Shown here: positions 1 to 64,000 of the stretch, in pieces
How the letters are laid out: each line of letters opens with the position of its first letter
Numbering within the stretch: position 1 is the first letter of the stretch
NCBI GenBank assembly: GCA_963662265.2
Contig: CAXXHA010000010.1
Location: 1-64,000, forward strand
Length of the DNA stretch: 64,000 nucleotides
From: Spirochaetia bacterium
Lineage (GTDB): Bacteria; Spirochaetota; Spirochaetia; CADAEX01
Reading direction: 5' to 3'
Translations under genes and position numbers: made by a program
The notes under the pieces: generated by a model
The model's database searches: none
Told to the model about the DNA's origin: nothing
What the model saw: the letters and a program-made list of their open reading frames with translations, nothing else

Positions 1-516
1 GAGCAAATATTCCCCTGCATCTTCAACAAAAGTAAAATCCTCAAGCTTCAATCCGTTATAAATAGTAGCTGCATAATCAAGCTCAGGACATCTGTCTGAA
101 TTACTGATAGAGACATAATAGGAACTGTCATTGTATTTTTTATATACAGGAATAATTTTTGGAGAAGAAAAGCCGTGTATAGTTGTAACAAGAGGAGTTT
201 TAATCAGAGAGGAATATGTAAGAGGAAGAAAATCATAGTTATTGTGAATAATATCAAATTCTGCAGCATTCTCCATCAGGTTTGCAATATGAAGAGATTC
301 CCAAACCTTTGGATCAAGAGATTTATCTTCTTCATATGGAGTTTTACATATATATTTCAATTTTCCAGTTGTGATTGAATCACCACTTGCAAAAAGTGTG
401 ACATCAATCCCTCTATCAGCAAGCCCTTCAGCTATGTTTGATGAAACCTGCTCCCAGGGACCATAGTGCCGGGGAGGAGTTCTCCAGCATAGTGGTGATA
501 ATACAGCTACTTTCAT
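1..516 (-). CDS. GT4-family glycosyltransferase, runs off the left edge of the window
   Basis: Not in the ORF track. ATG at 516 on the minus strand with AGGAG upstream; reads MKVAVLSPLCWRTPPRHYGPWEQVSSNIAEGL...DVTLFASGDS...FDIIHNN...LVTTIHG, a typical GT4 N-terminal half. Confidence 0.85.
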   Translation of the reverse strand, partial: MKVAVLSPLCWRTPPRHYGPWEQVSSNIAEGLADRGIDVTLFASGDSITTGKLKYICKTPYEEDKSLDPKVWESLHIANLMENAAEFDIIHNNYDFLPLTYSSLIKTPLVTTIHGFSSPKIIPVYKKYNDSSYYVSISNSDRCPELDYAATIYNGLKLEDFTFVEDAGEYLL

Positions 517-592
517 ATTTCAATTCTCCTTCATTTTCTATCTAAATTATCCGGAAAAACTGAAAATTGATTAGATACTCAGTTATTCAACA

Positions 593-1522
593 TTAGATTG
601 GAGATCTCGAGTTGTTAAGGCATAGAGAAACAAGCTCATCAATCTGAGCTGTTCCGACACACATTACAGAATCCGCCCCTCCCCAGTAGATCTTTACACT
701 TCCATCCCCTTCAGGAACTGCTCCGCAGGTAAATACCACATTATGAACATATCCGGTAACTTCATATACCTCTTCCGGCTGCAGTATCCAGCTGTCACCT
801 ACCCCGATAATAATCGACGGATCATTAAGATCATGAAGTGCAGCACCAATCCTGTAAACACAGCCGTCCATAGTAGGAAATACTCCGTGGTAGATATGCA
901 GCCACCCCGCTTTTGTTTTAAAGGGAGGAGCCCCGGGGCCAATTTTCATCTCATCCCAGTGATATTTAACAGGTTTCATAATTACCCTGGACTCTCCCCA
1001 AAATCGCAAATCTGGAGAATAGGATATCCATATCGACCAGGGGCTGATTTCAGAGTGAGGTCTGTCAAGCCTGGCATAAAGGCCGTTAAATTTCTCGGGA
1101 AAAATTACAATGTTTCTGTAATCTGCTTCTGTTATAAGAGAAAAACGTTCAACTGTTTTGAAATCTTTTGTCTTTGCAAGTGCAATTCGCACACCATGCC
1201 GGGAATATGCACTGTAGGTTATGAGATACTCACCACCAACAAATGTTATCCGGGGATCCTCTATACCATACTCTTCATATTCCTTAAAAATTCCGGTTTC
1301 TGCCGGGATCATAAAAGGTTTATCTGAAACACTGAAATGGTACCCGTCGTCACTTTCAGCAAGGCCCAGAATACTCCTGCCATTATGTAAATGGGAGCGG
1401 AATATCATTATATATCTGCCCTCATACTTAATAACACCTGCATTATGAACTGTTGAAACAGGATATGGAACATCTTTCCTTGTTAAAACAGGATTTCCTT
1501 CAAATCTGTTTATCAGAGCCAT
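593..1522 (-). CDS. GH130-family glycosidase/mannoside phosphorylase
   Basis: RFEGNPVL, VHNAGV, YGIEDPRIT, KIGPGAPP, GYVHNVVFTCG and IYWGGAD motifs. Confidence 0.85.
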   Translation of the reverse strand: MALINRFEGNPVLTRKDVPYPVSTVHNAGVIKYEGRYIMIFRSHLHNGRSILGLAESDDGYHFSVSDKPFMIPAETGIFKEYEEYGIEDPRITFVGGEYLITYSAYSRHGVRIALAKTKDFKTVERFSLITEADYRNIVIFPEKFNGLYARLDRPHSEISPWSIWISYSPDLRFWGESRVIMKPVKYHWDEMKIGPGAPPFKTKAGWLHIYHGVFPTMDGCVYRIGAALHDLNDPSIIIGVGDSWILQPEEVYEVTGYVHNVVFTCGAVPEGDGSVKIYWGGADSVMCVGTAQIDELVSLCLNNSRSPI

Positions 1523-3770
1523 TCCTCCCCCCCTCTAAATCATTTTCATAAGCTGTAATAACAGTTAAATATGCTATTAAATATGAAAGGGTACTTTCAG
1601 CTCCCTGATTTCTGTTGACCCCGGTGCTCTCAAGCCCTTCATTGCAGCCATATGTTTCGAAGTCATAGAGCGGCAGACGCAGGTCATTTTCGCCCAAAAA
1701 CCACATAAATGACCTGAACATTTTTTTAAGATACTGATTATCATTTGTAACAACATACGCCTGATTAAACATAAGAACCATTGCCATAGCATCAACAGGC
1801 TGCTGATCATACTGAGATCTTATCTCCCCTTTTCTAAACCACCTGTCACTTCCTATCAGGGAAATGTATCCCTCTCTGAAAACTGTCTCATCAAGGAACT
1901 CCATTGATTCTTTTGCAGTTTTAAAAACCTCCTCATCCCCGATTATTTCAAAGGCCTGAAAAAGAGAAAAAGGTATAATTCCATTGTCATATGCAAGAAC
2001 CGGTTCAAACCAGTGCCAGTTTGCACTCCTTTGATTCCTGTACATTTCAGTAATTTTAACTATCATCTCCTTAAGTATGCTGATCATTTCTTCATCCCCC
2101 GGAAAGCGGTGAAGCCAGCTGCTGATTCCAAGCACAGTATTTGATATTCCCCTGAGTGAGGATAATTTTTTAAAATTGGGAGAAGCATTTAGAAACATCT
2201 CTTTTCCGATTTCAAAATATGTATCATTCGGGGGATATCGGACAAGATTTCCCAGAGCCCAGATTGTTCTTCCGAATGAATCTTCAGACCCTATTTGATC
2301 AAGAAACCTCCGGTCAAAGCCTAGAAAATTCCTGAAAGTACCGTCATCATTCTGCATGTATTGAATATAACTTAAATAAAATGACATTAGATCCAGAACT
2401 TTTTGATCCTTCAGCAGGTTGTATGCCATTGTTCCCATTAAAAGTGCACGCGAATTATCATCCAGACAGTATCCATCTTTGAATCTGGGAATATTATACT
2501 TGGCATGCTGAATAATACCAGTACTGTCTGTCAATCTTTTTATATGGCCAAGATCAAACTTAGGCAGAAGCAAAGGATTGATAACAGAGTCTTCTTTTGT
2601 CACAGTATCAGGTTCTGTTTCAATAAGCCCGATCACAAGATTAAGATATTTAAGTCCTATCTCCGGCCATATTGTTTTTCTCCCGTAATCATAGGCGTTT
2701 TTTCTCAATGTAGCTAATCTATGAGGGTTATCGAGTAATTCATTCAAAACTTTTGAAAGCTTAACAGAATCATTAAAATCGAAAAGTATCCCTCGGTTTT
2801 CAGCAAGAAGCTCCACAGCATGCCAGTAGGGGGTTGAAAGAACAGCAGCACCTGCTCCGATAGCATATGAAAGTGTACCGCTAGTTATCTGCGCCTCATT
2901 CAGATATGGAGTAACATAAATATCTGCAGCTGAAAGATAACCAAGTAATTCTTCAGTACTCACAAAACGATCATCAAAATAAACATTCTCCATGAGATTA
3001 TTTCTTCGCACCAGAAGTTTAAGATAATTTCGATATTCTTCTCCTGATACTCTTACTACTGCAGGATGGGTCTTTCCAAGTATTACATATAAAATATCAG
3101 GATGTTTATTTACAACTTCAGGAAGTGCGTTTATAACAGTCTCAATCCCCTTGTTTCTGCTTAAAAGGCCGAATGTTATCAAAGTTTTCTTTTTTTCGAC
3201 ATGAAACTTTTTTTTATGATAGAGATTCTGCATAAAATCAAAATCAGGAACACCATGTTCTATAACCTCTATCTTCTCCACCGGTATTTCATAAATACTT
3301 GTTAAAAAATCAACAGCGATTTTGCTCATTACAACTATTTTAGCAGCTCTTTTTCCTATCTCCCGGACAATATTCTTCTGATCATAGGATGGCTCCTGCA
3401 AAACTGTATGGAAAATTACTAGAAGAGGGATCTTTAAACGATAAATAAGAGGTAAAATATAAACACCGCTATTTCCACCGTATATACCAAACTCATGCTG
3501 CAGAATACAAATATCAGCATCGCTGTAATTTATATACTTAACCGCTTCCAGATAATCCTGAGGATGATTTTGATTAATTACATGGGTAACATCTTTCGAA
3601 TACTGGTATTCCTGATTAGGATCGTTTAAAGCTACAACAAAAGCATCTGCCTTAATATTTTTTTCTCTGTTATTATTAACCAGGGAATCAATCAGATTCA
3701 TTGTAAATGTAGCAATACCGCACTGACGGGGAGGATAATTCCCGATACATACAATTTTTAATTTTTTCAT
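1500..3770 (-). CDS. GT4 glycosyltransferase fused to a C-terminal six-hairpin glycosidase-like domain
   Basis: GNYPPRQCGIATFT, QHEFGIYGG, FGLLSRNKGIE and QITSGTLSYA in the GT4 part; GIIQHA...GYCLDDNSRAL, FEPVLAYDN, YDQQPVDA and NRNQGAESTL in the C-terminal domain. Confidence 0.85.
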   Translation of the reverse strand: MKKLKIVCIGNYPPRQCGIATFTMNLIDSLVNNNREKNIKADAFVVALNDPNQEYQYSKDVTHVINQNHPQDYLEAVKYINYSDADICILQHEFGIYGGNSGVYILPLIYRLKIPLLVIFHTVLQEPSYDQKNIVREIGKRAAKIVVMSKIAVDFLTSIYEIPVEKIEVIEHGVPDFDFMQNLYHKKKFHVEKKKTLITFGLLSRNKGIETVINALPEVVNKHPDILYVILGKTHPAVVRVSGEEYRNYLKLLVRRNNLMENVYFDDRFVSTEELLGYLSAADIYVTPYLNEAQITSGTLSYAIGAGAAVLSTPYWHAVELLAENRGILFDFNDSVKLSKVLNELLDNPHRLATLRKNAYDYGRKTIWPEIGLKYLNLVIGLIETEPDTVTKEDSVINPLLLPKFDLGHIKRLTDSTGIIQHAKYNIPRFKDGYCLDDNSRALLMGTMAYNLLKDQKVLDLMSFYLSYIQYMQNDDGTFRNFLGFDRRFLDQIGSEDSFGRTIWALGNLVRYPPNDTYFEIGKEMFLNASPNFKKLSSLRGISNTVLGISSWLHRFPGDEEMISILKEMIVKITEMYRNQRSANWHWFEPVLAYDNGIIPFSLFQAFEIIGDEEVFKTAKESMEFLDETVFREGYISLIGSDRWFRKGEIRSQYDQQPVDAMAMVLMFNQAYVVTNDNQYLKKMFRSFMWFLGENDLRLPLYDFETYGCNEGLESTGVNRNQGAESTLSYLIAYLTVITAYENDLEGGRNGSDKQI

Positions 3771-3852
3771 TATAATAAAGAATAGTTAAATATACCAATA
3801 ATAGCAAATCAATTCTCTGAACATCTACAGTAACCTAATATTCACAGGTGAC

Positions 3853-3901
3853 TTGACAATAATATTAATAAGAACTACTCTATCTGTGAAATTTTTCACA
3901 G
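3853..3901 (+). promoter_or_regulatory. rex promoter with Rex operator
   Basis: TTGACA 3853-3858, 17 bp, TACTCT 3876-3881; palindrome CTGTGAA-ATTT-TTCACAG 3884-3901 matches the Rex consensus TTGTGAA-N4-TTCACAA. Confidence 0.8.
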
Positions 3902-3916
3902 GTGATATTATAAATT

Positions 3917-4546
3917 ATGGGAATACAGATACCCGAACCTACAATTGAAAGACTCTGCAAAGTCTACAGCCTGCTTGGCAGACTGAAAGAGGATGGAAGA
4001 ACAGCTGTTTCTTCATCTTCAATCGAGAGAAAAACAGGAATACCTGCCCATACAGTAAGAAAGGATATAAGCCAGGCAGGAAGCATAAAAAGCGGCAAAG
4101 AGGGCTACAGCATTGATGACCTTATGAATATTATAGGGAAAATCTTTGATTTCGGCTCACCCCGAAAAGCCTGCATAGTCGGTCTTGACATGATGGGAAG
4201 TGCAATTCTCAACAATAAACATATAAGTACGGAAGGATATGAAATTGCGGCAGGATTTGACAGCAATATAAACAGAATGGAAATGATGAATACAGATGTT
4301 CCGCTGTTTCCCACATATGAAATACCTGAAAAGGTTAAAGAGCTGTCTATAGATTTCGGAATAATTGCTGTCCGGCCTGAGAAAGCTCTTGAAACAGCTG
4401 AAAAACTGATTAAGGGGGGAATAAAGGGAATAATTAACTATTCCCCTATAATTCTTAACCTTGAAAATATTATAGTAAGAAATATTTATCTGGCAGAGGA
4501 AATCAGAATACTTTCTGCACTGATGGCAACTACTGATAAACAATAG
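3917..4546 (+). CDS. rex: Redox-sensing transcriptional repressor Rex
   Basis: IPEPTIERL...VRKDIS winged helix plus a Rossmann domain (GIKGIINYSP); the nucleotide-binding loop is divergent (VGLDMMG instead of GxGxLG). Confidence 0.85.
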   Translation: MGIQIPEPTIERLCKVYSLLGRLKEDGRTAVSSSSIERKTGIPAHTVRKDISQAGSIKSGKEGYSIDDLMNIIGKIFDFGSPRKACIVGLDMMGSAILNNKHISTEGYEIAAGFDSNINRMEMMNTDVPLFPTYEIPEKVKELSIDFGIIAVRPEKALETAEKLIKGGIKGIINYSPIILNLENIIVRNIYLAEEIRILSALMATTDKQ

Positions 4547-4665
4547 AAAACGGAGAGCCGGCAGAAAATACTGCATAGGAAGGAAGATAAACCCTTGATA
4601 TACAGTATCTACTTCCGGAGGTTTATTATTATACCGGAACTATCCGGATCTTAAAGGAGAAGAAA

Positions 4666-5742
4666 ATGAATAGAGTATTTAACTTTGCAGCAGGCCCTTC
4701 AACATTACCGGTTGATGTTTTAAAAAAGGCTCAGAATGAACTTATGGACTATAACGGATGCGGAATGTCTGTAATGGAAATGAGCCACAGATCAGCAGAT
4801 TTTGACAAAATTGTAAAAGATGCTGAAAAACTCATGAGAGAACTTCTTAATATTCCTGACAATTACTCAGTTATGTTTCTTCAGGGCGGAGCATCGACTC
4901 AGTTCGCGATGGTTCCCCTTAACCTCTTCGGTAAAAACAAAAAAGCTGACTACATTGTTACAGGAGCATGGAGTAAAAAGGCAGCGGAAGAAGCTTCAAA
5001 ATACGGAACAGCAAATATAATTGCATCATCAGAAGATACAAACTATACATATATTCCTAAAGTAAATGAATTTTCAAAAGATGCTGATTATGTTCACATT
5101 ACAATGAACAACACAATCTACGGGACAAGCTATAAATATGTTCCGGATACAGGAGATATACCTCTTGTAGCAGATATGTCATCAAACATCATGTCTGAAA
5201 AAATAGATGTAAGCAAATACGCAGTAATTTATGCAGGAGCTCAGAAAAATCTTGCTCCGTCAGGAGTTACTCTTGCAATTGTAAGAAATGATCTTATAGG
5301 AAAACACATGGATATTACTCCTACTATGCTTCAGTATAAAATCCATGCAGATAAAGGTTCTCTTTACAACACTCCTCCGTGCTGGACAATTTATATACTT
5401 AAACTTGTTCTTGAATGGGCAAAACAGCTCGGCGGCGTAGATATAATTGAAGCAAACAACAGAAAGAAAGCTGATCTTCTTTACAATTATCTTGATTCAT
5501 CTGATTTCTACAAAGGAACTGCTGTAAAAGAAGACAGATCACTTATGAATGTGCCTTTTGTACTTCCAAATGATGAATTAAATGCAAAATTCCTTGAAGG
5601 CGCAAAAGCTGCAGGTCTTGTATCTCTTAAAGGGCACAGATCTGTAGGCGGAATGAGAGCAAGCATCTATAATGCAATGCCTTATGAAGGAGTTGAAAAA
5701 CTTGTTAACTTTATGAAAATTTTTGAAGAGGAAATTAAATAA
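4666..5742 (+). CDS. serC: Phosphoserine aminotransferase
   Basis: FNFAAGPS, SVMEMSHRS, YAGAQKN (PLP lysine), GHRSVGGMRASIYNA. Confidence 0.97.
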   Translation: MNRVFNFAAGPSTLPVDVLKKAQNELMDYNGCGMSVMEMSHRSADFDKIVKDAEKLMRELLNIPDNYSVMFLQGGASTQFAMVPLNLFGKNKKADYIVTGAWSKKAAEEASKYGTANIIASSEDTNYTYIPKVNEFSKDADYVHITMNNTIYGTSYKYVPDTGDIPLVADMSSNIMSEKIDVSKYAVIYAGAQKNLAPSGVTLAIVRNDLIGKHMDITPTMLQYKIHADKGSLYNTPPCWTIYILKLVLEWAKQLGGVDIIEANNRKKADLLYNYLDSSDFYKGTAVKEDRSLMNVPFVLPNDELNAKFLEGAKAAGLVSLKGHRSVGGMRASIYNAMPYEGVEKLVNFMKIFEEEIK

Positions 5743-6911
5743 TGGCAAGAATCCAGACTCTTAACAAGATTTCAAGCGTAGGTCTTGATGTACTTCCGAG
5801 AGAAGACTATGAAATTGCATCTGAGCTTTCAAATCCTGATGCAATTATCCTGAGAAGCTTCAAAATGCATGACATGGAACTTCCCGAAACTCTTCTTGCT
5901 GTAGCAAGAGCAGGAGCAGGGGTAAACAATATACCTATAGATAAATGTTCTGAAAAAGGTATTGTAGTATTCAATACACCGGGAGCAAATGCAAACAGCG
6001 TAAAAGAGCTGGTAATAACATCTCTCTTCCTTTCATCGAGAAAAATTTCTGACTCTATCGAATGGTGCAAAGGGCTTGCAGGAAACGGAGACGAAGTTCC
6101 CAAAATGGTTGAAAAGGGAAAATCAATGTTTGCCGGTCCGGAAATAAAAGGAAAAAAACTGGGTGTTATAGGCCTGGGAGCTATCGGAGTAATGGTTGCA
6201 AATGCAGCATCAGCTCTCGGTATGGAAGTAACAGGTTATGATCCTTTTATCTCAGTTGAATCTGCATGGGGTCTTTCCAGGGATATCAAAAAAGGGATAA
6301 GCATGGACAGCGTAATCGCAGACTCTGATTATCTTTCAATTCACGTACCTCTTAACGACAACACAAAAGGCCTTTTCAACAAAGATAAATTCAAAATAAT
6401 GAAAGGGAATGTAAGACTTCTCAACTTTGCAAGGGGCGGCCTTGTCAATAATGAAGACCTTAAACAGGCTATTGCTGACGATGTAATTGCATGTTACGTG
6501 ACAGACTTCCCGGATGAAGACCTGATCAAGATGGACAATGTTATTGCAATACCTCATCTTGGCGCGTCTACAGCTGAAGCTGAGGAAAACTGTGCAAAAA
6601 TGGCTGCAGAGCAGCTCAAGGATTTCCTTGAAACTGGAAACATAAAGAATTCTGTCAACTTCCCGAACTGCAGCATGGAGATGAACGGAAACAACAGAAT
6701 CCTTATAACAAACAAAAACATTCCCAATATTATCGGGCAGGTAACATCAATGCTTGCTGCTGACGGCGTCAACATCTCAGAATACCTGAACAAGCATAAA
6801 AATGATTATGCCTACAACATTATTGATGTTGAAACAGAAATACCTGAAAACATCATTGATAAACTTAAAGGTATCGACGGAATTATCTCTGTCAGAATAA
6901 TAAACAGATAA
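5742..6911 (+). CDS. serA: D-3-phosphoglycerate dehydrogenase with C-terminal ACT domain
   Basis: ARAGAGVNNIP, GVIGLGAIG, LNFARG, PHLGAST; overlaps the serC stop (TAATG). Confidence 0.93.
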   Translation: MARIQTLNKISSVGLDVLPREDYEIASELSNPDAIILRSFKMHDMELPETLLAVARAGAGVNNIPIDKCSEKGIVVFNTPGANANSVKELVITSLFLSSRKISDSIEWCKGLAGNGDEVPKMVEKGKSMFAGPEIKGKKLGVIGLGAIGVMVANAASALGMEVTGYDPFISVESAWGLSRDIKKGISMDSVIADSDYLSIHVPLNDNTKGLFNKDKFKIMKGNVRLLNFARGGLVNNEDLKQAIADDVIACYVTDFPDEDLIKMDNVIAIPHLGASTAEAEENCAKMAAEQLKDFLETGNIKNSVNFPNCSMEMNGNNRILITNKNIPNIIGQVTSMLAADGVNISEYLNKHKNDYAYNIIDVETEIPENIIDKLKGIDGIISVRIINR

Positions 6912-6926
6912 TAATCATGTCTAATG

Positions 6927-6960
6927 GAAGGGCCTGTTCTGTGGAACAGGCCCTTCTCTT
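6927..6960 (+). terminator. Intrinsic terminator after serA
   Basis: 13-bp stem GAAGGGCCTGTTC/GAACAGGCCCTTC followed by a pyrimidine-rich tail. Confidence 0.75.
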
Positions 6961-7186
6961 CTATTCTCTTAAACCTTTCAAAGCTGCCTATCCCCTGAAG
7001 CAATCAGAGATACTTGAATCTCTTAAGAAAACAAAAACTGAATAGTTTTAATCATCTATTTTCAATTTTATCATAATGCCTGTTTGTTTATACAGATTGC
7101 ATGCATTAAAATATTAATAAAAGCTTTTAAACAATATAAAAGATCAACAATTCAGGAAGCATCTCCCATACATCAGGAAGTGAGTT

Positions 7187-8044
7187 ATGAAATCAGATAC
7201 TTTTGATATCAGCAATCTGGAATATTCCATTAAAAATAATTTCATCGAAAAAATGCTTTTCCTATGGATAATCATGGGTATACTTTTATATATAATCACA
7301 GAAATCAGGGCATTGATGATAGGATGGGTAATAAGAGACCTGATCTATACGATTTTAATGGCCCTTATAATAATTGTATTTCTGTTCAGAAAAAAGATAA
7401 AACCGGCCCATAAAGCTTTTTTCCTCATATCCATCAACCTGATAATTGCAGTTTCAGGGACAGTAACATTGGGAATGTTTGCGGGAGGTATTTTCTTTTT
7501 TCAGCTTACTGCCTTTATAGCAGCACTTTTCTACTCGAAAAAGACTGTATGGACCCTGATTTTTATAATGATTTTATACCTGACAGTACTCTCATACTGC
7601 TTTACAACAGGAATTATCAGTATTAAACAGAGTGCCGAATCACTTATCAGAAATCCAATGATCTGGGTAACATTTATATCAACCCTGACAGGCTATTTTA
7701 TTTTTGCTTCCCAGATACTGATTACCTACCTTCATGAAATAAGGCAGCTCTTAAACGAAATATCAAGACAGAGAGACAAACTCAGCAAGGCTATGGATGA
7801 AATAAACCAGCTCAATAAACTCCTGCCTATCTGTGCATCGTGTAAAAAGATCAAGGATGACTCAGGGTACTGGAACAAAGTGGAAAAATATATAGAGGAC
7901 CATTCAGGCGCCACCTTTACCCATGGGTTATGTCCTGATTGCGCGAAAAAACTCTATCCTGATGAGTATGATGATAATGAGCAGAAAAACAGATATAGTC
8001 TATCTCTTTTTTTTCAGGTTGCCTTTTGTCTTTTGCTGTGGTAA
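7187..8044 (+). CDS. Multi-TM membrane sensor-like protein with C-terminal Cys-rich domain
   Basis: About 6 hydrophobic segments, a coiled coil, then LLPICASCKKIKDDSGYW...FTHGLCPDC. Confidence 0.7.
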   Translation: MKSDTFDISNLEYSIKNNFIEKMLFLWIIMGILLYIITEIRALMIGWVIRDLIYTILMALIIIVFLFRKKIKPAHKAFFLISINLIIAVSGTVTLGMFAGGIFFFQLTAFIAALFYSKKTVWTLIFIMILYLTVLSYCFTTGIISIKQSAESLIRNPMIWVTFISTLTGYFIFASQILITYLHEIRQLLNEISRQRDKLSKAMDEINQLNKLLPICASCKKIKDDSGYWNKVEKYIEDHSGATFTHGLCPDCAKKLYPDEYDDNEQKNRYSLSLFFQVAFCLLLW

Positions 8045-8234
8045 TTTCAAAATTACAAACGGGTAACTTACTGTAAAATAAATACTTATTTATCGGGAAC
8101 CAGGCACTTTATTCAGCAAAACATCAGAATAAACAGATCCAATATTAACCGGTATATACAGGTATTATTAATATTATTTTAAAAAGTCTGGATTACCCAC
8201 ATCTATTTACTTAAAGCTGGAGGCTAAGTTAAAT

Positions 8235-9269
8235 ATGAAAATTTCACAGATTCCATTAAAAGGAGTAATATTTTTTATGCTGTTTACTTTATTAAGCATG
8301 TCAGCTTCATGCGGCACAGACACAGATCTCAAAGATGGTCTTTATGCGGAAATTGATACATCCAAAGGAAAAATTCTTCTTTCTCTTGAATATGAGAAAA
8401 CACCGATGACAGTTGCAAACTTCACAGGTCTTGCCGAGGGAAAAATTGACGGCGGCCAGGGCAAGGGAAAACCTTTCTACGATGGTCTTAAATTCCACAG
8501 AGTCATTGCAGACTTCATGATACAGGGGGGATGCCCCAGAGGAAACGGTACAGGTGGCCCGGGCTACCAGTTCCCTGATGAATTTGATTCTTCCCTCACA
8601 CACTCAGGCCCAGGAATTCTTTCAATGGCAAACTCAGGTCCCGGAACAAACGGGAGCCAGTTTTTCATAACTCATAAAGATACTCCATGGCTTGACGGCA
8701 AACACACAGTTTTCGGACATGTGGTGGAAGGCCAGGATATAGTTGATAAAATTGCCCAGGGAGATAAGATAAAAAAAGTATCTATCATCAGAGTCGGCGA
8801 AGAAGCTGCAAATTTCAAAAATGACCAGGAAGCTTTTGACGACATAGTGATGAATCAGGAAAAACTCAAAGCTGCAAAATTCAAGGCTAAGATTGAAAAA
8901 GACATCAAGACAATAGAAAAAAAATGGCCTGAAGCAAAGAAAACTGAATCAGGTCTCATGTATATTGTAAGAGAAGAGGGAACCGGTTCAGATTCTCCTG
9001 TAATGGGAAGCAGGGTAAAAACACATTACGAAGGAAAATTCCTCGACGGGCAGATTTTCGACAGCTCATACCAGAGAGGAAAGCCGCTTGAATTCCAGGT
9101 CGGCCAGGTAATTCAGGGATGGAACGAAGCACTGATGGACATGAAAAAGGGTGAAAAAAGAACTCTTATAATTCCACCAGAACTCGGATACGGCAGCGCA
9201 GGAGCAGGTGGAGTTATTCCTCCATACGCATACCTTGTTTTTGAAGTCGAACTGATAGATTTTCAGTAA
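8235..9269 (+). CDS. Dual cyclophilin + FKBP peptidyl-prolyl isomerase, possibly a lipoprotein
   Basis: [13 protein letters not shown] and [19 protein letters not shown] (cyclophilin); [17 protein letters not shown] and IPPELGYG (FKBP); SASC lipobox-like motif. Confidence 0.93.
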
Positions 9270-9280
9270 ACATATATACA

Positions 9281-10639
9281 ATGAAAAAAAGTAAGAATGT
9301 ATTTGTCTGCGATGTATGCGGACATGAAGAGGCTAAATGGGCGGGAAGATGCCCCTCGTGCCAGAACTGGAACTGTTTTTCCGAAATCACGGTTAAACCG
9401 GAAAAAGGGGGGAAGGTTTCAGGCAGGAGCGATGATGGAAAAATCCTGAAAATTTCAGAAATTGAATCATCATCTGCAAAGCCTCTCGATACAGGAATTA
9501 CTGAAATCAACAGAGTGCTGGGGGGAGGAATCATCCCCGGCTCTGTTGTTCTTATCGGAGGGGAGCCTGGAATAGGGAAATCAACCCTCATGCTTCAGCT
9601 CTGCAGAACAGTATCAAATTCAAAAAAAGTACTATACATATCCGGGGAGGAATCTCCTTCACAGATAAAGGGAAGATCTGAAAGAATAAACGGAAAAGAT
9701 GAGGGAAAGCTTGAACTCTTCTTCAACACGGAACTTTCCTCAATTCTGAAGGCAATCCGTTCTTCCAGGGCGGAAGTCATAATAATAGATTCAATACAGA
9801 CAATCTACAGCACGGAAATCGGAGCAGTTCCCGGAACTGTGAGCCAACTGAAATACTGCGCCCAGGAACTTACAGACCTGGTGAAACAGTCAAAAGCATC
9901 TCTCTTTTTTGTTGCGCATGTGACAAAGGAAGGAGTCATCGCAGGCCCCAGGGTTGTAGAGCACATGGTGGATACAGTCCTGTATTTCGAACACACAGGG
10001 AATGACCTCAGGGTCCTGAGGGCTGCAAAAAACAGGTTCGGTTCTGTAGATGAACTGGGACTCTTCAGGATGGGGGAAAAAGGACTCATGCAGATAGGGG
10101 ATCCTGAAAATGCATTCCTTGTAAAGAGAGACGATAAAATCCCCCCCGGAGTATGCATAGCTCCTGTTCATGAAGGGTCAAGAATATTCCTGGTTGAAAT
10201 CCAGGCACTCACAGTACCTGCAAAGGGGGGAATATCCAGGATATACTCGGACAGGATAGACAGCCAGAGAATATCAAGAATCGCAGCTGTTATAGAAAAG
10301 CATGCAAGCCTTAAATTCTCAGACCAGGACCTCTATATAAATGTTGCAGGCGGTATAAGGATCAAAGAGGTTGGTGTTGAACTACCTATAGCTCTTGCAC
10401 TCTACTCTGCAAGAACAGGAGTCCCTATTCCTGACGGTATTGCATCTGCCGGCGAACTGAGCCTAACAGGGGAGATACTCCCGGTTTCCGCGGCAGACAG
10501 GAGAATAAACACAGCAAACAGCTTCGGAATAAAGAAGTTTTTCACCCCCGGATCACTATACAGCGATGAGAAAATAAAGACATCCTATTCTGCTGTGCAG
10601 AATATAAAGAATGCTGTTAAGGATGTTTTCGGTAAGTAG
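9281..10639 (+). CDS. radA: DNA repair protein RadA/Sms
   Basis: CxxC-CxxC zinc finger, GGEPGIGKST Walker A, KNRFG motif. Confidence 0.96.
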   Translation: MKKSKNVFVCDVCGHEEAKWAGRCPSCQNWNCFSEITVKPEKGGKVSGRSDDGKILKISEIESSSAKPLDTGITEINRVLGGGIIPGSVVLIGGEPGIGKSTLMLQLCRTVSNSKKVLYISGEESPSQIKGRSERINGKDEGKLELFFNTELSSILKAIRSSRAEVIIIDSIQTIYSTEIGAVPGTVSQLKYCAQELTDLVKQSKASLFFVAHVTKEGVIAGPRVVEHMVDTVLYFEHTGNDLRVLRAAKNRFGSVDELGLFRMGEKGLMQIGDPENAFLVKRDDKIPPGVCIAPVHEGSRIFLVEIQALTVPAKGGISRIYSDRIDSQRISRIAAVIEKHASLKFSDQDLYINVAGGIRIKEVGVELPIALALYSARTGVPIPDGIASAGELSLTGEILPVSAADRRINTANSFGIKKFFTPGSLYSDEKIKTSYSAVQNIKNAVKDVFGK

Positions 10640-10727
10640 TACCGGTGTAAATTCGATTTATTCAAAAAATATCCCTGCGCAAAACAGGGATTAAATATCT
10701 ATTCAAGTCAGAATCGACTTTAAAAGC

Positions 10728-11918
10728 CTATGAAAGCAGTGATGTAAGGTAAGGCAGCGCTATAAAAGTGCCTATAGCACTTCCAACACTGGAAAGGAAA
10801 AACACAACAAGTATGTGTGTTACCCTGTTTCTGAAAAACCCTTTCACGCTCATAATATCATCACTCAGGTTCTCAAGATCTATGACTCTTGGCTTTCGCA
10901 GAACTGCTTCCAGTAATCCTGTAAACATGCCGACACCGATTGTGGGGTTCATGGATGTAATCGGAGCTGCGAGAAAGGCAAGCACTATTGTAAGAGGATG
11001 GGCCAGCGCAACAAGGGCGCCTGCAGCGGAAAAAGTCCCGTTTACTATGACCCAGCTTAAAAGCATGGAAAGGCTTCTGTCCCATCCGGATTTGAAAAAA
11101 CCGGCTCCAATAAGACCGATAACCAGCGCGGGAATAAGCCATGGAAGGATTTTTGAAAAAGTACTGCGGGGAGGTATTTCTATTATATCTTTCAGATCGA
11201 AACTTTCATTTCCCGATGCAAACTTTTCAAACCACTTAATCATTCCGGGAACATGGCCGGCGCCGACAACAGCAACAACCTTGCTTCCTGTAGCGGTAAA
11301 GATATTGGTTGCAAGATACCTGTCCCTCTCATCTATCAGAACTTTCTTTACAGAAGGGAGGTAGTCTGAAAGCTCATCCATCATATCATCAAGAGCGCTT
11401 CTCTCCTTCATTTTTTCAATATCTTCGCCGGAAACCTTTTCCCTTGAAAAAACACTGCCGACAAGGGAAGCAAGCATCTTGTTCTTGCCCCAGAAGCCGC
11501 TCTTGGCCCAGGCCCTTTTAAGCGTAACCTGAATATCCCTGTCAGAGAAACTGAACGGAATACCAAGCTCCTCAGCTGTATCAATTGCAGCCTTCATCTC
11601 ATCACCAGGCTTTACATCAAGCCCCTCGCCTATCTTTTTCTGAAAAGAGGACATTGCAAGATTTGCAAGCATGAGAAATCCCTGCCCCTTTTTCAAAATT
11701 TTGAATATATCAAGGTTTTCCCATTTACTTTTTGCCTTCATTGAGTTGTAACGGCCGGAATCTATTTCAACACAAACCCTGTCGGGAGCTTCCTCCCTTA
11801 TTATGGAAATAACCTCTTCCACACTCTCACTGGATACATGAGCAGTTCCGATTAATACAATCTCCCTGTCATCCTCTTTTATTCTTGTAACTGTATCGCT
11901 GTTTTCAACTACTAACAT
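10728..11918 (-). CDS. TraB/GumN (pheromone-shutdown-like) family protein
   Basis: LIGTAHVS, VCVEID, DRDIQVTLKRAW, LIDERD, VVGAGHVPG, with C-terminal TM helices. Confidence 0.88.
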   Translation of the reverse strand: MLVVENSDTVTRIKEDDREIVLIGTAHVSSESVEEVISIIREEAPDRVCVEIDSGRYNSMKAKSKWENLDIFKILKKGQGFLMLANLAMSSFQKKIGEGLDVKPGDEMKAAIDTAEELGIPFSFSDRDIQVTLKRAWAKSGFWGKNKMLASLVGSVFSREKVSGEDIEKMKERSALDDMMDELSDYLPSVKKVLIDERDRYLATNIFTATGSKVVAVVGAGHVPGMIKWFEKFASGNESFDLKDIIEIPPRSTFSKILPWLIPALVIGLIGAGFFKSGWDRSLSMLLSWVIVNGTFSAAGALVALAHPLTIVLAFLAAPITSMNPTIGVGMFTGLLEAVLRKPRVIDLENLSDDIMSVKGFFRNRVTHILVVFFLSSVGSAIGTFIALPYLTSLLS

Positions 11919-13391
11919 TTATTCTCCAACTTCCTCAAGCTTCCATTCTGCAATTTTATATTCAAGTGTCTCGGTAAATCCGGAATCAATTACCCTGCTG
12001 AAAAAGTCCTCACTCAGTACGCTTTTTCCAAATGTGTCATAATAAAGAGCAAGGTAAAAATATCCCTGCATATGTGTAATTGGTAATTTTTCCTCTTCTA
12101 TTTTCCTTACCGCTATTCCCTCATAAGGGGGATCTACATAAACCCTTGCAACATGGTACATCATTTCATCACGCGGCATCTTTGCAAGCTGTTTCTTTAC
12201 AAGATTTTTCGCATTGAATTTATCGCCGTCCTTCATCATTGATGCTGCAGCAAGGAGGACAAATGTATCATTCGGCTCTCTCTCATTTGCCTTTAAAAAG
12301 TATTCAGAGGCCTGTTTATATTCACCTGCCCTGTAAAGCTGCATTGCAGTGGGAAGATAACCGTAAAAATAATCATCATTTCTGGAAAGGGCTTTTTTAT
12401 AATCAGCAAGCGCCCTGTCGTTTTCACCGAGAGCTTCGAGCGCCTTTGCCCTGTGGGCATAGCAGATAAACATCTCGGGATCCATACCTATAGCCTTGTC
12501 AAAATCCTTAACAGCTTCTTCATACTTTCCTGAATAAAGCCTTGCCCGTCCGCGGTCAACATAGTTCCAGATATAATCAGGATCAAGCCTGACTGCTTCG
12601 TTCAGATCTTTTTCAGCACCCTCATAATCCTCTTTAAGAGATTTAAGGTAGCCCCTGTCTATATATGCAAACATGTTTTCAGGATCATTTTTAATCACAG
12701 TATCATACTGCTTCAGCGCTTCGTTATTCTTTTCCTGCTTCATCAGCAGAACAGCATAGCCGAGCCTTGCCTCGTTATCCATTGATCCGCTGCCGAGGCC
12801 CTTCCTGAAGGCTTTTTCAGCCTGTTTGTATTTCTTTTTATTATAATAAATCTTACCCAGAGCAATATTAGCATCCTCATTGTCAGGATCAAGAGCAATA
12901 ATTTTCTCAAGGATCTCCTCTTCCCTGACAGTGTCCCCTTTCATGTGATAAATCATTGAAAGATAATAAAGAGCATCTTCATTTTCAGGGTTTTCGGAAA
13001 GAAAAGCTGAGAGAACCGCTTCAGCATCATCAATCCTGTCATTGTTGAAAAGAAGAATTGAATAGAGAAGTTCATCAGAGCCGTTCTCTGTTTCATAAAG
13101 CTCAAGAGCTCCCTTTAAGTCTCCTTCTGCAATCATTTTTTCGATTCTGCTGATCAGAGAGTCTTCCTCCACAGCACCCGGCTTAACTCCCGGTTTTTCA
13201 GCACCCGGCTTCACAGATGCACAGGAAATTACCAGAGAAAGCATTGCTGCTGACAAAATTAAAAAAAGAAAAACTCTTCTGGTCTTCTGCAGTTTTCCGT
13301 TCAGAAGGACGGAATTGGGACCTGGCTGAGAGGCGCATGATGTAATATTTTTTACGGTGTCTTTAAGTGTTAATCTGGAAATGTATTTCAT
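11919..13391 (-). CDS. Tetratricopeptide-repeat protein, probable lipoprotein
   Basis: Hydrophobic signal ending VISC followed by multiple TPR-like repeats; the true start may be downstream. Confidence 0.8.
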   Translation of the reverse strand: MKYISRLTLKDTVKNITSCASQPGPNSVLLNGKLQKTRRVFLFLILSAAMLSLVISCASVKPGAEKPGVKPGAVEEDSLISRIEKMIAEGDLKGALELYETENGSDELLYSILLFNNDRIDDAEAVLSAFLSENPENEDALYYLSMIYHMKGDTVREEEILEKIIALDPDNEDANIALGKIYYNKKKYKQAEKAFRKGLGSGSMDNEARLGYAVLLMKQEKNNEALKQYDTVIKNDPENMFAYIDRGYLKSLKEDYEGAEKDLNEAVRLDPDYIWNYVDRGRARLYSGKYEEAVKDFDKAIGMDPEMFICYAHRAKALEALGENDRALADYKKALSRNDDYFYGYLPTAMQLYRAGEYKQASEYFLKANEREPNDTFVLLAAASMMKDGDKFNAKNLVKKQLAKMPRDEMMYHVARVYVDPPYEGIAVRKIEEEKLPITHMQGYFYLALYYDTFGKSVLSEDFFSRVIDSGFTETLEYKIAEWKLEEVGE

Positions 13392-13526
13392 AAATAAAAC
13401 TCCGGAATAATTTGAAAACGTCCCTGAACTGAATACAGGACTGCAAGGTTTTCAACTACTATACCCTGCATTCCCGATATTACTCAAGGTTGCTTTTTTA
13501 TTTTCATACTGCTAAAATAGCACACT

Positions 13527-15371
13527 ATGAGCATAAATATTAAAAAAAAATACTATATAATACCGGTTTTTTATATCGGGATAATATCACTGCTTGTTTA
13601 CATGCAGTTTTCTACAACTTCAGACTTTTCAGATAATATTTCTACAATTCAGATTACAGGAGAAACCAGGGCTAACAGCGATGACAGGGCAACTGCAGTT
13701 ACAGCCATGGAAATTGATATTCACGGTTTCATCCTTCCTCTTTCATCAAAAAAGCCAATTATAATGACGACTCTCGACGGCAACAAGACAAGGCTTTTTG
13801 TGAGAGGCTATAATAAGACAGGGGACGGAATGGAGCTGTTTCTGACAGGCGATGTAAAAATCAGGATAGAAAACAGGAACAAAGGATCAAGGGAATTCTG
13901 CCTCATACCGGTGTTTCCGTCAGGAAACAGCAATATCCAGTCTGTTTCTGTCCCTTTCCGCCTGATCAATCCGGAAGATACTTCTCCAACAGAAATATTT
14001 CCAGTTTTTTCATTTTCAGAAGGGGAAAACCTGTTTTTCACCGCAGCGACACCGCAGTCCACAATTGATATAGAAAAAAACATAATCACAGCTGTCCCTG
14101 ACAACGAACAGAATTTGAGAATCAGAATAAGCGAAGCAAGGGAAGGATTATCCGACCCCTACTCGTTCTGGTTTTCAAGCTTTATGATGGATCCGGAAAA
14201 CAGTGCTGAAACAGAAGCGCTTATCGCGGAATATATTGAGAAAGGATACTCAGGGTGGAAAGCCCCCCGTTTCAACCAGAAAACAGGGAAATGGAAAACA
14301 CATGACGGTGTTGAAGTCTACAACAGTGAAATAATATCAGCCTTAGCTTCCGAATCTTTCAGAAGAAATGAATTCAGAAGAAACAGGTGGCTGTTCAATG
14401 CATCGAGAGTTCTCAACAAGGAAACATTCCTGCTTGAAGCTGCGCTTGCAAACGGAAATCTAGTAAACACATATACAGAATTCCAGAAACAGGATGTTGA
14501 ACTTATCAATAAAATCAGCAGCATGATAAAGCAGAAAAATCCTGATGTTTTCAAAATCAACAACCTGATCAAGATAATTGTTGACAGGGGACCTTATTCT
14601 CTCAATCAGGAACTCTTTCAGATGGCTGAAAGAAACTATAATACAAAAAACAAATTCATAAGGCTGGGCATTGCTGTTGCCTATCTTGACTTTGCGGCTC
14701 TGAATATTGAACCTGAACTTTCCCTGGAAAGATTCAACCACATTGCAGACAACCTAATACTCAGAAACATAGTAAAAGCAGATGAAGGGCTTTTCCTGAC
14801 AGGGGAAGCTGACAAAGAGAGTTCTGATACACTTTTCACTCTCAAGGCTGCCGACTGTCTTATAAAATCAGAAAATTACAATACACGGCCGGTTATCAAT
14901 TCTATAGGAAGAAAACTTCTTACAGCGCTTCTTCCGTTCTCCAATTCGGAAGGTTTTTTGCCGGAAAAAATAATCATAAGAAACGGAAAGGTGAACAACA
15001 CCACAGGATATCTGGAACCTGAAAAAGCCTATATGTATCTTGGAAGTCCCAGGTACATGCCCAGGATCATAAGCCTTAAAAACGAACTCAATCCCGGGGC
15101 ATGGATTGCTACATGTGCAGAAAATGTTGATATAAAGAAAATGCCGGGAGAAATAAGAATAAGCACTTCTTTCCCTGCAGGTTCAATTGAATATCTGATA
15201 ATACAGGGAGTTCCGGAAGTAAAAGGTTTCAAGCTTTACGGTAAAGACTGGGTAAGTGACCCCTCTTTTGAAAGATATTCTGCAGGGTGGGTATATCAGA
15301 ATGAAACAAATTCCGTACTGATAAAACTTCAGCACAAGACGGAAACTGAAGAGATAACAATCAAATATTAA
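13527..15371 (+). CDS. Hypothetical exported or membrane-anchored protein
   Basis: 614-aa ORF with one N-terminal TM segment, preceded by TTGCTT-17-TAAAAT. Confidence 0.7.
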   Translation: MSINIKKKYYIIPVFYIGIISLLVYMQFSTTSDFSDNISTIQITGETRANSDDRATAVTAMEIDIHGFILPLSSKKPIIMTTLDGNKTRLFVRGYNKTGDGMELFLTGDVKIRIENRNKGSREFCLIPVFPSGNSNIQSVSVPFRLINPEDTSPTEIFPVFSFSEGENLFFTAATPQSTIDIEKNIITAVPDNEQNLRIRISEAREGLSDPYSFWFSSFMMDPENSAETEALIAEYIEKGYSGWKAPRFNQKTGKWKTHDGVEVYNSEIISALASESFRRNEFRRNRWLFNASRVLNKETFLLEAALANGNLVNTYTEFQKQDVELINKISSMIKQKNPDVFKINNLIKIIVDRGPYSLNQELFQMAERNYNTKNKFIRLGIAVAYLDFAALNIEPELSLERFNHIADNLILRNIVKADEGLFLTGEADKESSDTLFTLKAADCLIKSENYNTRPVINSIGRKLLTALLPFSNSEGFLPEKIIIRNGKVNNTTGYLEPEKAYMYLGSPRYMPRIISLKNELNPGAWIATCAENVDIKKMPGEIRISTSFPAGSIEYLIIQGVPEVKGFKLYGKDWVSDPSFERYSAGWVYQNETNSVLIKLQHKTETEEITIKY

Positions 15372-15782
15372 TATTTATCTTGTACAAATCAATTACAGGG
15401 CTGTTTATTAAAACAGTCCTTTTTTTTAATCCCGGTAATTATTATACAACTCCAAAAACAAAAAAAGCTGTACTGTCCGGTATACTGAACAGTACAGCGT
15501 GCCCCTGTGGGGTGTTGCCTTTCTAACATTTTCACCTGAAAAATGTATTTAAATAATATTTTACTGCCGAATCCCTCTTCAACTCTTATCAGCACCGTAA
15601 AGGGGTCTGCTCCTGTATGTTCTGCCCAACATCAAAAAAACAGGGTACTCAATAAAAGTTCCGGCTTAAATACTCCGGAATATGAAACACGCTGCCAGCG
15701 TTCCATAGAAAAAGAAGGAAAAGCCCTTAACAGGCAGTGCTTCCTGCAGGAGCAGGAAACACTTACCGGAATAAAATATTTA

Positions 15783-17756
15783 TTATCTGTTTATAATTGC
15801 AGCAAGGTTTTCAGCTGTAAAACCGAATTTCTTAGCTACATCTGTATATTTACCTGATTCACCGAATACATCAACAGCGAGAATATCATCTTCAGAAGAA
15901 GCAAGTCCTCTCCATCCTGTAGAAACTCCGCATTCAGCAACAACAACTCTTCCCCCTTCAGGAATGAGAGATGCTTTAAAAGCCTTATCCTGTGCTTCGA
16001 AGAGTTCTCTTGAAGGCATTGAAACAACTCTTACCTTCTTGTCTGTAAGTGCAAGTGCTTCGAGTGCAAGTGATACTTCAGAACCTGTTGCAACAACAGT
16101 TACATCCGGTTTACCTGAGCAGTCCGCAACAATGTAAGCACCTTTTCTCATGTTCTGTTTCCAGTTTGTATCAGCTTTTTCATAAACCTTGATTCCCTGT
16201 CTTGTGTATGCCATACAAACAGGTCCGTCTTTTCTTTCAACAGCCATCTGCCATGCAACTGCTGTTTCCTGAGCATCGCCGGGCCTCAGCATTATGTTGT
16301 TGGGAATAACTCTGAGTGATTCAACCTGTTCTACAGCCTGATGTGTAGGTCCGTCTTCTCCAACATAGATTGAGTCATGAGTAAAGATAAAAGTTGTAGG
16401 AACTTTCATGATCGCTGCAAGTCTTACAGTCGGTCTCATATAATCTGCAAATACAAGGAATGTCGCACAGTATCCTCTAAGTCCTCCGTGGAGTATGATA
16501 CCGTTTGTAACACCGCCCATTGCATGTTCTCTGATACCAAAGTGGAGAGTTCTTCCGGCTCTGTCTGCTCTTGAGAAATCACCGTTGTCAGGAACTACAG
16601 TGTTGTTTGAAGGAGCAAGGTCTGCTGATCCACCTACAAGGTTTGGAACTGCAGCGCATGCTGATACAAGTGATTTACCTGAAGCCTGTCTTGTAGCAAG
16701 TGCATCTCCAATTTCAAACTGTGGCATAGCTGCATCATCGATTGAAATAACTTCACCAGACATGAATTTGTCCCAGAGTTTTGCAAGATCTGCATTTTCA
16801 CTCTGCCATGAAGCAAATTCCTTCTTCCATGCATCATAGCCTGCAGCCTGTTCTTTTCTCTTTTCCTCAAAGTATTTATAAGCTTCAGGGAAAACATAGA
16901 AATCCTGATCCACAGGAATTCCAAGGCTTTCTCTCATCAGTTTTCTTTCTTCATCTCCGAGAGGAGCACCGTGTACTTTGTGAGTACCTGCAAGGTTTGG
17001 TGAACCTTTACCGATTACTGATTTAAGAACGATGAAAGCAGGTTTATCTTTAACAGCTTTAGCTTCTTCAACAAGTTTAACAATACCTTCGAGGTCATAT
17101 GCATCGCCTTTTAAAACCTGCCATCCGTAAGCTTCATATCTTGCTGCAACATCTTCTGTAAAAGCAAGATCTGTAGAACCTTCAATTGTAATTCCGTTAT
17201 CATCATAGAAAACAATAAGCTTTCCAAGGCCAAGATGTCCTGCAAGAGAAGCAGCTTCAGCTGTAATTCCTTCCATCATACATCCGTCGCCTGAGAGAGC
17301 ATATGTGTAATGATCTACTATTTTTCTTTTTTCTGTGTTGAATTTTGCAGCAAGCATTTCTTCTGCAATTGCCATACCTACAGAATTTGAAAAACCTGCG
17401 CCAAGCGGTCCTGTAGTTGTTTCAACACCATCAGTCCATCCGTATTCAGGATGTCCCGGAGTAAGTGTACCAAGCTGTCTGAAACCTTTAAGATCTTCAA
17501 TTGAAAGCTTGTAACCTGAAAGATGTAAAAGTGCGTAGAGAAATGTTGATCCGTGTCCTGCTGAGAGAACGAATCTGTCTCTGTTTATCCAGCTTGAATC
17601 TGCCGGATTATGATTCATGATTTCCCCATAAAGTAAAGCACCCAGTTCTGCGCATCCGAGCGGAAGACCAGGATGACCTGATTTGGCACTCTGTACCTGA
17701 TCGACAGCAAGCGTTCTTACTGAGTTTGCAACAGCTGTAATAGCTTGTTTATTCAT
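15783..17756 (-). CDS. tkt: Transketolase
   Basis: SGHPG, RDRFVLSAGHGS, GDGCMMEG (TPP motif), HFGIREHAMG, GEDGPTHQ. Confidence 0.97.
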   Translation of the reverse strand: MNKQAITAVANSVRTLAVDQVQSAKSGHPGLPLGCAELGALLYGEIMNHNPADSSWINRDRFVLSAGHGSTFLYALLHLSGYKLSIEDLKGFRQLGTLTPGHPEYGWTDGVETTTGPLGAGFSNSVGMAIAEEMLAAKFNTEKRKIVDHYTYALSGDGCMMEGITAEAASLAGHLGLGKLIVFYDDNGITIEGSTDLAFTEDVAARYEAYGWQVLKGDAYDLEGIVKLVEEAKAVKDKPAFIVLKSVIGKGSPNLAGTHKVHGAPLGDEERKLMRESLGIPVDQDFYVFPEAYKYFEEKRKEQAAGYDAWKKEFASWQSENADLAKLWDKFMSGEVISIDDAAMPQFEIGDALATRQASGKSLVSACAAVPNLVGGSADLAPSNNTVVPDNGDFSRADRAGRTLHFGIREHAMGGVTNGIILHGGLRGYCATFLVFADYMRPTVRLAAIMKVPTTFIFTHDSIYVGEDGPTHQAVEQVESLRVIPNNIMLRPGDAQETAVAWQMAVERKDGPVCMAYTRQGIKVYEKADTNWKQNMRKGAYIVADCSGKPDVTVVATGSEVSLALEALALTDKKVRVVSMPSRELFEAQDKAFKASLIPEGGRVVVAECGVSTGWRGLASSEDDILAVDVFGESGKYTDVAKKFGFTAENLAAIINR

Positions 17757-17809
17757 ATTTCCCCCTTATAAAATGATAAAACAAGTTTTATCTTTCCTCT
17801 GTTTCGCTA

Positions 17810-17904
17810 TCGAGCACTTTCCGAAGGAAAGTCTCTTTCTTTTCGAGCACTTTCCAAAGGAAAGTCTCTTTCTTTTCGAGCACTTTCCAAAGGAAAGTCT
17901 CTTT
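17810..17904. repeat. 33-bp tandem repeat (about 2.9 copies) with an internal hairpin, upstream of tkt
   Basis: TCGAGCACTTTCC(G/A)AAGGAAAGTCTCTTTCTTT at 17810, 17843 and 17876 (last copy truncated); no spacers. Confidence 0.92.
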
Positions 17905-18165
17905 ACTATGCCAAAACAAGTTTTGACATAGCCCTATACAGATTTCTACATATCTACCTAAGTATATATATTCTATACGAAAATATATTTAATTAAAAGA
18001 TATAAATCATAAACTACTAACAATATTTTTAAAATATCTATATATAAAATCTTTTTAAAATAAAGATCATTCAAAACAAATACATATACTCTTCCTGAAA
18101 ATATTTTAAGCAAAAACATATCAACAGGGGATGAATTAATCATTACGGAATGTTATAATAAGCAG

Positions 18166-18831
18166 ATGATTGATAACTACAAAACTTTTCTAAACAATGT
18201 TACCGGTACTCCGTATCTTCTGGGCAGGGACTCAGGGTTAAAATCTGCAGTACTGGTGCCGTTTATAAAAGCTGACAACCAGGAATATATCCTGTTTGAG
18301 AAAAGAGCATCCGGCATAAGGCAGGCAGGTGAAATCTGCTTCCCCGGCGGTGTATTTGACAGCAGCAGAGACAGGGATTTTTCAGAGACTGCCATGAGAG
18401 AAACAATCGAAGAACTGGGTATATCGGGGAATCTCATAGAAATTGATTATCATCTTGGTTACATGGTAGCCAACATGGGGGCAACTGTAGATATTTTCAC
18501 AGGAAGCATCCATATAAAAGATAAATCTGAGCTGAATCCAAATGCAGAGGAAGTTGAAAGTATCCATCTTGTCCCGGTTGATTTTTTTATGGATAATGAG
18601 CCTGAGGAATATAAGCTTCAGATAGAAATAAAATCATCATATGACAATGACATGGGTGAAAAAATCGTACTTTTCCCGGCTGAAAAACTTGGGCTTCCCG
18701 AAAAATACCACAATTCATGGCAGGGAAGAACTCCAAGTATTTATGTTTACAAATATGATGATATAATTATCTGGGGACTTACAGCAAAGATTATTAAAGA
18801 GATTGCGGAAATCATAAAAAAGAATAAATAG
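18166..18831 (+). CDS. Nudix hydrolase, CoA pyrophosphatase subfamily
   Basis: SAVLVP, RQAGEICFPGG...TAMRETIEELG Nudix box, IWGLTA. Confidence 0.88.
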   Translation: MIDNYKTFLNNVTGTPYLLGRDSGLKSAVLVPFIKADNQEYILFEKRASGIRQAGEICFPGGVFDSSRDRDFSETAMRETIEELGISGNLIEIDYHLGYMVANMGATVDIFTGSIHIKDKSELNPNAEEVESIHLVPVDFFMDNEPEEYKLQIEIKSSYDNDMGEKIVLFPAEKLGLPEKYHNSWQGRTPSIYVYKYDDIIIWGLTAKIIKEIAEIIKKNK

Positions 18832-18844
18832 AGGAATATCTGAG

Positions 18845-19285
18845 ATGAAAAGAGTTGTAATAGGAGCAGATCACGGAGCTTTCCAGCTGAAGGAAAGAAT
18901 AAAAAAACATCTTGATAAAAAAGGTTATGAAATAACCGACACAGGAGTTCTTGAAGAGGTATCTGTTGATTATCCGGACATGGCGGAAAATGCATGCAGG
19001 GAATACCTGAAGGGGAACTATGATTTCGGGATTGTTTGCTGCGGAACCGGAATCGGAATATCAATTGCAGCAAACAAGATAAAAGGGATAAGATGCGCAC
19101 TGCAGCAGAACCTTTTCACTGCAGAGATGAGCAAGGCACATAACAATGCAAATTTTCTGGCTTTCGGCGGAAGAATCGAATACAAAGACGGAACTGTTGA
19201 AGAGATGATTGATAAATTCATAGAAACTGATTATGAAGGCGACAGACACCAGAGGAGAATTGATAAAATTACAGGACTTGAATAA
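18845..19285 (+). CDS. rpiB: Ribose-5-phosphate isomerase B
   Basis: GADHGA, DYPD, CCGTGIGISIAANK, HNNAN, RHQRR. Confidence 0.93.
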   Translation: MKRVVIGADHGAFQLKERIKKHLDKKGYEITDTGVLEEVSVDYPDMAENACREYLKGNYDFGIVCCGTGIGISIAANKIKGIRCALQQNLFTAEMSKAHNNANFLAFGGRIEYKDGTVEEMIDKFIETDYEGDRHQRRIDKITGLE

Positions 19286-19372
19286 GATTCACAGATAAAA
19301 ACAGATAAAATATTATTTGTTAAAAATGCTTTATATCTATTATAGTTATAAACAAGGATATAAAGCAGATCT

Positions 19373-20893
19373 ATGAATAGAAAAAAAGCCGGCAAAATAT
19401 TATTTATAGGGATTTTACCACTTCTGACAGTTTTCCTGATAACAGCATATGTTATACATATAAGCTACAAAAAAAGAATTGAAGAGTATCAGCAGTTTAA
19501 AACTGAAGAAATGAAAAAAGAAATTGAAGTAGCGACAAATACTTACAGGAATTTTTCAGATTTTCTTTTTTACAACACAATCAACAGAGATGAAATATCA
19601 AAGCTGCTTTATGAAAGCTATACAAATCCTGAAACAAAAAATACCAACAGAATAAAGCTGAAGACAAAAATTGATTCACTTTACAATGATATAAAAAAAT
19701 ACGAATACAGACAGCTTCATTTTCATCTCCCTGATACAGAGAGCTTCCTGAGAATGCATAAACCTCCAAAATTCGGAGACAAGCTGGCATCAGTAAGGGA
19801 AACTGTAAGAATAACAAATCTCAACAGAACTGTATCAATAGGGTTTGAGGAGGGAAGAATATTCAACGGATACAGATATGTCTACCCGTTATTCTACAAG
19901 GACAAGCATGCCGGAAGTGTTGAGATAAGCATCTCTTTCAGCGCTGTCATAAAATCACTTGAAGAACTGTTTGACAAAAAATATATCTTTATACTTAAAA
20001 AAGAAATAATTGATAAAAAGGTATTCAGCTCTGAAAAATCCAACTATGAACCATTCTGTATTAACAGCAACTATATGCTTGATATAGCTGTCAACAGAAA
20101 AGAATCATGCGATTTCAACCGGGAAAAACTCTTAAACAATCCCCGAATAAAAGATTTCAGTAAAAAACTTGATTTAAATACTGATTTCATTCTTCCTATT
20201 ACAGACAGCAGCTACAGTCTGTTATTTACCGCTACGAAACTCATAAACTTCAGCAATCAGCATGCAGGATATATTATTTCAATAGAACCTCCGGAAGAAT
20301 TCTTATACGTAAGAAACAACACACTTGGAATGATAATTATAAGCGGAATCATAATGCTTCTTCTTTACTTACTTATCCAGTATCACATATGGGTAAAAAT
20401 AAAATTTGAAGAAATGGCTATGCATGACAAGCTTACAGCTCTTTACAACAGGCGAATGTTTCTTGAGATTTTCAAACAGACCCTGACCAGAATGAAAAGA
20501 TCCAGCGAATATTCTGTCACAATTATGGCAGACATTGATCACTTTAAAAAACTCAATGACAATTTCGGCCATAATACAGGGGACACTGTTCTCAAGACTG
20601 TTGCACAGATAATAAAAAGCAGCATAAGGGAAAGCGATATTTTATGCAGGTGGGGAGGAGAGGAATTTGTCATTCTGCTGCCCGGGACAAACCTGGAAAA
20701 CGGTAAAAAGATTGCAGAAAAAATAAGATTGAATATTGAAAATAATGATTTCAATATAAATGCAAAAGTCACATGCAGCTTCGGAGTTGCTGTCTTCACT
20801 GAAGAGGAAACCGACATATCAGACATAGTCAACAGGGCTGACAAAATGCTCTATAAAAGCAAGGAAAACGGAAGAAACAGGGTCGAAGGATAA
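19373..20893 (+). CDS. Diguanylate cyclase with periplasmic dCache-like sensor
   Basis: Two TM segments flanking QLHFH...SFLRMH...GFEEGR; DKLTALYNRR, DIDHFK and RESDILCRWGGEEF (RxxD I-site plus GGEEF). Confidence 0.9.
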   Translation: MNRKKAGKILFIGILPLLTVFLITAYVIHISYKKRIEEYQQFKTEEMKKEIEVATNTYRNFSDFLFYNTINRDEISKLLYESYTNPETKNTNRIKLKTKIDSLYNDIKKYEYRQLHFHLPDTESFLRMHKPPKFGDKLASVRETVRITNLNRTVSIGFEEGRIFNGYRYVYPLFYKDKHAGSVEISISFSAVIKSLEELFDKKYIFILKKEIIDKKVFSSEKSNYEPFCINSNYMLDIAVNRKESCDFNREKLLNNPRIKDFSKKLDLNTDFILPITDSSYSLLFTATKLINFSNQHAGYIISIEPPEEFLYVRNNTLGMIIISGIIMLLLYLLIQYHIWVKIKFEEMAMHDKLTALYNRRMFLEIFKQTLTRMKRSSEYSVTIMADIDHFKKLNDNFGHNTGDTVLKTVAQIIKSSIRESDILCRWGGEEFVILLPGTNLENGKKIAEKIRLNIENNDFNINAKVTCSFGVAVFTEEETDISDIVNRADKMLYKSKENGRNRVEG

Positions 20894-20902
20894 AACAGCT
20901 TC

Positions 20903-21868
20903 ATGAACAAGGAATACTCATCCAGGATAAACAGGGCGCTTAACCACATAGAGAAAAACCTCTCCAGGGAAATTACACTTGAAGAAATTGCGGAAAAGGC
21001 GCTTTTTTCAAAATACCATTTCCACAGAATATTCTCATCAATTATGGGGGAATCCCTCTTCAGGTATATTCAGAGACTGAGAATTGAAAAAGCCGCCGCA
21101 GAAATAGCGGCAGACAAAGATACACCGATAACTGATATAGCAATGAAATACATGTTTTCCTCCTCCGCTGTCTTTTCCAGGGCTTTCAAGACAAGATTTG
21201 ATATGAGCCCGAGCGAGTGGAGGGACGGAGGATCAAGGGAATACAGCAAAAACAGCAAACTTCAGAGCAGCAGATATCAACAGCTCAGCAAGGAATGCAA
21301 AGAACTCTCATTAAAGGCGGATTACACTGATATCAGATCAAAAAAATGGAGAGTATCAATGAAATCAGAAAAAACAAACCTTGACTATTATGTTGAAGTC
21401 AAAGAAATTGATGAAAAACATCTGGCATATGTGAGGCATACAGGCCCTTACGCCGGAAACAGCGAACTGTTTAAAATGCTTTTCACAAAACTTATGAAGT
21501 GGGCAGGGCCGAGAAACCTGTTTATCCCGGAGAAAACCGAGTTTCTGACAATTTATCACGATTCCCCGGAAATTACAGATGAAGACAAGCTGAGAATAAG
21601 CACATGCATAACAGTACCTGAAGGAACAGATACAGATGGAGAAATCGGGTATATGGATATTAAAAAGGGATTATATGCAATTGCTGAATTCAGGATCGAT
21701 GTAAGTGAATACGGGGATGCATGGAACACTTTCTGCGGAGACTGGCTCCCTGAAAGCGGATACCAGTGCGCTGACGGTCCATGCTACGAACTATATCTCA
21801 ACGAAGCGGATAAAGACCCGGAGGGAAAACACCACATAGCAATCCATATGCCTGTAAAACCACTGTAG
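20903..21868 (+). CDS. AraC-family regulator fused to a GyrI-like effector-binding domain
   Basis: SKYHFHRIF and FSSSAVFSRAFK HTH motifs; RHTGPY, YHDSPEIT and WLPESGY GyrI-like motifs. Confidence 0.9.
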   Translation: MNKEYSSRINRALNHIEKNLSREITLEEIAEKALFSKYHFHRIFSSIMGESLFRYIQRLRIEKAAAEIAADKDTPITDIAMKYMFSSSAVFSRAFKTRFDMSPSEWRDGGSREYSKNSKLQSSRYQQLSKECKELSLKADYTDIRSKKWRVSMKSEKTNLDYYVEVKEIDEKHLAYVRHTGPYAGNSELFKMLFTKLMKWAGPRNLFIPEKTEFLTIYHDSPEITDEDKLRISTCITVPEGTDTDGEIGYMDIKKGLYAIAEFRIDVSEYGDAWNTFCGDWLPESGYQCADGPCYELYLNEADKDPEGKHHIAIHMPVKPL

Positions 21869-22186
21869 ACAGATATTTCAAAAGCAAAAAATACTGCCCT
21901 GCTGTTCAGTAATGAACCGGGGCGGTTTTTTTATGGACACCTCTGAAAACAGCAGTTTTTCCCCGCCCGGCCGGGACAATTACCTTAGATTTTCGCCCAC
22001 AGGGAACCTGTACCCGAAGGGGGGAGTCTATAAGAAAAACTATGTTTTTGTTATACAGGAAATTATTACCACACAAGAGCTTATAGTCTGAATTAGAAAA
22101 AAATGGTGCAAAATAAAACATAGTTTTAAAGATTCCCTTATTTAATTTGACTGAACAGCTTGTTAAGCATTAATATTAATAGTGCT

Positions 22187-23077
22187 ATGAATGGAACAGA
22201 AATTGATAGACTGGAAAAAGAGTACCGGGAATTCGGACCATGGATACTTGAAATAAAATCGGAAGAAGATATACCTGACCTTTTCCGCAAACAATACTCA
22301 TACAGCAGCGATGTGGAATGCGCCTTAAAAATTCCCATCCCCATGGACAGGCGGCAGGCTAAAAAAGGAATGGACTTCTACAGATCCATAGTCTCATTTA
22401 ACAGGGCTGAAATAATAATACTTGAAAAATCCTGGACAGAAATTACTGAAAAAAAGATTCTTTACAAAGATATAAAAGCTGTAAAAAACATGATTGATCT
22501 CCTGGAAGCTTCACTTACACTGTTTACCGCAGATGAAAATTTTTCCATTAAATACAGCTCTGTATCTGAAGAGATTATAAATAATGTCATAACCATACTC
22601 AGAAAAAAATATTCAGAAGATTCAGACCCCTGCCGTATCGAAACAGAATATGAAGGAAAAATAACAGATCAGCTGTTCAGAAACCTTATCAGTATCTCCG
22701 GAAAGAATTATTCGCTTATCCCATTATCGTTTCAGAAAACAACAACTGTAAAAAGGGAAAATACATCGATAAAAGACTACCTGCTGTTTAATTTCAAACT
22801 TGAACTTCAGAGCTACATCTTCATGAGGACAGAGAAAGAGCTTGTTGCGGTTACAAGAAACATGGAAATAAAGAAGAAACGGGCAGTAGATTACAGCTAC
22901 AACTACACATATATACCATTCTCAAATATAGAATTCATCGATTTCATACCTGAACCGGAATTCCCCGATATTTACATACTGAGAATATCTCTTTCAGGTT
23001 CAGCTTCAATCAGCTTTGTTACATCAGAACAGACAAAAAAGGATTTTGCCGAAATAATCGATATATACAGCTACTGA
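22187..23077 (+). CDS. Hypothetical protein
   Basis: Long ORF (EYREFGPWILEI...); ATG at 22187 preferred over TTG at 22160. Confidence 0.65.
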   Translation: MNGTEIDRLEKEYREFGPWILEIKSEEDIPDLFRKQYSYSSDVECALKIPIPMDRRQAKKGMDFYRSIVSFNRAEIIILEKSWTEITEKKILYKDIKAVKNMIDLLEASLTLFTADENFSIKYSSVSEEIINNVITILRKKYSEDSDPCRIETEYEGKITDQLFRNLISISGKNYSLIPLSFQKTTTVKRENTSIKDYLLFNFKLELQSYIFMRTEKELVAVTRNMEIKKKRAVDYSYNYTYIPFSNIEFIDFIPEPEFPDIYILRISLSGSASISFVTSEQTKKDFAEIIDIYSY

Positions 23078-23168
23078 TAAGTTTGACCTGCAGGCTGTAT
23101 CATGAAGCTGCAATTCAGATACTCCTGCAGATAATAATGAGGTTTCCGGTTTAACCTGTTTCAGAAAA

Positions 23169-24008
23169 CTAATACTGCATTTCCTGGAGAGCCCAGAATG
23201 CAGTTGTATTCTCAAGCGCCTTGTTGGCCTTTATATAGTCGAATGCTGTCTTGCCGCTTTTATCCTCGGCAGCAATATCTGATCCTGCCTTGATCAGCAC
23301 ATCAATTATTACAGGATTTCTGTTGAACATTGCAGCAACCATAAGCGGAGTCAGCCCGTTCCTGTCCCTTGCGTTTATATCTGCCCCCATTGTCAGAAGA
23401 AGTGAAATAACATAGGGATTGGTATTATTGCCTGAAGAAATCATGAGGACTGTGCCTCCGTCTGGTGTCGCTGAATTCACATCATACCCGGAATTAATTA
23501 ATTCCAGCACAACCATGGGATTTCTGTTTCTAAGTGCAGCATACATTAAAGGGCTGAACCCGTTACAGGTAACATTCTTATCCGCCCCATGCTGTATCAG
23601 GGTTCTGACAATTTCAGGATTACGGTTATTCATCGAAGCAAGAATTAATGGAGTAAGACCGTCATTTTTAACAGCATTAACATCAGAACCTGCTTTAATG
23701 AGGGATGTAATAACAGCGGTGTTTGTGTTGTTCCAGGATGCAATCATCAATGAAGTGGCTCCCTTGCTGTTTCTGGCATAAATATCTGCGCCTGCATCAA
23801 TAAAAAGCCGCGTGAGGTTTTCATCATAAAAATAAGCGGAAGTATACATAATAGGGGTCCAGCCCCCTTTATCACGGATATTAACATCTGCGCCTTCCTT
23901 TACTGCTGTTTCTATTTTTTTGTAGTCGCCGTTTTTAATAAGATCAAATAAGTTTATTGCAGGAAGGGTCAGAGGAATCAGAAGGAATAAAAAGATCATT
24001 TTTTTCAT
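23169..24008 (-). CDS. Exported ankyrin-repeat protein
   Basis: Signal peptide MKKMIFLFLLIPLTLPA, then about 7 repeats of G.TPLM.A...N.NP.VI..LI..GADVNA. Confidence 0.9.
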   Translation of the reverse strand: MKKMIFLFLLIPLTLPAINLFDLIKNGDYKKIETAVKEGADVNIRDKGGWTPIMYTSAYFYDENLTRLFIDAGADIYARNSKGATSLMIASWNNTNTAVITSLIKAGSDVNAVKNDGLTPLILASMNNRNPEIVRTLIQHGADKNVTCNGFSPLMYAALRNRNPMVVLELINSGYDVNSATPDGGTVLMISSGNNTNPYVISLLLTMGADINARDRNGLTPLMVAAMFNRNPVIIDVLIKAGSDIAAEDKSGKTAFDYIKANKALENTTAFWALQEMQY

Positions 24009-24250
24009 AAATGCTCTTTCAGGGAGGGGCAAAAAGGGACAGACTCCTGATGCCGGCAGGATGCCGGGGGTATTCTGAACCTGTCAGAACCGTTTCGGGA
24101 GAAAATCCTCAAGCAGAACGACTCCCTACTCTAAGTATAAGAAATTTTCCCCGGATTATGAAATATTTACACTGTTTTTAACAAAGATTAAACAAAGCAG
24201 AGATTTTCATCAAATTATTTTGCCTGGAAGAGATTTCAGAATGCCTGATT

Positions 24251-24565
24251 TTACAGACCCAGCTGCTTTTTTCTGTTTAAAAGAACTGTTGTTTCAGCAC
24301 AGGCTGCAAGATCCAGTACACAGGGAGCTGTAAGACGGTATTCAACAAGAGTCCCCTGCTTTTCATCATCAACAAGGCCTGCCTCCTTAAGCTGGGAAAG
24401 ATGCTTGGATGCAGCCGATTTATTAATCCCTATTTCTTCTGCAAGCTCGCAGACACACCTGGGTCTCTCCTTAAGCTTTTCAAGAATAAATACCCTCATC
24501 GGGTGGCCCAGCGCTTTGAACATATGGGCCCTTAAATCACACCGTTTTTTTTCATCTTCAGTCAT
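24251..24565 (-). CDS. ArsR/SmtB-family repressor
   Basis: FKALGHPMR, CVCELA, SAASKHLSQLKEAGLV. Confidence 0.92.
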   Translation of the reverse strand: MTEDEKKRCDLRAHMFKALGHPMRVFILEKLKERPRCVCELAEEIGINKSAASKHLSQLKEAGLVDDEKQGTLVEYRLTAPCVLDLAACAETTVLLNRKKQLGL

Positions 24566-24584
24566 TCAGTTTCCTCAGCATATT

Positions 24585-24663
24585 GTTGCAATGTTTGGAA
24601 ACTTTGTCAATAAAGGACTTGACATCACCGTTGCAAAGTTTCATAATTTGGAAACAAAGCAAC
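24585..24663. promoter_or_regulatory. Divergent promoters with candidate ArsR operator
   Basis: TTGACA 24619-17-CATAAT 24642 on plus and TTGACA at 24610-24605 on minus; imperfect inverted repeat GTTGCAAAGTTTC 24630-24642 / GAAACAAAGCAAC 24651-24663, plus a third half-site GTTGCAATGTTT at 24585-24596. Confidence 0.65.
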
Positions 24664-24758
24664 AAAAAAACAGATGAAACAGGGAAATTATTACTGTTCA
24701 CTGCAGATCTGAAAAACAACCGCTGTCCATCAGACAGAAAATAAAACGGAGAGTGAAT

Positions 24759-24998
24759 ATGAAAGTACAGATACTGGGCGCAGGATGCCCTAAATGCAAG
24801 AAACTCGAGGCAAATGCCAGGGAAGCAATTGAAAGTCTCGGAATTGATGCTGTGACTGAGAAAATTACAGATATAGATGAGATATTCGACATGGGTGTAA
24901 TGATGACACCTGCGCTTGCTGTTGACGGTGATGTAAAAACTGTCGGTCAGCTTCTTTCAAAAGATGAAATCGCAGAAATCCTGAAGGAGGCAGAATAA
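24759..24998 (+). CDS. Small redox-active disulfide protein (thioredoxin-like)
   Basis: ILGAGCPKCKKL...GVMMTPALAVDG. Confidence 0.9.
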   Translation: MKVQILGAGCPKCKKLEANAREAIESLGIDAVTEKITDIDEIFDMGVMMTPALAVDGDVKTVGQLLSKDEIAEILKEAE

Positions 24999-25369
24999 TG
25001 AGCTGTCCATGCTGCTCCGATGGGGCATTAAACCTCCTTTATTCCTGCTCAGGCTCATCAAATACAGGTGAAGCTGCAGATCTTGTAATGAGAAAACTGA
25101 AAAAACTGGAGACAGGAAAGGGAACCTGCCTTGCAGCTGTAGGGGCAGACCTTACAGGATTTCTTGCATCTGCAAGAGCTGCAGATAAAAACATAGTTAT
25201 TGACGGATGCCCTATTGCCTGCGGAAAGAAAATAATGGACAACAAAAACATTGAATATATCCATGTTCTTCTTTCTGAATACGGCATAGAAAAGGGAAAA
25301 ACAGAAATTAAGGAAGAACTTGTAAACAGCATTGCCGGAAAAATAGATTCAGAAATCAGAGAGGCTTAA
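24998..25369 (+). CDS. DGC-domain putative zinc-binding protein
   Basis: YSCSGSSNTG, CLAAVG, VIDGCPIACG. Confidence 0.85.
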   Translation: MSCPCCSDGALNLLYSCSGSSNTGEAADLVMRKLKKLETGKGTCLAAVGADLTGFLASARAADKNIVIDGCPIACGKKIMDNKNIEYIHVLLSEYGIEKGKTEIKEELVNSIAGKIDSEIREA

Positions 25370-25373
25370 CTAT

Positions 25374-26558
25374 ATGGCTAAAAAACAGTTATCAGCAAAC
25401 AATGCTTTGGGACTCACATTCCTGGTGTTTCTCGGAGCCTATTTCATACCTTTCGATTCACCTGAAGTAGGCGACGCTATACTCGAAGCTTTCATGATGC
25501 TGGGAGAATATGCAAGAGAGCATGTCATTCTCTGCCTTGTTCCAGCAATGTTTATAGCAGGGGCAATAACAGTATTTTTAAACCAGAAAGCAGTAATCAG
25601 ATACCTCGGGCCGAAAGCAAGCAAGTTTGCGGCATACGGGGTTGCTTCGGTTTCAGGCGCAATTCTTGCGGTGTGCTCATGTACTATACTTCCCCTCTTC
25701 AAGGGAATATACAAGAAAGGTGCAGGCCTTGGACCAGCAGTAAGCTTTCTCTATTCCGGTCCTGCAATCAATGTCCTTGCAATTGTATTATCCTATAAAG
25801 TATTCGGCTGGCAGCTGGGCCTTGCAAGAATGACAGGGGCTATCCTGTTTGCAGTAGTAATAGGCCTCCTTATGCAGGCGATATTCAGGAAAGAGGATGA
25901 GGCAAGGCTTGAAGATGAGAAAATGTTCAGGTACAAGAGCAAGGAAAAGGAAAGAACTCTATTCCAGATGTCTGTATTCATGTTTTCCATGATCGGTATA
26001 CTTGTGTTTGTAAACTGGGCAGATTCAAAAGGGGGAAGCCGTTTATGGGATTCAATATACAGCCTGAAATACTATATCTCTGCAGCATTTGCAGCTGCCC
26101 TGATCTATTCCCTTGTAAAATGGTTCAACAAGCTTGATATGCAGATCTGGGTAATATCCACACGAGACTTTGCCCTCCAGATTCTCCCCTACCTTTTTAC
26201 AGGGGTGCTTTTTGCCGGATTTCTTCTGGGAAGGCCGGGACACAGCGCGCTGATTCCAACATCATGGGTTGCGTCTCTTGTCGGGGGAAATTCATTATTA
26301 TCAAACCTGATTGCATCAGTTTCCGGGGCATTCATGTATTTTGCGACACTTACAGAAGTTCCAATCATACAGGGGCTCCTGGGAGCCGGCATGGGCAAGG
26401 GACCTGCACTGGCACTCCTTCTTGCAGGACCTTCACTGTCTCTCCCTTCAATCCTTGTAATCAACGGGGAGCTCGGGATTAAAAAGACAGCAGTTTATGT
26501 GATTCTTGTAGTAATTCTTTCAACTTTTGCAGGATGGATTTTCGGAGCAGTTATATAA
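25374..26558 (+). CDS. DUF318/ArsP-like permease
   Basis: LAVCSCTILPLF, FLYSGPAIN, MYFATLTEVPI, LLLAGPSLSLPS; in an operon with the thioredoxin-like and DGC genes. Confidence 0.88.
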   Translation: MAKKQLSANNALGLTFLVFLGAYFIPFDSPEVGDAILEAFMMLGEYAREHVILCLVPAMFIAGAITVFLNQKAVIRYLGPKASKFAAYGVASVSGAILAVCSCTILPLFKGIYKKGAGLGPAVSFLYSGPAINVLAIVLSYKVFGWQLGLARMTGAILFAVVIGLLMQAIFRKEDEARLEDEKMFRYKSKEKERTLFQMSVFMFSMIGILVFVNWADSKGGSRLWDSIYSLKYYISAAFAAALIYSLVKWFNKLDMQIWVISTRDFALQILPYLFTGVLFAGFLLGRPGHSALIPTSWVASLVGGNSLLSNLIASVSGAFMYFATLTEVPIIQGLLGAGMGKGPALALLLAGPSLSLPSILVINGELGIKKTAVYVILVVILSTFAGWIFGAVI

Positions 26559-26855
26559 GGCACTTGTCCGCATTTTGCGAAAAAATAACTCGCACGAGTT
26601 TTAGAGGTGCTTATAAACAAATGTTCATTTCAGAAGAGTCTGGTATATACAAAAAAGAGTCAGATATGTAAAATTACATAATTTTTTTACATGATCCGGC
26701 ATTTAAATCATGTATTTTAAATTTACCTGTCCGGCGGTCTTCACATTTACTTATGAAGAAACCTCCTAAACAGCCGGGCAGGTTTTTTTAAGTCAAAAAT
26801 CAGAAAAAAATCTGTGCTTATAAATATTCCGGGTAAAATCATGAAAAGTGATAAA

Positions 26856-28220
26856 TCAGCTTGAAAACCTCTCCAGGCGGATATTCCTTCCAGGCACTCC
26901 AGTCTTCTTGAGCATCTTTTTTACAGAATCCATAAAGGGGGAAGGGCCGCAGATATAGGCATCTGTCTCTTTCAAAGCCCCGGAATAAATAGCCCCCTTT
27001 ATATCATCAACCCCGATTCTCCGGTTACTGTAGGTATCAGACTCATCCCCGGTTATAAAAATCCTGAGATTAAACGAAGGGTTCCACTCTTCAACACGCT
27101 TCAGAAAGGCAAGATCAATAAGCTCGTTTTCAAACCTGACACTCCACAGAAGAGTTGAGGAAAACGAAAGCCCCTTGATCTCCCAGTCCCTGAGCACGGA
27201 AAGAAACGGCGTAATACCTATGCCGCCTGCAATGAATATTTTCTGCCTGCCGTCAGGCAGCGGGGAAAAAAGCCCGTAGGGACCGTCTACCGCAGCCCTG
27301 TCTCCCGGCTCCAGGGAGGAAAGCTTCATGGTATAATCCCCTCCCCTTTTTACCGTTACAGAAATATCACTCTCTGCAGGGGAAGATGAAACAGTAAACG
27401 GATGCTCTTCAGATGCAACTACACGGGAGAAAAATCTGAAACACGCGAACTGCCCTGAACGGAAAATAAAACGCTCATGCACAGGAGACTCCTGGCTGAG
27501 CCTTATCCTGACAACAGAGGAAGAAAGATCTTCAACCCCGGACACAGAAAAAAGCTTACGCGGCTTCATAATCTTCCTGAAGAGAAGATGGTAAAAATAG
27601 AGGGCAACTGCCGCAGCTCCGTAAAATCCCATTGCCGATATTCTACAGGCATTTTCAGATGTCGAATAAGCAAGAAGAACATGGACAATAAGAAAAACAT
27701 GGGCAAGAGGGAAAAAATTATGAATTATCCTGGCTTTTGAATAATCTATCCCGGCGGCTTTATTGATAATCTTCTTCAAACCTGCAAAACCGGGCACTGG
27801 AACAACCGGTTTTTCAACCATGTAAAGAAACGTTATAAACATAATCAAAGTAAAAAGAATAAGAGCTGAAAACCCTGCAGATGGCTGAAGAGATAAAGAT
27901 TCAACATATGTCTTTTTTATAAAATAATGGATAATTCCGAAAACAATACCAGAGGATGCAATATACCCGTGAACTCTTATAACCCTGTCCTGCCCTATAA
28001 GAATGTCGAAAAGCTTTACCCTTCCCGAAAGGATAAGGGCTGCACACAGCCAGCAGTATCCTGTAATACCGAAGAACATTCCAACTGTATAATCATGAAA
28101 AAAGGAATACCAGTTGCCGGCAAGATAGAAGTTCAGAAAAATAAAAGGGTGAAATATAAGTACAAAATAGAAGAGGACTTTTAAAAATCTTATATTATTT
28201 GCACGGCGGCTATTCATCAT
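26856..28220 (-). CDS. Ferric-reductase-like membrane oxidoreductase (heme TM domain plus FAD/NAD domain)
   Basis: TM helices with conserved His, EEHPFTVSS, VDGPYG, IAGGIGITPF, YICGP. Confidence 0.88.
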   Translation of the reverse strand: MMNSRRANNIRFLKVLFYFVLIFHPFIFLNFYLAGNWYSFFHDYTVGMFFGITGYCWLCAALILSGRVKLFDILIGQDRVIRVHGYIASSGIVFGIIHYFIKKTYVESLSLQPSAGFSALILFTLIMFITFLYMVEKPVVPVPGFAGLKKIINKAAGIDYSKARIIHNFFPLAHVFLIVHVLLAYSTSENACRISAMGFYGAAAVALYFYHLLFRKIMKPRKLFSVSGVEDLSSSVVRIRLSQESPVHERFIFRSGQFACFRFFSRVVASEEHPFTVSSSPAESDISVTVKRGGDYTMKLSSLEPGDRAAVDGPYGLFSPLPDGRQKIFIAGGIGITPFLSVLRDWEIKGLSFSSTLLWSVRFENELIDLAFLKRVEEWNPSFNLRIFITGDESDTYSNRRIGVDDIKGAIYSGALKETDAYICGPSPFMDSVKKMLKKTGVPGRNIRLERFSS

Positions 28221-28243
28221 TCATATAAATTTTCACTGAACCT

Positions 28244-28684
28244 TTACTTTTTAAGCAAAAGATCAATATATTTTTCTGCAAGAGAGGATGCAAGAGAGGG
28301 CTTTGATGCAGAAGATACAGAATCAACATCCACCTGCTCCTTCCACTTCTTTATCTTAGTTGTATGAAGAAGAATATTTTTACTGTTCCTGTTGGCATGG
28401 AGCCACTCCACAACCCACGGCCTTACCTTCGAATTGACTCCGGAATTTGTAATAAAGACATAGTCAAAATCGGATGCCCTGTAGTTTTTAAGCTCTTTTT
28501 TATGATTATCGACAACAGTGACTTCAAAAGATTTTTTCTCCAGCCTGTCTGTCATTTCCGCAATAAGCTCTTTCTTGAATTTTGTCTTTTCCATTGCAAG
28601 CAGAACTTTTTTCATTCCGTCCTGGGCAGAGGCAGAGGCAGCAAATAAAGCTATCAGCATTATTAAAAGATATTTTTTTTTCAT
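28244..28684 (-). CDS. Hypothetical secreted protein
   Basis: GGAG RBS, signal peptide MKKKYLLIMLIALFAASASA. Confidence 0.7.
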   Translation of the reverse strand: MKKKYLLIMLIALFAASASAQDGMKKVLLAMEKTKFKKELIAEMTDRLEKKSFEVTVVDNHKKELKNYRASDFDYVFITNSGVNSKVRPWVVEWLHANRNSKNILLHTTKIKKWKEQVDVDSVSSASKPSLASSLAEKYIDLLLKK

Positions 28685-28876
28685 TATAAATACTCCCTGA
28701 TAAATAATCTTGAAAAGCATGAGGATGAAAAGATTTTATATTAAAAAGTATAGCTTTATGGCGGGAATTATCAAATGAAAGATAAATATTTTCTGTTATT
28801 CAGATTAAGTATATTCATAAAAAGCAAAATGCGGTGACAGAAACATTTCCGTCCTAACAAAAATAACTGCAAAAAA

Positions 28877-28906
28877 ATCCCGGTTGGAATAAAAACCAAC
28901 CGGGAT
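28877..28906 (-). terminator. Terminator after the metal-binding protein gene
   Basis: ATCCCGGTTGG/CCAACCGGGAT stem with an A-run on its left (U-tail on the minus strand). Confidence 0.75.
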
Positions 28907-28931
28907 ATAAAAATACATTCAGCAGTTTCAG

Positions 28932-29924
28932 TTAAAAAACCTCTTTAATTCCACTGGCAATACTATCAATTGTTTCAAGATAATCAGGATTTAATGGATT
29001 CAGCATCAGAACCTTTCCCCCGATTGCATCGGCTATCACTTCAGCGCTCTTTCTGGAAAATTCCGGCTGGGCAATAATTATTTTTATCCCCTCTTCCCTT
29101 GCCTCTGTAATTATATTCTCAAGGTATGCAGGGGACGGTTCCTTGCCGCCTGATTCAATAGCAAGCTGAACAAGACCGAATTCATCTGCAAAATATCCGA
29201 ACGAAGGGTGAAATACGATAAATCGCTTTCCCCTGTACGGATCAAGCACAGCTTTTATCCTTTTGTATTCTGTATCGATTTCCTTCTTTATTTTTTCAGA
29301 ATTACTGTCATAGTATTCACTGTTTTCAGGATCAATCTCCTTAAGGGTTGTACAGATGTTGTCTATTATTATTTTAGAAGCATTCATTGACAACCATACA
29401 TGGGGATCATCGTTATTCAGATGTTCGTCATGCTCATCATGTTCAGCAATGCCTGTTTCCGGCTCAGACTCATGGTGTTCCTGCTCATCCGCATGGATAC
29501 CCTCTGTATCGGAATGATCTTCCTCCCCATCATGTCCGTGATCCTCTTCAGAATGATGGTGGCTTTCAATTTTCCTCTTTTTGATGTTGTCTGAAACATC
29601 TTTTATTTTAAGACCTTTCAAACTGCTTTCCACATTATCAATAAAGCTCTTCTCGAACGGAACCCCGATCCTGAAAAAAAGATCTGAACTGCTCAAGGCT
29701 ATAACCTGGGAAGGTGTAGGTTCATATGTTGCTGGACTTTTCCCGGGGAGAACAAGAATATCAACAGAAACTTTATCGCCTCCCACTTTCTCTATAAAAT
29801 ATTTAAGCGGAATAATACTTGCAAATATCTTAATCCTGCCGTCGTCTGTATCGCTGCTTTTGCCGGAACAGGATGAAACACCCAGCAGAGCCAGCACAAT
29901 AAGTATTAATAAACTTTTTTTCAA
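28932..29924 (-). CDS. znuA: Zinc ABC-type substrate-binding lipoprotein with long His/Glu-rich loop
   Basis: TTG start, lipobox VSSC, SPATYEPTP, HHHSEEDHGHD loop, DPHVWLS, FHPSFGYF. Confidence 0.85.
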   Translation of the reverse strand: MKKSLLILIVLALLGVSSCSGKSSDTDDGRIKIFASIIPLKYFIEKVGGDKVSVDILVLPGKSPATYEPTPSQVIALSSSDLFFRIGVPFEKSFIDNVESSLKGLKIKDVSDNIKKRKIESHHHSEEDHGHDGEEDHSDTEGIHADEQEHHESEPETGIAEHDEHDEHLNNDDPHVWLSMNASKIIIDNICTTLKEIDPENSEYYDSNSEKIKKEIDTEYKRIKAVLDPYRGKRFIVFHPSFGYFADEFGLVQLAIESGGKEPSPAYLENIITEAREEGIKIIIAQPEFSRKSAEVIADAIGGKVLMLNPLNPDYLETIDSIASGIKEVF

Positions 29925-29926
29925 CT

Positions 29927-30196
29927 CTATACTCCTTTATCACTTATACTTTCGTGGTTACACTTAATATAAAGCTCATCACAGTCATGACATCTTATAA
30001 CCTGGTGCTCCTCCTGGAATTTATCCCAATGCTCTTTCTGATTCGCATTAAGTATCCCGGTTCCGCTGCATAACGGGCAGATGCAGTCCATAGCCTTTAA
30101 TATTGAATTCCTTATAAAATCAGATTTGTTAGGTATTTTATTGAGAAGCTCCTCAATTTCAGGATCTACCTTGAAAGTTATGACTTTCTGCTTCAT
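29927..30196 (-). CDS. CopG/ribbon-helix-helix regulator with Cys/His-rich C-terminus
   Basis: GGAGG RBS; VITFKVD...NKSDFIRNSI RHH pattern, then CICPLCSGTG...HW...H...CHDC...CNH. Confidence 0.8.
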   Translation of the reverse strand: MKQKVITFKVDPEIEELLNKIPNKSDFIRNSILKAMDCICPLCSGTGILNANQKEHWDKFQEEHQVIRCHDCDELYIKCNHESISDKGV

Positions 30197-30213
30197 ATAT
30201 CCTCCCATTTCTG

Positions 30214-30230
30214 GTATTACTTAGTAATAC
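30214..30230. promoter_or_regulatory. Palindromic operator, copy 1
   Basis: GTATTAC-TTA-GTAATAC between TTGACA (minus, 30264-30259) and the RHH gene RBS. Confidence 0.8.
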
Positions 30231-30498
30231 TTATATTAATAAGACAATCAAAGCATTTTGTCAATAAGAAAGAGACAGACCCAGGGACACGGCAAATCCG
30301 GATTAAAAATAAAAAAGGATTATACGTGCCGAAGAACAGCTTCAGGATGTAAAGGGAGATAAAAAATACCTGATGCGCGCATGCAGGCAGGAAAGAATCC
30401 GGCTTGATCTGCAGCCACAGCACCAACCTTTTAAATTAGCAGGACAAAGCGGGATCATGTTTATTGACTGTAAACAGGTTTTATAATAATATTCACAA

Positions 30499-30515
30499 GT
30501 ATTACTTAGTAATAC
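30499..30515. promoter_or_regulatory. Palindromic operator, copy 2
   Basis: Identical 17-mer just downstream of TTGACT 30464-17-TAATAT 30487. Confidence 0.8.
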
Positions 30516-30592
30516 CATCAATTCTGCATATATTTCAATTCCTGCAGAATCAGTCCCGGGTATATTTTAAAAAGCCTGATACGGAAAAATAG

Positions 30593-31612
30593 ATGCCAGA
30601 GTCAAAAACAATAAAAAAAACAGCAGACATGGTCTGTAAAATTATATTAGCCGTTATTTCCGCATATTACATATACCTGGCTGCAAAAAGTGGAATACTG
30701 ATAAACGAAATAGTTCAGAAATTTTTCGCATTATTTACAGTAATAATTATAGAAGGGTTCCCGTTCATACTTATAGGTTCATTTATATCTGCAGTGATAA
30801 ATTCATATGTATCGGAAGACCTTATCTTCAGAATCATGGGAAGGAACAGCATATTAAGCATATTTGCAGCATCATTAACCGGGCTCCTGTTCCCGGTGTG
30901 CGAATGCGGAATTGTTTCTGTAATAAAAAAACTCACACACAAGAAACTGCCTCTCCACCTCGCTGTTACTATCATGGTTTCTGTTCCGATAATTAACCCG
31001 ATTGTTATCCTGACAACTTTTCTTGCGTTTTACGGAAGGGCCGACATAGTAATTTCAAGAATTGTATCAGGAATACTGATTTCAAATTTAACAGGTATCA
31101 TTACATTCATAAGATATAAAAACACAGCCAGTTTCTTAACAGAAAATGATCATCACAGCCATGAAGGATGTTCCTGCCATTCATGCCGGGCAGCAAGCAG
31201 GGCCCCTGCAGAGAATATTTTTTCATGCATAGATCATGCACTTATCGAGCTTTATTCAATAGGAAGATATTTTATTACAGGATCATTTATCGCAGCTCTG
31301 ATACGGACATGCATCCCTGTGTCTATGATTTCCATGTTCTCGGAAAACAATACAGCTTCAATACTGCTCATGCTTTTTCTTGCATTCAGCATGTCTGTAT
31401 GTTCAGAATCAGATGCGTTTATTGCCAGGAAATTCTCAGGGATTTTCCCGGACAGTTCCATAGTCGGTTTTCTTGTACTTGGTCCAATGCTGGATTTAAA
31501 AAACACAATAATGCTGCTGAATGCTTTTAAAAAGGAAGTTGTAATATTTCTGATTATTACAATCACATCACTGTGCTTTCTGAATTCCCTGATATTATCA
31601 TTAATACTCTGA
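30593..31612 (+). CDS. DUF318-family permease (YcgR-like)
   Basis: IEGFPFILIG, FPVCECG, PIINP, His/Cys loop HHSHEGCSCHSC, SVCSESDAFIA, GPMLDLKN. Confidence 0.88.
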   Translation: MPESKTIKKTADMVCKIILAVISAYYIYLAAKSGILINEIVQKFFALFTVIIIEGFPFILIGSFISAVINSYVSEDLIFRIMGRNSILSIFAASLTGLLFPVCECGIVSVIKKLTHKKLPLHLAVTIMVSVPIINPIVILTTFLAFYGRADIVISRIVSGILISNLTGIITFIRYKNTASFLTENDHHSHEGCSCHSCRAASRAPAENIFSCIDHALIELYSIGRYFITGSFIAALIRTCIPVSMISMFSENNTASILLMLFLAFSMSVCSESDAFIARKFSGIFPDSSIVGFLVLGPMLDLKNTIMLLNAFKKEVVIFLIITITSLCFLNSLILSLIL

Positions 31613-31619
31613 GGCTGCC

Positions 31620-32405
31620 GTGAAGAAAACAAGAATACTGAATATAACCTGGCTTCTGATAATTGCATCTTATGCTTCTTTATTAATATATGTATTAATT
31701 TCGGAAAAAATATCCACATTATTTCATCCCAGGAACTATCCTTTCTTTTTAACAGCCCTGTTTTTGCTTTTTCTGATGCTGTACAGGCAATGCTGTAATA
31801 TTTTCATTTTAAAAAAACGGGGAAACTTCAACTACTCTATATTTATTTTTCTGATACCACTGATTACTTCCTCATCTGTCTTTTTGTTCAGCAGGAGCAA
31901 TATCACGAGCCTGGTGCGAAGCCAGAACACTATTTATCCTGTTTCAGATTCAACTCCAGTAAAAAGTGATTCAAAACCTACAATTCCTGAAGAGATTAAG
32001 ATGACAGAGGAAAACTATTTCTACTTCTACAACAGGATCTCTGAAAACCTTGATAAGCTGACAGGAAAGAAAATAGAAGTTTCAGGCTATGTTTTCAGGG
32101 AAGAAAACTATGAAAAAACAGAACTTGTTGTTGCAAGGGATCTTATGTGGTGCTGTGCCGCAGATATTGCAGTAATAGGGTTTTATTGTGAAGTTGAGAA
32201 CCCGGATTCGTTCAAGGAAAATGAATGGATAAATGTCACAGGCATACTGGATAAACACCTGTACCATAATGAGGATCTTGATAAGGATTATTATATTGCA
32301 TCGGTAAAAATTGAGAGTGCAGAAAAAATAAATCCCCCGGTGAATGAATATATATACCCTTTCTCAGGGTTTCTTAATAATGACACAGATAGAGGCAGTG
32401 ACTGA
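31620..32405 (+). CDS. TIGR03943/DUF1980 (YcgQ-like) putative permease subunit
   Basis: GTG start, three TM segments, FHPR, GKKIEVSGYV, ARDLMWCCAAD, P..EYIYP. Confidence 0.85.
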   Translation: MKKTRILNITWLLIIASYASLLIYVLISEKISTLFHPRNYPFFLTALFLLFLMLYRQCCNIFILKKRGNFNYSIFIFLIPLITSSSVFLFSRSNITSLVRSQNTIYPVSDSTPVKSDSKPTIPEEIKMTEENYFYFYNRISENLDKLTGKKIEVSGYVFREENYEKTELVVARDLMWCCAADIAVIGFYCEVENPDSFKENEWINVTGILDKHLYHNEDLDKDYYIASVKIESAEKINPPVNEYIYPFSGFLNNDTDRGSD

Positions 32406-32560
32406 TCATCTTCAATTTTAAAATTACCAGGTATGAGTATTCTGGTAATAAAAGGGGCTTATATGACCCGGCAAAATCCAAATACAATCCTGTCCCATGA
32501 CAAACTGGGAAAGATAATCAGAAATATTCAGGACAACAGGTTTGCATACAGAAGAGCTGC

Positions 32561-34186
32561 TTACTCAAACACACGCTCAGAAAGCCTTAGATCCTCGCAT
32601 TCACTTATTCCGGGAAGAAGAATATCCTGCTTGTTCTGAAAATTCTCCATCCGCCTGAGGATACGGTCAAGCATTTTAACAGCCTTGAGAATATACGGGC
32701 CCTTGTTAAGCATAACACACTCACATCTGTGCCCCATTGCGGCATCTGTAATTTCTGACCTTGTAGGAATCCCCTTCTTGGCAAGATTTTCAAGAACCTG
32801 GGTAGCCCAGATTACAGGAATATGTGCTGCAGCGCATGTCCTGATAATCTCCTCCTGAACCGCGGCAAAGCTTTTCCAGCCTGCCTCAACCGCAAGATCA
32901 CCCCGCGCAATCATCACACCAACAGGATATCTCTTCATGGCTGTGAGAAGAAGTTCCGGTAGGCTGCAGAACCCCTCCCTTGTTTCAATCTTCAGTATAA
33001 TCCCGGTTTCTGAATCACGCTTTTCAAGCTCCTCAATAAGGGCCTCCACATCGGAAGGCCTGTTTACAAATGAAAGGTTAACAGCATCGGCATGTTCGGC
33101 AATAAAGGCAATATCCTGCCTGTCCTTCCCGGTAAAACCTGAAAAAACATAGCCTGTTGTGGGGAAATTAATCCCCTTGTCCTGCCGGAGCTTGGCAGAT
33201 GCCCCTTTTACAGATGTAATTCCGACAACAGCACCTTCCGGGTCTGTGCTTTCAATAACCCCCTCAATCTTGCCGTCATCAAAAAAAACAGCATCACCCT
33301 GTTTTACATGATCAAGTATTTCAGGAAGAGTGCAGGATACGCAGGCGGGGGACAGGACATTTCCCTCTTTATCAAGAGAGGCATCCCTGCCAGGGACAGC
33401 TTTCCTCATAATACGAAGAGAATCACCCTCGCCCAGCCTGATAAAGTCACGGGGAGGCTTTCCGCTGCTCCCGGGTAATACCAGGTCATCAGCAGCAGGC
33501 ACACCACTGTCTCTGGAAGATTCATTCCCTGTTTTAGAAGACTTCCCTTCCCCCCTTGGAGACTTTATTACACCTGTCCTTATCTTGGGCCCAGCAAGAT
33601 CCATCATTACAGTGCATTTCCGCCCCAGCTCAGTTTCTGCCTTTTTAATGTTATCAATCATTTTTTTCCAGACTTGAGCATTGTCATGTGCGCAGTTTAT
33701 CCTGGCGCAGTTCATACCTGTCCTGATAAGATCTTTTATGAAATCATAATCCTCAGATGCGGAAGAGGGGATTGTAACCATGATGCGTGTATTTCTTTTT
33801 TCCGGCTTCCGCCCGAAAAGAACCCGTGTATTCTTTTTGAGTATCTTTCGCCCCTTTACCGCAGTAATACCTTTGAGAGATTTTCTGCCTTCGGTATCTT
33901 CGTTTAAAAAAGATGTAATCTTCCTGATTGAATCAAGACCGGACATTACATGATCTTCTATCCTGCCGAAACCGATCAGCCCGGAATCTGTTATCCTGCT
34001 CTGTATCCTGTCAAGATCGAAAGTCCTTAATGCAAGATAATGAACAAGGTTTCGCGCGCTCTTGCCGAATCTCGGATGAACCTCTTCAAGATTACTTCTG
34101 TAACGGGATTCGAGAGAAAGAGCCTTATCTATGATTTTATTTATATTTTCCCCGATATAGGAGAGTTTCTTTTCTATCTTCTTCAT
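32561..34186 (-). CDS. pyk: Pyruvate kinase, atypical form with N-terminal extension
   Basis: RIMVT, ARINCAHD, MDLAGPKIRTG, KIET, MIARGDLAVE, ATQVLE, RSEITDA, CVMLNKG. Confidence 0.88.
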   Translation of the reverse strand: MKKIEKKLSYIGENINKIIDKALSLESRYRSNLEEVHPRFGKSARNLVHYLALRTFDLDRIQSRITDSGLIGFGRIEDHVMSGLDSIRKITSFLNEDTEGRKSLKGITAVKGRKILKKNTRVLFGRKPEKRNTRIMVTIPSSASEDYDFIKDLIRTGMNCARINCAHDNAQVWKKMIDNIKKAETELGRKCTVMMDLAGPKIRTGVIKSPRGEGKSSKTGNESSRDSGVPAADDLVLPGSSGKPPRDFIRLGEGDSLRIMRKAVPGRDASLDKEGNVLSPACVSCTLPEILDHVKQGDAVFFDDGKIEGVIESTDPEGAVVGITSVKGASAKLRQDKGINFPTTGYVFSGFTGKDRQDIAFIAEHADAVNLSFVNRPSDVEALIEELEKRDSETGIILKIETREGFCSLPELLLTAMKRYPVGVMIARGDLAVEAGWKSFAAVQEEIIRTCAAAHIPVIWATQVLENLAKKGIPTRSEITDAAMGHRCECVMLNKGPYILKAVKMLDRILRRMENFQNKQDILLPGISECEDLRLSERVFE

Positions 34187-34229
34187 ATGGTTCTGCTGAT
34201 TTGAATAATAACAGAATATAAAGATATTA

Positions 34230-35366
34230 TCAGCCCTTTATAACACCCAGCGGTTCAAGCTTCACAAGAACCTTTACAAGATCTTTCTGGTTTCTCATAA
34301 CCTCATCTATATCCTTGTATGCGCTTGATGCCTCATCAAGATCTTTGGCAGACCTTATTGCATGCAGTATCCCCTTCTCATCAAGCTTCTTCTTTTCGAT
34401 ACCGAGGTCAAGCTCCTTTCTGGCAGCATGGCGGCTCATTACCCTTCCAGCCCCGTGTGAGCAGGAATAGAAACTCTCCTCGTTTCCAAGCCCTTCAACA
34501 ATAAACGAGGATGTACCCTGGGAGCCGGGAATAATGCCGGTCTCCCCCTTCCTTGCAGATGTTGCACCCTTTCGGTGTATTATTACATCCTCATAAAAGT
34601 GCCTTTCAGCTGCTGCGTAGTTATGGTGGATATTTACCTCATCCAGAAAGCTGCAGTCTGTATACTTAAGAAAAGCCTCCTTGATCCTCTCCGATATTAG
34701 CCTCCTGTTCTCCCTTGCAAAGGAGAGGGCGAAATTCATCTCTGCCATGTAGAGGCTGAAAAGCTCTGTACCGGATCTGAAAGATGAAAGGTCCTTTCCT
34801 CCTCCCCCCTTCATGTTCTCACTCTTTGCAAGTGAGTTATAGTAGTCACAGACCTGCTTGCCGAAATTCCTCGATCCGGTGTGAAGCATGAACCAGATAT
34901 GGCTGTCAGATCCTTTCTGTACCTCTATGAAATGGTTCCCGCCGCCGAGAGTCCCCAGCTGGCATTCAATATTGCTTTTTTCCTTTCTGAAAACAGGGTA
35001 AGGTTCTCCCGGTAATTTGAGTTTATTGGCAGGCGGAATTTTATGATGAGCAAAGCCCACAGGAACACTTCTTCTTATATCACTCATTATTTTTTTAAGA
35101 ACTTCCCGGTCAAGCTTTTTAAGATCTGTCTTAACCGCGCACATGCCGCAGCCTATATCAACACCCACAGCATTGGGGACAACAGCATCCTTCGCAGCAA
35201 GGACTCCCCCTATAGGCATGCCGAATCCTGTATGGCAGTCTGGCATTACAGCAATGTGATGAAACGCGAAAGGGAGCTCTGAAAGATTATATGCCTGCTG
35301 GAGGGCCGAGTCCTCTATGCTGTCTGTCCAGATTTTTATCGGGATTCCGTTTCTCTTATCAACTAT
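34230..35366 (-). CDS. rtcB: RNA ligase RtcB family; probable non-canonical start upstream of the called ORF
   Basis: MPDCHTGFGMPIGG, AVGVDIGCGM, LGTLGGGNHFIE, HHNY, HRKGAT, SCSHGAGR, DEASSAYKDI. RtcB-like sequence continues 40 codons upstream of ATG 35246 to ATA 35366. Confidence 0.9.
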   Translation of the reverse strand: MVDKRNGIPIKIWTDSIEDSALQQAYNLSELPFAFHHIAVMPDCHTGFGMPIGGVLAAKDAVVPNAVGVDIGCGMCAVKTDLKKLDREVLKKIMSDIRRSVPVGFAHHKIPPANKLKLPGEPYPVFRKEKSNIECQLGTLGGGNHFIEVQKGSDSHIWFMLHTGSRNFGKQVCDYYNSLAKSENMKGGGGKDLSSFRSGTELFSLYMAEMNFALSFARENRRLISERIKEAFLKYTDCSFLDEVNIHHNYAAAERHFYEDVIIHRKGATSARKGETGIIPGSQGTSSFIVEGLGNEESFYSCSHGAGRVMSRHAARKELDLGIEKKKLDEKGILHAIRSAKDLDEASSAYKDIDEVMRNQKDLVKVLVKLEPLGVIKG

Positions 35367-35624
35367 AAAAGGCGCTGCCTCCGGGAATAAACAATTTACA
35401 ATGCACTTAATAATTCAGACATATATAAAGACAGAATAAATTTCTTTCTTTAATTAATTATACAACAGAAAGAGATGATTGACCCACACAGGGAATATTC
35501 TAACCTCTAAATAGAATCGCCATTCTTCATTTTTAACAGTAATTATTATTATTTAAAACATTTTTGAAGAATATTGCTCTCAGTAAGATTATTTGCAGCG
35601 TCAACAACATACAAAAACTTATTT

Positions 35625-35987
35625 TTACAGTAATACAAAATATTTTCCAAACCTCCTGAATAACAGGATACCTGTAAACCCCATCAGGAGATCCATGAAA
35701 CTGAAAGTTCTGGATGGGAATAATATCTGGGAAAACTCTTCCGCAATTATCAGAATCGATGTAAGCAGGAAAGATAAGGAAATATTCTTTTTCATGATAT
35801 ACACCTCTTTTTTATATAAAAAATAATCAAGTAAGATGTAGAAAAATCCATATAAAACAGCATGAGCCAGCCAGTCATAATGAGGTATTCCGGATAAAAG
35901 AAAGAGAGGCAGCCTGCCGATATCTGCCAGTATAATGACCAATACAATCAGAAAACAATAGGGGATAAATATAAATGCTTTTTTCAT
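35625..35987 (-). CDS. VanZ-like membrane protein
   Basis: IPHYDWLAHAVLYG, AEEFSQILFPSRTFSFMDL. Confidence 0.8.
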   Translation of the reverse strand: MKKAFIFIPYCFLIVLVIILADIGRLPLFLLSGIPHYDWLAHAVLYGFFYILLDYFLYKKEVYIMKKNISLSFLLTSILIIAEEFSQILFPSRTFSFMDLLMGFTGILLFRRFGKYFVLL

Positions 35988-36135
35988 AATCACTCCATGT
36001 TTCATAAATACAGAATTTATTTATTGCAATATATAATAAGCAGCACTTTATTATTTTACATAAAGAACAGCGTATCCTAAAAACCAGGCGGGGGGATAAA
36101 GCCTTACTGACTGGAACAAACACCCCCCGTAGTTT

Positions 36136-37485
36136 TCAGCAGTTCTTATTTCCCGGACCGATTTCATACCAGTTTATTCTTCTTGTCAGCACCATAATTA
36201 CCGCAAGTATTATAAAAAGGCCAAGCGATCCGATCAGCAGCGCCATATCTTCCGAAGCAAGAGCCATATAAAGGTAGAGGTAGAGCAGAGTATTCAAAAA
36301 AGCCATAACAGCTCCTTTCTGAGCGCTTCGAAGGACTGCTCCTGTATAAAATGATACAAGCGCTGCCGATGCTCCTGCAGATGCCATGTAGGCAAGGAAA
36401 AAAGCTATATGTTCAGAAAGGGAAATGAGCAGAAGAAAAAACATGCAGACCGACAAACCTATCATGATGTACTGAAGGGGATGAAGTTTTTTCACAGTAA
36501 TTACTTCAAACAGGAAAAGAATAATGAAGGGGAGAAAAATAAACAGAAAACAGTACTTCATAGCCCTGTGACTCATGTAATAGCTGTCTACCGGTGTAAT
36601 AAAGTTTACACCAAATCCGCTGTCATAAATATAATTCCAGTCATAGTTATTTTCCATCCCGCTCTGGGGATAGTTTCTTGCAAGAGCACCGACATTCCAT
36701 TGGGCAGTAAACCCGTTTTTATCAATATCTCTTTCTGTTGGAATAAAAGATCCCGAGAATTCCGGGCTGATCCAGTCGGAGCTGACTGATACAGATGTTT
36801 CCCTACCCAGAGGAAAGAAGGTTAGAGCACCGCCTCCCTTTAAGCTGACAGACATTTTAAAATCAGCTTTCTCAGAACCATTGAAAGGAACAGATGCGCT
36901 TATACCTGCAGGAAATATTGATGTCCCTGATGTTCCTCCCTGGAAAGCGAATTTTTCCCCGTTCCAGTCCAGATCAACAGACTGGCTGAGTCCTTTTATA
37001 TCTCCCAGGCCGAGAATTATTCTGGCTTCTTTCCAGATAACTTCCCCCCTGTCAGCCTTCCACACCTCATCAATATTTTTTCCGAAATTCCCTTCGATTG
37101 TAAAACTGCCCTTATAGAGCTCAATCTCAAAAATTCCCTTTTCTCTTGTATGTGACTCAAGAATACCGTCAACTTTCAGATCATCGGGGAGAATATAGAG
37201 AAACTGCCTTGATAGGCGAAGAACATCCTTACCATCTATATATTCTATCTCTTTTTTTTCTACCGGTATTGCCAGAACCGGTCCTGCAATATGCTGCCGT
37301 CCGCCCCATTGATTTATAACAGCGTACTCAGCATTTTCCTTTCTGTTTTCACGCTCTCTTACAAGATTACTTATTGCCGAAGCCGGAAGAAGAAGCAGAG
37401 CTGCTATAACCAGAGTTACCATCAGTTTTGCCATAGGGCTGTTTCCCTTTAATTTAACCCTGTTAATTATTTTGTTATCACCCAT
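36136..37485 (-). CDS. creD: Inner membrane protein CreD
   Basis: LVRERE, WGGRQHIAGPVL, F.G.F.P, LHPLQYIMIGL, LLISLSEH, VMVLTRRINWY. Confidence 0.92.
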   Translation of the reverse strand: MGDNKIINRVKLKGNSPMAKLMVTLVIAALLLLPASAISNLVRERENRKENAEYAVINQWGGRQHIAGPVLAIPVEKKEIEYIDGKDVLRLSRQFLYILPDDLKVDGILESHTREKGIFEIELYKGSFTIEGNFGKNIDEVWKADRGEVIWKEARIILGLGDIKGLSQSVDLDWNGEKFAFQGGTSGTSIFPAGISASVPFNGSEKADFKMSVSLKGGGALTFFPLGRETSVSVSSDWISPEFSGSFIPTERDIDKNGFTAQWNVGALARNYPQSGMENNYDWNYIYDSGFGVNFITPVDSYYMSHRAMKYCFLFIFLPFIILFLFEVITVKKLHPLQYIMIGLSVCMFFLLLISLSEHIAFFLAYMASAGASAALVSFYTGAVLRSAQKGAVMAFLNTLLYLYLYMALASEDMALLIGSLGLFIILAVIMVLTRRINWYEIGPGNKNC

Positions 37486-37621
37486 ATTAACCTCTTTTTA
37501 ATTTGATATGATGAAGTATGACTCTTGCAGTTGGCAGGAAAAGGGCATAAATGTGGCAATATTGTGACATTGAAAACATCTGTCTTGGTTTTTACATGTT
37601 TCATATGATAAATTAAGATAT

Positions 37622-38317
37622 ATGAAAATATCAGTTGTTGATGATGAACCTGACTTGAGAGAAACTATCTCATATGCCCTTACCCATGAAGGGTATGACT
37701 GTGAAAGCTACAGGGACGGTCTTCATGCATGGACTGCCTTCAGTCAAAAACTTCCTGATCTTATTATTCTTGATGTATCAATGCCTCAAATGGACGGGCT
37801 TGAACTGTGCAGGAGAATCAGAAAAATATCAGAGACAGTACCTATTCTGTTTCTCTCGTCCAAGGATGATGAAATTGACCGTATTCTTGGACTGGAAATC
37901 GGCGGCGATGATTACATGTGTAAACCATTCTCAGTCCGGGAGCTGCTGGTCAGAATCAAGGTTCTTTTCAGGAGGCAGATGGCCAGGCAGGAAAATGCCA
38001 AAACAGAAGATATTTATCAGCTCGGGAACCTCATCCTTCATTACGGGAAGTATATGGCTTTCTGGAAAGATCAGTTAATTGAACTTACTGTTACAGAATT
38101 CCTCCTTCTTAAAATACTTTCTCAAAATCCCGGATTCGTTAAAACAAGAGAAGTGTTAATGAACCAGGTTTATCCCGAGGGAACCTATGTCTCTGCAAGA
38201 ACAATTGATACACACATAAAAAGACTGAGAAAAAAAATACAGAAAATGGATGAATCATTTGATGAAATTGAAACAGTTTACGGGGTGGGCTACAGATACA
38301 GGCAGCCTGCTGCATAG
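37622..38317 (+). CDS. OmpR-family response regulator (ChvI/CreB-like)
   Basis: VVDDE, LDVSMPQMDG, KPFS, RTIDTHIKRLRKK, IETVYGVGY. Confidence 0.92.
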   Translation: MKISVVDDEPDLRETISYALTHEGYDCESYRDGLHAWTAFSQKLPDLIILDVSMPQMDGLELCRRIRKISETVPILFLSSKDDEIDRILGLEIGGDDYMCKPFSVRELLVRIKVLFRRQMARQENAKTEDIYQLGNLILHYGKYMAFWKDQLIELTVTEFLLLKILSQNPGFVKTREVLMNQVYPEGTYVSARTIDTHIKRLRKKIQKMDESFDEIETVYGVGYRYRQPAA

Positions 38318-39854
38318 TATATCGCTCAGACTTCTTCTATTTAATATCCTTCTCGTTTTCCTCCCTATTGCCGCTGTTCTCTACCTTGATGTATATGAGG
38401 AAAAACTTCTGTTATCACAGGAAAAATCCATGGTTCAGCAGGGGCGCCTCCTTTCTGCAGCGCTCAGCAACCAGGGTGAAATTGAAAAAGAAAATGTTGA
38501 GTTTATTCTGAAAAACCTCGCAGGGAGGACAGAAACAAGGCTCAGGGTAGTTGATAATAAAGGCGTCTTACTGGCAGACACAAGCACTCTTTTTTTAACA
38601 AAGCAGCCGTCTCCGGCTCCCGCTAAAAGTAAACAACAGGAAGAAATCATGATTCATAAAGAGGATACCCTCCTTTACAGAATTGCAATTTTCCCAATCA
38701 GGGTATATAGAAAATTATTCAATCCACCGGTCTCTGTAGAAAATGAAACTTTCTACAACTCAACCGAACCTCTCATGGGTAAGGAGATCCAGGCAGCGCT
38801 TGAAGGAAAATACGGAGCTGTTACAAGATTATCAAGGGGAGGACAGAGATCTGTTACCCTCTATACTGCAATACCTGTTTTTAACGGAGATGAAGTTACA
38901 GGCGCTGTTTTAAGCAGTCAATCGACATACAGAATACTCAAGGATTTATATGAAGTCCGTTTATTTATTGTAAAGATATTTATAGCCTCATTGACAGCTG
39001 CACTCTGTATAAGCCTGTTCTTATCCAGAACAATTTCTTTCAGAATAAAAAAACTCAGAAAAGAGGCTCAATCAATAACAACAGGAAGAGGCAGGATTAA
39101 AGGAACATTCACCTCTTTCAAATTGAAAGATGAAATCGGATTTCTCTCCTTTTCACTTAAAGATCTTACAGACCGCCTGGACCGCCATATACAGTTTATT
39201 GACAGCTTTTCACGGGATATCAGCCATGAGTTTAAAAACCCCCTGGCAGTGATCAGATCATCAGCAGAGATGATTGAAAGAACAGAAGGCAGGGAGCAGA
39301 CACGGTTTATCCAGTTGATTAATCAGAATACAGGAAGAATGGAATCACTGCTGAACGGCATTGAGGAAGTTTCAAGGCTTGATTCTTCCCTGGACAGGGA
39401 GAAAAAAGAAAAGATTGAAATATCCGATTTCTTAAACATCATACTGGAAGGTTTCAGGATTACTTTTTCCGGCAGAAACTGGATTTTTGAAAATTTCAAA
39501 CAAGGTTATTTTATCCTGGCAAATCCCGAGAGGCTCAGCCAGATTTTTGTCAATCTTTATGAAAATGCATGCTCTTTTTCCCCCCGGGACGGGAAGATTA
39601 TTACATCCATACAGAAAGAGAGGCACCAGCTTAAAATAACAATATTCAATGAAGGGCCTCAGCTTCCGGAAGAGGATAAAGAAAAGATATTCACCCGTTT
39701 TTACACATCAAGGGAAACTGACAAGAACAGGCATCATGGCCTGGGTCTTTCAATTGTAAAAACCATTGTTGAAAGTTACGGAGGCACAGTTTCCGGAGAA
39801 AACTCCCCTGGTGGTGTATCTTTTATAATATTACTGCCGCTGTTAAAAAGCTGA
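38250..39854 (+). CDS. Sensor histidine kinase (ChvG/CreC-like)
   Basis: Two TM segments, HAMP, SHEFKNPL, NLYENA, GLGLSIV. The true start may be CTG 38307/38310 overlapping the response-regulator stop. Confidence 0.9.
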   Translation: MNHLMKLKQFTGWATDTGSLLHSISLRLLLFNILLVFLPIAAVLYLDVYEEKLLLSQEKSMVQQGRLLSAALSNQGEIEKENVEFILKNLAGRTETRLRVVDNKGVLLADTSTLFLTKQPSPAPAKSKQQEEIMIHKEDTLLYRIAIFPIRVYRKLFNPPVSVENETFYNSTEPLMGKEIQAALEGKYGAVTRLSRGGQRSVTLYTAIPVFNGDEVTGAVLSSQSTYRILKDLYEVRLFIVKIFIASLTAALCISLFLSRTISFRIKKLRKEAQSITTGRGRIKGTFTSFKLKDEIGFLSFSLKDLTDRLDRHIQFIDSFSRDISHEFKNPLAVIRSSAEMIERTEGREQTRFIQLINQNTGRMESLLNGIEEVSRLDSSLDREKKEKIEISDFLNIILEGFRITFSGRNWIFENFKQGYFILANPERLSQIFVNLYENACSFSPRDGKIITSIQKERHQLKITIFNEGPQLPEEDKEKIFTRFYTSRETDKNRHHGLGLSIVKTIVESYGGTVSGENSPGGVSFIILLPLLKS

Positions 39855-39991
39855 ACAAATCAAACTGGCTGCTGAGTATTCTGAGATACCAGCTATTGTA
39901 AAATTACTCCCTGTATCAGGCTTTAAAACGTGGAAGAATATCCCATGATACATATTTAAAGAATCTTAGTTATACCGATAAAACTTGTTTT

Positions 39992-40666
39992 TTATTCTCG
40001 CATTAAATATATTACTTGTTTTCGAAACCAGGATCTTGGAGCCATTTTTCGATAATAGTTCACAATTAAATGAAATGAACATTTACCAAGTTTTTTCCCG
40101 CATCCACATGGACAAACCTTTTTATTTCCAACTCTTTTCTTAAGTCCCATAAGCCGAAATGCCTGGATAATTTGATAATCTTCTTCTAAACCTAATAGTA
40201 AAGAATAGTCATCCAAAGCTCCGGAATTCCCGTGGTCCAGTTCTCCGAACATAAAATCATCACCGTACTTTAATTTAACAGAGACAGCATAAAAGTAAGG
40301 GATTAAACATCTCTCTGCAAAAACAACCAGATCAGGAGAATTATTCACTATCGATAATAGACGGAGAGGAGATCCGAGACAGAGTGAACCGTCAGGATTT
40401 ACGTGAAAATCACCATTCTTAGGAATCCTCCCTTTTGTTTCTTTTACTACCGGAACTACTTGAGGAAAACCATAAGGAACTAAAAGTTCAATATTAAATT
40501 GGTCACAAATAGTTCCTCTGTTGTTTGTATCTGCAGTAAAACTAAATATTCCTCGAAGGTATATACCCAATTCAGATGATGGAGCAGTGGACATGCCCGG
40601 ATATTCGGAGAGAAATTTTTCTATTCCAAATTGTTTAGACTTTTCAAGCACATTTATACTCGCCAT
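39992..40666 (-). CDS. CBASS-associated prokaryotic E2-like protein with C-terminal SEC-C-type motif
   Basis: IELLVPYGFPQVVPVVKE and FHVNPDGSLCLG (UBC-like HxNxxGxxC), CPCGCGKKLGKC; overlaps the CD-NTase 3' end. Confidence 0.8.
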   Translation of the reverse strand: MASINVLEKSKQFGIEKFLSEYPGMSTAPSSELGIYLRGIFSFTADTNNRGTICDQFNIELLVPYGFPQVVPVVKETKGRIPKNGDFHVNPDGSLCLGSPLRLLSIVNNSPDLVVFAERCLIPYFYAVSVKLKYGDDFMFGELDHGNSGALDDYSLLLGLEEDYQIIQAFRLMGLKKRVGNKKVCPCGCGKKLGKCSFHLIVNYYRKMAPRSWFRKQVIYLMRE

Positions 40667-41844
40667 GGTTTTGGTGGATTTGCTTCCTCAAGGTGATGTC
40701 TTTTTTGTGTAATGATATGAACAGGCTTCTGCTCAAATCCAAGTCCTTTACTTAAAAGTTCAGAATTAAGTTTTACTGAGAATTTTCTCTCTGCCATCTC
40801 CCGGATGAATTCGGTATCAGTAGTTGAAGTAATATGGTAAAAATCTTTCTTGACTTGCATTAGCCACAAATGGAACGTCTCCTCAAGTCTTAGGTGAAGA
40901 CAATCTGCTCTGTACCATCTATCAGCAAAGTCTTCTCCTGGGTCCACAGGATTCGGTACACGAGGAATCGATGCATTTATATAGTTTTCCATTTTGCTCA
41001 AAACATTATTCAGAGCTAATTGAAGATTTGTTTCGCCCTGATAAGCTCGTGATGCTAATGTTGTAATTATGATTGAAATAGGCTTCGATTCCGGGTTTTC
41101 GATACTCCAACAGTCTCTATGCCTTTTAAGTAATTGAATAACTCTTTGTAATGGCGATTTTATCTTGTACTGAGGAACATCATCAACTTGCGCTTTTTTC
41201 ATCCTGTATCCTATAGGTAATGATTGCATTCGGTATCCAAACCACTTTGCATAACCTTCAGGATTACTAATATTCCAATCGTCACAGATATTTCTGTATG
41301 ATTCATGACGATCATCAGTGATGGAAATTGTCGTATAAGCAGCCGAAGCGGCTAATGGATCTTCAAGTCCAGTTGATCGAATCGATTTTAAAATCGCTTC
41401 TTGCTTTACACTTTCGGCGGGAATACATGGGACAATATCCATGTGAAAACTGATTTCATCTTGATATTCTAAACGCCAACATCTATGTTTTGGTTCCAGT
41501 CTTTTTTGGATTCCTCTTGCTGTTCTGTATAATTCCAGCTCTGACCCAACAATTTTCTTTAAACCTTCTTGAGTGATGGTTCTTTTATCAAATCCGGTCC
41601 GCAATTTGCAAGCGAGATCGAGATCGTATTCATCTCTTTCATTTATCGGACGTATTGCAGTGCCAAGTCTAAAAGACCCCTGAGGGAAAATGTGTGGCTC
41701 GTTATCTTTAAGTAGAGATCCTTCTCTATCAAACCATTTCCCCAAGTCTTCATATCTTTTTTTTGCTTTTTCATAAGCATGATCAGGTAATTCCAGCTGT
41801 TCGATCAAGTTCGAAAGTATCGTTTCTTTTTGTATTTCAGTCAT
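40654..41844 (-). CDS. CD-NTase (cGAS/DncV-like cyclic nucleotide synthase) of CBASS
   Basis: PQGSFRLGTAIRP..DEYDLD, RCWRLEY, FHMDIVP, SNPEGY, LQRVIQLLKRHRD, PISIIITTL, NPVDPGEDFADRW; GGAGG RBS before ATG 41844. Confidence 0.93.
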   Translation of the reverse strand: MTEIQKETILSNLIEQLELPDHAYEKAKKRYEDLGKWFDREGSLLKDNEPHIFPQGSFRLGTAIRPINERDEYDLDLACKLRTGFDKRTITQEGLKKIVGSELELYRTARGIQKRLEPKHRCWRLEYQDEISFHMDIVPCIPAESVKQEAILKSIRSTGLEDPLAASAAYTTISITDDRHESYRNICDDWNISNPEGYAKWFGYRMQSLPIGYRMKKAQVDDVPQYKIKSPLQRVIQLLKRHRDCWSIENPESKPISIIITTLASRAYQGETNLQLALNNVLSKMENYINASIPRVPNPVDPGEDFADRWYRADCLHLRLEETFHLWLMQVKKDFYHITSTTDTEFIREMAERKFSVKLNSELLSKGLGFEQKPVHIITQKRHHLEEANPPKPWRV

Positions 41845-43009
41845 CTTTTCCTCCGATTGTGATTGTTTTAACAAACTTTCGCAGTTTGTTATTCTGGTCA
41901 TATATTATCCAGGGCATATCCGCTTTTGGCATTCTGGCTCTCCCCATTTCTATAGAACAGGAGATACCCATAGCTGGAAAAACTGATAAATCTTTTTGAC
42001 CGTGGAAATTCTTTATTTGAATCATTAGAGACCTTATTGCCGTACGCATCATTGAAAGTTGAACTTGATTGCGAATATTGTCATTTCCTATATGTGTTTC
42101 AGGGACGGTTAAATCCCATATTGAAACATTATCCCCTAATACAGATTTGATTCGGTCATGATGTATGGAATCGCTCAAAGAAATAACAAGCACTGGTTGT
42201 CCCTCTGTGTTCTTTGGTTTTTTTATGATGAATTCGAATCCTTCTGGAAAATTTTGCCAGTGCCAGCCTTTGGGTTCTCTTAAAAGTTGATAGGTATCTA
42301 CAGATACTTTATCAGTGAATAACGCCCCTAGATGAATCAACAAAGGAATATCTGCTAAACAAAATAGCGAGAAATGCTTTGTCTGATCACTTTCAACAAG
42401 AGGTATTATCTTCTGGTTGAACATCCTGATTTGATGAGATAATTCAGATTCCCAAAATATTGACGTTTTGTCCTCGTGGGAGCATAACATTGATAGATCA
42501 ACTGATTTATCAGAAGCAGGATAGCGCTCTGGAAACATCGCTTCTATGGCTTCATCCTTCTGAAGCGGAGACCGTTGCTCGCCTATATTACTACCATAAA
42601 AAACTACATGGGATTTTTTGTTCGCTACAATTCCTGTTACGGATACAACTCTGTATTCATGCTCTCTTTTCCATTGCTGGAGTATTGAAGCAGAATATTT
42701 ACTACCATCTTTGTCTTGATCAATCGTTTTATGGCAGTCATGACACATAAGCATCAGGTTGTCTACATCATTAAGTTTCTGCGGCTTTTTTTGAAAAGGA
42801 CCCCACCCACGGGGGCCATCTTTTGAGAAAGAGTAAATGTGAGCTTTCTCCGAAATATTAACACGTTCTTGGGTAACTGGAGACTTGTAGAGTATTCGAT
42901 TACAACCATTAAATTGGCATCGTCCAGCAGCTCGTGCCCACAATTCTCGCTCTATTTCTTTTTTGATATTGCGGGTTATTTTGATTTCTTTAATAACATC
43001 TGTCCCCAT
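41837..43009 (-). CDS. cap5: HNH-SAVED effector nuclease (Cap5-type)
   Basis: LWARAAGRCQFNGC, EKAHI...GPRG and NLMLMCHDCHKTID (HNH); C-terminal LADIPLLIHLG, YQLLRE, LVISLSD and VFPAM...MGR (SAVED). Confidence 0.88.
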   Translation of the reverse strand: MGTDVIKEIKITRNIKKEIERELWARAAGRCQFNGCNRILYKSPVTQERVNISEKAHIYSFSKDGPRGWGPFQKKPQKLNDVDNLMLMCHDCHKTIDQDKDGSKYSASILQQWKREHEYRVVSVTGIVANKKSHVVFYGSNIGEQRSPLQKDEAIEAMFPERYPASDKSVDLSMLCSHEDKTSIFWESELSHQIRMFNQKIIPLVESDQTKHFSLFCLADIPLLIHLGALFTDKVSVDTYQLLREPKGWHWQNFPEGFEFIIKKPKNTEGQPVLVISLSDSIHHDRIKSVLGDNVSIWDLTVPETHIGNDNIRNQVQLSMMRTAIRSLMIQIKNFHGQKDLSVFPAMGISCSIEMGRARMPKADMPWIIYDQNNKLRKFVKTITIGGKDD

Positions 43010-43020
43010 AAATATACCCT

Positions 43021-43254
43021 CTATTTCTTATCCTTTGGAGGACAGGGGTCATTACCATAACTGTTACCACCACGGATTTTTCCATCTCGACCATGAATCT
43101 TGGTATCAGATTTCTGGTTTCGGGCAATATCCTGTGCTATTTCAATTGCTTCTTGTTGAGTTGAGGTTACCTTTGTAGCCTTACTATTCCCGGCACCTTT
43201 AACAGCCCATCCATCTTCATGTTTAACGACATGCTGATTCTTTCCTTTTGCCAT
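43021..43254 (-). CDS. DUF2188 family small protein
   Basis: NQHVV..GWAVKGAG..AT..TQQEAI..A..IHGRDGKIR..SYGNDP.PP; AAGGAGG RBS. Confidence 0.88.
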   Translation of the reverse strand: MAKGKNQHVVKHEDGWAVKGAGNSKATKVTSTQQEAIEIAQDIARNQKSDTKIHGRDGKIRGGNSYGNDPCPPKDKK

Positions 43255-43271
43255 CTCGGCCTCCTTGCATT

Positions 43272-43308
43272 TTCTCGTTCATTGAAACAGATGAACGAGA
43301 ATGATCAA
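43272..43308 (-). promoter_or_regulatory. Candidate CBASS promoter/operator
   Basis: Perfect 11-bp inverted repeat TTCTCGTTCAT-N8-ATGAACGAGAA at 43272-43301, overlapping TTGATC...TGnTTCAAT on the minus strand; an 18/19-identical box recurs at 43863-43881. Confidence 0.7.
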
Positions 43309-43314
43309 AAAATT

Positions 43315-43872
43315 TTATTTAATTCTATAGTAATAGAATTCTTTACCACCACTCGGGGCAATTTCTTCTTGTCTTATTAGAAACCCCCCAGTCACTAATT
43401 GTTTAAGTTTCATGCTTGCATTGTTTAATTTCAGTTCCAACTCCTTCGCTACTTCAGCTGCTGTTATTGACGGCTTGGAAATAGCAAGCTCCAAAACTGC
43501 TTTTATTCCCAATTTTGGTTCTGTTCCAATTATCTGATACTCATTATCATTCCAGATAAACATTGGAATCTCTTTTTTAAGTGCAGCAGCATCAAGGTTA
43601 TCTATTAAATCAGGGTTCGTTACATCTGTAAGACAGATCCCTTTATCTCCCTTATATCGCCTAGCAACTTCCATTATACTTTCACGGGGAAATGAGGCAT
43701 CCAATCTACCTACATTTTTCAATGATATTAAAAAAAGAAGAGAAGTTGATTTTTCAATAATATTGAGGAGTTTTGAGTGTACTTCAATACCTTGTTCGCG
43801 ACCCCACCCATCATCTGATTCCATGAGATTTCGAAGAAGTATAGTCTCTCTTTTCTGCTTCATCTCTTTCAT
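43315..43872 (-). CDS. STAS-like + winged-helix transcriptional regulator (CapS-like)
   Basis: ISLKNVGRLDASFPRE STAS-like segment with a candidate phospho-Ser; ITAAEVAKELELKLNNASMKLKQLVTGGFLIR wHTH. May start at ATG 43863. Confidence 0.75.
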   Translation of the reverse strand: MKEMKQKRETILLRNLMESDDGWGREQGIEVHSKLLNIIEKSTSLLFLISLKNVGRLDASFPRESIMEVARRYKGDKGICLTDVTNPDLIDNLDAAALKKEIPMFIWNDNEYQIIGTEPKLGIKAVLELAISKPSITAAEVAKELELKLNNASMKLKQLVTGGFLIRQEEIAPSGGKEFYYYRIK

Positions 43873-43888
43873 TGAAACAGAAAACTAA

Positions 43889-44818
43889 CTATTTGTCAAG
43901 ACCAATATCTAATGTAATATGAGTTCCGGCGAAATCCATTGTCGTTTTTGTTATAGAACCTTGAGCTTCATACCCAAATATTTTTGAGTCTAGGGGTGTA
44001 AGGTGAAATCTGGAGTGAGGGAGTCGCACATCCAGAGTCGCATGAAATTTCAAAGCATGTTTTGCACATGTTTTTAGTCCACAACCTTTGTCACCACCAT
44101 CTTTTGAAAGGCCTTCGGAAAACATCAGTTCAATCAATTTTGCATCATCTGCATCTTTATATTGGGGATAATGATCTGTAATTTTTGAACGAAGGGAAGT
44201 CAGTAATCCTATACCGCTATCTGACACAGCAACTTTAACAGAAGTACCTTTTTTATAAACTTGAAAGGCGATAAAACCTTTAAGCTCAGTTTGACTATGA
44301 AGGTAGATATTTTCTACAAGCTCAGCAAAAAAAGTATAACAGGGAGTATCAAAAGAGGCCCTTATATTCTCGTCAGCAATATTGGATAGCAATTTATTAG
44401 CTAAAGTCGTAGGTAAGGAAGAATCTCTTGCTAAATTTACAGGATCTATTGGAATAATTTCAAGAACTCCAGAGTTTGTACCTCGAAATATATCTGCACC
44501 AGAAATATCTGGCCTTTCTGGGACAGTTGTTATATCATCTTCCAACTGATCAAAAAAACCTAATCTATTCATATATCCAAATGCACCATCTTCACCTTCT
44601 TCGAAATTAAGACAGACATTTTTTCCTGATTTGCATAGTTGGTTAAGATAGCTTAAAAGCCGAACCCCCGCATCTACCATGAGCTTTCCGCCATCAGGAA
44701 CAGTAATCAAGAAATCCGTACTATCTTGAATAGTCGTACCTTCAACCAGATTTAATTGATTTTCAAGATCCACACAGCTAATCCATTTTTCCGGTAATTC
44801 TATTGAAATCTGTCTCAT
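43889..44818 (-). CDS. Anti-sigma-factor-type GHKL/HATPase kinase with N-terminal STAS-like domain (CapK-like)
   Basis: FAELVENIYLHS (N box), VAVSDSGIGL (G1), GLSK...GCGL (G2), GTHITL; no HisKA phospho-His domain. Confidence 0.78.
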   Translation of the reverse strand: MRQISIELPEKWISCVDLENQLNLVEGTTIQDSTDFLITVPDGGKLMVDAGVRLLSYLNQLCKSGKNVCLNFEEGEDGAFGYMNRLGFFDQLEDDITTVPERPDISGADIFRGTNSGVLEIIPIDPVNLARDSSLPTTLANKLLSNIADENIRASFDTPCYTFFAELVENIYLHSQTELKGFIAFQVYKKGTSVKVAVSDSGIGLLTSLRSKITDHYPQYKDADDAKLIELMFSEGLSKDGGDKGCGLKTCAKHALKFHATLDVRLPHSRFHLTPLDSKIFGYEAQGSITKTTMDFAGTHITLDIGLDK

Positions 44819-44928
44819 GCTTATTCGCTCCTAACTACACATATTTCCAAGAGAAATACTCAAATCCATTGGAAACTGTAAATTCCATATCATTCCCCAG
44901 AGCCTTAAAATGGGCTTTTCCACTCATA

Positions 44929-45810
44929 TCAATGATGCAGTATATCCACCGCATTGCTAGATATCTTCTGTATCGACTCAACCGATTTTTCGTAGTTCTC
45001 CTCTGCAACCCCTGTGTAGAGAATATCCATGATAATTATCTGGGAAAGCCTTGCGTATGAAGTAAGAAGGTAGTCATCAAGCTCCTCGTACTGGGAGGAA
45101 ATCTTTATGTCTGCCATCTTTATAAGGGGGGATCTTCCCGGGCCTGTTATTGCAATAGTTGCAGCGCCGTTATCCTTTGCAATCTTCATTGCAGTGTTGA
45201 CAACTTCTGTCTTTCCCGAATAACTGAGGCCTATTGCGACATCCCCTTTCTCTGTTAATGATGCTGCAATCCCCATCTCTGCAGGGTCGTTGTAGACAGA
45301 TGTCTTTATCCCTGCCCTGTAAAACCTGAGGTATGAGTTTTTTGCTGCTATGCAGGATGTCCCTACGCAGAAGAAATTTATACTTTTTGCATCCTTTATA
45401 GCACCGATCGCATTTAGGATCTCCCTGGTATCGAGGTTCTTGAGAGTCATCTGTATGTCTGAGATATATTCATTCTTTACACGTGATATGAGGCTGTCGA
45501 CAGGGTCGTCTGTGTTTATCCTGTCAAGGTCGTCAAGTTCACCTTTAGTCTCTCTTACAGATGAATCAACCTTTATAACTGCATACTTGAAGTTCTGAAA
45601 GCTGCTGAACCCGATTTTTCTTATAAATCTTGTTACTGTCGCTTCCGACACATCGCAGTTCAGTGCAAGCTGCTTTATCTTGAGATGTTTGAGCTCCTCC
45701 CTGTTGGAGAGAAAATATTCAGCCACCTTCACTTGAGCCTTGTTGAACGAAGGCATGAGGTTCTGTATTCTTACGAAAAGATTGTTTATAAAGATATCTT
45801 CCTGCGCCAT
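44929..45810 (-). CDS. RpiR/MurR-family regulator
   Basis: VSEATVTRFIRKIGFSSFQNFK HTH plus a SIS domain (GLSYSGKT). Confidence 0.92.
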   Translation of the reverse strand: MAQEDIFINNLFVRIQNLMPSFNKAQVKVAEYFLSNREELKHLKIKQLALNCDVSEATVTRFIRKIGFSSFQNFKYAVIKVDSSVRETKGELDDLDRINTDDPVDSLISRVKNEYISDIQMTLKNLDTREILNAIGAIKDAKSINFFCVGTSCIAAKNSYLRFYRAGIKTSVYNDPAEMGIAASLTEKGDVAIGLSYSGKTEVVNTAMKIAKDNGAATIAITGPGRSPLIKMADIKISSQYEELDDYLLTSYARLSQIIIMDILYTGVAEENYEKSVESIQKISSNAVDILHH

Positions 45811-45894
45811 TTCTTACAAAGTAAAAGAAATAATGCGGTTTTGCAATAAAAAAATAAAATATATGCAGTAATGATTCTTTGTATAGAAAAAAAC

Positions 45895-45970
45895 TTGACA
45901 GGAGAAAATGCTCTGGTATAATTCTTCCTGTATGAAATTCACTTTCATATGAAATGAAATTACATTTCAT
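45895..45970 (+). promoter_or_regulatory. Promoter with tandem palindromic operators (candidate RpiR sites)
   Basis: TTGACA 45895, TGgTATAAT 45914-45922; ATGAAA-N5-TTTCAT at 45932-45948 and again at 45954-45970. Confidence 0.78.
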
Positions 45971-46016
45971 ATCTCATTTGCCCGGCCGGCAGCAATTCTA
46001 CAATGGAGGAAATTTA

Positions 46017-47183
46017 ATGGAAAGTCTTATCTCTCCCGACAGTCTCGGACTGATCATTTCTGTAATGATGATAATGATTGCACTCGCTTTCTATCTTCAG
46101 AAATTCAGGGTATTCAGATCATTCGGCCCTGTTATCACAGTTATTATTCTCGGAGCTGTTTTATCCAATCTCGGCATAATGCCGAAATGGTCTGACAGCT
46201 ATAATTTTATTTTTGAATTTGCAGTACCTGTTTCGCTTTGTCTGTTCCTTCTGCATATTGATGTTAAAAAATTCCTTAAGGTTGCAAAAAACCCTATGCT
46301 TGCAATGCTTTTCGGTCTTTTCAGCATCTGTGTGGTTGCACTCACCATGGGTATTATCTTTGCACCGAAAATCGCAGAAGGATGGAAAATTGCAGGTATG
46401 TTTATCGGAACATATACAGGCGGAAGCCCAAACCTTACAGCTATTGCCCAGGGCCTCAAGGCTACTCCCGACACTATTGTTGCAGGTAATGCTGCAGACT
46501 ATGCAATCGGCCTTCCCACTATTCTTATTTTCATGGCGCTCCCGAGACTTATCGGAAAAGCCAAATGGTTTCAGAAATTCTGGCCCTACTCTCTCAACGA
46601 GGAACAGCTTGCAGCTCCTGAAGAGGAAAAGCTTTTCGGAAGCATAGACTGGTCAATTCATGATATTTCAATCCTTCTTGCAACAGCATTCACTGTAGTT
46701 TCAGTCTGTACCCTTGTTACAAGCCAGTTCTCAGACCTGATTGCAAGTGCGACAAGAATTCTCTTAATCACAACTGTTTCAATTATCATGGCGCAGTTTG
46801 AGCCTATCAAGAAGCTGAAAGGTTCTGTAGACCTGGGTTTCTATATATGTCTCTTCTTCCTCTGTGTTATTGGTTTCATGCTTAACATCAAGGAAGTGCT
46901 TAATGCTGCTCCCATGATTGCCCTCTTCTGTTTCTGCGTTGTTGCAGGAGCTGTGCTTCTTCATCTTGTGCTTTGCAGAATTTTTAAGATCGAATGGCAG
47001 TACTATATTGTTTCTTCTGTTGCAGCTATCTGGGACGGTCCTACAACTGCAATGCTTGCAGGGGCTCAGGGTTGGACATCGCTCATGCCTGTGGCAATTA
47101 TCCTGGGTGCCTTTGGAGAGGCCTGCGGAAACTATCTAGGTATCGGAATAGCATTTCTAATCAAATCATTTATCGGTGCCTGA
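46017..47183 (+). CDS. DUF819-family multi-pass membrane protein, probable transporter
   Basis: GGAGG RBS before ATG 46017; LSNLGIMP, GTYTGGSPN, SVAAIWDGPTTA; about 10-11 TM segments. Confidence 0.8.
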   Translation: MESLISPDSLGLIISVMMIMIALAFYLQKFRVFRSFGPVITVIILGAVLSNLGIMPKWSDSYNFIFEFAVPVSLCLFLLHIDVKKFLKVAKNPMLAMLFGLFSICVVALTMGIIFAPKIAEGWKIAGMFIGTYTGGSPNLTAIAQGLKATPDTIVAGNAADYAIGLPTILIFMALPRLIGKAKWFQKFWPYSLNEEQLAAPEEEKLFGSIDWSIHDISILLATAFTVVSVCTLVTSQFSDLIASATRILLITTVSIIMAQFEPIKKLKGSVDLGFYICLFFLCVIGFMLNIKEVLNAAPMIALFCFCVVAGAVLLHLVLCRIFKIEWQYYIVSSVAAIWDGPTTAMLAGAQGWTSLMPVAIILGAFGEACGNYLGIGIAFLIKSFIGA

Positions 47184-47258
47184 GTTACAGGAAATCACAG
47201 CCGGATTATTCCGGTATGTGATTATTTTAAATAATTACAGAGGAATACAGGCAGAGTA

Positions 47259-48527
47259 ATGATTAATAATAATATCAGTAAAAATGATTATATTGATTTT
47301 CTCAAAAAACTGATTGCGATCCAATCTGTTACTGGTAATGAAAAAGAAGCTGCTGAGTTTCTTAAAAAGAATTTTATCGAAAACGGTTTTGAAAACTGCT
47401 TCATTGACAGGTGCGGAAACCTTGTCGCACTTCTACCAGGCCGTGGAGAAGGTCCATGCATCATGCTTAACGGTCACCTCGATGTTGTGCCAGAAGGAAA
47501 TATGGATGACTGGCTCCCATATCATCCATATAACGCGGAACTTGATGATGAGGGGAACCTGTACGGACGGGGAACTTCTGACATGAAGGGGGGGCTTTCA
47601 TCCCTTTTCTTCACCATGCTTCACTTTAAAAAGCTCTCCGATGAGGGGTTTACACTTCCGGGAAACCTTGTATTCTCTGCAGTTGTCCATGAGGAAGCTG
47701 CTGAAATGCTTGGAATGGAGTATCTTATAGAAAAGACTCTTCCCGAAATAGGTATAAAATGCGACCTTGTGTGCCTTGCAGAGCCGACTGACGGCAACCT
47801 TGCAATTGGACAGCGGGGAAAGGTTGAGCTTGTAATAAGGACAAAGGGAAAAACAGCCCACTCATCTGTTCCGAAAGAGGGTATCAATGCTCTTGAAAAG
47901 ATGGGGCCTGTGCTTGATTATATTTTCAAAACCATGCCTCTTTCTCTTAAATCCAGCGATGTTTTCGGGGAAGGGACTGTTACAGTTACCGACTGTGTTG
48001 TGAAGCCGGGGGCTTTGAGCGTAATACCTGATGAATGCGAGATTTCGGTTGACAGGAGGTACATGCCTGATGAGACGATTGAATCGCTTCTTGAGGAATT
48101 TGAAAATCTATTCAAAGGCCTTAAAGAGAAGGACAGTGATTTTGATGCATCTGTTTCTGCAAGGTATTTCGATGAGACAACCTATACAGGCTACAGTAAA
48201 AACATCATGAAATATCATCCCCCCTGGATGATGGAGAGGGATAATATATTTGTAGAAAAAGCATTTGCTGCGCTTAAAAAAGCGGGTCAGAATCCTTCCA
48301 TCAAGTACTGGAAATCGGGATGCGACGGAAGCATGAGCTGCGGAATCCACGGGATACCCACAATAGGTTATTCGTGGGGTCTTGAAGAATGGGTTCATAA
48401 GCCTGGTGAAAGGGTAAATATAGACAAAATGCTTGAAACGATATCCGGATATATTGAAATTGTAAAAAATGTGATGGATGCTGATGAGTCATTCAGCATC
48501 GGAAAAAGCGGAAGGAGCGGGATTTGA
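47259..48527 (+). CDS. M20-family metallo-amidohydrolase (ArgE/DapE/YgeY-like)
   Basis: NGHLDVVP, YGRGTSDMKG, VHEE, AEPT, GKTAHSS.P.EG.NA, C-terminal His. Confidence 0.9.
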   Translation: MINNNISKNDYIDFLKKLIAIQSVTGNEKEAAEFLKKNFIENGFENCFIDRCGNLVALLPGRGEGPCIMLNGHLDVVPEGNMDDWLPYHPYNAELDDEGNLYGRGTSDMKGGLSSLFFTMLHFKKLSDEGFTLPGNLVFSAVVHEEAAEMLGMEYLIEKTLPEIGIKCDLVCLAEPTDGNLAIGQRGKVELVIRTKGKTAHSSVPKEGINALEKMGPVLDYIFKTMPLSLKSSDVFGEGTVTVTDCVVKPGALSVIPDECEISVDRRYMPDETIESLLEEFENLFKGLKEKDSDFDASVSARYFDETTYTGYSKNIMKYHPPWMMERDNIFVEKAFAALKKAGQNPSIKYWKSGCDGSMSCGIHGIPTIGYSWGLEEWVHKPGERVNIDKMLETISGYIEIVKNVMDADESFSIGKSGRSGI

Positions 48528-49471
48528 AAACACTTATTAAGACAGATATTGAAACAGCTGTTAAAAGAGTACCTGAATGGGAGGGACTGGATGTTGATTT
48601 TAAACCGGCAGGCAACGGCATAACAAATCCCAACTTCATAGTTTCAGCAGCTGGGAAAAACTACTTCCTTAAAATCCCAGGGGCCGGAACAGACAGTTTC
48701 ATTGACAGGGACAACTGCCATGAAGCAAACCTGATTGCAATGGAATCAGGCTCAGGACCGGATGTTTTCAAATACTTTCCCGACACAGGTGTTGAAATAT
48801 GGGAATGGCTTGAAGGCTACAGGCAGCTTACTTTCGGGGATGTCTATGACAGGGAGATTTTCACAAAAATTGCCGAAACTGCCCTGAAGTTCCATTCATA
48901 CAGCGAAAAAAAGCTACCCCTTACGCAATCACTGTTTGAACAGGCAAGACACATGATAGAGAGAGCTGACAAACTCGGTTACAGGCCGCCCTGGTACGAC
49001 AGGATTATATTCCTCTTAAATACAATTGAGGAGGCTGTTAACACAGACGGAATAAATTTGAGCCCTTCACACAACGACCTCTGGACAAACAACTTCATGT
49101 ACAATCCGGAAACCGGGGATATGAAGATGATTGATTTTGAATATGCATCCATGAGCGATCCCTATAACGACCTGGGATGTTATTCAACTTCAAACTACCT
49201 TACAGAAGCTATGGATGTTGAACTCTGCAAAATATACCACGGAAGATGGGATGAAAAGGGTTTTGCAAGGATGAAGCTCTACAAGATTGTAGCTGACATT
49301 AAATGGGGCTACTGGGCGCTTCAGCAGTCGCTCTACTCTGATGTCGAGTTTGACTACATGGAATGGTACGGGGTCCAGTTCTCACGGCTCCGTCACCTCT
49401 GGCATGATCCAAGGCTTGACTACTGGATATCCCTCCTAAAGGGGACTGATATTTTTATCAGAAGAAAATAA
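48524..49471 (+). CDS. Choline/ethanolamine kinase-family phosphotransferase
   Basis: TTG start overlapping the upstream stop; GITNPN, LKIPG, SHNDL..NNF, MIDFEYASM.D. Confidence 0.85.
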   Translation: MKTLIKTDIETAVKRVPEWEGLDVDFKPAGNGITNPNFIVSAAGKNYFLKIPGAGTDSFIDRDNCHEANLIAMESGSGPDVFKYFPDTGVEIWEWLEGYRQLTFGDVYDREIFTKIAETALKFHSYSEKKLPLTQSLFEQARHMIERADKLGYRPPWYDRIIFLLNTIEEAVNTDGINLSPSHNDLWTNNFMYNPETGDMKMIDFEYASMSDPYNDLGCYSTSNYLTEAMDVELCKIYHGRWDEKGFARMKLYKIVADIKWGYWALQQSLYSDVEFDYMEWYGVQFSRLRHLWHDPRLDYWISLLKGTDIFIRRK

Positions 49472-49871
49472 AGCTTTAATTATTTATTCAGAACAATCTG
49501 ACCGGTGTCAGATGACAATAACAGAAGCCTGCATGTTGATATGAACCCCTTTTGTTGGACAAAAATCCAATAGCAGGGGTTTTTTCTTTTGAAATCAGGT
49601 TCATATAACCTGGTAATTATCTGTTAAGTTATTTTTATTAAATAACAATGAAAAATTTTTATTTTCCCTTTTTCCCCTTTGACTGATAATCATATAATTG
49701 ATATATTACGGCTTCCCTTTGGATCGCATCCATAACAGCATGTCAGTTTATAAAAAGTTACCAGAATTATACGTATCTCGCAAAAAGTTCCCGGACAGGA
49801 AATTTCCGTTCCTTATAACAATTTAATTTCAGTAACTCAAAGAATATTTATTTTTAAAGAGGAAAAAAATA

Positions 49872-51962
49872 ATGAGACTCAACGTAAAATGGAAGATCCT
49901 TCTTCCGGTAGTATTAATTCTTGTAATCTCCCTGGGAACAGTTACAGGATATTCGTACCTGCTTCAGAAAAAAATGGTGCATGATCTTATGGAAACAACT
50001 GCAGCTGAACAGCTGTCTGAAATAAGCAACATTGTAGAATCTTCAGAAAAACAGATCAGAAATCTTAAAAGTTCTCTCAACAGGAATTACCTGAGAATTG
50101 CAGAAACAATTGCAATAGCTGTCAAGGATGGAAGCAGTATTCTTGAAACAGGAAAAATGACAGAACTTGCAGAAACTGCAGGAATTGATGAAATCCATGT
50201 TACTGATGAAAACGGGATCCTCAGATGGGGAAACAAAACTGGTTTCTACGGATTTGATTTCAATACAAGCGATCAGACACAACCCTTTCTTGCGGGACTG
50301 AAAAATCCCTCCTTCCAGCTTGCCCAGGATCCCCAGCAGAGGGGTACAGACAAGGTCCTTTTTCAGTACATCGGTGTTGGGAGAAAAGACAGACCTGGAA
50401 TAGTACAGATAGGGGTTCAGCCGCTTGAGCTCAACAACCTTCTGGAATCATCATCAATCAGGAACACACTCAAAAACCTCAATATATCAAGGTCAGGTGT
50501 TGTCTATATTATCAATTCTGATGGAACAATTGCTGAAAGCTCTGCAATACTCAATGATAAACATCTTAACCCGGAATTGTGGAATTTCATTAAAAATTCC
50601 GGTAAAGAGGGAAAAGGCATTGTTGAAGACAGGTATGCAGGATTCATGGAAAACGATGATTACATATGGATGGTCACTTACCCGCTTACAGAGTTCACAT
50701 CAGAACTGAACAGCTTCCTTATACATGTCTTTATCATGTTTATTGTGCTTGCAGCAGTATCTGCAGCTGTAATCCTTCTCATTGTAAGCAGGATCACAAA
50801 TCCGCTTAAGAAAGGTGTAACTTTTGCAAACATGATTGCTCAAGGGGACCTCACAGCAGACCTTGAAGTGAATACTTCAGATGAGGTAGGAGTTCTTGCA
50901 TCGACACTCAGGCAGATGGTAGGCAAAATCAGCAACGTGGTGGAAAAAGTAGCAGACACATCACTGACAGTTGCATCAGGCAGCAGGCAGCTGAGCCAGA
51001 ACACTGTAAAAATGGCAGAAGGTACAAGCTCCCAGGCATCAGCAACTGAAGAGGTTTCAGCTTCCATGGAGGAGATGAGCGCGAACATAACCCAGAATGC
51101 GGAAAACGCCGACACAACAGAGAGAATTGCGATGCAGGCAGCAAAAGATGCTGTTGAAAGCAGCAAGTCAGCTAAAAAAGCTGTTGATGCAATGAATGTT
51201 ATAAATGAGAAAATCAGCATTGTGGAAGAGATTGCAAGGCAGACAAATATGCTTGCTCTTAATGCTGCCATAGAAGCTGCCCGGGCAGGGGAGCAGGGAA
51301 AAGGCTTTGCAGTTGTTGCATCTGAAGTCAGGAAACTGGCAGAAAGAAGCCAACAGGCTGCCGGTGAAATAACAGAACTTACCCAGTTGACAAGCGCTTC
51401 AGCAGATGAGACATCTGCAATGCTTAAAAAGCTTGTAGACGGAATTAACCAGACAGCCGAGCTTGTCAGGGAGATAAGTTCGGCAAGCAGGGAGCAGAGC
51501 GGAGGAGTTCAGCAGGTAAACAGGGCAATTCTCCAGCTTGATGAGGTTGTTCAGCAGAACGCATCCTTCTCTGAAGAGATTTCAGCCACAAGCGAGGAGC
51601 TTACAGCGCAGGCTGAATTTCTACAGGAGACTGTTTCCTACTTCAGGATTGATAAATCATCTTCAACAGGGGAAGATGCAGGTCTTCTTCTCCCGGCCGA
51701 AAGAAATGCCGGCAATGGCAGAGCTGCGGAATTAAATACTGCGGGTGTTTCGGCAGGAAGGAAAAGCTCTTCAGGCAGTGCTTCTGTTATAAGGGCTGCC
51801 GGAGCCGGGCAGGTTCGGATCACATCAGGGGCTGCCGGGGCTGCGGGAAAAACAGAAGAAACAGCTGCAGTTTTCAAGGCAGTATCAGCTGCTGAGTCAT
51901 TAAACAACGGAAATCCTTCTGATACTGATTCGATGTCAGATGGAGGGTTTAAGGAGTTTTAG
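49872..51962 (+). CDS. Methyl-accepting chemotaxis protein
   Basis: TM-sensor-TM-HAMP, [40 protein letters not shown], and a flexible tail ending GFKEF. Confidence 0.95.
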
Positions 51963-52109
51963 GTGGATCTGAAATTCTTATTTCATGATAATTGCACCAA
52001 GATGATTATGCCGTATAGATAAGAAGCTGCTTATCGGAAATCCGAGAGTACCGGGATTAAGTAACCGGGAAATACAATCAGCTACAGGCTGTGTGCAAAC
52101 TTGAATATT

Positions 52110-52143
52110 AAAAAGGCCTGCTTTGACAAGCAGGTCTTTTTTT
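52110..52143. terminator. Bidirectional terminator between the MCP and VOC genes
   Basis: AAAAAGGCCTGCTT-TGAC-AAGCAGGTCTTTTTTT. Confidence 0.8.
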
Positions 52144-52153
52144 AAAAGGGATT

Positions 52154-52636
52154 CTACATCCCCATGCTTTCAAGCCATTCCTTTTCATTCTTTTTCATCT
52201 CATCTTCAGTAAGCTTCCACTTATTTGTCGCTATAGCCCAGACATGGCCGAAGGGATCAAGGACTTTCCCCATCCTGTCTCCCCAGAATGCATCCATTAT
52301 TTCATCCACAATTTCAGATCCGTTTTCCACCATTCCATTGTAAACAGCATCACAGTCTTCAACATATATAAACAAGCTCACAGTAGTCCCGTTAATAGCA
52401 CCTTTCTCCACACCTCCCGGATAGGAATCAGCCATCATAAGATTTGTATCCCCAATTCTTATCATTGAATGCATTATCTTATCACTGCCTGGAAAACTGT
52501 AAGGGGGAAAAACAAGTTCCGCCCCCAGCACTTTCCTGTAATATTCAATAGCTTCTGAACAGTTTCCATTAAACCACAGATTAGCTGTTACATTGTTCAT
52601 CCCTTCTGGGACAGGTTTTAATGCTTTTTCAGCCAT
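52154..52636 (-). CDS. VOC/PhnB-family (glyoxalase-like) protein
   Basis: AIEYYRKVLGA, IMHSMIRIGD, DAFWGDRMGKVLDPFGHVW. Confidence 0.9.
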   Translation of the reverse strand: MAEKALKPVPEGMNNVTANLWFNGNCSEAIEYYRKVLGAELVFPPYSFPGSDKIMHSMIRIGDTNLMMADSYPGGVEKGAINGTTVSLFIYVEDCDAVYNGMVENGSEIVDEIMDAFWGDRMGKVLDPFGHVWAIATNKWKLTEDEMKKNEKEWLESMGM

Positions 52637-52907
52637 TAAAATTCTCCTTGTATAGAGATCTGTAAGTATGAATAATTAAGCCTTGAATTTTCTGTTTAAA
52701 CACCTGAAACATTTTATACCTTACTTTTATTAATAGTAGTTTCAAAATGATCTGTTTTCAAAAGAAACTCTTACATGAGGCTGTATTTACAATAAATTTT
52801 AATAAAATCAGATATTCTGAAGGCTTTATAAATTAAACAGGACGAAAATTCTTTCTTCAGGACCGGAAGATAATTTCATATTTAAACAAGCAGTGTTTTA
52901 AATATAA

Positions 52908-52971
52908 AATAATATCGATATTATTGTATCCAATATTGACATTTTTCTTATTCGATACTATATTATCCATA
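52908..52971 (+). promoter_or_regulatory. Unit 1 promoter with TATCGATA operator
   Basis: Palindrome AATAATATCGATATTATT 52908-52925; TTGACA 52936-17-TATATT 52959. Confidence 0.75.
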
Positions 52972-53237
52972 CAGGTTGGGCAAACAACCTGTAGGTGAAA
53001 ATATTTTGTTTTTGAGAAAATCAAAAATAAAAAAAGAAAATAGAATGTACGAAAGACCTCTGGTAAATGGCAAAATAATATCAGAAATAAGGTCTTTCAA
53101 TAAAAAAACTGCAAATACGTCCGGCAAAACAGTATTTGCAGTTATAATCTAAGACTTTTTTATAGATTCCTCCTAACCTTCTAAAAAGAGTTTTATTCAT
53201 GGGAACCTGCTGTAAGTTTTACAGCAGGTTCTTTTTT
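52970..53237 (+). ncRNA. Candidate structured sRNA of about 270 nt (unit 1)
   Basis: Lies between a promoter and a U-tailed terminator (53203-53237); three hairpins with GGCAAA in their loops and one hairpin exposing TTCCTCCT; no RBS-led ORF. Confidence 0.6.
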
Positions 53238-53576
53238 CATTATTACCTCCTGTAATAATGAGTTGTTATTTATAAAACTGCAGTGAGTTTCACTGCAGTT
53301 TTTCTTTTTGCTGGCCGTTGCTGCATAAACAGGCTTTTTATACTTATAATTCTGCATTTATTTCACAGACTTATCCGCTGATCACCTGGCAGAAATCTTA
53401 TATTTCCCTATTAACAGCTTTCAAGGACTCTAAAGCTGTTAAACTTATTTCAACAGTGTTTTATCCTCCCGGAATAATTCTAATTATCACGCAGTCTAAA
53501 CACTGTTTTGCCCATATTCCCATATGGAGCCCACCTGTCTACCTATCTAACTACCCAGAACCATGTAGATAAATTT

Positions 53577-53637
53577 TTATCGATAATTACATATCTTATA
53601 TTGACATTTTTTATTTTCGATAGTATGTTATCGATAG
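53577..53637 (+). promoter_or_regulatory. Unit 2 promoter with two TATCGATA operators
   Basis: TTATCGATAA 53577-53586; TTGACA 53601-17-TATGTT 53624; TTATCGATAG 53628-53637. Confidence 0.75.
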
Positions 53638-53676
53638 TTAGAGATTGAAATAAATAGTATTTCAAGGAGGACAATT

Positions 53677-53772
53677 ATGTTAGAAATTTTAATTGTAGCT
53701 ATTATAGCAGCTGGTGCAGTTTTTGCATTCATAGAAGACGGTCGTGTTAGTCCTAACGGAATCGACTGGTAA
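53677..53772 (+). CDS. 31-aa hydrophobic peptide MLEILIVAIIAAGAVFAFIEDGRVSPNGIDW
   Basis: AAGGAGG RBS 53664-53670, own promoter, paralogue at 54205; too short for the ORF track. Confidence 0.75.
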   Translation: MLEILIVAIIAAGAVFAFIEDGRVSPNGIDW

Positions 53773-53803
53773 TCTAGAAAAAACTTGTTTTGAGGAGATC
53801 AAA

Positions 53804-53947
53804 ATGAAAAAAATACTTAGTAAATTATCAGAAAGACCATTTATCAATGGCAAACAGAGACATATTAAAAAAGAAGGCCTTTCAATTAAGGCAGTTGCAG
53901 AAGCAACAGGAAAATCAATTGAATCTGTACTTTCAATGAAATTCTAA
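53804..53947 (+). CDS. 47-aa basic peptide with HTH-like C-terminus
   Basis: GAGGAG RBS, ATG 53804; MKKILSKLSERPFINGKQRHIKKEGLSIKAVAEATGKSIESVLSMKF. Confidence 0.6.
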   Translation: MKKILSKLSERPFINGKQRHIKKEGLSIKAVAEATGKSIESVLSMKF

Positions 53948-53991
53948 AACTTCTTTTTAACTTCAAACCTTCTAAATTTTGAGTTTTATTC

Positions 53992-54028
53992 AAAAGACCT
54001 GCTGAGCCGTATACAGCAGGTCTTTTTT
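53992..54028 (+). terminator. Unit 2 terminator
   Basis: AAAAGACCTGCTG/CAGCAGGTCTTTT stem plus T-run. Confidence 0.8.
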
Positions 54029-54102
54029 AATTTTTCAGTGAAAATCATTGATAACCTTTGTTCAGGAAGTAGATAAATAAAAATCATGCATTTTGATAAT
54101 AT

Positions 54103-54164
54103 ATTATCGATAATGCTGTATCCATACTTGACTTTTTCAGTTATCCTTTATACATTATCAATAA
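54103..54164 (+). promoter_or_regulatory. Unit 3 promoter with TATCGATA operators
   Basis: ATTATCGATAAT 54103-54114; TTGACT 54128-17-TACATT 54151; TTATCAATAA 54155-54164. Confidence 0.75.
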
Positions 54165-54204
54165 CTTTAAATACGATTTTAATAATCTTGTTAAGGAGGC
54201 CAGC

Positions 54205-54306
54205 ATGTTACTTATCAATACTTTAGTAATCATGGCTATTGCAGCAGGAGTTTTAGCTGCATTCATTGAAGATGGAAAAACAGCACCAAATTGCTGTGAC
54301 TGGTAG
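54205..54306 (+). CDS. 33-aa hydrophobic peptide MLLINTLVIMAIAAGVLAAFIEDGKTAPNCCDW
   Basis: TAAGGAGG RBS 54192-54199; shares IAAG...AFIEDG...PN..DW-stop with the 53677 peptide, with synonymous changes between them. Confidence 0.75.
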   Translation: MLLINTLVIMAIAAGVLAAFIEDGKTAPNCCDW

Positions 54307-54517
54307 AAAGTAGTCTGAAGATTTCAGATACTTGTAAAAACTGAAAACAATCAGTAGAAAGGTCTGTAATTTACAACAGGATTAACAATATAGAGAAAGG
54401 AAGACCTTTCACATTACATTCCATGATGCTGCAGCAAAAACAACAGAATCGGCATCCGGAATGTAAAACAAAAGACTTTTTAGATTCCTCCAAAATTCTA
54501 AAAAGAGTTTTATTTCC

Positions 54518-54550
54518 AGGCCCCGCAGCGTTGCTGAGGGGCCTTTTTTT
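54518..54550 (+). terminator. Unit 3 terminator
   Basis: AGGCCCC-GCAGC...GCTG-AGGGGCCT stem plus T-run. Confidence 0.8.
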
Positions 54551-54685
54551 CCCCCTTTCACGCAAATACCCATTCTCTCGGCAGCTTCATAAGATTTAAT
54601 AATAAAATTCCGCCTCTTGCGATTTATATGCATATCATGCAACTTCAACCATCCAGGTATTTTTACAAAATAATTACAGACTGTA

Positions 54686-54740
54686 TTGACTTTTTCCCTT
54701 TTCGATAGTATTATATCGATAACAAGTTACCGATAACAAG
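54686..54740 (+). promoter_or_regulatory. Unit 4 promoter with downstream operators
   Basis: TTGACT 54686-17-TATTAT 54709; ATATCGATAAC 54713-54723 and GTTACCGATAAC 54726-54737. Confidence 0.65.
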
Positions 54741-54802
54741 CAATATTTCTGATGGCCAGAAATGTTTGACTTTATAAATACAACTGGAATAAGGCTGGAG
54801 AT

Positions 54803-54835
54803 AAAAAAAATCCCGGATCCGAAGAACCGGGATTT
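54803..54835 (-). terminator. gdhA terminator, possibly also ending the unit 4 transcript
   Basis: A8 followed by the AAATCCCGG/CCGGGATTT stem. Confidence 0.75.
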
Positions 54836-54871
54836 ATATAAGCCTAATCAGGCTAAATATAAAACTATATC

Positions 54872-56209
54872 CTAGTAACCGAGATCAAGCATTGCATCTG
54901 CAACTTTCTTGAAACCGGCAATATTAGCACCGTTGATGTAGTTTACAAAACCTGAAGCATCTTTGCCTTCTCTAACACAAGCAGCGTGGATGTCTTTCAT
55001 GATTACTTTGAGTTTTGCATCAACTTCTTCAGATGACCAGTTGTATTTCATTGAGTTCTGGCACATTTCAAGACCTGATACTGCAACACCACCGGCATTA
55101 GCAGCTTTACCAGGACCAAACGGGATCTTGTTTTTAACAAACTCAACTGCAGCATCTGCAGTACAGCCCATGTTGGATGTTTCAACAACATATTTAACAC
55201 CGTTTGAGATAAGAGCTTTTGCATCATCGAGAGTAAGCTCGTTCTGGAAAGCACAGGGGAATGCCATATCAACTTTAAGTTCCCATGGTTTTTTACCTGC
55301 AACAAATTTTGCGCCGAATTTTTCAGCGTAAGGAGCTACAACATCATTGTTGGAAGCTCTGAGCTCAAGCATATAGTCAAATTTTTCTTTTGTATTGATA
55401 CCTGCTTCATCATAGATGTATCCGTCAGGTCCAGAAATTGCCACTACTTTACCACCAAGTTCAGTAGCCTTCATTACAGCACCCCAGGCAACATTACCGA
55501 AACCTGAAACAGCAATTGTTTTGCCTTTCATTGAATCATTGTTTGTTTTGAGCATTTCATCAGCAAAATACATTGTACCAAAACCAGTTGCTTCAGGTCT
55601 TACAAGTGAACCGCCCCAGTTAAGGCCTTTACCTGTGAGTACACCTGTGTTTTCAGCTCTGAGTCTCTTGTACTGACCATACATGAAACCGATTTCTCTT
55701 CCGCCTACTCCGATATCACCTGCAGGAACGTCAGTCTGAGGACCGATATATTTCTGAAGTTCTGTCATGAAACTTCGACAGAATCTCATGATTTCTGCAT
55801 CTGATTTACCTTTAGGATTAAAGTCTGAACCACCTTTACCTCCACCCATTGGGAGAGTAGTAAGACTGTTTTTGAAAATCTGCTCAAATCCGAGGAATTT
55901 AAGAGTTCCGAGAGTAACGCTTGGGTGGAATCTGAGTCCGCCCTTATATGGACCAATAGCGTTGTTAAACTGAACTCTGTAAGCCTTGTTTACCTGTACT
56001 TCACCGTTATCATCTTCCCATTCAACTTTGAACATGAAAGTTCTGTCCGGCTCAGTAATTCTTTCAAGGATTTTTGCATCTACATATGCAGGGTTGTCGT
56101 TAACTACATCAATAATAGATTCAACTACTTCTTTTGCAGCCTGAATAAATTCCGGCTGAGCTGGGTTTTTTCTTTCCAGTTCTGCCATAAATTCGTCAAG
56201 ATTATACAT
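54872..56209 (-). CDS. gdhA: NAD(P)-specific glutamate dehydrogenase
   Basis: GPYKGGLRFHPSV, LPMGGGKGGSDF, DVPAGDIGVG, RPEATGFG, GFGNVA; AAGGAG RBS before ATG 56209. Confidence 0.96.
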   Translation of the reverse strand: MYNLDEFMAELERKNPAQPEFIQAAKEVVESIIDVVNDNPAYVDAKILERITEPDRTFMFKVEWEDDNGEVQVNKAYRVQFNNAIGPYKGGLRFHPSVTLGTLKFLGFEQIFKNSLTTLPMGGGKGGSDFNPKGKSDAEIMRFCRSFMTELQKYIGPQTDVPAGDIGVGGREIGFMYGQYKRLRAENTGVLTGKGLNWGGSLVRPEATGFGTMYFADEMLKTNNDSMKGKTIAVSGFGNVAWGAVMKATELGGKVVAISGPDGYIYDEAGINTKEKFDYMLELRASNNDVVAPYAEKFGAKFVAGKKPWELKVDMAFPCAFQNELTLDDAKALISNGVKYVVETSNMGCTADAAVEFVKNKIPFGPGKAANAGGVAVSGLEMCQNSMKYNWSSEEVDAKLKVIMKDIHAACVREGKDASGFVNYINGANIAGFKKVADAMLDLGY

Positions 56210-56414
56210 TTCTAACAGCTCCTTAAAACATTTTAATACCACCCCTCAGGGCGGTATTACTTATCTATATATAAAGCCTATTTCTGATATTAATCAAGTA
56301 TTAATATTGGCCTATCTATACATCTATACAAGTTAAATCATGAATATTGTTGATATTTAACATAGTGGTGTATTATTATTAAGAAAACGAACATTCTTTT
56401 TTAAGGAATTTACA

Positions 56415-59402
56415 ATGAATAATCCTCTTGCATCCAAGTTTCATTTCAAGGAAACCCCATTTAAACAGCTTATGGATAAAAGGATAAATGACATACTCCT
56501 TGTATGCAGCAAATATGACAAATTCATGCTTGATGAAGACGGCAGAATTGATGAACAGCTTTTCCAGGAATATGTGTCCCTCAACCTCCGCTATCCTCCC
56601 CGTTTCACACATGTTTCAACAGAGGAAGAAGCTTTTGAAAAGCTCTACACGGAGAATTTCGACCTTGTAATTACAATGCTCAACTTCAAGGGAACACTCG
56701 TTCTTGACCTTGCGGAAAACATAAAAACAGCATATCCCGATATACCTGTAGTTGTATTGAGCCCGTTTTCAAAGGCTATTTCAAAGAAACTTCAGGCTCT
56801 TCAAAATGTCAAGGCAGACTATATTTTCTCATGGCTCGGCAATGCAAGGCTGCTGCTGGCAATTGTAAAACTTATTGAGGATAAAATGAATGTTGAGCAT
56901 GATGTGGAAATCGCAGGTGTTCAGACAATTATTCTTGTAGAAGACTCAATCCGTTACTATTCAAGTTACCTGCCCAACATATACAGGCTTCTTTTCCGGC
57001 AGGCCAGAAGGATTATGGAAGAGGGGTTAAATGAATATCAGCAGAATACAAGGATGAGAGGAAGGCCGAAAATTCTCCTTGCAACTTCCTATGAGGAGGC
57101 TATCGAGCTTTATGAAAAATACAAGAACAATACTCTCGGTGTAATTTCCGATATCGGATATAAACGGGAAGGTGTTGAAGACCCTGTTGCAGGGCTGAAA
57201 CTGAGCAGACTGATTCGGGAGGAAAACACAGATGTTCCCATACTGCTTCAGTCGGCCCAGCTTGACCTTAAGGAGGAGGCCTCCACATATAACGCATCCT
57301 TTATCTACAAGCACTCTGAGACCCTGCTTAAAGAGCTGAGAGACTATATCAAAGACAATTACGGCTTCGGAGACTTTATATTCAAAGACCCTGAAGGGAT
57401 GACTCTTGAAAAGGCGAGAAACCTCAAAGAGCTTCAGGAAAAACTCGCAATTGTTCCAAACTATTCTGTCGAACACCATATCAGACAGAACCACTTTTCA
57501 AAGTGGATGAGGGCAAGAGCGCTTTTTACACTTGCAGAAATTTTCAAGCCTATCCAGCTCAAGGATTTTGACGGGTCTCTTCTTGAGACAAAAAAGTATC
57601 TTATTGAAATTATCAAGCTCTACAGAAAACAGACCGGAAAGGGTTCAATCGCAAGTTTTGACAACAACAGGTTTGATGATTTTACATCATTCGCAAGAAT
57701 CGGGGACGGTTCACTCGGGGGAAAAGCAAGAGGTCTCGCTTTCATTGATAATATAATTAAAAGGCATGACCTTCTGTTCAAATACAAGAACATAACAATC
57801 AGTATCCCTAAAACAATTGTTCTTTCAACATCTGTCTTTGAAGATTTCATGGACCTAAACAACCTGTACAGTACAGCTCACTCAATAAAAACAGACAAGC
57901 TTATGTTAAACGCGTTTCTCCAGGCGGAACTGCCGGAATATATGCATGAATATATAAAAACAATCCTGACTGTAGTAACCAGGCCTATTGCAGTAAGATC
58001 ATCCAGTCTTCTCGAAGACTCACTCTACCAGCCTTTTGCGGGAGTTTATGCAACATACATGCTTCCAAACAACAACGAAGACCTTAAAATCAGGTGTCTT
58101 CAGCTGGAACAGGCTGTAAAAAGTGTTTTTGCATCAACATATTCCAGAAAAAGCAAGGCATATATTTCTGCAACAAAAAATGTAATTGACGAGGAAAAAA
58201 TGGGTGTAATAATCCAGGAAGTGACCGGACAGGAGCATGACGGGTATTTCTATCCCGATTTTGCAGGAGTTGCCAGATCATACAACTACTACCCTCTTCC
58301 TAATGAAAAAACTGAAGAGGGGATAGCAGATATTGCTCTGGGGCTTGGTAAGACTGTTGTTGAGGGGGGAACAGGCCTGAGATTTTCACCTTCCCATCCA
58401 AAAAAAAACATAATGTTTTCTTCAGTTGATACTGCCCTCAAATCAAGCCAGAAAGTTTTTCACGCCCTGGACTTAAGCCCGTACAGTTTTACTCCTTCGA
58501 TAGACCAGGAGGAAAATATTCCCCGTCTGGATATTGACAGGGCATTTGAAAACCCGACATTCAAGTATATCGGATCTACATATGACATGCAGAACAATGC
58601 AATCAAGGACACAGTAAATGCTCAGGGAAAGAAAATTGTTACATTTGCCGGAATTCTCAAGTACAAAATGTTTCCCATTGCAGACATACTCAAGGAACTA
58701 CTTGCAATAGGTCATGAATCAATGCAGTGCCCTGTTGAAATTGAATTTGCTGTCAATTTAAGCCCGAATCCTGAAATACCGCACAAATTCAGCTTTCTTC
58801 AGATCAGGCCGATAGTAGAAGGGCTTGAAGCGATTGACCTCAATATCAACAACTACACAAAAGAAGATAAAATTATCCATTCAGATAAAGCCCTCGGAAA
58901 CGGAAAATATGAACAAATTCATGATTTTGTTTATATAAAACATGAAAGCTTTGATCCTGCACATACCCAGACTATGGCAGATACCCTGGACAGGATAAAC
59001 AACCAGTTTATTGAAGAAGACAGGAACTATATTCTCGAAGTTCCGGGCAGGCTGGGATCATCAGATCCGTGGCTGGGTATTCCTGTAAGCTGGGCCCAGA
59101 TATGCAATGCAAGGGTAATCATAGAATCCGGTCTTGAAAATTTCCAGGTTGAACCAAGCCAGGGGACCCACTTCTTCCACAATATAACTTCACTGAATAT
59201 TGCCTACTTCACAATCAACCCGTTTTATAAAGACGGATTTATCAACCTTGACTTCCTTAAAGAAGCAGAGGCTGTTTACGAGGATGAATTTATAAGACAC
59301 ATAAGGTTTGAAAAAACAATAAAGGTATTTGTTGACGGCAAGGACAGAAAAGGAATTATACTGAAACCGGGAGTAGGCGCTATTGATATGATGAACCTTT
59401 AA
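56415..59402 (+). CDS. PEP-synthase/PPDK N-terminal (ATP-grasp) domain protein with receiver-like N-terminal domains
   Basis: GSLGGKARGL, AVRSSSLLEDS..QPFAGVY, EEKMGVIIQEV, VEIEFA..LQIRP, PSQGTHFFHN; N-terminal ILLV.../LVEDSIRYYS receiver-like segments. Confidence 0.85.
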   Translation: MNNPLASKFHFKETPFKQLMDKRINDILLVCSKYDKFMLDEDGRIDEQLFQEYVSLNLRYPPRFTHVSTEEEAFEKLYTENFDLVITMLNFKGTLVLDLAENIKTAYPDIPVVVLSPFSKAISKKLQALQNVKADYIFSWLGNARLLLAIVKLIEDKMNVEHDVEIAGVQTIILVEDSIRYYSSYLPNIYRLLFRQARRIMEEGLNEYQQNTRMRGRPKILLATSYEEAIELYEKYKNNTLGVISDIGYKREGVEDPVAGLKLSRLIREENTDVPILLQSAQLDLKEEASTYNASFIYKHSETLLKELRDYIKDNYGFGDFIFKDPEGMTLEKARNLKELQEKLAIVPNYSVEHHIRQNHFSKWMRARALFTLAEIFKPIQLKDFDGSLLETKKYLIEIIKLYRKQTGKGSIASFDNNRFDDFTSFARIGDGSLGGKARGLAFIDNIIKRHDLLFKYKNITISIPKTIVLSTSVFEDFMDLNNLYSTAHSIKTDKLMLNAFLQAELPEYMHEYIKTILTVVTRPIAVRSSSLLEDSLYQPFAGVYATYMLPNNNEDLKIRCLQLEQAVKSVFASTYSRKSKAYISATKNVIDEEKMGVIIQEVTGQEHDGYFYPDFAGVARSYNYYPLPNEKTEEGIADIALGLGKTVVEGGTGLRFSPSHPKKNIMFSSVDTALKSSQKVFHALDLSPYSFTPSIDQEENIPRLDIDRAFENPTFKYIGSTYDMQNNAIKDTVNAQGKKIVTFAGILKYKMFPIADILKELLAIGHESMQCPVEIEFAVNLSPNPEIPHKFSFLQIRPIVEGLEAIDLNINNYTKEDKIIHSDKALGNGKYEQIHDFVYIKHESFDPAHTQTMADTLDRINNQFIEEDRNYILEVPGRLGSSDPWLGIPVSWAQICNARVIIESGLENFQVEPSQGTHFFHNITSLNIAYFTINPFYKDGFINLDFLKEAEAVYEDEFIRHIRFEKTIKVFVDGKDRKGIILKPGVGAIDMMNL

Positions 59403-59449
59403 CAGGAGAAACTCATAAGACTGGAAATATTTTTCAGTTTTTAAGAAGG

Positions 59450-59488
59450 GGCGCTTTGTAATCAGATCAATTACAGGGCGCCTTTTTT
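59450..59488 (+). terminator. Intrinsic terminator
   Basis: GGCGCTTTGTAAT/ATTACAGGGCGCC stem plus T6. Confidence 0.75.
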
Positions 59489-59593
59489 ATATTCATCCGG
59501 CTCAAGGCAGCTGTTATTAAGACCTTATCCAGCAGTGAAAACGGTAAATATATAATCCGGAAAATGTAAAATACTGCAGTCCGGGATTAAAAA

Positions 59594-60298
59594 TCATACA
59601 GATTTCTCAGGCGGGGCAAGAAGCTTCATCTCCTTCTTTTTCCTCCGTTTTTCCCGCTCTGCAGCCCTCTCTGCAATTGTTTTCTGAAGCTTTTCAAGCG
59701 CTATTTCACCTGCAATTATCAGGGCATTTACACCTGACAGGATCTTGTGCTCTTTCCAGGAAATCCTGCCGTTCTTGGGCTTATAGACAAGATCATGCTC
59801 AATCTCTGCCCAGGAATGCATGAGAATAGAGGCAACCTGTATTTCAATCATTGTATTTCTGAATTTATCTGAAAAATCACTGTCTTTAAGATAAACACGG
59901 TAGTGATTGGCACAGTATTCTGCCTTGTTGATTTTCGGCCGTTTTCTTTTCCGGTCGTTTTTTTCGGGAAAAGTCTTGCATTTTACGACATTGAACTTTT
60001 CCCTGATTATCCGGTCAACTGCGTCCCGTTCATTTGGAAAGTAAAGAGCTATTCTCACACCTGCAAGATCATATATATCTTCCCTTATCTGCTCTTCATT
60101 TTCATAGTTTCTGGTTTTAAATCTTCTTTCAATTTTTTCCCTGAGAGAGTCAGCCTTCTTGGCCCTGGAAGATATAATTGATTTTATACCTGCAGCCTTC
60201 ATTGCATCATCAGTAATTTCCTGCGAAATATAAGCCAGTTTAATATAAAAATCATAATCCTCTTTATACTTCTCTACAAACTGATCAATTAATTCCAA
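59594..60298 (-). CDS. Small alarmone synthetase (RelA/SpoT synthetase domain)
   Basis: RAKKADSLREK, DLAGVRI, EYCANHY, EIQVASILMHSWAEIEHDLVYK. Confidence 0.88.
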   Translation of the reverse strand: MELIDQFVEKYKEDYDFYIKLAYISQEITDDAMKAAGIKSIISSRAKKADSLREKIERRFKTRNYENEEQIREDIYDLAGVRIALYFPNERDAVDRIIREKFNVVKCKTFPEKNDRKRKRPKINKAEYCANHYRVYLKDSDFSDKFRNTMIEIQVASILMHSWAEIEHDLVYKPKNGRISWKEHKILSGVNALIIAGEIALEKLQKTIAERAAEREKRRKKKEMKLLAPPEKSV

Positions 60299-61011
60299 CT
60301 AAAACCCCCTTTCCAACTTTTTTATTTTTCCGGTTCCGGGTTTGATAACAAATCAAAACCATATTCTTTATGAATCAGATTTCCTGTTATCACGGTCTGA
60401 ATATATAATAATACGGATTCTCCGTTTCTCAAAGAAATCATTTGCTCTCATGTTTTTCAGGTTTTTTATCTTATGCTGCCTTTCATTGCAGTTTTTTAAA
60501 CTCTTATAAAACTGTTAAGGGGCAGAAAAAACAATGATGCTGTCCGGATTATCAAAACCCGGGCAGCATCACATGTGATAGATATTCCGGCGGAAGTATT
60601 CAAGTACAAACCGGAGAAATTATAGAGCTGCCTGTTCTGATTCAGGCATCTCTCGCTTCCCTTTCTAATATAAAAAACAACAGAAGCCAAGGTACTGTTA
60701 CAGCTTATAACAGTTAGTTTATAAAGTTATATTTTGTTAATATTTGTTATTAAAAATGATCATTGCTTATTTATAAAAAACAACTCTTTCGCAATGCCTT
60801 GAGGGATTTCAGCGTGCAGCTGTCTCCGGCACAATGATGTTACCCGCACCCGGACTGCAGGCAAAAGCCTGTTCCGCACACAGAACCGGCTCCCCCCTCA
60901 TTTTAGATGCTGTAAATTGCAACAAACAGTTGTTTATTATTCCCGCATACTATAGATAGCTTCAATTTTCTCTAATTGACTCAAACAATTCAAAAAATGT
61001 ATCATGCCTTC

Positions 61012-63438
61012 ATGAGTAAATATCCATTTCACGAAATCGAAAAAAAATGGCAGAACTACTGGGAAGAGAACAATACTTTCCAGGTCACAGAAGATGAATC
61101 AATTCCTGTAGAGAAAAGAAAATATGTGCTGGATATGTTTCCCTACCCGTCAGGGGCAGGGCTTCATGTAGGTCATCCTGAAGGATATACAGCAACAGAT
61201 ATATACTGCAGATTCCTAAAGATGAACGGATACGCAGTTCTTCACCCTATGGGATTTGACTCTTTCGGACTGCCTGCAGAAAATTATGCAATCAAGACCG
61301 GGACACACCCCGGGGTATCAACACAGAACAACATAGACAAATTCAGAGAACAGATTAAGGCTCTCGGATTCTGCTATGACTGGAGCAGAGAAGTTTCCAC
61401 ACATACTGCTGAATACTATAAGTGGACACAGTGGATCTTCCTGAAACTCTATGAAAAAGGGCTTGCCTACGAATCAGAAATGCCTATCAACTTCTGCCCG
61501 TCCTGTAAAACAGGGCTTGCAAACGAAGAGGTAAAAGACGGCAAGTGCGAAAGATGTAATACACAGGTTATCAGGAAAAGCATCAGACAGTGGATGCTTA
61601 AGATTACCAAGTATGCAGACAGGCTTCTTCACGAACTTGATGAACTTGACTGGTCTGAAGCTATCAAGACTATGCAGAGGAACTGGATCGGAAGAAGTGA
61701 AGGCGCAAATGTAGTATTCCCCATGGAAAACTCATCTGATTCCATTGAGGTTTATACAACTAGACCGGATACTCTCTTCGGCGCTACATACATGGTACTT
61801 GCTCCCGAGCATCCTCTTGTACAGAAAATCACAACTGCAGATCAGAAATCAGCTGTTGAAGAATATATAAAAAAGGCAAGCTACAAGTCAGACCTTGAAA
61901 GAACAGACCTTGCAAAGGAAAAAAGCGGTGTTTTCACCGGAGCCTATGCTGTTAACCCTGTAAATGACGAGAAAATCCCTGTGTGGATTTCCGACTATGT
62001 TCTTATAACATACGGTACAGGAGCTATCATGGCTGTTCCTGCTCATGATGAGAGGGACTTCGAGTTTGCACAGCTTTTCAACCTTCCGATAATCCAGGTT
62101 GTTTCAGAAGACGGTTCACTCTATAAACTTGATCAGGCCTATGTGGCAAAAGAGGACGGCGTTGCTGTCAACTCTGCCCAGTTCACAGGCATGAAAACAC
62201 CCGATGTTATCAGAGAGATGATTAAATGGCTCGAAGAAACCGGAAGAGGAAAGAAAACAGTCAACTACAAGCTCAGGGACTGGATCTTCTCAAGACAAAG
62301 ATACTGGGGAGAGCCGATTCCTATAGTACACTGCGAAGAGTGCGGTATTGTCCCTCTTGATGAGAAAGACCTGCCCCTCACACTTCCTGAAGTGGAATCA
62401 TACACTCCTACAGGTACAGGGGAATCTCCTCTTGCTGCAATTGACGAATGGGTAAACACAACATGCCCCAAATGCGGCGGCAAGGCAAAGAGAGAAACAA
62501 ATACAATGCCCCAGTGGGCAGGTTCCTGCTGGTACTACCTCAGGTTTATCGATCCCCACAACACAGAGGAATTTGTTTCAAAAGAAAAGGAAAACTACTG
62601 GATGCCTGTAGATCTTTATGTAGGGGGAGCAGAACATGCAGTACTCCACCTCCTCTATTCAAGATTCTGGCACAAGGTACTTCATGATATAGGTGCTGTA
62701 AGCACAGTTGAACCTTTCCAGAGACTGGTTAACCAGGGAATGATTCTCGGCGAGGGCGGGGTGAAAATGTCAAAATCCCTCGGCAATGTTATCAATCCTG
62801 ATGATGTAATCAAGGATTTCGGCGCAGACTCAATGAGAATGTATGAAATGTTCATGGGACCTTTAAGTGTGTCAAAACCATGGTCAACAACAGGGATCTC
62901 AGGTGTATACCGGTTCCTCGACAGGGTCTGGAGACTTTCCGAAGAGAGAGAACTAATCAACGAAGAAGCACCAGAGGCGCTTGATAAGCTCCTTCACAAG
63001 ACTATAAAGAAAGTAACACACGATACAAATAATCTTGAATTCAACACTGCGATCTCGCAGATGATGATTTTCATAAACGACCTCTACAAAGATACAAAGC
63101 TTTACAGGGGAATGTGGGAGAAATTCATCAGGCTTCTTGCGCCTTATGCTCCCCATATTGCGGAAGAGCTCTGGGAAAAAGCGGGAAACAAACCTGCAGT
63201 ATCTCTTGAAAGCTGGCCTGAATTCGATGAAGCAAAGACTATTGAAAGTGAAGTTACAATAGTGCTTCAGATCAACAGTAAAAACAGAAGCAAGGTGGAA
63301 ATGGCCAAGGGTTCTTCAAAAGAGGAACTTGAAAAAGCTGCCCTTGAAAACAGCAGAATCAAAGAGCTTACCGAAGGTAAGAAAATAGTCAAGATAATTG
63401 CTGTTCCTGACAAACTGGTAAACATCATTGCTAAGTAA
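61012..63438 (+). CDS. leuS: Leucine--tRNA ligase
   Basis: [14 protein letters not shown] (HIGH), YTTRPDT editing domain, SRQRYWG, KMSKS; ATG 61012 preferred. Confidence 0.97.
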
Positions 63439-64000
63439 TTCAGCATCAGACACATATAAAACAAGGCAGGCGGACTTCTCCTCCCGGTTAAAACGGGAGG
63501 GGATTTTCGCCTCTGTTATTTCTGACTTCGAGAATTCCAGAAATTCTTCACTCAGATACCTTTCCGGACATCCGATGGATGCTCTTCTTATCATCTTTGC
63601 AGACTCAGACTCTGTCCTTATCCCCTGGGATGTAAACCTGGCAGGCCAGTTTGCTTCGGTATCGGAGATTGTTCCCTTCACAGATTTCAACAGAAACTTT
63701 CTTCTTGCAGTCAGGAAAAGTGCAGAAAACAAGCTTGATTCAGAACAGGGAAGAAAACTCCTCGAAGAACTTTCAGGATTCAGAGGTAATAATGATAAAA
63801 CCGGAAGCGGGAAAAGCATAATTAACGGCAACTCATCGGAAACATTCATAGATATACATGATTCAGCAGCTGCAGGCAGTCAGGAAAAAGATCAGCATTA
63901 TTCAGAAAACTCAGCTGAAACTGCTGCTGAGTGTGAATTAAAGACATCTACAGCCGTTCTCCATGACAGGGTACATGTTTACAGAAAACCTGTGCTTGAA
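63428..64000 (+). CDS. Probable Xaa-Pro (M24) peptidase N-terminal part, runs off the right edge
   Basis: Not in the ORF track. Open frame from TTG 63428 (or ATG 63575) to the end: YKTRQ...[34 protein letters not shown]...PWDVNLA, a creatinase/prolidase-N-like pattern. The catalytic domain is not visible. Confidence 0.55.

Follow-up and report, generated by a model that had tools for sequence, protein, structure and literature searches.

Introduction

The cuckoo RNAs of Alphaproteobacteria (RF02344) are recognized, in the definition given in PMC4615179, by two to four adjacent hairpins no more than 10 nt apart, each with 6 or more base pairs and a 9-27-nt loop that holds CCUCCUCCC or an accepted variant. 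At ccaF1-CcsR1-4-type loci, as outlined in PMC4615179 and PMC8034643, a gene that encodes a protein of only 50-71 aa has a 3'UTR of hairpins, which RNase E releases. The loops carry an anti-Shine-Dalgarno (anti-SD)-like C/U motif on stems of variable sequence, modules are duplicated in tandem at loci prone to duplication and rearrangement, and the presumed function is to occlude ribosome-binding sites (RBSs). Comparable motifs are described at the ends of mRNAs. In icaR mRNA of Staphylococcus aureus, an anti-SD motif in the 3'UTR pairs with the SD of the same transcript's 5'UTR (Ruiz de los Mozos 2013, as cited in PMC12697547), and in Bacillus subtilis anti-SD-like sequences hundreds of nucleotides downstream, those in the 3'UTR included, are reported to pair with the RBS and repress (PMC12697547). 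The C-rich-loop sRNAs of Firmicutes (UCCC of RsaE and other Rsa RNAs, in the account of PMC2790875; RNAIII, as presented in PMC4615179) are stand-alone transcripts with a promoter and a terminator, in which an SD-complementary motif stays unpaired. Finally, type I toxin mRNAs (aapA1/IsoA1 of Helicobacter pylori, as described in PMC6733600; hok/Sok) combine small hydrophobic peptide genes and strong SDs with an anti-SD on the same mRNA.

Here, we describe a locus in a window of 64,000 nt from an uncultured member of the Spirochaetia that shares traits with each of these systems. Its closest analogue is the ccaF1-CcsR group, and it lies outside that family. We tentatively regard its CCUCC hairpin, together with the terminator that follows, as an RNA module conserved at the 3' ends of a small gene family in one genus of uncultured Spirochaetia, a reading to which comparison of the sequences gives slightly less than an even chance. 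If the loops work as proposed below, this would be the first such module described in Spirochaetia and a clean natural example of a 3'UTR anti-SD element on a tiny gene that survives decay of the gene, perhaps with a move from cis to trans action. The anti-SD-loop RNAs, a small set (cuckoo/CcsR, Rsa, 6C), would gain an independent lineage, and the recent claim that distal anti-SD sequences are general repressors of bacterial mRNAs would gain support. Because the organism is uncultured, the practical value of the locus is that of a lead for heterologous tests rather than an immediate system.

Results and Discussion

Architecture of the Locus

The locus lies on the forward strand and comprises four units, whose promoters, transcript ends and transcripts are all predictions from sequence. 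It was compared within a set made up of this genome (G000), two sister species (G001 and G002) and metagenomic fragments of relatives. The unit 1 promoter (52904..52971) has TTGACA at 52936, a 17-nt spacer and TATATT ending at 52964, scores 11/12 in the promoter scan and is 82% identical to its counterpart in G001. A TATCGATA palindrome lies upstream and a TCGATA half-site lies in the spacer. The promoter belongs to a repeat family of four copies (D1), and promoter scans and repeats place the others at 53569..53636 (unit 2, 90% identity to G001), 54096..54163 (unit 3, 79%) and 54654..54721 (unit 4). In unit 2, the palindrome flanks the promoter on both sides, and the half-site is again in the spacer. 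The TATCGATA palindromes in an architecture common to all four units suggest that one regulator may control them. Unit 4, whose promoter is absent from G001, would yield a short RNA, without CCUCC, that runs to the gdh terminator.

The body of unit 1 (53009..53152) is a decayed copy of ORF2, the 47-aa gene that unit 2 keeps intact. Repeat families (D3 and D5) and folds show that it now forms two hairpins, A and B. The SD hairpin of ORF2 is retained with its loop changed from GGAGA to GAAAA, and the remnant codons ERPLVNGK and SGK and a stop at 53150-53152 can still be read. The G001 copy forms these hairpins as well, with different stem sequences, and no ORF of unit 1 is conserved there. Directly behind the body stands hairpin C (53150..53196), which is supported by its fold, by identity to G001 and by a metagenomic contig (X7). 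It exposes TTCCTCCT (53167-53174) in a 13-nt loop, UUCCUCCUAACCU, and positions 53150-53195 folded alone give -10.4 kcal/mol (z -2.7). Terminator T1 (53201..53237), a 15-pair stem with a U tract that scores as strong, follows; its two differing positions in G001 compensate each other in the stem.

The preliminary description had placed a further hairpin between two terminators, and this arrangement is borne out. Hairpin D (53237..53261), with CATTATTAC-CTCCT-GTAATAATG at 53238-53260, stands between T1 and T2 (53274..53309), a strong paralogue of T1 (repeat family D2); the terminator scan itself lists the two at 53201-53233 and 53274-53302. In hairpin D, CCUCC is itself the loop (5 nt; 7 nt in G001), and positions 53237-53261 fold at -8.9 kcal/mol (z -9.5). 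By alignment, hairpins C and D are tandem paralogues whose stems are unrelated. Unit 1 would thus present two C-rich motifs if T1 were read through.

Unit 2 encodes a 31-aa hydrophobic peptide (53677..53772; SD AAGGAGGA) and ORF2 (53804..53947), each placed by the ORF list and alignments and ORF2 also by its fold. The hairpin and CCUCC have been lost from its 3'UTR and terminator region (53948..54032), in which the fold puts the terminator at about 53993-54028. The loss had been proposed earlier, and it is confirmed: the homologous 3' stretch is unfolded (-1.8 kcal/mol, z -0.04) and lacks CCTCC. Unit 3 encodes a 33-aa hydrophobic peptide (54205..54306; SD AAGGAGGC; ORF list and alignment), and in the rest of its body (54307..54465) the sequence of a decayed ORF2 forms hairpins (GAAAGGUC..GACCUUUC among them). 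Folds then place its hairpin C at 54470..54512, with TTCCTCC (54485-54491) in a 12-nt loop, UUCCUCCAAAAU, and terminator T3 at 54518..54550; positions 54470-54511 alone give -8.5 kcal/mol (z -2.3). All three hairpins thus carry CCUCC in the loop, as claimed for them, and each is followed directly by an intrinsic terminator. Opening CCUCC is predicted to cost 0.0-0.3 kcal/mol in all five full-length transcripts with a C-type hairpin, and 0.0 kcal/mol in hairpin C of unit 1. Antitermination by pairing of CCUCC with the 5' arm of the terminator was considered and rejected; unit 3 does not allow it, and folds of properly delimited fragments do not show it.

Conservation and Origin of the Hairpins

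Across both strands of this genome, CCTCC occurs 4789 times, and 619 of these sites lie wholly in a hairpin loop of the local minimum-free-energy fold. A hairpin of 7 or more pairs, with a loop no longer than 15 nt and a dG of -5 or lower, holds 67 of the 619, and 8 of the 67 have a terminator-like feature within 25 nt downstream. Genome-wide, a strong (-21 kcal/mol) terminator follows the two C-type hairpins of this locus and no others. Since these two are paralogues, the case against chance is made by conservation in other genomes and not by this count.

The preliminary description had made its reading depend on conservation of the loop, and CCUCC is present in all seven available hairpins (5 C-type, 2 D-type). 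G001 has the same three units, and G002 has a single unit of ORF2 and hairpin. The 3' part of the C-type loop varies among copies (UAACC, AAAA, CACA, UAAAC), and the C and D stems are unrelated, though both keep the CCUCC loop. Identity to G001 is 98% in hairpin C of unit 1, 95% in T1 and 92% in hairpin D. The corresponding values are 66% at third codon positions of gdh, 40% in the unit 1 body, 43% in the unit 2 3'UTR from which the hairpin has been lost and 63% in the unit 2 terminator. An X7 metagenomic contig carries the C-terminus and stop of ORF2, followed directly by 50 nt identical to 53154-53203. The hairpin C stem (helix 2, 13 pairs) is paired in 89% of alignment cells, and five of its pairs have changed on both sides. 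The unit 3 hairpin of G001 has two stem changes, both of which give G-U pairs on the plus strand, and in G002 an A-A mismatch has become an A-U pair. By these comparisons, the hairpins are beyond chance.

These data bear on the idea that the hairpins have no function as RNA, being remnants carried along with terminators and alike through recent exchange between lineages, or else the reverse side of a minus-strand feature in which GGAGG is the real SD. Read on the minus strand, hairpin D does give AGGAGG, 5 nt and an ATG that opens a 15-codon frame, hairpin C is covered by a short ORF in G000 as in G001, and the genomes compared are close relatives only. That frame, however, passes through the T1 stem, no start codon lies within 12 nt behind the C-type GGAGG, and the ORFs agree only over the invariant nucleotides and diverge completely beyond them. 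The G-U changes fit a plus-strand RNA only. Drift does not account for identity at 50 of 50 positions in three lineages when neutral identity is about 66%, and the unit 2 tail (43%) shows how fast the sequence decays once the hairpin is lost. We therefore consider an absence of function highly unlikely.

The ancestral context of the hairpin is indicated by G002, in which the unit has ORF2 and the hairpin and no peptide gene. In G002 and in the X7 relative, the hairpin starts 0-3 nt from the ORF2 stop. On the sequence evidence, the hairpin is ancestrally the 3'UTR of the genus-restricted 47-aa ORF2, not of the hydrophobic peptides, and in units 1 and 3 it has been retained by copies of ORF2 that have decayed. 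In contigs from X4 and X7, a unit-1-type promoter is joined to the ORF2 SD, although the short sides of these matches call for care. The ancestral order would have been promoter, ORF2, hairpin and terminator, with the module directly after ORF2, and this unit would then have multiplied in G000 and G001. Unit 2 would have retained both ORFs and lost the hairpin, and unit 3 would have kept the peptide gene and the hairpin. Unit 1 would have lost all its coding capacity and would in effect be a small-RNA gene, with a promoter of its own and the two hairpin-terminator modules that were left. The sole unit with both ORFs intact has no hairpin in G000 or in G001, and the ORF-less unit has two in each. 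A more far-reaching scenario, which we offer as speculation and think rather improbable, is the birth of an sRNA from a pseudogenized mRNA: a cis regulator in the ORF2 3'UTR would have become a trans-acting sRNA (unit 1, with two loops) that controls the intact, hairpin-less paralogue. Such a spirochaetal locus would have converged on the ccaF1-CcsR architecture, possibly with the ORF2 protein binding RNA.

A covariance model of five sequences (R1), run against 20 genomes of the family including G000, yielded nothing beyond its own training set, the degenerate site of unit 2 and noise resembling terminators; a single weak match, in genus g2, has CCUCC before a terminator in an unrelated context. 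A hairpin-pattern scan of metagenomes returned at least 116 stretches. None of the 80 examined has the hairpin and terminator, and most of them are one unrelated gut sequence.

Predicted Pairing with Shine-Dalgarno Sites

The loop CCUCC is complementary to RBSs and, by analogy with known anti-SD RNAs, probably damps translation. The anatomy, conservation, predicted accessibility and ORF2 origin of the loops are established here; transcription, pairing and effect are inferred. The UUCCUCC motif would be permanently single-stranded in the loop and would pair with the strong SDs of the small ORFs of the locus (AAGGAGG for the peptides, GAGGAG for ORF2), and this pairing would lower translation or stability of their mRNAs. 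An mRNA that bears the loop would be acted on in cis, and unit 1 would act on unit 2 in trans. We put not far below an even chance the possibility that the ORFs of the locus itself are repressed by the anti-SD loop, in cis and also in trans from the ORF-less unit 1.

The proposal of the preliminary description that these loops act on SDs remains the best available reading: the loops are real, conserved and accessible, and they match the mechanisms outlined in PMC12697547, PMC4615179 and PMC2790875. The special tie that it drew to the AGGAGG-led peptides does not hold. The hairpin is the 3'UTR of ORF2 in G002 and in the metagenomic relative, and stand-alone paralogues of the peptides in G001 and G002 have no such hairpin. 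There is also no complementarity past the core, and when all 4784 GGAGG sites of the genome are ranked by pairing with a loop, the peptide SD regions fall between ranks 2775 and 4588 (3152 and 4019 for loop C of unit 1, 2877 and 2878 for loop D, 2775 and 4588 for the unit 3 loop). Predicted pairing with the locus's own SDs is confined to a generic core of 5-7 nt. Duplexes of the loops with the peptide SDs are predicted at -9.0 to -12.2 kcal/mol and those of the 16S tail (3' end GGATCACCTCCTTTCT) with the same sites at -11.2 to -11.4 kcal/mol; the modeled energies of the two are equal. Opening the SD is predicted to cost 1.0-5.7 kcal/mol in the transcripts. Between G000 and G001, the loop flanks show no co-variation with the SD flanks. 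An inverted repeat (I8) in which 53232-53251, in the hairpin D region, matches the ORF2 start at 17 of 20 positions was set aside, with 228 genome sites as good or better.

A GGAGG SD precedes about 200 of the 2244 genes in a crude gene set, and nothing evident would therefore make a bare CCUCC loop specific. Coding sequences show no avoidance of CCTCC (observed/expected 1.08; 1184 observed, as compared with 1112-1165 in synonymous-codon shuffles), and the selection against anti-SD sequences reported for B. subtilis is therefore not visible in this genome.

A wider role is conceivable, in which the units are trans-acting or 3'UTR-derived sRNAs whose C-rich loop seeds on mRNAs elsewhere and exerts global or regulon-wide repression, as cuckoo/CcsR, RsaE/RoxS and RNAIII do, and the locus's own ORFs are not the main targets. 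Unit 1 has a conserved promoter-like site of its own, terminators and no ORF, as far as can be predicted, its loops are predicted to be fully accessible, the known families with anti-SD-like loops work in trans in the accounts of PMC4615179 and PMC2790875, and the locus's own SDs are no special match to the loop. Nevertheless, the best extended matches of the loops in the genome, examined as candidate targets and rejected, lie deep inside coding regions (e.g., a dehydrogenase motif) and not at start sites, there is no target-specific complementarity to rank, and the ancestral single unit is the 3'UTR of an mRNA and not a free-standing sRNA. We judge this role unlikely.

The near-invariance of the whole 47-nt hairpin of unit 1 exceeds what an exposed 5-mer would need, which hints at a protein partner or other constraint. 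The hairpin could be an element for protein binding, processing or stability, with the ORF2 protein as a possible binder or with protection of the 3' end, so that CCUCC would be kept for such recognition and not for SD pairing. The invariance in G000, G001 and X7 extends to stem positions that could vary with compensation, the hairpin begins immediately behind the ORF2 stop in G002 and X7, and CcaF1, as presented in PMC8034643, provides a precedent for a small protein that binds CcsR RNAs from its own 3'UTR. ORF2, however, has neither DUF1127 nor another RNA-binding signature, and its structural model gives non-significant matches, mostly to helix-turn-helix DNA-binding domains. Furthermore, all that the unit 3 and D-type hairpins have kept is CCUCC and the pairing, a pattern that suits a constraint on an exposed motif better than recognition of a specific stem. 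We rate recognition by a protein as distinctly unlikely, and SD pairing remains the preferred reading.

Comparison with Known Systems

Like the ccaF1-CcsR loci, as PMC4615179 and PMC8034643 present them, this locus joins a gene for a very small protein (47 aa) to a hairpin 3'UTR with an anti-SD-like motif in the loops, variable stems and tandem duplication of the module. It differs in its phylum, in its shorter motif (UUCCUCC instead of CCUCCUCCC), in the predicted promoters of its units and in having one anti-SD hairpin per module with its own terminator after each, instead of two to four adjacent hairpins. The 12-13-nt loops and the helix length fall within the cuckoo ranges; the motif is only UUCCUCC, and the next hairpin is a terminator in place of a second anti-SD hairpin. 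RF02344 is not among the 42 weak Rfam matches that cmscan, at E up to 10, found on the two strands of 52600-54900, and across all Rfam families at that threshold only weak, chance-level matches occur. A Pfam search at E up to 10 with ORF2 of G000 and G002 finds no DUF1127, the family found in the CIN1 context of cuckoo RNAs, and the association with a small gene is thus by analogy only.

The likeness to icaR and to the long-range anti-SDs of B. subtilis, as given in PMC12697547, is that an anti-SD-like motif lies in the 3'UTR of a small regulator-like gene, about 180-290 nt past the SD, where fold-back would be expected to lower translation and stability. In the predicted transcripts, SD and anti-SD are at positions 56 and 232 in G002, 33 and 325 in unit 3 of G000 and 29 and 256 in unit 3 of G001; each of these mRNAs has the motif in its 3'UTR and a matching SD. 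Here, in contrast to icaR as described there, the motif lies in a dedicated hairpin loop, and pairing over the 5-7-nt core is a prediction. The ORF-less copies keep the motif, which a purely cis role of the icaR type does not explain. If transcribed as predicted, unit 1 would resemble the Rsa RNAs and RNAIII in standing alone with a predicted promoter and terminator and an unpaired SD-complementary motif. It differs from the Rsa RNAs, as characterized in PMC2790875, in having CCUCC and not UCCC and in deriving from a decayed protein gene, and the locus shows no Rfam match and no sequence or covariance-model similarity to the RsaE/RoxS type.

The preliminary description also invoked type I toxin mRNAs, in which case the 31-33-aa peptides would be toxins, the 3' anti-SD loops would silence their mRNAs by fold-back and unit 1 would be the antitoxin RNA. 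The peptides have the size (31 and 33 aa, below 60 aa) and the sequence of hydrophobic membrane peptides, with an N-terminal hydrophobic helix and a polar tail, and their SDs are strong. On the predicted unit 3 mRNA, the peptide gene and the anti-SD loop stand together, and sequestration by an anti-SD is documented for AapA1 in PMC6733600. Against this, the hairpin is tied ancestrally to ORF2 and not to the peptide gene, the peptide-bearing unit 2 has no hairpin in either G000 or G001, and the stand-alone peptide paralogues of G001 and G002 have no evident partner RNA. The analogy also finds no support on the antitoxin side. The sole antisense promoter-like site, at 53853-53824 on the minus strand, is changed in G001, which leaves no conserved antisense promoter. 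Duplexes of unit 1 with units 2 and 3 are full-length, meaningless pairings no better than shuffles (energies reached by 7, 27, 30 and 5 of 100), and the longest complementary runs are AU-rich stretches of 9-13 nt, mostly in terminator or paralogous arms. Since no extended complementarity, co-variation or conserved antisense RNA was found, the toxin reading is unsupported, and we regard it as very improbable. The peptides share a conserved C-terminal motif, EDG.TAP..CDW, which points to a specific function and away from simple membrane damage.

Small Proteins of the Locus

The GGAG SD and the AUG of ORF2 share a 9-bp hairpin, whose 5-nt loop holds the SD. At curated cut-offs, ORF2 belongs to no Pfam or NCBIfam family, and Pfam, NCBIfam and PHROGs yield only sub-threshold helix-turn-helix hints. 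Its model has a pLDDT of 76, and a Foldseek search against the PDB gives nothing at E <= 0.001. With hints below threshold and no structural match, "helix-turn-helix-like" is still a guess. With an ORF2 profile, neither JGI metagenome contigs nor viral contigs yield a relative. DNA, single-peptide and peptide-profile searches reveal no further copies in this genome. The peptides are conserved and end in CDW or IDW. Among 5.8 billion proteins, the ORF2 family forms eight clusters, and among 1.84 billion the peptide family has seven representatives. The locus thereby draws attention to two unstudied families of small proteins, the 47-aa ORF2 and the 31-33-aa membrane peptide.

Hairpins with anti-Shine-Dalgarno loops

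Three hairpins on the + strand carry CCUCC in their loops. Hairpin C of unit 1 (..GACTTTTTTATAGA-TTCCTCCTAACCT-TCTAAAAAGAG.., 53150-53195) folds at -10.4 kcal/mol (z -2.7), hairpin C of unit 3 (CTTTTTAGA-TTCCTCCAAAAT-TCTAAAAAG, 54470-54511) at -8.5 kcal/mol (z -2.3), and hairpin D (CATTATTAC-CTCCT-GTAATAATG, 53238-53260), which lies between terminators T1 and T2, at -8.9 kcal/mol (z -9.5). A terminator scan and folding place a strong intrinsic terminator 5-13 nt downstream of each. These hairpins are where the preliminary description located them, and unit 2 has lost the loop as it proposed; folded separately, the homologous stretch of unit 2 has neither the fold nor CCTCC. CCUCC is the anti-Shine-Dalgarno (aSD) core of G000, the genome carrying the locus, because its 16S rRNA ends in GGATCACCTCCTTTCT.

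CCTCC occurs 4789 times on both strands of the entire 3.77-Mb genome. In a genome-wide scan, 619 of these sites lie wholly inside a hairpin loop, 67 of the 619 within a solid hairpin, and 8 of the 67 are followed by terminator-like sequence; the C-type pair at this locus is alone in preceding a -21 kcal/mol terminator. Those two are paralogues, and the argument against chance must therefore rest on other genomes. Within the predicted full-length transcripts, CCUCC can be opened for 0.0-0.3 kcal/mol in all five C-type cases, and the Shine-Dalgarno (SD) sequences for 1.0-5.7 kcal/mol. Rfam holds no family for the region, and DNA, single-peptide and peptide-profile searches found no further copy of the locus in G000.

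Read on the minus strand, hairpin D is AGGAGG-TAATA-ATG and opens a 15-codon frame (MKKEPAVKLTAGSHE, 53193-53251) that runs through the T1 stem. The sister species G001 keeps it with two compensating stem changes (MKKEPAAKLAAGSHE), and the frame is probably a terminator by-product.

Constraint on the hairpins

CCUCC is retained in all seven hairpins available, including those of G001 and the second sister species, G002; the preliminary description had regarded a non-conserved loop as counting against its proposal. UUCCUCC is common to the five C-type copies. Their loops diverge in the 3′ half (UAACC, AAAA, CACA, UAAAC), and stems of the C type have nothing in common with those of the D type. 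Both stem substitutions in unit 3 of G001 yield G-U pairs on the + strand RNA, and in G002 an extra base converts the A-A mismatch of unit 1 into an A-U pair, changes consistent with base pairing in + strand RNA. In an alignment of five sequences, the hairpin C stem (helix 2) comprises 13 pairs; 89% of cells are paired, and in 5 of the pairs both bases have changed. This count is biased in favor of the structure, which was itself derived from the same five sequences.

Identity between G000 and G001 is 98% for the unit 1 hairpin C, 95% for T1 (two differences, compensating), 92% for hairpin D, 77% for T2, 66% for gdh third codon positions, 43% for the unit 2 3′UTR that lost its hairpin, 40% for the unit 1 body, and 24% for the spacer after T2. 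Judged by these identities, the unit 2 tail is an internal control in which the region decays after hairpin loss. Among the close relatives compared, the unit 1 hairpin is invariant along its full length, which exceeds the need of an exposed 5-mer and leaves room for a protein partner.

Organization and ancestry of the units

The four tandem units lie on the + strand between a VOC-family gene and gdh. The same promoter, TTGAC[AT]-17-TAT..., is repeated at the start of every unit (repeat family D1), and TATCGATA palindromes (52913-52920, 53578-53585, 53629-53636, 54105-54112 and 54714-54721) mark all four promoters. The palindromes stand upstream of the -35 element in units 1 and 3, on both sides in unit 2, and after the -10 element in unit 4, and TCGATA half-sites occur in three of the four promoter spacers. 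Outside the locus, TATCGATA is found at C1:262176(-) and C17:37146(-) of G000. The TATCGATA-gap-TTGAC arrangement occurs only eight times in the G000 genome, three of them at this locus; the sites look like the operator of a single regulator, perhaps ORF2 itself. Of the other cases, one stands ahead of two genes, a small ferredoxin-like one and a hydrogenase-like one, and another has no evident ORF behind it.

Unit 2 (53636 to about 54032, + strand) encodes a 31-aa hydrophobic peptide with the SD AAGGAGGA and the 47-aa ORF2, whose GGAG and AUG both lie in a 9-bp hairpin, the GGAG in its 5-nt loop. Unit 3 has a 33-aa peptide paralogue followed by an ORF2-homologous stretch with its reading frame closed. 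Unit 1 lacks a peptide gene and its body is a decayed ORF2: the SD-hairpin loop reads GAAAA where ORF2 has GGAGA, the ERPLVNGK and SGK codons survive, and the stop codon of the remnant directly precedes hairpin C. Hairpin D and T2 are a tandem duplicate of hairpin C and T1; linker and terminator align, and the loop CCUCCU is retained on unrelated stems. Unit 4 consists of a promoter copy and a short tail without CCUCC.

ORF2 is restricted to this genus (8 clusters in 5.8 billion proteins); among species representatives it appears only in G001 and G002, and no relatives were found in JGI metagenome or viral contigs. A third locus, from an Armatimonadetes MAG, shows a match to residues 26-44 alone. 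The three units recur in G001 at the same position. G002 has a single unit adjoining gdh, composed of promoter, ORF2, hairpin TTTTTATAGA-ttcctcctaaact-TCTATAAAAA and terminator, without a peptide gene. In public-run contigs, a close strain differs from the locus at 5 of 1961 nt, none in the hairpins; in a relative, the ORF2 C-terminus ..IESVLAMIN and its stop run straight into 50 nt identical to 53154-53203; and contigs in X4 and X7 link a unit-1-type promoter with the SD of ORF2. The sides of these contig joints are short, and the contigs belong to relatives; they are therefore treated as suggestive. From the G002 unit and these contigs, the ancestral unit is reconstructed as promoter, ORF2, CCUCC hairpin and terminator, and the peptide as a passenger that joined it later. 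Other loci of G001 and G002 carry stand-alone paralogues of the peptide; these end in ordinary terminators and lack a CCUCC hairpin.

The peptides (31-33 aa) form a narrow family, with 7 representatives among 1.84 billion proteins, in which the N-terminus is hydrophobic and the tail, ..AF[IV]EDG.TAP..[CI]DW, is conserved. Their genes lie at 53677-53772 and 54205-54306, at about 1496-1597 of L190 and at about 1450-1570 (minus strand) of L188; G001 and G002 each have a more distant stand-alone paralogue at a separate locus.

In the ORF-less copies, the ERP (GAAAGACC) and GLS (GGxCTTTC) codons form a perfect 6-9-bp stem, GAAAGG..CCUUUC (53052-53099 and 54354-54410; L024, about 1182-1211 and 2291-2341); the same stretches are mismatched in intact ORF2 genes. 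The next hairpin keeps the loop CCGGCAAA, derived from GK codons, on stems that differ in sequence between G000 and G001. It looks as though coding sequence was remodelled into structured RNA. The middle third of P0008, an ORF2-related protein, is a +1-frame reading of the same nucleotides (..KKDRLSTVNRDILRKKDFQ..), a change that calls for two compensating frameshifts or sequencing errors. A similar shift and return of frame is seen in the unit 1 remnant.

Proposed action on ribosome binding sites

Our analysis supports a real, conserved RNA element with a predicted exposed aSD loop. The module probably displays UUCCUCC single-stranded near the 3′ end of short predicted RNAs whose ORFs have SDs of unusual strength. 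GGAGG stands upstream of only about 200 of 2244 crude genes in G000, and loop-SD duplexes reach -9.0 to -12.2 kcal/mol, matching the strength of 16S tail duplexes at the same sites. In B. subtilis, a 2025 preprint reports, aSD-like sequences can pair with the ribosome binding site from hundreds of nucleotides further down the mRNA, even from within the 3′UTR, speeding decay and blocking initiation (PMC12697547). Given this precedent, the exposed loop, the strong SDs and the duplex energies, the most economical reading is that the loops would repress translation of the locus's own ORFs. Repression would be in cis for an ORF that has the loop on its own mRNA (G002, unit 3) and in trans from unit 1, with two loops and no ORF, onto unit 2, with two ORFs and no loop, a complementary pattern retained in both G000 and G001. 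We rate this proposal slightly below an even chance. The preliminary description had the loops repress the AGGAGG-led peptides, in cis or trans, or other mRNAs; the general mechanism is plausible, but the gene partnered with the loops is ORF2, not a peptide gene.

Several results limit or oppose this reading. No pairing specificity was found beyond the core: for the three loops, the peptide SD regions rank 2775-4588 of 4784 GGAGG sites. Neither co-variation of loop flanks with SD flanks (G000 versus G001) nor avoidance of CCTCC in G000 coding sequence was found (1184 observed, about 1130 in synonymous-codon shuffles). A 17/20 match of 53232-53251 to the ORF2 start region was discarded as evidence, as 228 genome sites equal or better it, and the best extended loop matches elsewhere were rejected as targets, being inside genes. 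GGAGG itself is rarer than expected on the sense strand of long G000 ORFs (2398 observed, about 3300 in synonymous-codon shuffles).

Comparison with known systems

The type I toxin model (PMC6733600), an analogy drawn in the preliminary description, does not fit: its defining feature is a partner RNA, and no antisense or complementary one was found here. The nearest cis model is the icaR 3′UTR-5′UTR pairing, as cited in PMC12697547, and the nearest trans model the UCCC-loop Rsa RNAs (PMC2790875).

By analogy of architecture, not membership, the nearest analogue found is the ccaF1-CcsR1-4/cuckoo RNA family of Alphaproteobacteria. There, the gene of a 50-71-aa protein is followed by a 3′UTR that gives rise to hairpin RNAs; every loop contains the aSD-like CCUCCUCCC, the stems vary, tandem duplication occurs, and the small protein binds the RNAs (PMC4615179, PMC8034643). 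However, the cuckoo model RF02344 has no match at the locus, and ORF2 is not a DUF1127 protein. UUCCUCC is shorter than CCUCCUCCC, and aSD hairpins neighbor one another there, whereas each has its own terminator here. A limited literature search found no description of spirochaete aSD sRNA elements. What most deserves further attention is the proposed pseudogene-to-sRNA history.

In genus g2 of the same family, a weak AU-rich hairpin (..AUUACCUCCUUUUUU..) lies about 130 nt past a membrane-protein gene, and a strong terminator follows it directly (L057, 1500-1575, and L055). It is nearly identical in the two genomes and may be a further, unrelated example of this theme.

What the first reader, a model, noticed from the sequence alone, without database searches (positions are those of the whole stretch)
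53664..54306. Unannotated paralogous single-TM microproteins ending in PNxxDW
Seen: MLEILIVAIIAAGAVFAFIEDGRVSPNGIDW (53677-53772) and MLLINTLVIMAIAAGVLAAFIEDGKTAPNCCDW (54205-54306), both behind AAGGAGG. Conserved residues use different codons (ATA/ATT, GAC/GAT, GGT/GGA, CCT/CCA, AAC/AAT, TAA/TAG), which points to selection on the protein. Established: about 30-aa single-TM peptides act as type I toxins or as regulators of transporters and kinases (MgrB, AcrZ types). Inference: the acidic FIEDG..DW tail differs from the basic tails of most type I toxins, so a regulatory role looks more likely.
Basis: partly seen in the sequence, partly recalled or inferred. Interest (0 to 1): 0.8.

Follow-up and report, generated by a model that had tools for sequence, protein, structure and literature searches.

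The report
New spirochaete membrane microprotein family
Two tiny genes in an uncultured spirochaete encode real, conserved one-helix membrane proteins of a previously undescribed family, carried in a repeated control cassette with a mini DNA-binding protein and a structured RNA; what they do is still unknown.

Summary
ORF1 (53677-53772, 31 aa) and ORF2 (54205-54306, 33 aa) each lie behind AAGGAGG and are paralogues. Orthologues in a sister species evolve under purifying selection (dN/dS 0.19 and 0.11). A profile finds only 9 representatives among 1.84 billion proteins. Among genomes searched, the family occurs in one Spirochaetia genus only (3 of 401 class genomes). No library names it.

The ORFs lie in four tandem cassettes. 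Each has a sigma-70-like promoter bracketed by TTATCGATAA-type dyads that occur as a module nowhere else in the genome. Cassette 2 also encodes a conserved 47-aa helix-turn-helix-like protein (dN/dS 0.16). Cassettes 1 and 3 carry decayed copies of that gene, kept as hairpin RNA with a CCUCC (anti-Shine-Dalgarno) loop. Cassette 1 has no microprotein ORF, yet its 3' end is the best-conserved DNA of the locus.

Function is inferred only:
- Dose-sensitive, toxin-like membrane effector gated by the repressor and anti-SD RNA: about 0.4.

No antisense antitoxin RNA was found, so this is not filed as a type I toxin-antitoxin system.

The parts
52912..52972 (+). Cassette 1 promoter/operator module. Dyad ATATCGATAT at 52912-52921, -35 TTGACA at 52936-52941, -10 TATATT at 52959-52964, TTATCCATAC at 52963-52972.
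   Evidence: Repeat family D1, promoter scan 11/12, nhmmer E 5.7e-16.
52973..53233 (+). Cassette 1 transcript with no microprotein ORF. It is a decayed copy of the 47-aa gene (SD and ATG lost) kept as hairpins H1, H2 and H3. H3 has loop UUCCUCCUAACCU, with the anti-SD at 53167-53173. Terminator T1 is at 53201-53233.
   Evidence: Alignment to the intact gene. Fold z -10.5 in G000 and -8.8 in G011 with the same hairpin layout. 100% identity to G011 at 53170-53209. Terminator scan.
53238..53302 (+). Hairpin H4 (53238-53260, loop CUCCU) and second terminator T2 (53274-53302), after cassette 1.
   Evidence: (the hairpin was picked up as a chance mir-126 hit). 82-95% identical to G011.
53577..53637 (+). 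Cassette 2 promoter/operator module. TTATCGATAA at 53577-53586, -35 TTGACA at 53601-53606, -10 TATGTT at 53624-53629, TTATCGATAG at 53628-53637.
   Evidence: nhmmer E 1.7e-18. 88-93% identical to G011.
53664..53772 (+). SD AAGGAGG (53664-53670) and microprotein ORF1 (53677-53772, 31 aa).
53804..53947 (+). 47-aa helix-turn-helix-like protein (HTH47), with its own SD GAGGAG 6 nt upstream. Candidate repressor of the four promoters.
   Evidence: 5 close homologues. dN/dS 0.16. AF2 helices 28-35 and 39-43. Sub-threshold Pfam HTH hits in 4 of 6 members. Present in 3 of 3 genus genomes.
53968..54029 (+). Cassette 2 3' end. CCUUCU (53968-53973) is predicted to pair with the ORF1 SD. The terminator hairpin ends at about 54029.
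   Evidence: MFE pairing in G000 and G011. P(SD unpaired) 0.044 and 0.028 against 0.34 and 0.37 with shuffled tails. Repeat D2.
54104..54164 (+). Cassette 3 promoter/operator module. TTATCGATAA at 54104-54113, -35 TTGACT at 54128-54133, -10 TACATT at 54151-54156, TTATCAATAA at 54155-54164.
   Evidence: nhmmer E 1.1e-12.
54193..54306 (+). SD AAGGAGG (54193-54199) and microprotein ORF2 (54205-54306, 33 aa).
54307..54550 (+). Cassette 3 3' UTR. A decayed copy of the 47-aa gene, folded as H1 (GAAAGGUCU/AGACCUUUC), H2 and H3 (arms 54466-54484 and 54497-54515, loop UUCCUCCAAAAU at 54485-54496). Terminator at 54519-54550.
   Evidence: (I9). Fold z -6.6.
54686..54722 (+). Cassette 4. A promoter/operator remnant with no recognisable gene downstream; absent from the G011 locus.
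   Evidence: nhmmer E 1.3e-12.

Best explanation
ORF1 and ORF2 are genuine genes of a new family of 30-44-aa single-pass membrane proteins, found in one genus only. Each has one helix from residue 2 to about 24, an invariant juxtamembrane E-D, and a short acidic tail that ends in Trp in 11 of 12 aligned members.

At this locus they are the cargo of a cassette present in four tandem copies. The cassette is a promoter bracketed by TTATCNATAA-type dyads about 50 bp apart, then the microprotein ORF, then the 47-aa HTH gene or its decayed, hairpin-forming copy with a CCUCC loop, then a terminator.

Proposed working:
(1) HTH47 binds the dyads and represses all four promoters, its own included. This is inferred from the architecture.
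(2) Translation of the microprotein is further held down by pairing of its AGGAGG SD with a 3' CCUUCU/CCUCC element. This is predicted for cassette 2 only.
(3) When released, the peptide inserts into the cytoplasmic membrane after translation, with its acidic Cys/His/Trp tail probably outside. This is a weak inference from charge distribution.
(4) It then acts as a dose-sensitive, toxin-like membrane effector. The module would be a hybrid of type I and type II toxin-antitoxin logic.

My confidence that the genes and the cassette are real is about 0.9. My confidence in step 4 is about 0.4.
For: Shown:
- Paralogy, purifying selection and intact frames in all 6 genomic copies from 3 species.
- Nine family representatives in 1.84 billion proteins.
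- A helix at residues 2-26.
- Four tandem cassettes with start-to-start spacing of 665, 527 and 558 nt.
- The promoter/operator module occurs only here in the genome: four hits at E 1e-12 to 1e-18, next best E 0.1.
- HTH47 is conserved as a protein (dN/dS 0.16), found in the same genus only (3 of 20 family genomes), and HTH-like.
- The ORF1 SD is predicted to pair with 3' CCUUCU in both species, with accessibility below shuffled tails in 38 of 40 and 40 of 40 shuffles.
- Cassettes 1 and 3 are decayed copies of the HTH gene. Hairpin H1 has a double compensatory change: GAAAGACCU/AGGUCUUUC in cassette 1 against GAAAGGUCU/AGACCUUUC in cassette 3. The H3 CCUCC loop is conserved in 4 of 4 non-coding copies.
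- The 3' end of cassette 1 is the best-conserved DNA of the locus, 95-100% against 78-90% for the ORFs.

From the literature: tandem repeats with hydrophobic ORFs, and SD/anti-SD with 5'-3' long-distance interactions, are the features used to recognise type I toxin loci (PMC8594479, passages).

Patchy copy number also fits an accessory, selfish-type module: 1 to 3 copies per genome, and the ORF is missing from cassette 1 and from the G010 cassette.
Against: - No antisense promoter was found opposite ORF2. The one opposite ORF1 (53853 to 53824) is not conserved in G011 (and my reading).
- Cassette 1 RNA shows no complementarity to the ORF mRNAs beyond shuffles in 3 of 4 tests: 12/200, 121/200, 0/200 and 140/200 shuffles did as well.
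- In cassette 3 the SD is no less accessible than with shuffled tails (22/40 and 40/40).
- The CCUCC hairpin and the dyads also occur in G010, where the cassette holds only the HTH gene. They may therefore serve the HTH gene and not the microprotein.
- Family members at the second locus (G010, G011) have no dyads, no HTH gene and no CCUCC element, which is odd for a toxin.
- Invariant E-D and terminal W, and two old paralogue lineages each under purifying selection, suggest a specific partner rather than generic membrane damage.
- There is no expression or toxicity evidence of any kind.
Confidence: 0.4

Rival explanations
1. The microproteins are regulators or accessory subunits that bind a partner membrane protein, in the manner of MgrB, AcrZ, MgtS or KdpF. 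The helix would dock on a larger membrane protein (sensor kinase, transporter). The conserved E-D and the Cys/His/Trp tail would tune its activity or sense redox state or metal. The HTH-controlled promoter would simply set the condition of expression.
For: - Invariant or near-invariant I12, A14, A19, E22, D23 and terminal W across 12 members.
- Two tail subfamilies..TAPxxCDW and ..EAHHKxxW, rich in metal or redox ligand residues.
- Both paralogue lineages are kept under purifying selection in two species.
- Stand-alone members sit next to a DUF401 permease and other small helix ORFs, with no antitoxin-like element.
- MgrB likewise needs periplasmic C28 and C39 and its last residue W47 (PMC8404706, passages).
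Against: - No partner is identified.
- The neighbours at this locus (glyoxalase-family gene, gdh) are not membrane proteins, and the upstream neighbour differs in G010.
- No sequence similarity to any named small-protein family.
- Copy number varies, and the ORF has been lost from cassettes.
- Layered repression is not typical of the known regulators (my recollection).
Confidence: 0.35
2. The ORFs are precursors of an exported or processed peptide, such as a signal or a modified peptide. The hydrophobic N-terminus would be the export part and the C-terminal 7-12 residues the active part.
For: - The variable, Cys- or Trp-containing C-terminal tails after a conserved helix resemble pro-peptide layouts.
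- A small DNA-binding protein is encoded next to ORF1.
Against: - There is no basic N-region as in signal peptides; both start MLE/MLL.
- No peptidase, modification enzyme, exporter or large receptor gene lies in the 2.2-kb gene-poor gap.
- HTH47 is far too small for a peptide-binding receptor domain.
- The ABC protein at the second locus is two ATPase domains without a membrane domain.
Confidence: 0.07
3. The ORFs are incidental. The locus would be a set of non-coding RNAs or operator arrays, and the reading frames would not be translated.
For: - The locus is rich in conserved RNA structure.
- Cassette 1 works without an ORF.
- No RNA or proteomic data exist.
Against: - dN/dS is 0.11-0.19, with changes concentrated at third codon positions.
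- Strong SD at ideal spacing.
- Frames are intact in all 6 genomic copies.
- Family members exist at a second, unrelated locus.
- Nine diverged representatives all keep the frame and the terminal motif.
Confidence: 0.03

Closest known systems
Type I toxin-antitoxin loci (hok/sok, ldr/rdl, ibs/sib, zor/orz, aapA/isoA)
   Same: - Hydrophobic ORF of about 30 aa with a strong SD.
- Tandemly repeated intergenic cassettes with their own promoter and terminator.
- Narrow taxonomic range.
- A predicted 5'-3' pairing that hides the SD (cassette 2).
- An ORF-less RNA paralogue in the same array.
The features are as listed in PMC8594479.
   Different: - No complementary antisense RNA was found.
- All cassettes are on the same strand.
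- A protein (HTH47) is co-transcribed, and protein-binding dyads flank the promoters.
- No homology to any named toxin family.
- Toxicity is untested.
MgrB (47-aa inhibitor of PhoQ) and other small membrane regulators (AcrZ, MgtS, KdpF)
   Same: - Single helix and a short extra-membrane tail.
- Cys residues and a C-terminal Trp. MgrB depends on C28, C39 and W47 (PMC8404706).
- Expression from a regulated promoter.
   Different: - No sequence similarity.
- Only 30-44 aa, with almost no N-terminal segment and no basic cytoplasmic residues.
- The partner and the regulon are unknown.
- Tandem cassette structure with an anti-SD RNA.
Type II toxin-antitoxin operons with the toxin gene first (higBA and mqsRA type; recalled)
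   Same: A two-gene operon of a small effector followed by a small autoregulating DNA-binding protein, with operator dyads over the promoter.
   Different: - The first gene product is a membrane peptide, not a soluble enzyme.
- ORF2 and the second-locus members lack an adjacent HTH gene.
- G010 has the HTH gene alone.
C-rich-loop small RNAs that pair with Shine-Dalgarno sequences (RoxS/RsaE, RNAIII hairpins; recalled)
   Same: Cassette 1 RNA presents CCUCC in the loops of stable hairpins (H3, H4) upstream of terminators.
   Different: - It derives from a decayed protein-coding gene.
- No target with extended complementarity was found in the genome.
- No Rfam family matches.

Membership tests
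Type I toxin-antitoxin system | Small hydrophobic (membrane) peptide ORF | tested here: met
   31 and 33 aa. Hydropathy 2.4 over the first 20 residues. AF2 helix at residues 2-26.
Type I toxin-antitoxin system | Antitoxin RNA with a region complementary to the toxin mRNA (cis-antisense or divergent) | tested here: inconclusive
   - No minus-strand promoter-like site lies 3' of ORF2; the one opposite ORF1 is not conserved in G011.
- The duplex between cassette 1 RNA and the mRNAs is no better than shuffles in 3 of 4 tests.
- The I5 complementarity is not conserved in G011 (my reading).
- No transcript data exist.
Type I toxin-antitoxin system | SD sequestered by an anti-SD or a 5'-3' long-distance interaction in the toxin mRNA | tested here: inconclusive
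   - Cassette 2: yes in both species.
- Cassette 3: no in nested folds (22/40 and 40/40 shuffles as low or lower). Its CCUCC sits in a hairpin loop instead.
Type I toxin-antitoxin system | Toxicity on overexpression | not testable with these tools
   Needs induced expression in a laboratory host.
Type I toxin-antitoxin system | Homology to a described toxin family | tested here: not met
   No Pfam, NCBIfam, PHROGs or PADLOC hit for either ORF. The best is phrog_35730 at E 0.15.
MgrB/AcrZ-type small membrane regulators | Sequence membership in a named family | tested here: not met
   No Pfam or NCBIfam family at E up to 1 or 10.
MgrB/AcrZ-type small membrane regulators | Defined larger membrane partner, by binding or at least conserved adjacency or a shared regulon | tested here: inconclusive
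   - No membrane-protein neighbour at the gdh locus.
- Second-locus members lie beside a DUF401 permease in G010 and G011.
- Binding is not testable here.
Type II toxin-antitoxin operon | Bicistronic operon with an autoregulating DNA-binding antitoxin | tested here: inconclusive
   - ORF1 and HTH47 lie 31 nt apart behind one dyad-flanked promoter, in G000 and in G011.
- DNA binding is untested.
- ORF2 has only a decayed copy of the gene.
Type II toxin-antitoxin operon | Direct toxin-antitoxin protein binding | not testable with these tools
   Needs pull-down or co-expression rescue.
Peptide-pheromone cassettes (Rgg/SHP, RRNPP type) | Adjacent large receptor-regulator, and a pro-peptide with a basic N-region | tested here: not met
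   - No ORF over 84 aa lies between 52637 and 54871.
- The peptides start MLE/MLL with no Lys or Arg.
Helix-turn-helix DNA-binding proteins (for the 47-aa neighbour) | Recognisable HTH fold or profile match | tested here: inconclusive
   - AF2 mean pLDDT 69; helices 28-35 and 39-43 at pLDDT 81-88.
- Foldseek has no hit at E<=0.001, though many of the weak top hits are HTH domains.
- Pfam HTH_24 matches 4 of 6 members, best E 0.013, none above the curated cut-off.

The most novel reading that the evidence does not exclude
The locus is a new kind of hybrid addiction or switch module.
- A tiny HTH repressor gene was duplicated in tandem, and two copies decayed into structured anti-Shine-Dalgarno RNAs. 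One is free-standing (cassette 1) and one forms the 3' UTR of ORF2.
- HTH47, acting on transcription at the dyads of all four promoters, and the pseudogene-derived CCUCC-loop RNAs, acting on translation, jointly gate the membrane microproteins.
- The cassette 1 RNA region around hairpin H4 is 85% complementary to the translation start of HTH47 (I6). The repressor and the RNA could therefore repress each other and form a bistable switch that decides which cells make the membrane peptide.
Probability: 0.2. Interest if true: 0.75.

Novelty: new variant of a known kind. Interest (0 to 1): 0.5.

Why it matters
- It adds a well-supported small-protein family from an uncultured spirochaete lineage. 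The evidence is selection, multiple loci and several species. The family has a clear signature (helix, E-D, tail ending in W) that could seed small-ORF catalogues.
- The locus looks like a protein-coding gene turning into structured regulatory RNA while keeping its promoter and operators.
- If the toxin-like reading is right, this would be a toxin-antitoxin layout that combines protein repression with anti-SD RNA, without a classical antisense partner.
- If the regulator reading is right, the Cys/His/Trp tails point to a redox- or metal-sensing input to an unknown membrane partner.

Tried and rejected
- **Rfam**: an E-value scan of 52000-55500 gave only 4 chance-level hits (E 0.21-0.68), which are terminator or hairpin look-alikes.
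- **Profile libraries**: Pfam, NCBIfam, PHROGs and PADLOC gave nothing usable for the ORFs.
- **ESM Atlas**: no usable hit.
- **Earlier findings of this scan**: none, by place or by sequence.
- **The search for homologous proteins**: it does not take queries under 40 aa, so I used the representative library instead.
- **The search for related loci**: the 12-row alignment has no stretch conserved enough, so I used the 6-row alignment.
  - Genome contigs: 330 pattern matches, 1 relative, which is G011's record.
  - Metagenome contigs: 382 pattern matches, 1 passing tblastn. On inspection it lies inside long ORFs of a GC-rich contig and is a false positive.
  - Viral contigs: 144 pattern matches, 0 relatives.
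- **Wider genome searches**: a phylum sample of 401 genomes gave only sub-significant hits (E >= 0.009) inside long ORFs. A class sample gave 3 of 401 genomes, all in genus g1. In the order, 4 of 20 matched at E<=0.01; the fourth is a 19-bit partial hit that I discount.
- **Global regulon idea**: the dyad recalled a Fur-type box (from memory). TTATCGATAA occurs 17 times in the genome, against about 11 expected by my own arithmetic from base composition. TTATCNATAA occurs 108 times, with 3 pairs within 120 nt. One pair is cassette 3, one lies inside a 386-aa ORF, and one I did not examine. The weak nhmmer hit at C1:262096 (E 0.1) is an intergenic pair of TATCGATA sites. No regulon is evident.
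- **Trans-target search**: looking for the complement of the cassette 1 loop found only the locus itself.
- **I5 complementarity**: the cassette 1 match to the ORF1 coding region is not conserved in G011 (my reading).
- **Sequencing runs**: no RNA holder listed.
- **Complex prediction (ORF1 with HTH47)**: no verdict.
- **Literature**: full-text search for AFIEDG, PNCCDW and PNGIDW found 0 occurrences in the listed rows; only the unrelated letter string 'afied' matched. A search on small membrane proteins in spirochaetes gave nothing on this family.
- **Second locus in G000**: the second-locus ABC protein was not found in G000. That genome is 90.6% complete, so its absence is not shown.
Full report
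**Observation.**
- ORF1 runs from 53677 to 53772 (31 aa), with AAGGAGG 6 nt before the ATG.
- ORF2 runs from 54205 to 54306 (33 aa), with AAGGAGG 5 nt before the ATG.
- A six-frame search of the whole 3.77-Mb assembly with ORF2 finds only itself and ORF1 (E 4.6e-6, 47% identity). The paralogy is therefore real and the family has two copies in this genome.

**Are they genes?**
- The window is contig C10 of an assembly of an uncultured member of the Spirochaetia. The one named record that matched is a 'MAG: Spirochaetia bacterium' chromosome, which is G011.
- G011, a sister species, has the syntenic locus beside gdh with orthologues of both ORFs.
- Nei-Gojobori counts between G000 and G011 give dN/dS of 0.19 for ORF1 and 0.11 for ORF2. 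Changes by codon position are 4/3/10 and 3/1/11.
- Between the two paralogues, synonymous sites are saturated (pS 0.83, pN 0.37).
- All six genomic copies in the three species of the genus have open frames with no internal stops.
- A profile of six members run against 1.84 billion representative proteins returns 9 proteins at E<=0.001, of 30-44 aa.
- AlphaFold2 with the 12-row alignment gives one helix over residues 2-26, with pLDDT about 95 for the first 20 residues, and a non-helical tail.
- No transcript or proteome evidence is available.

**The family.** Twelve aligned members share I12, A14, A19 and D23 as invariant positions, and E22 and the last residue W as nearly invariant.
- Position 5 is polar: N, S or E.
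- There are two tail types:
  - E-D-G-x-(T/V)-(A/S/T)-P-x-x-x-D-W, usually with Cys at -3 (PNCCDW, PICCDW, PRGCDW, PSGCDW, PNCWDW, PNGIDW).
  - E-D-x-x-E-A-H-H-K-x-x-W.
- Distribution among genomes searched is one genus:

| Set searched | Genomes with a match |
|---|---|
| Family/order | 3 of 20 (plus one 19-bit partial hit that I discount) |
| Class sample | 3 of 401 (1 of 156 genera) |
| Phylum sample of 401 | nothing credible |
| Viral contigs | none |
| JGI metagenome contigs | one false positive |

- No profile library names the family. The three motif strings do not occur in the searched literature.
- Sequences identical to both ORFs already sit, unnamed, among predicted proteins with NCBI and ENA as sources. 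'Unannotated' therefore cannot be affirmed.

The ORFs lie in a 2.2-kb gap without long ORFs, between a glyoxalase-family gene (52154-52636, minus strand) and gdh (54872-56242, minus strand). The gap holds four tandem cassettes with start-to-start spacing of 665, 527 and 558 nt.
- Each cassette opens with a 68-nt module. It has a TTATCGATAA-type dyad, about 15 nt of spacer, TTGAC(A/T), a 17-nt spacer containing TCGATA, a -10 box, and a second TTATCNATA(A/G/C) dyad at about +1.
- A DNA profile of the eight modules from three species finds only these four places in the genome, at E 1.7e-18 to 1.3e-12. The next hit is E 0.1.
- Isolated dyads elsewhere are at about chance frequency, and no regulon emerged.

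**What each cassette holds.**
- *Cassette 2* has ORF1. Then, 31 nt later and with its own GAGGAG, comes a 47-aa ORF (53804-53947), followed by a terminator.
  - The 47-aa ORF is a real gene. It has five close homologues in 5.8 billion proteins (74-92% identity) and dN/dS of 0.16.
  - It is present in 3 of 3 genus genomes and in 0 of 17 other genomes of the family.
  - Its C-terminal half models as helix-turn-helix (helices 28-35 and 39-43, pLDDT 81-88; mean pLDDT only 69).
  - Foldseek has no significant hit, but many of its weak top hits are HTH domains. Four of six members give sub-threshold Pfam HTH_24 matches.
  - I call it HTH47. I infer, but have not shown, that it binds the dyads.
- *Cassettes 1 and 3* align to the HTH47 gene along its length but have lost the frame. 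Cassette 1 has also lost the SD and the ATG.
- *Cassette 1* has no microprotein ORF.
- *Cassette 4* is a promoter module only and is absent in G011.
- In *G010*, the gdh locus holds one cassette with the HTH gene (48 aa), a CCUCC hairpin and a terminator, and no microprotein ORF.

**RNA features.** The decayed copies are kept as structure.
- Cassette 1 RNA folds into H1, H2, H3, T1, H4 and T2 in both species (z -10.5 and -8.8; 0 of 200 shuffles as stable), although the H1, H2 and T2 stems differ in sequence.
- H1 reads GAAAGACCU/AGGUCUUUC in cassette 1 and GAAAGGUCU/AGACCUUUC in cassette 3. That is a double compensatory change. The coding copies always carry a mismatch there (my reading).
- H3 presents UUCCUCC in its loop in all four non-coding copies. 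The only stem changes are to wobble pairs.
- H4 presents CUCCU in G000 and CCUCCGA in G011.
- The stretch 53130-53290 is the best-conserved DNA of the locus (82-100% identical), while the ORFs are 78-90% identical.
- In the full cassette 2 mRNA, the ORF1 SD is predicted to pair with CCUUCU at 53968-53973, just before the terminator, in both species.
  - Its unpaired probability is 0.044 in G000 and 0.028 in G011, against 0.34 and 0.37 with shuffled tails. As low or lower: 2 of 40 and 0 of 40 shuffles.
- For cassette 3 there is no such effect (22/40 and 40/40). In the isolated G011 3' UTR, H3 is not in the minimum-energy fold.
- These are predictions on assumed transcript ends.

**A second locus.** G011 and G010 each carry a His-type family member between a DUF401 permease gene and a two-domain ABC ATPase gene.
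- These members sit next to one or two other small helix ORFs of a different type (MGG...VAMVGGVA...KANKGK).
- They have their own AAGGAGG or AAGGGGG, but no dyads, no HTH gene and no CCUCC element.
- The ABC protein was not found in G000, whose assembly is 90.6% complete.

**Reading.** Firm points:
- This is a new family of single-helix membrane microproteins.
- At this locus the genes ride on a duplicated, locus-specific control cassette.

Reasonable inference:
- HTH47 represses the four promoters through the dyads.
- An anti-SD element limits translation.

Open: what the peptides do in the membrane.
- For a toxin-like, dose-sensitive effector:
  - the tandem cassettes;
  - the ORF-less RNA paralogue;
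  - the SD sequestration, a feature used to define type I toxin loci (PMC8594479, passages read);
  - the operon with a small DNA-binding protein;
  - the patchy copy number.
- For a partner-binding regulator:
  - the invariant E-D and terminal W;
  - the Cys/His tails, which parallel MgrB's C28, C39 and W47 (PMC8404706, passages read);
  - the long-lived paralogue lineages;
  - the uncontrolled second-locus members.
- I put these at about 0.4 and 0.35.
- The tail-outside topology is a weak inference from charge distribution. There is no basic flank, and the C-tail has a net charge of about -2 to -3.
- The locus is not filed as a type I TA system, because the defining complementary RNA was not found.
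- The acidic tail does not exclude a toxin. Fst is an example, from my recollection.

**Limits.**
- Only three genomes give context.
- The contigs of six further family representatives could not be fetched.
- No RNA data exist.
- All RNA pairings are predictions.

Noticed in passing
L024 1816-1905 (-) and 2187-2279 (-); L026 1214-1303 (+): A second family of 29-30-aa single-helix ORFs lies just upstream of the second-locus family member in G010 and G011. Examples are MGGLAIVAVLLVAMVGGVAMMVIKANKGK, MGGFILVLVILVAMVGGVAGMVIHANRNSF and MPGTTLILVIIALMFLGVSLVVLKASRWK. Each has a basic tail and its own strong SD. Together they form a small island of microprotein genes beside a DUF401 permease. No credible copy was found in G000.
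   Followed up: partly
window 53193-53240 (-): On the minus strand, AGGAGG followed 5 nt later by ATG opens a 15-codon frame (MKKEPAVKLTAGSHE) across terminator T1. In G011 it reads MKKEPAAKLAAGSHE. The two changes are the compensatory halves of the hairpin, so this is more likely RNA structure than a gene.
   Followed up: partly
window 53232-53251 versus 53793-53812: Inverted repeat I6. The tail of terminator T1 plus the 5' arm and loop of hairpin H4 is 85% complementary to the SD, AUG and first codons of the 47-aa gene. This could let read-through cassette 1 RNA pair with that start site. However, UUUUUUCAU against AUGAAAAAA is a generic match.
   Followed up: no
window 53330-53449: About 120 nt between cassettes 1 and 2 have no counterpart in the G011 locus. 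This looks like an insertion in G000 or a deletion in G011. Nothing was recognised in it.
   Followed up: no
G000 contig C1 262096-262177 (outside the window): This is the only other place with any resemblance to the promoter/operator module (nhmmer E 0.1). Two TATCGATA sites about 55 nt apart flank a TTGTCA in a region without a convincing ORF, so it may be an extra operator.
   Followed up: partly
window 52070-52144 (+): Weak Rfam hits (OrzO-P E 0.21, Thr_leader E 0.35) lie on the terminator hairpin after the chemoreceptor-like gene at 49872-51962. They are terminator look-alikes, not RNA genes.
   Followed up: no
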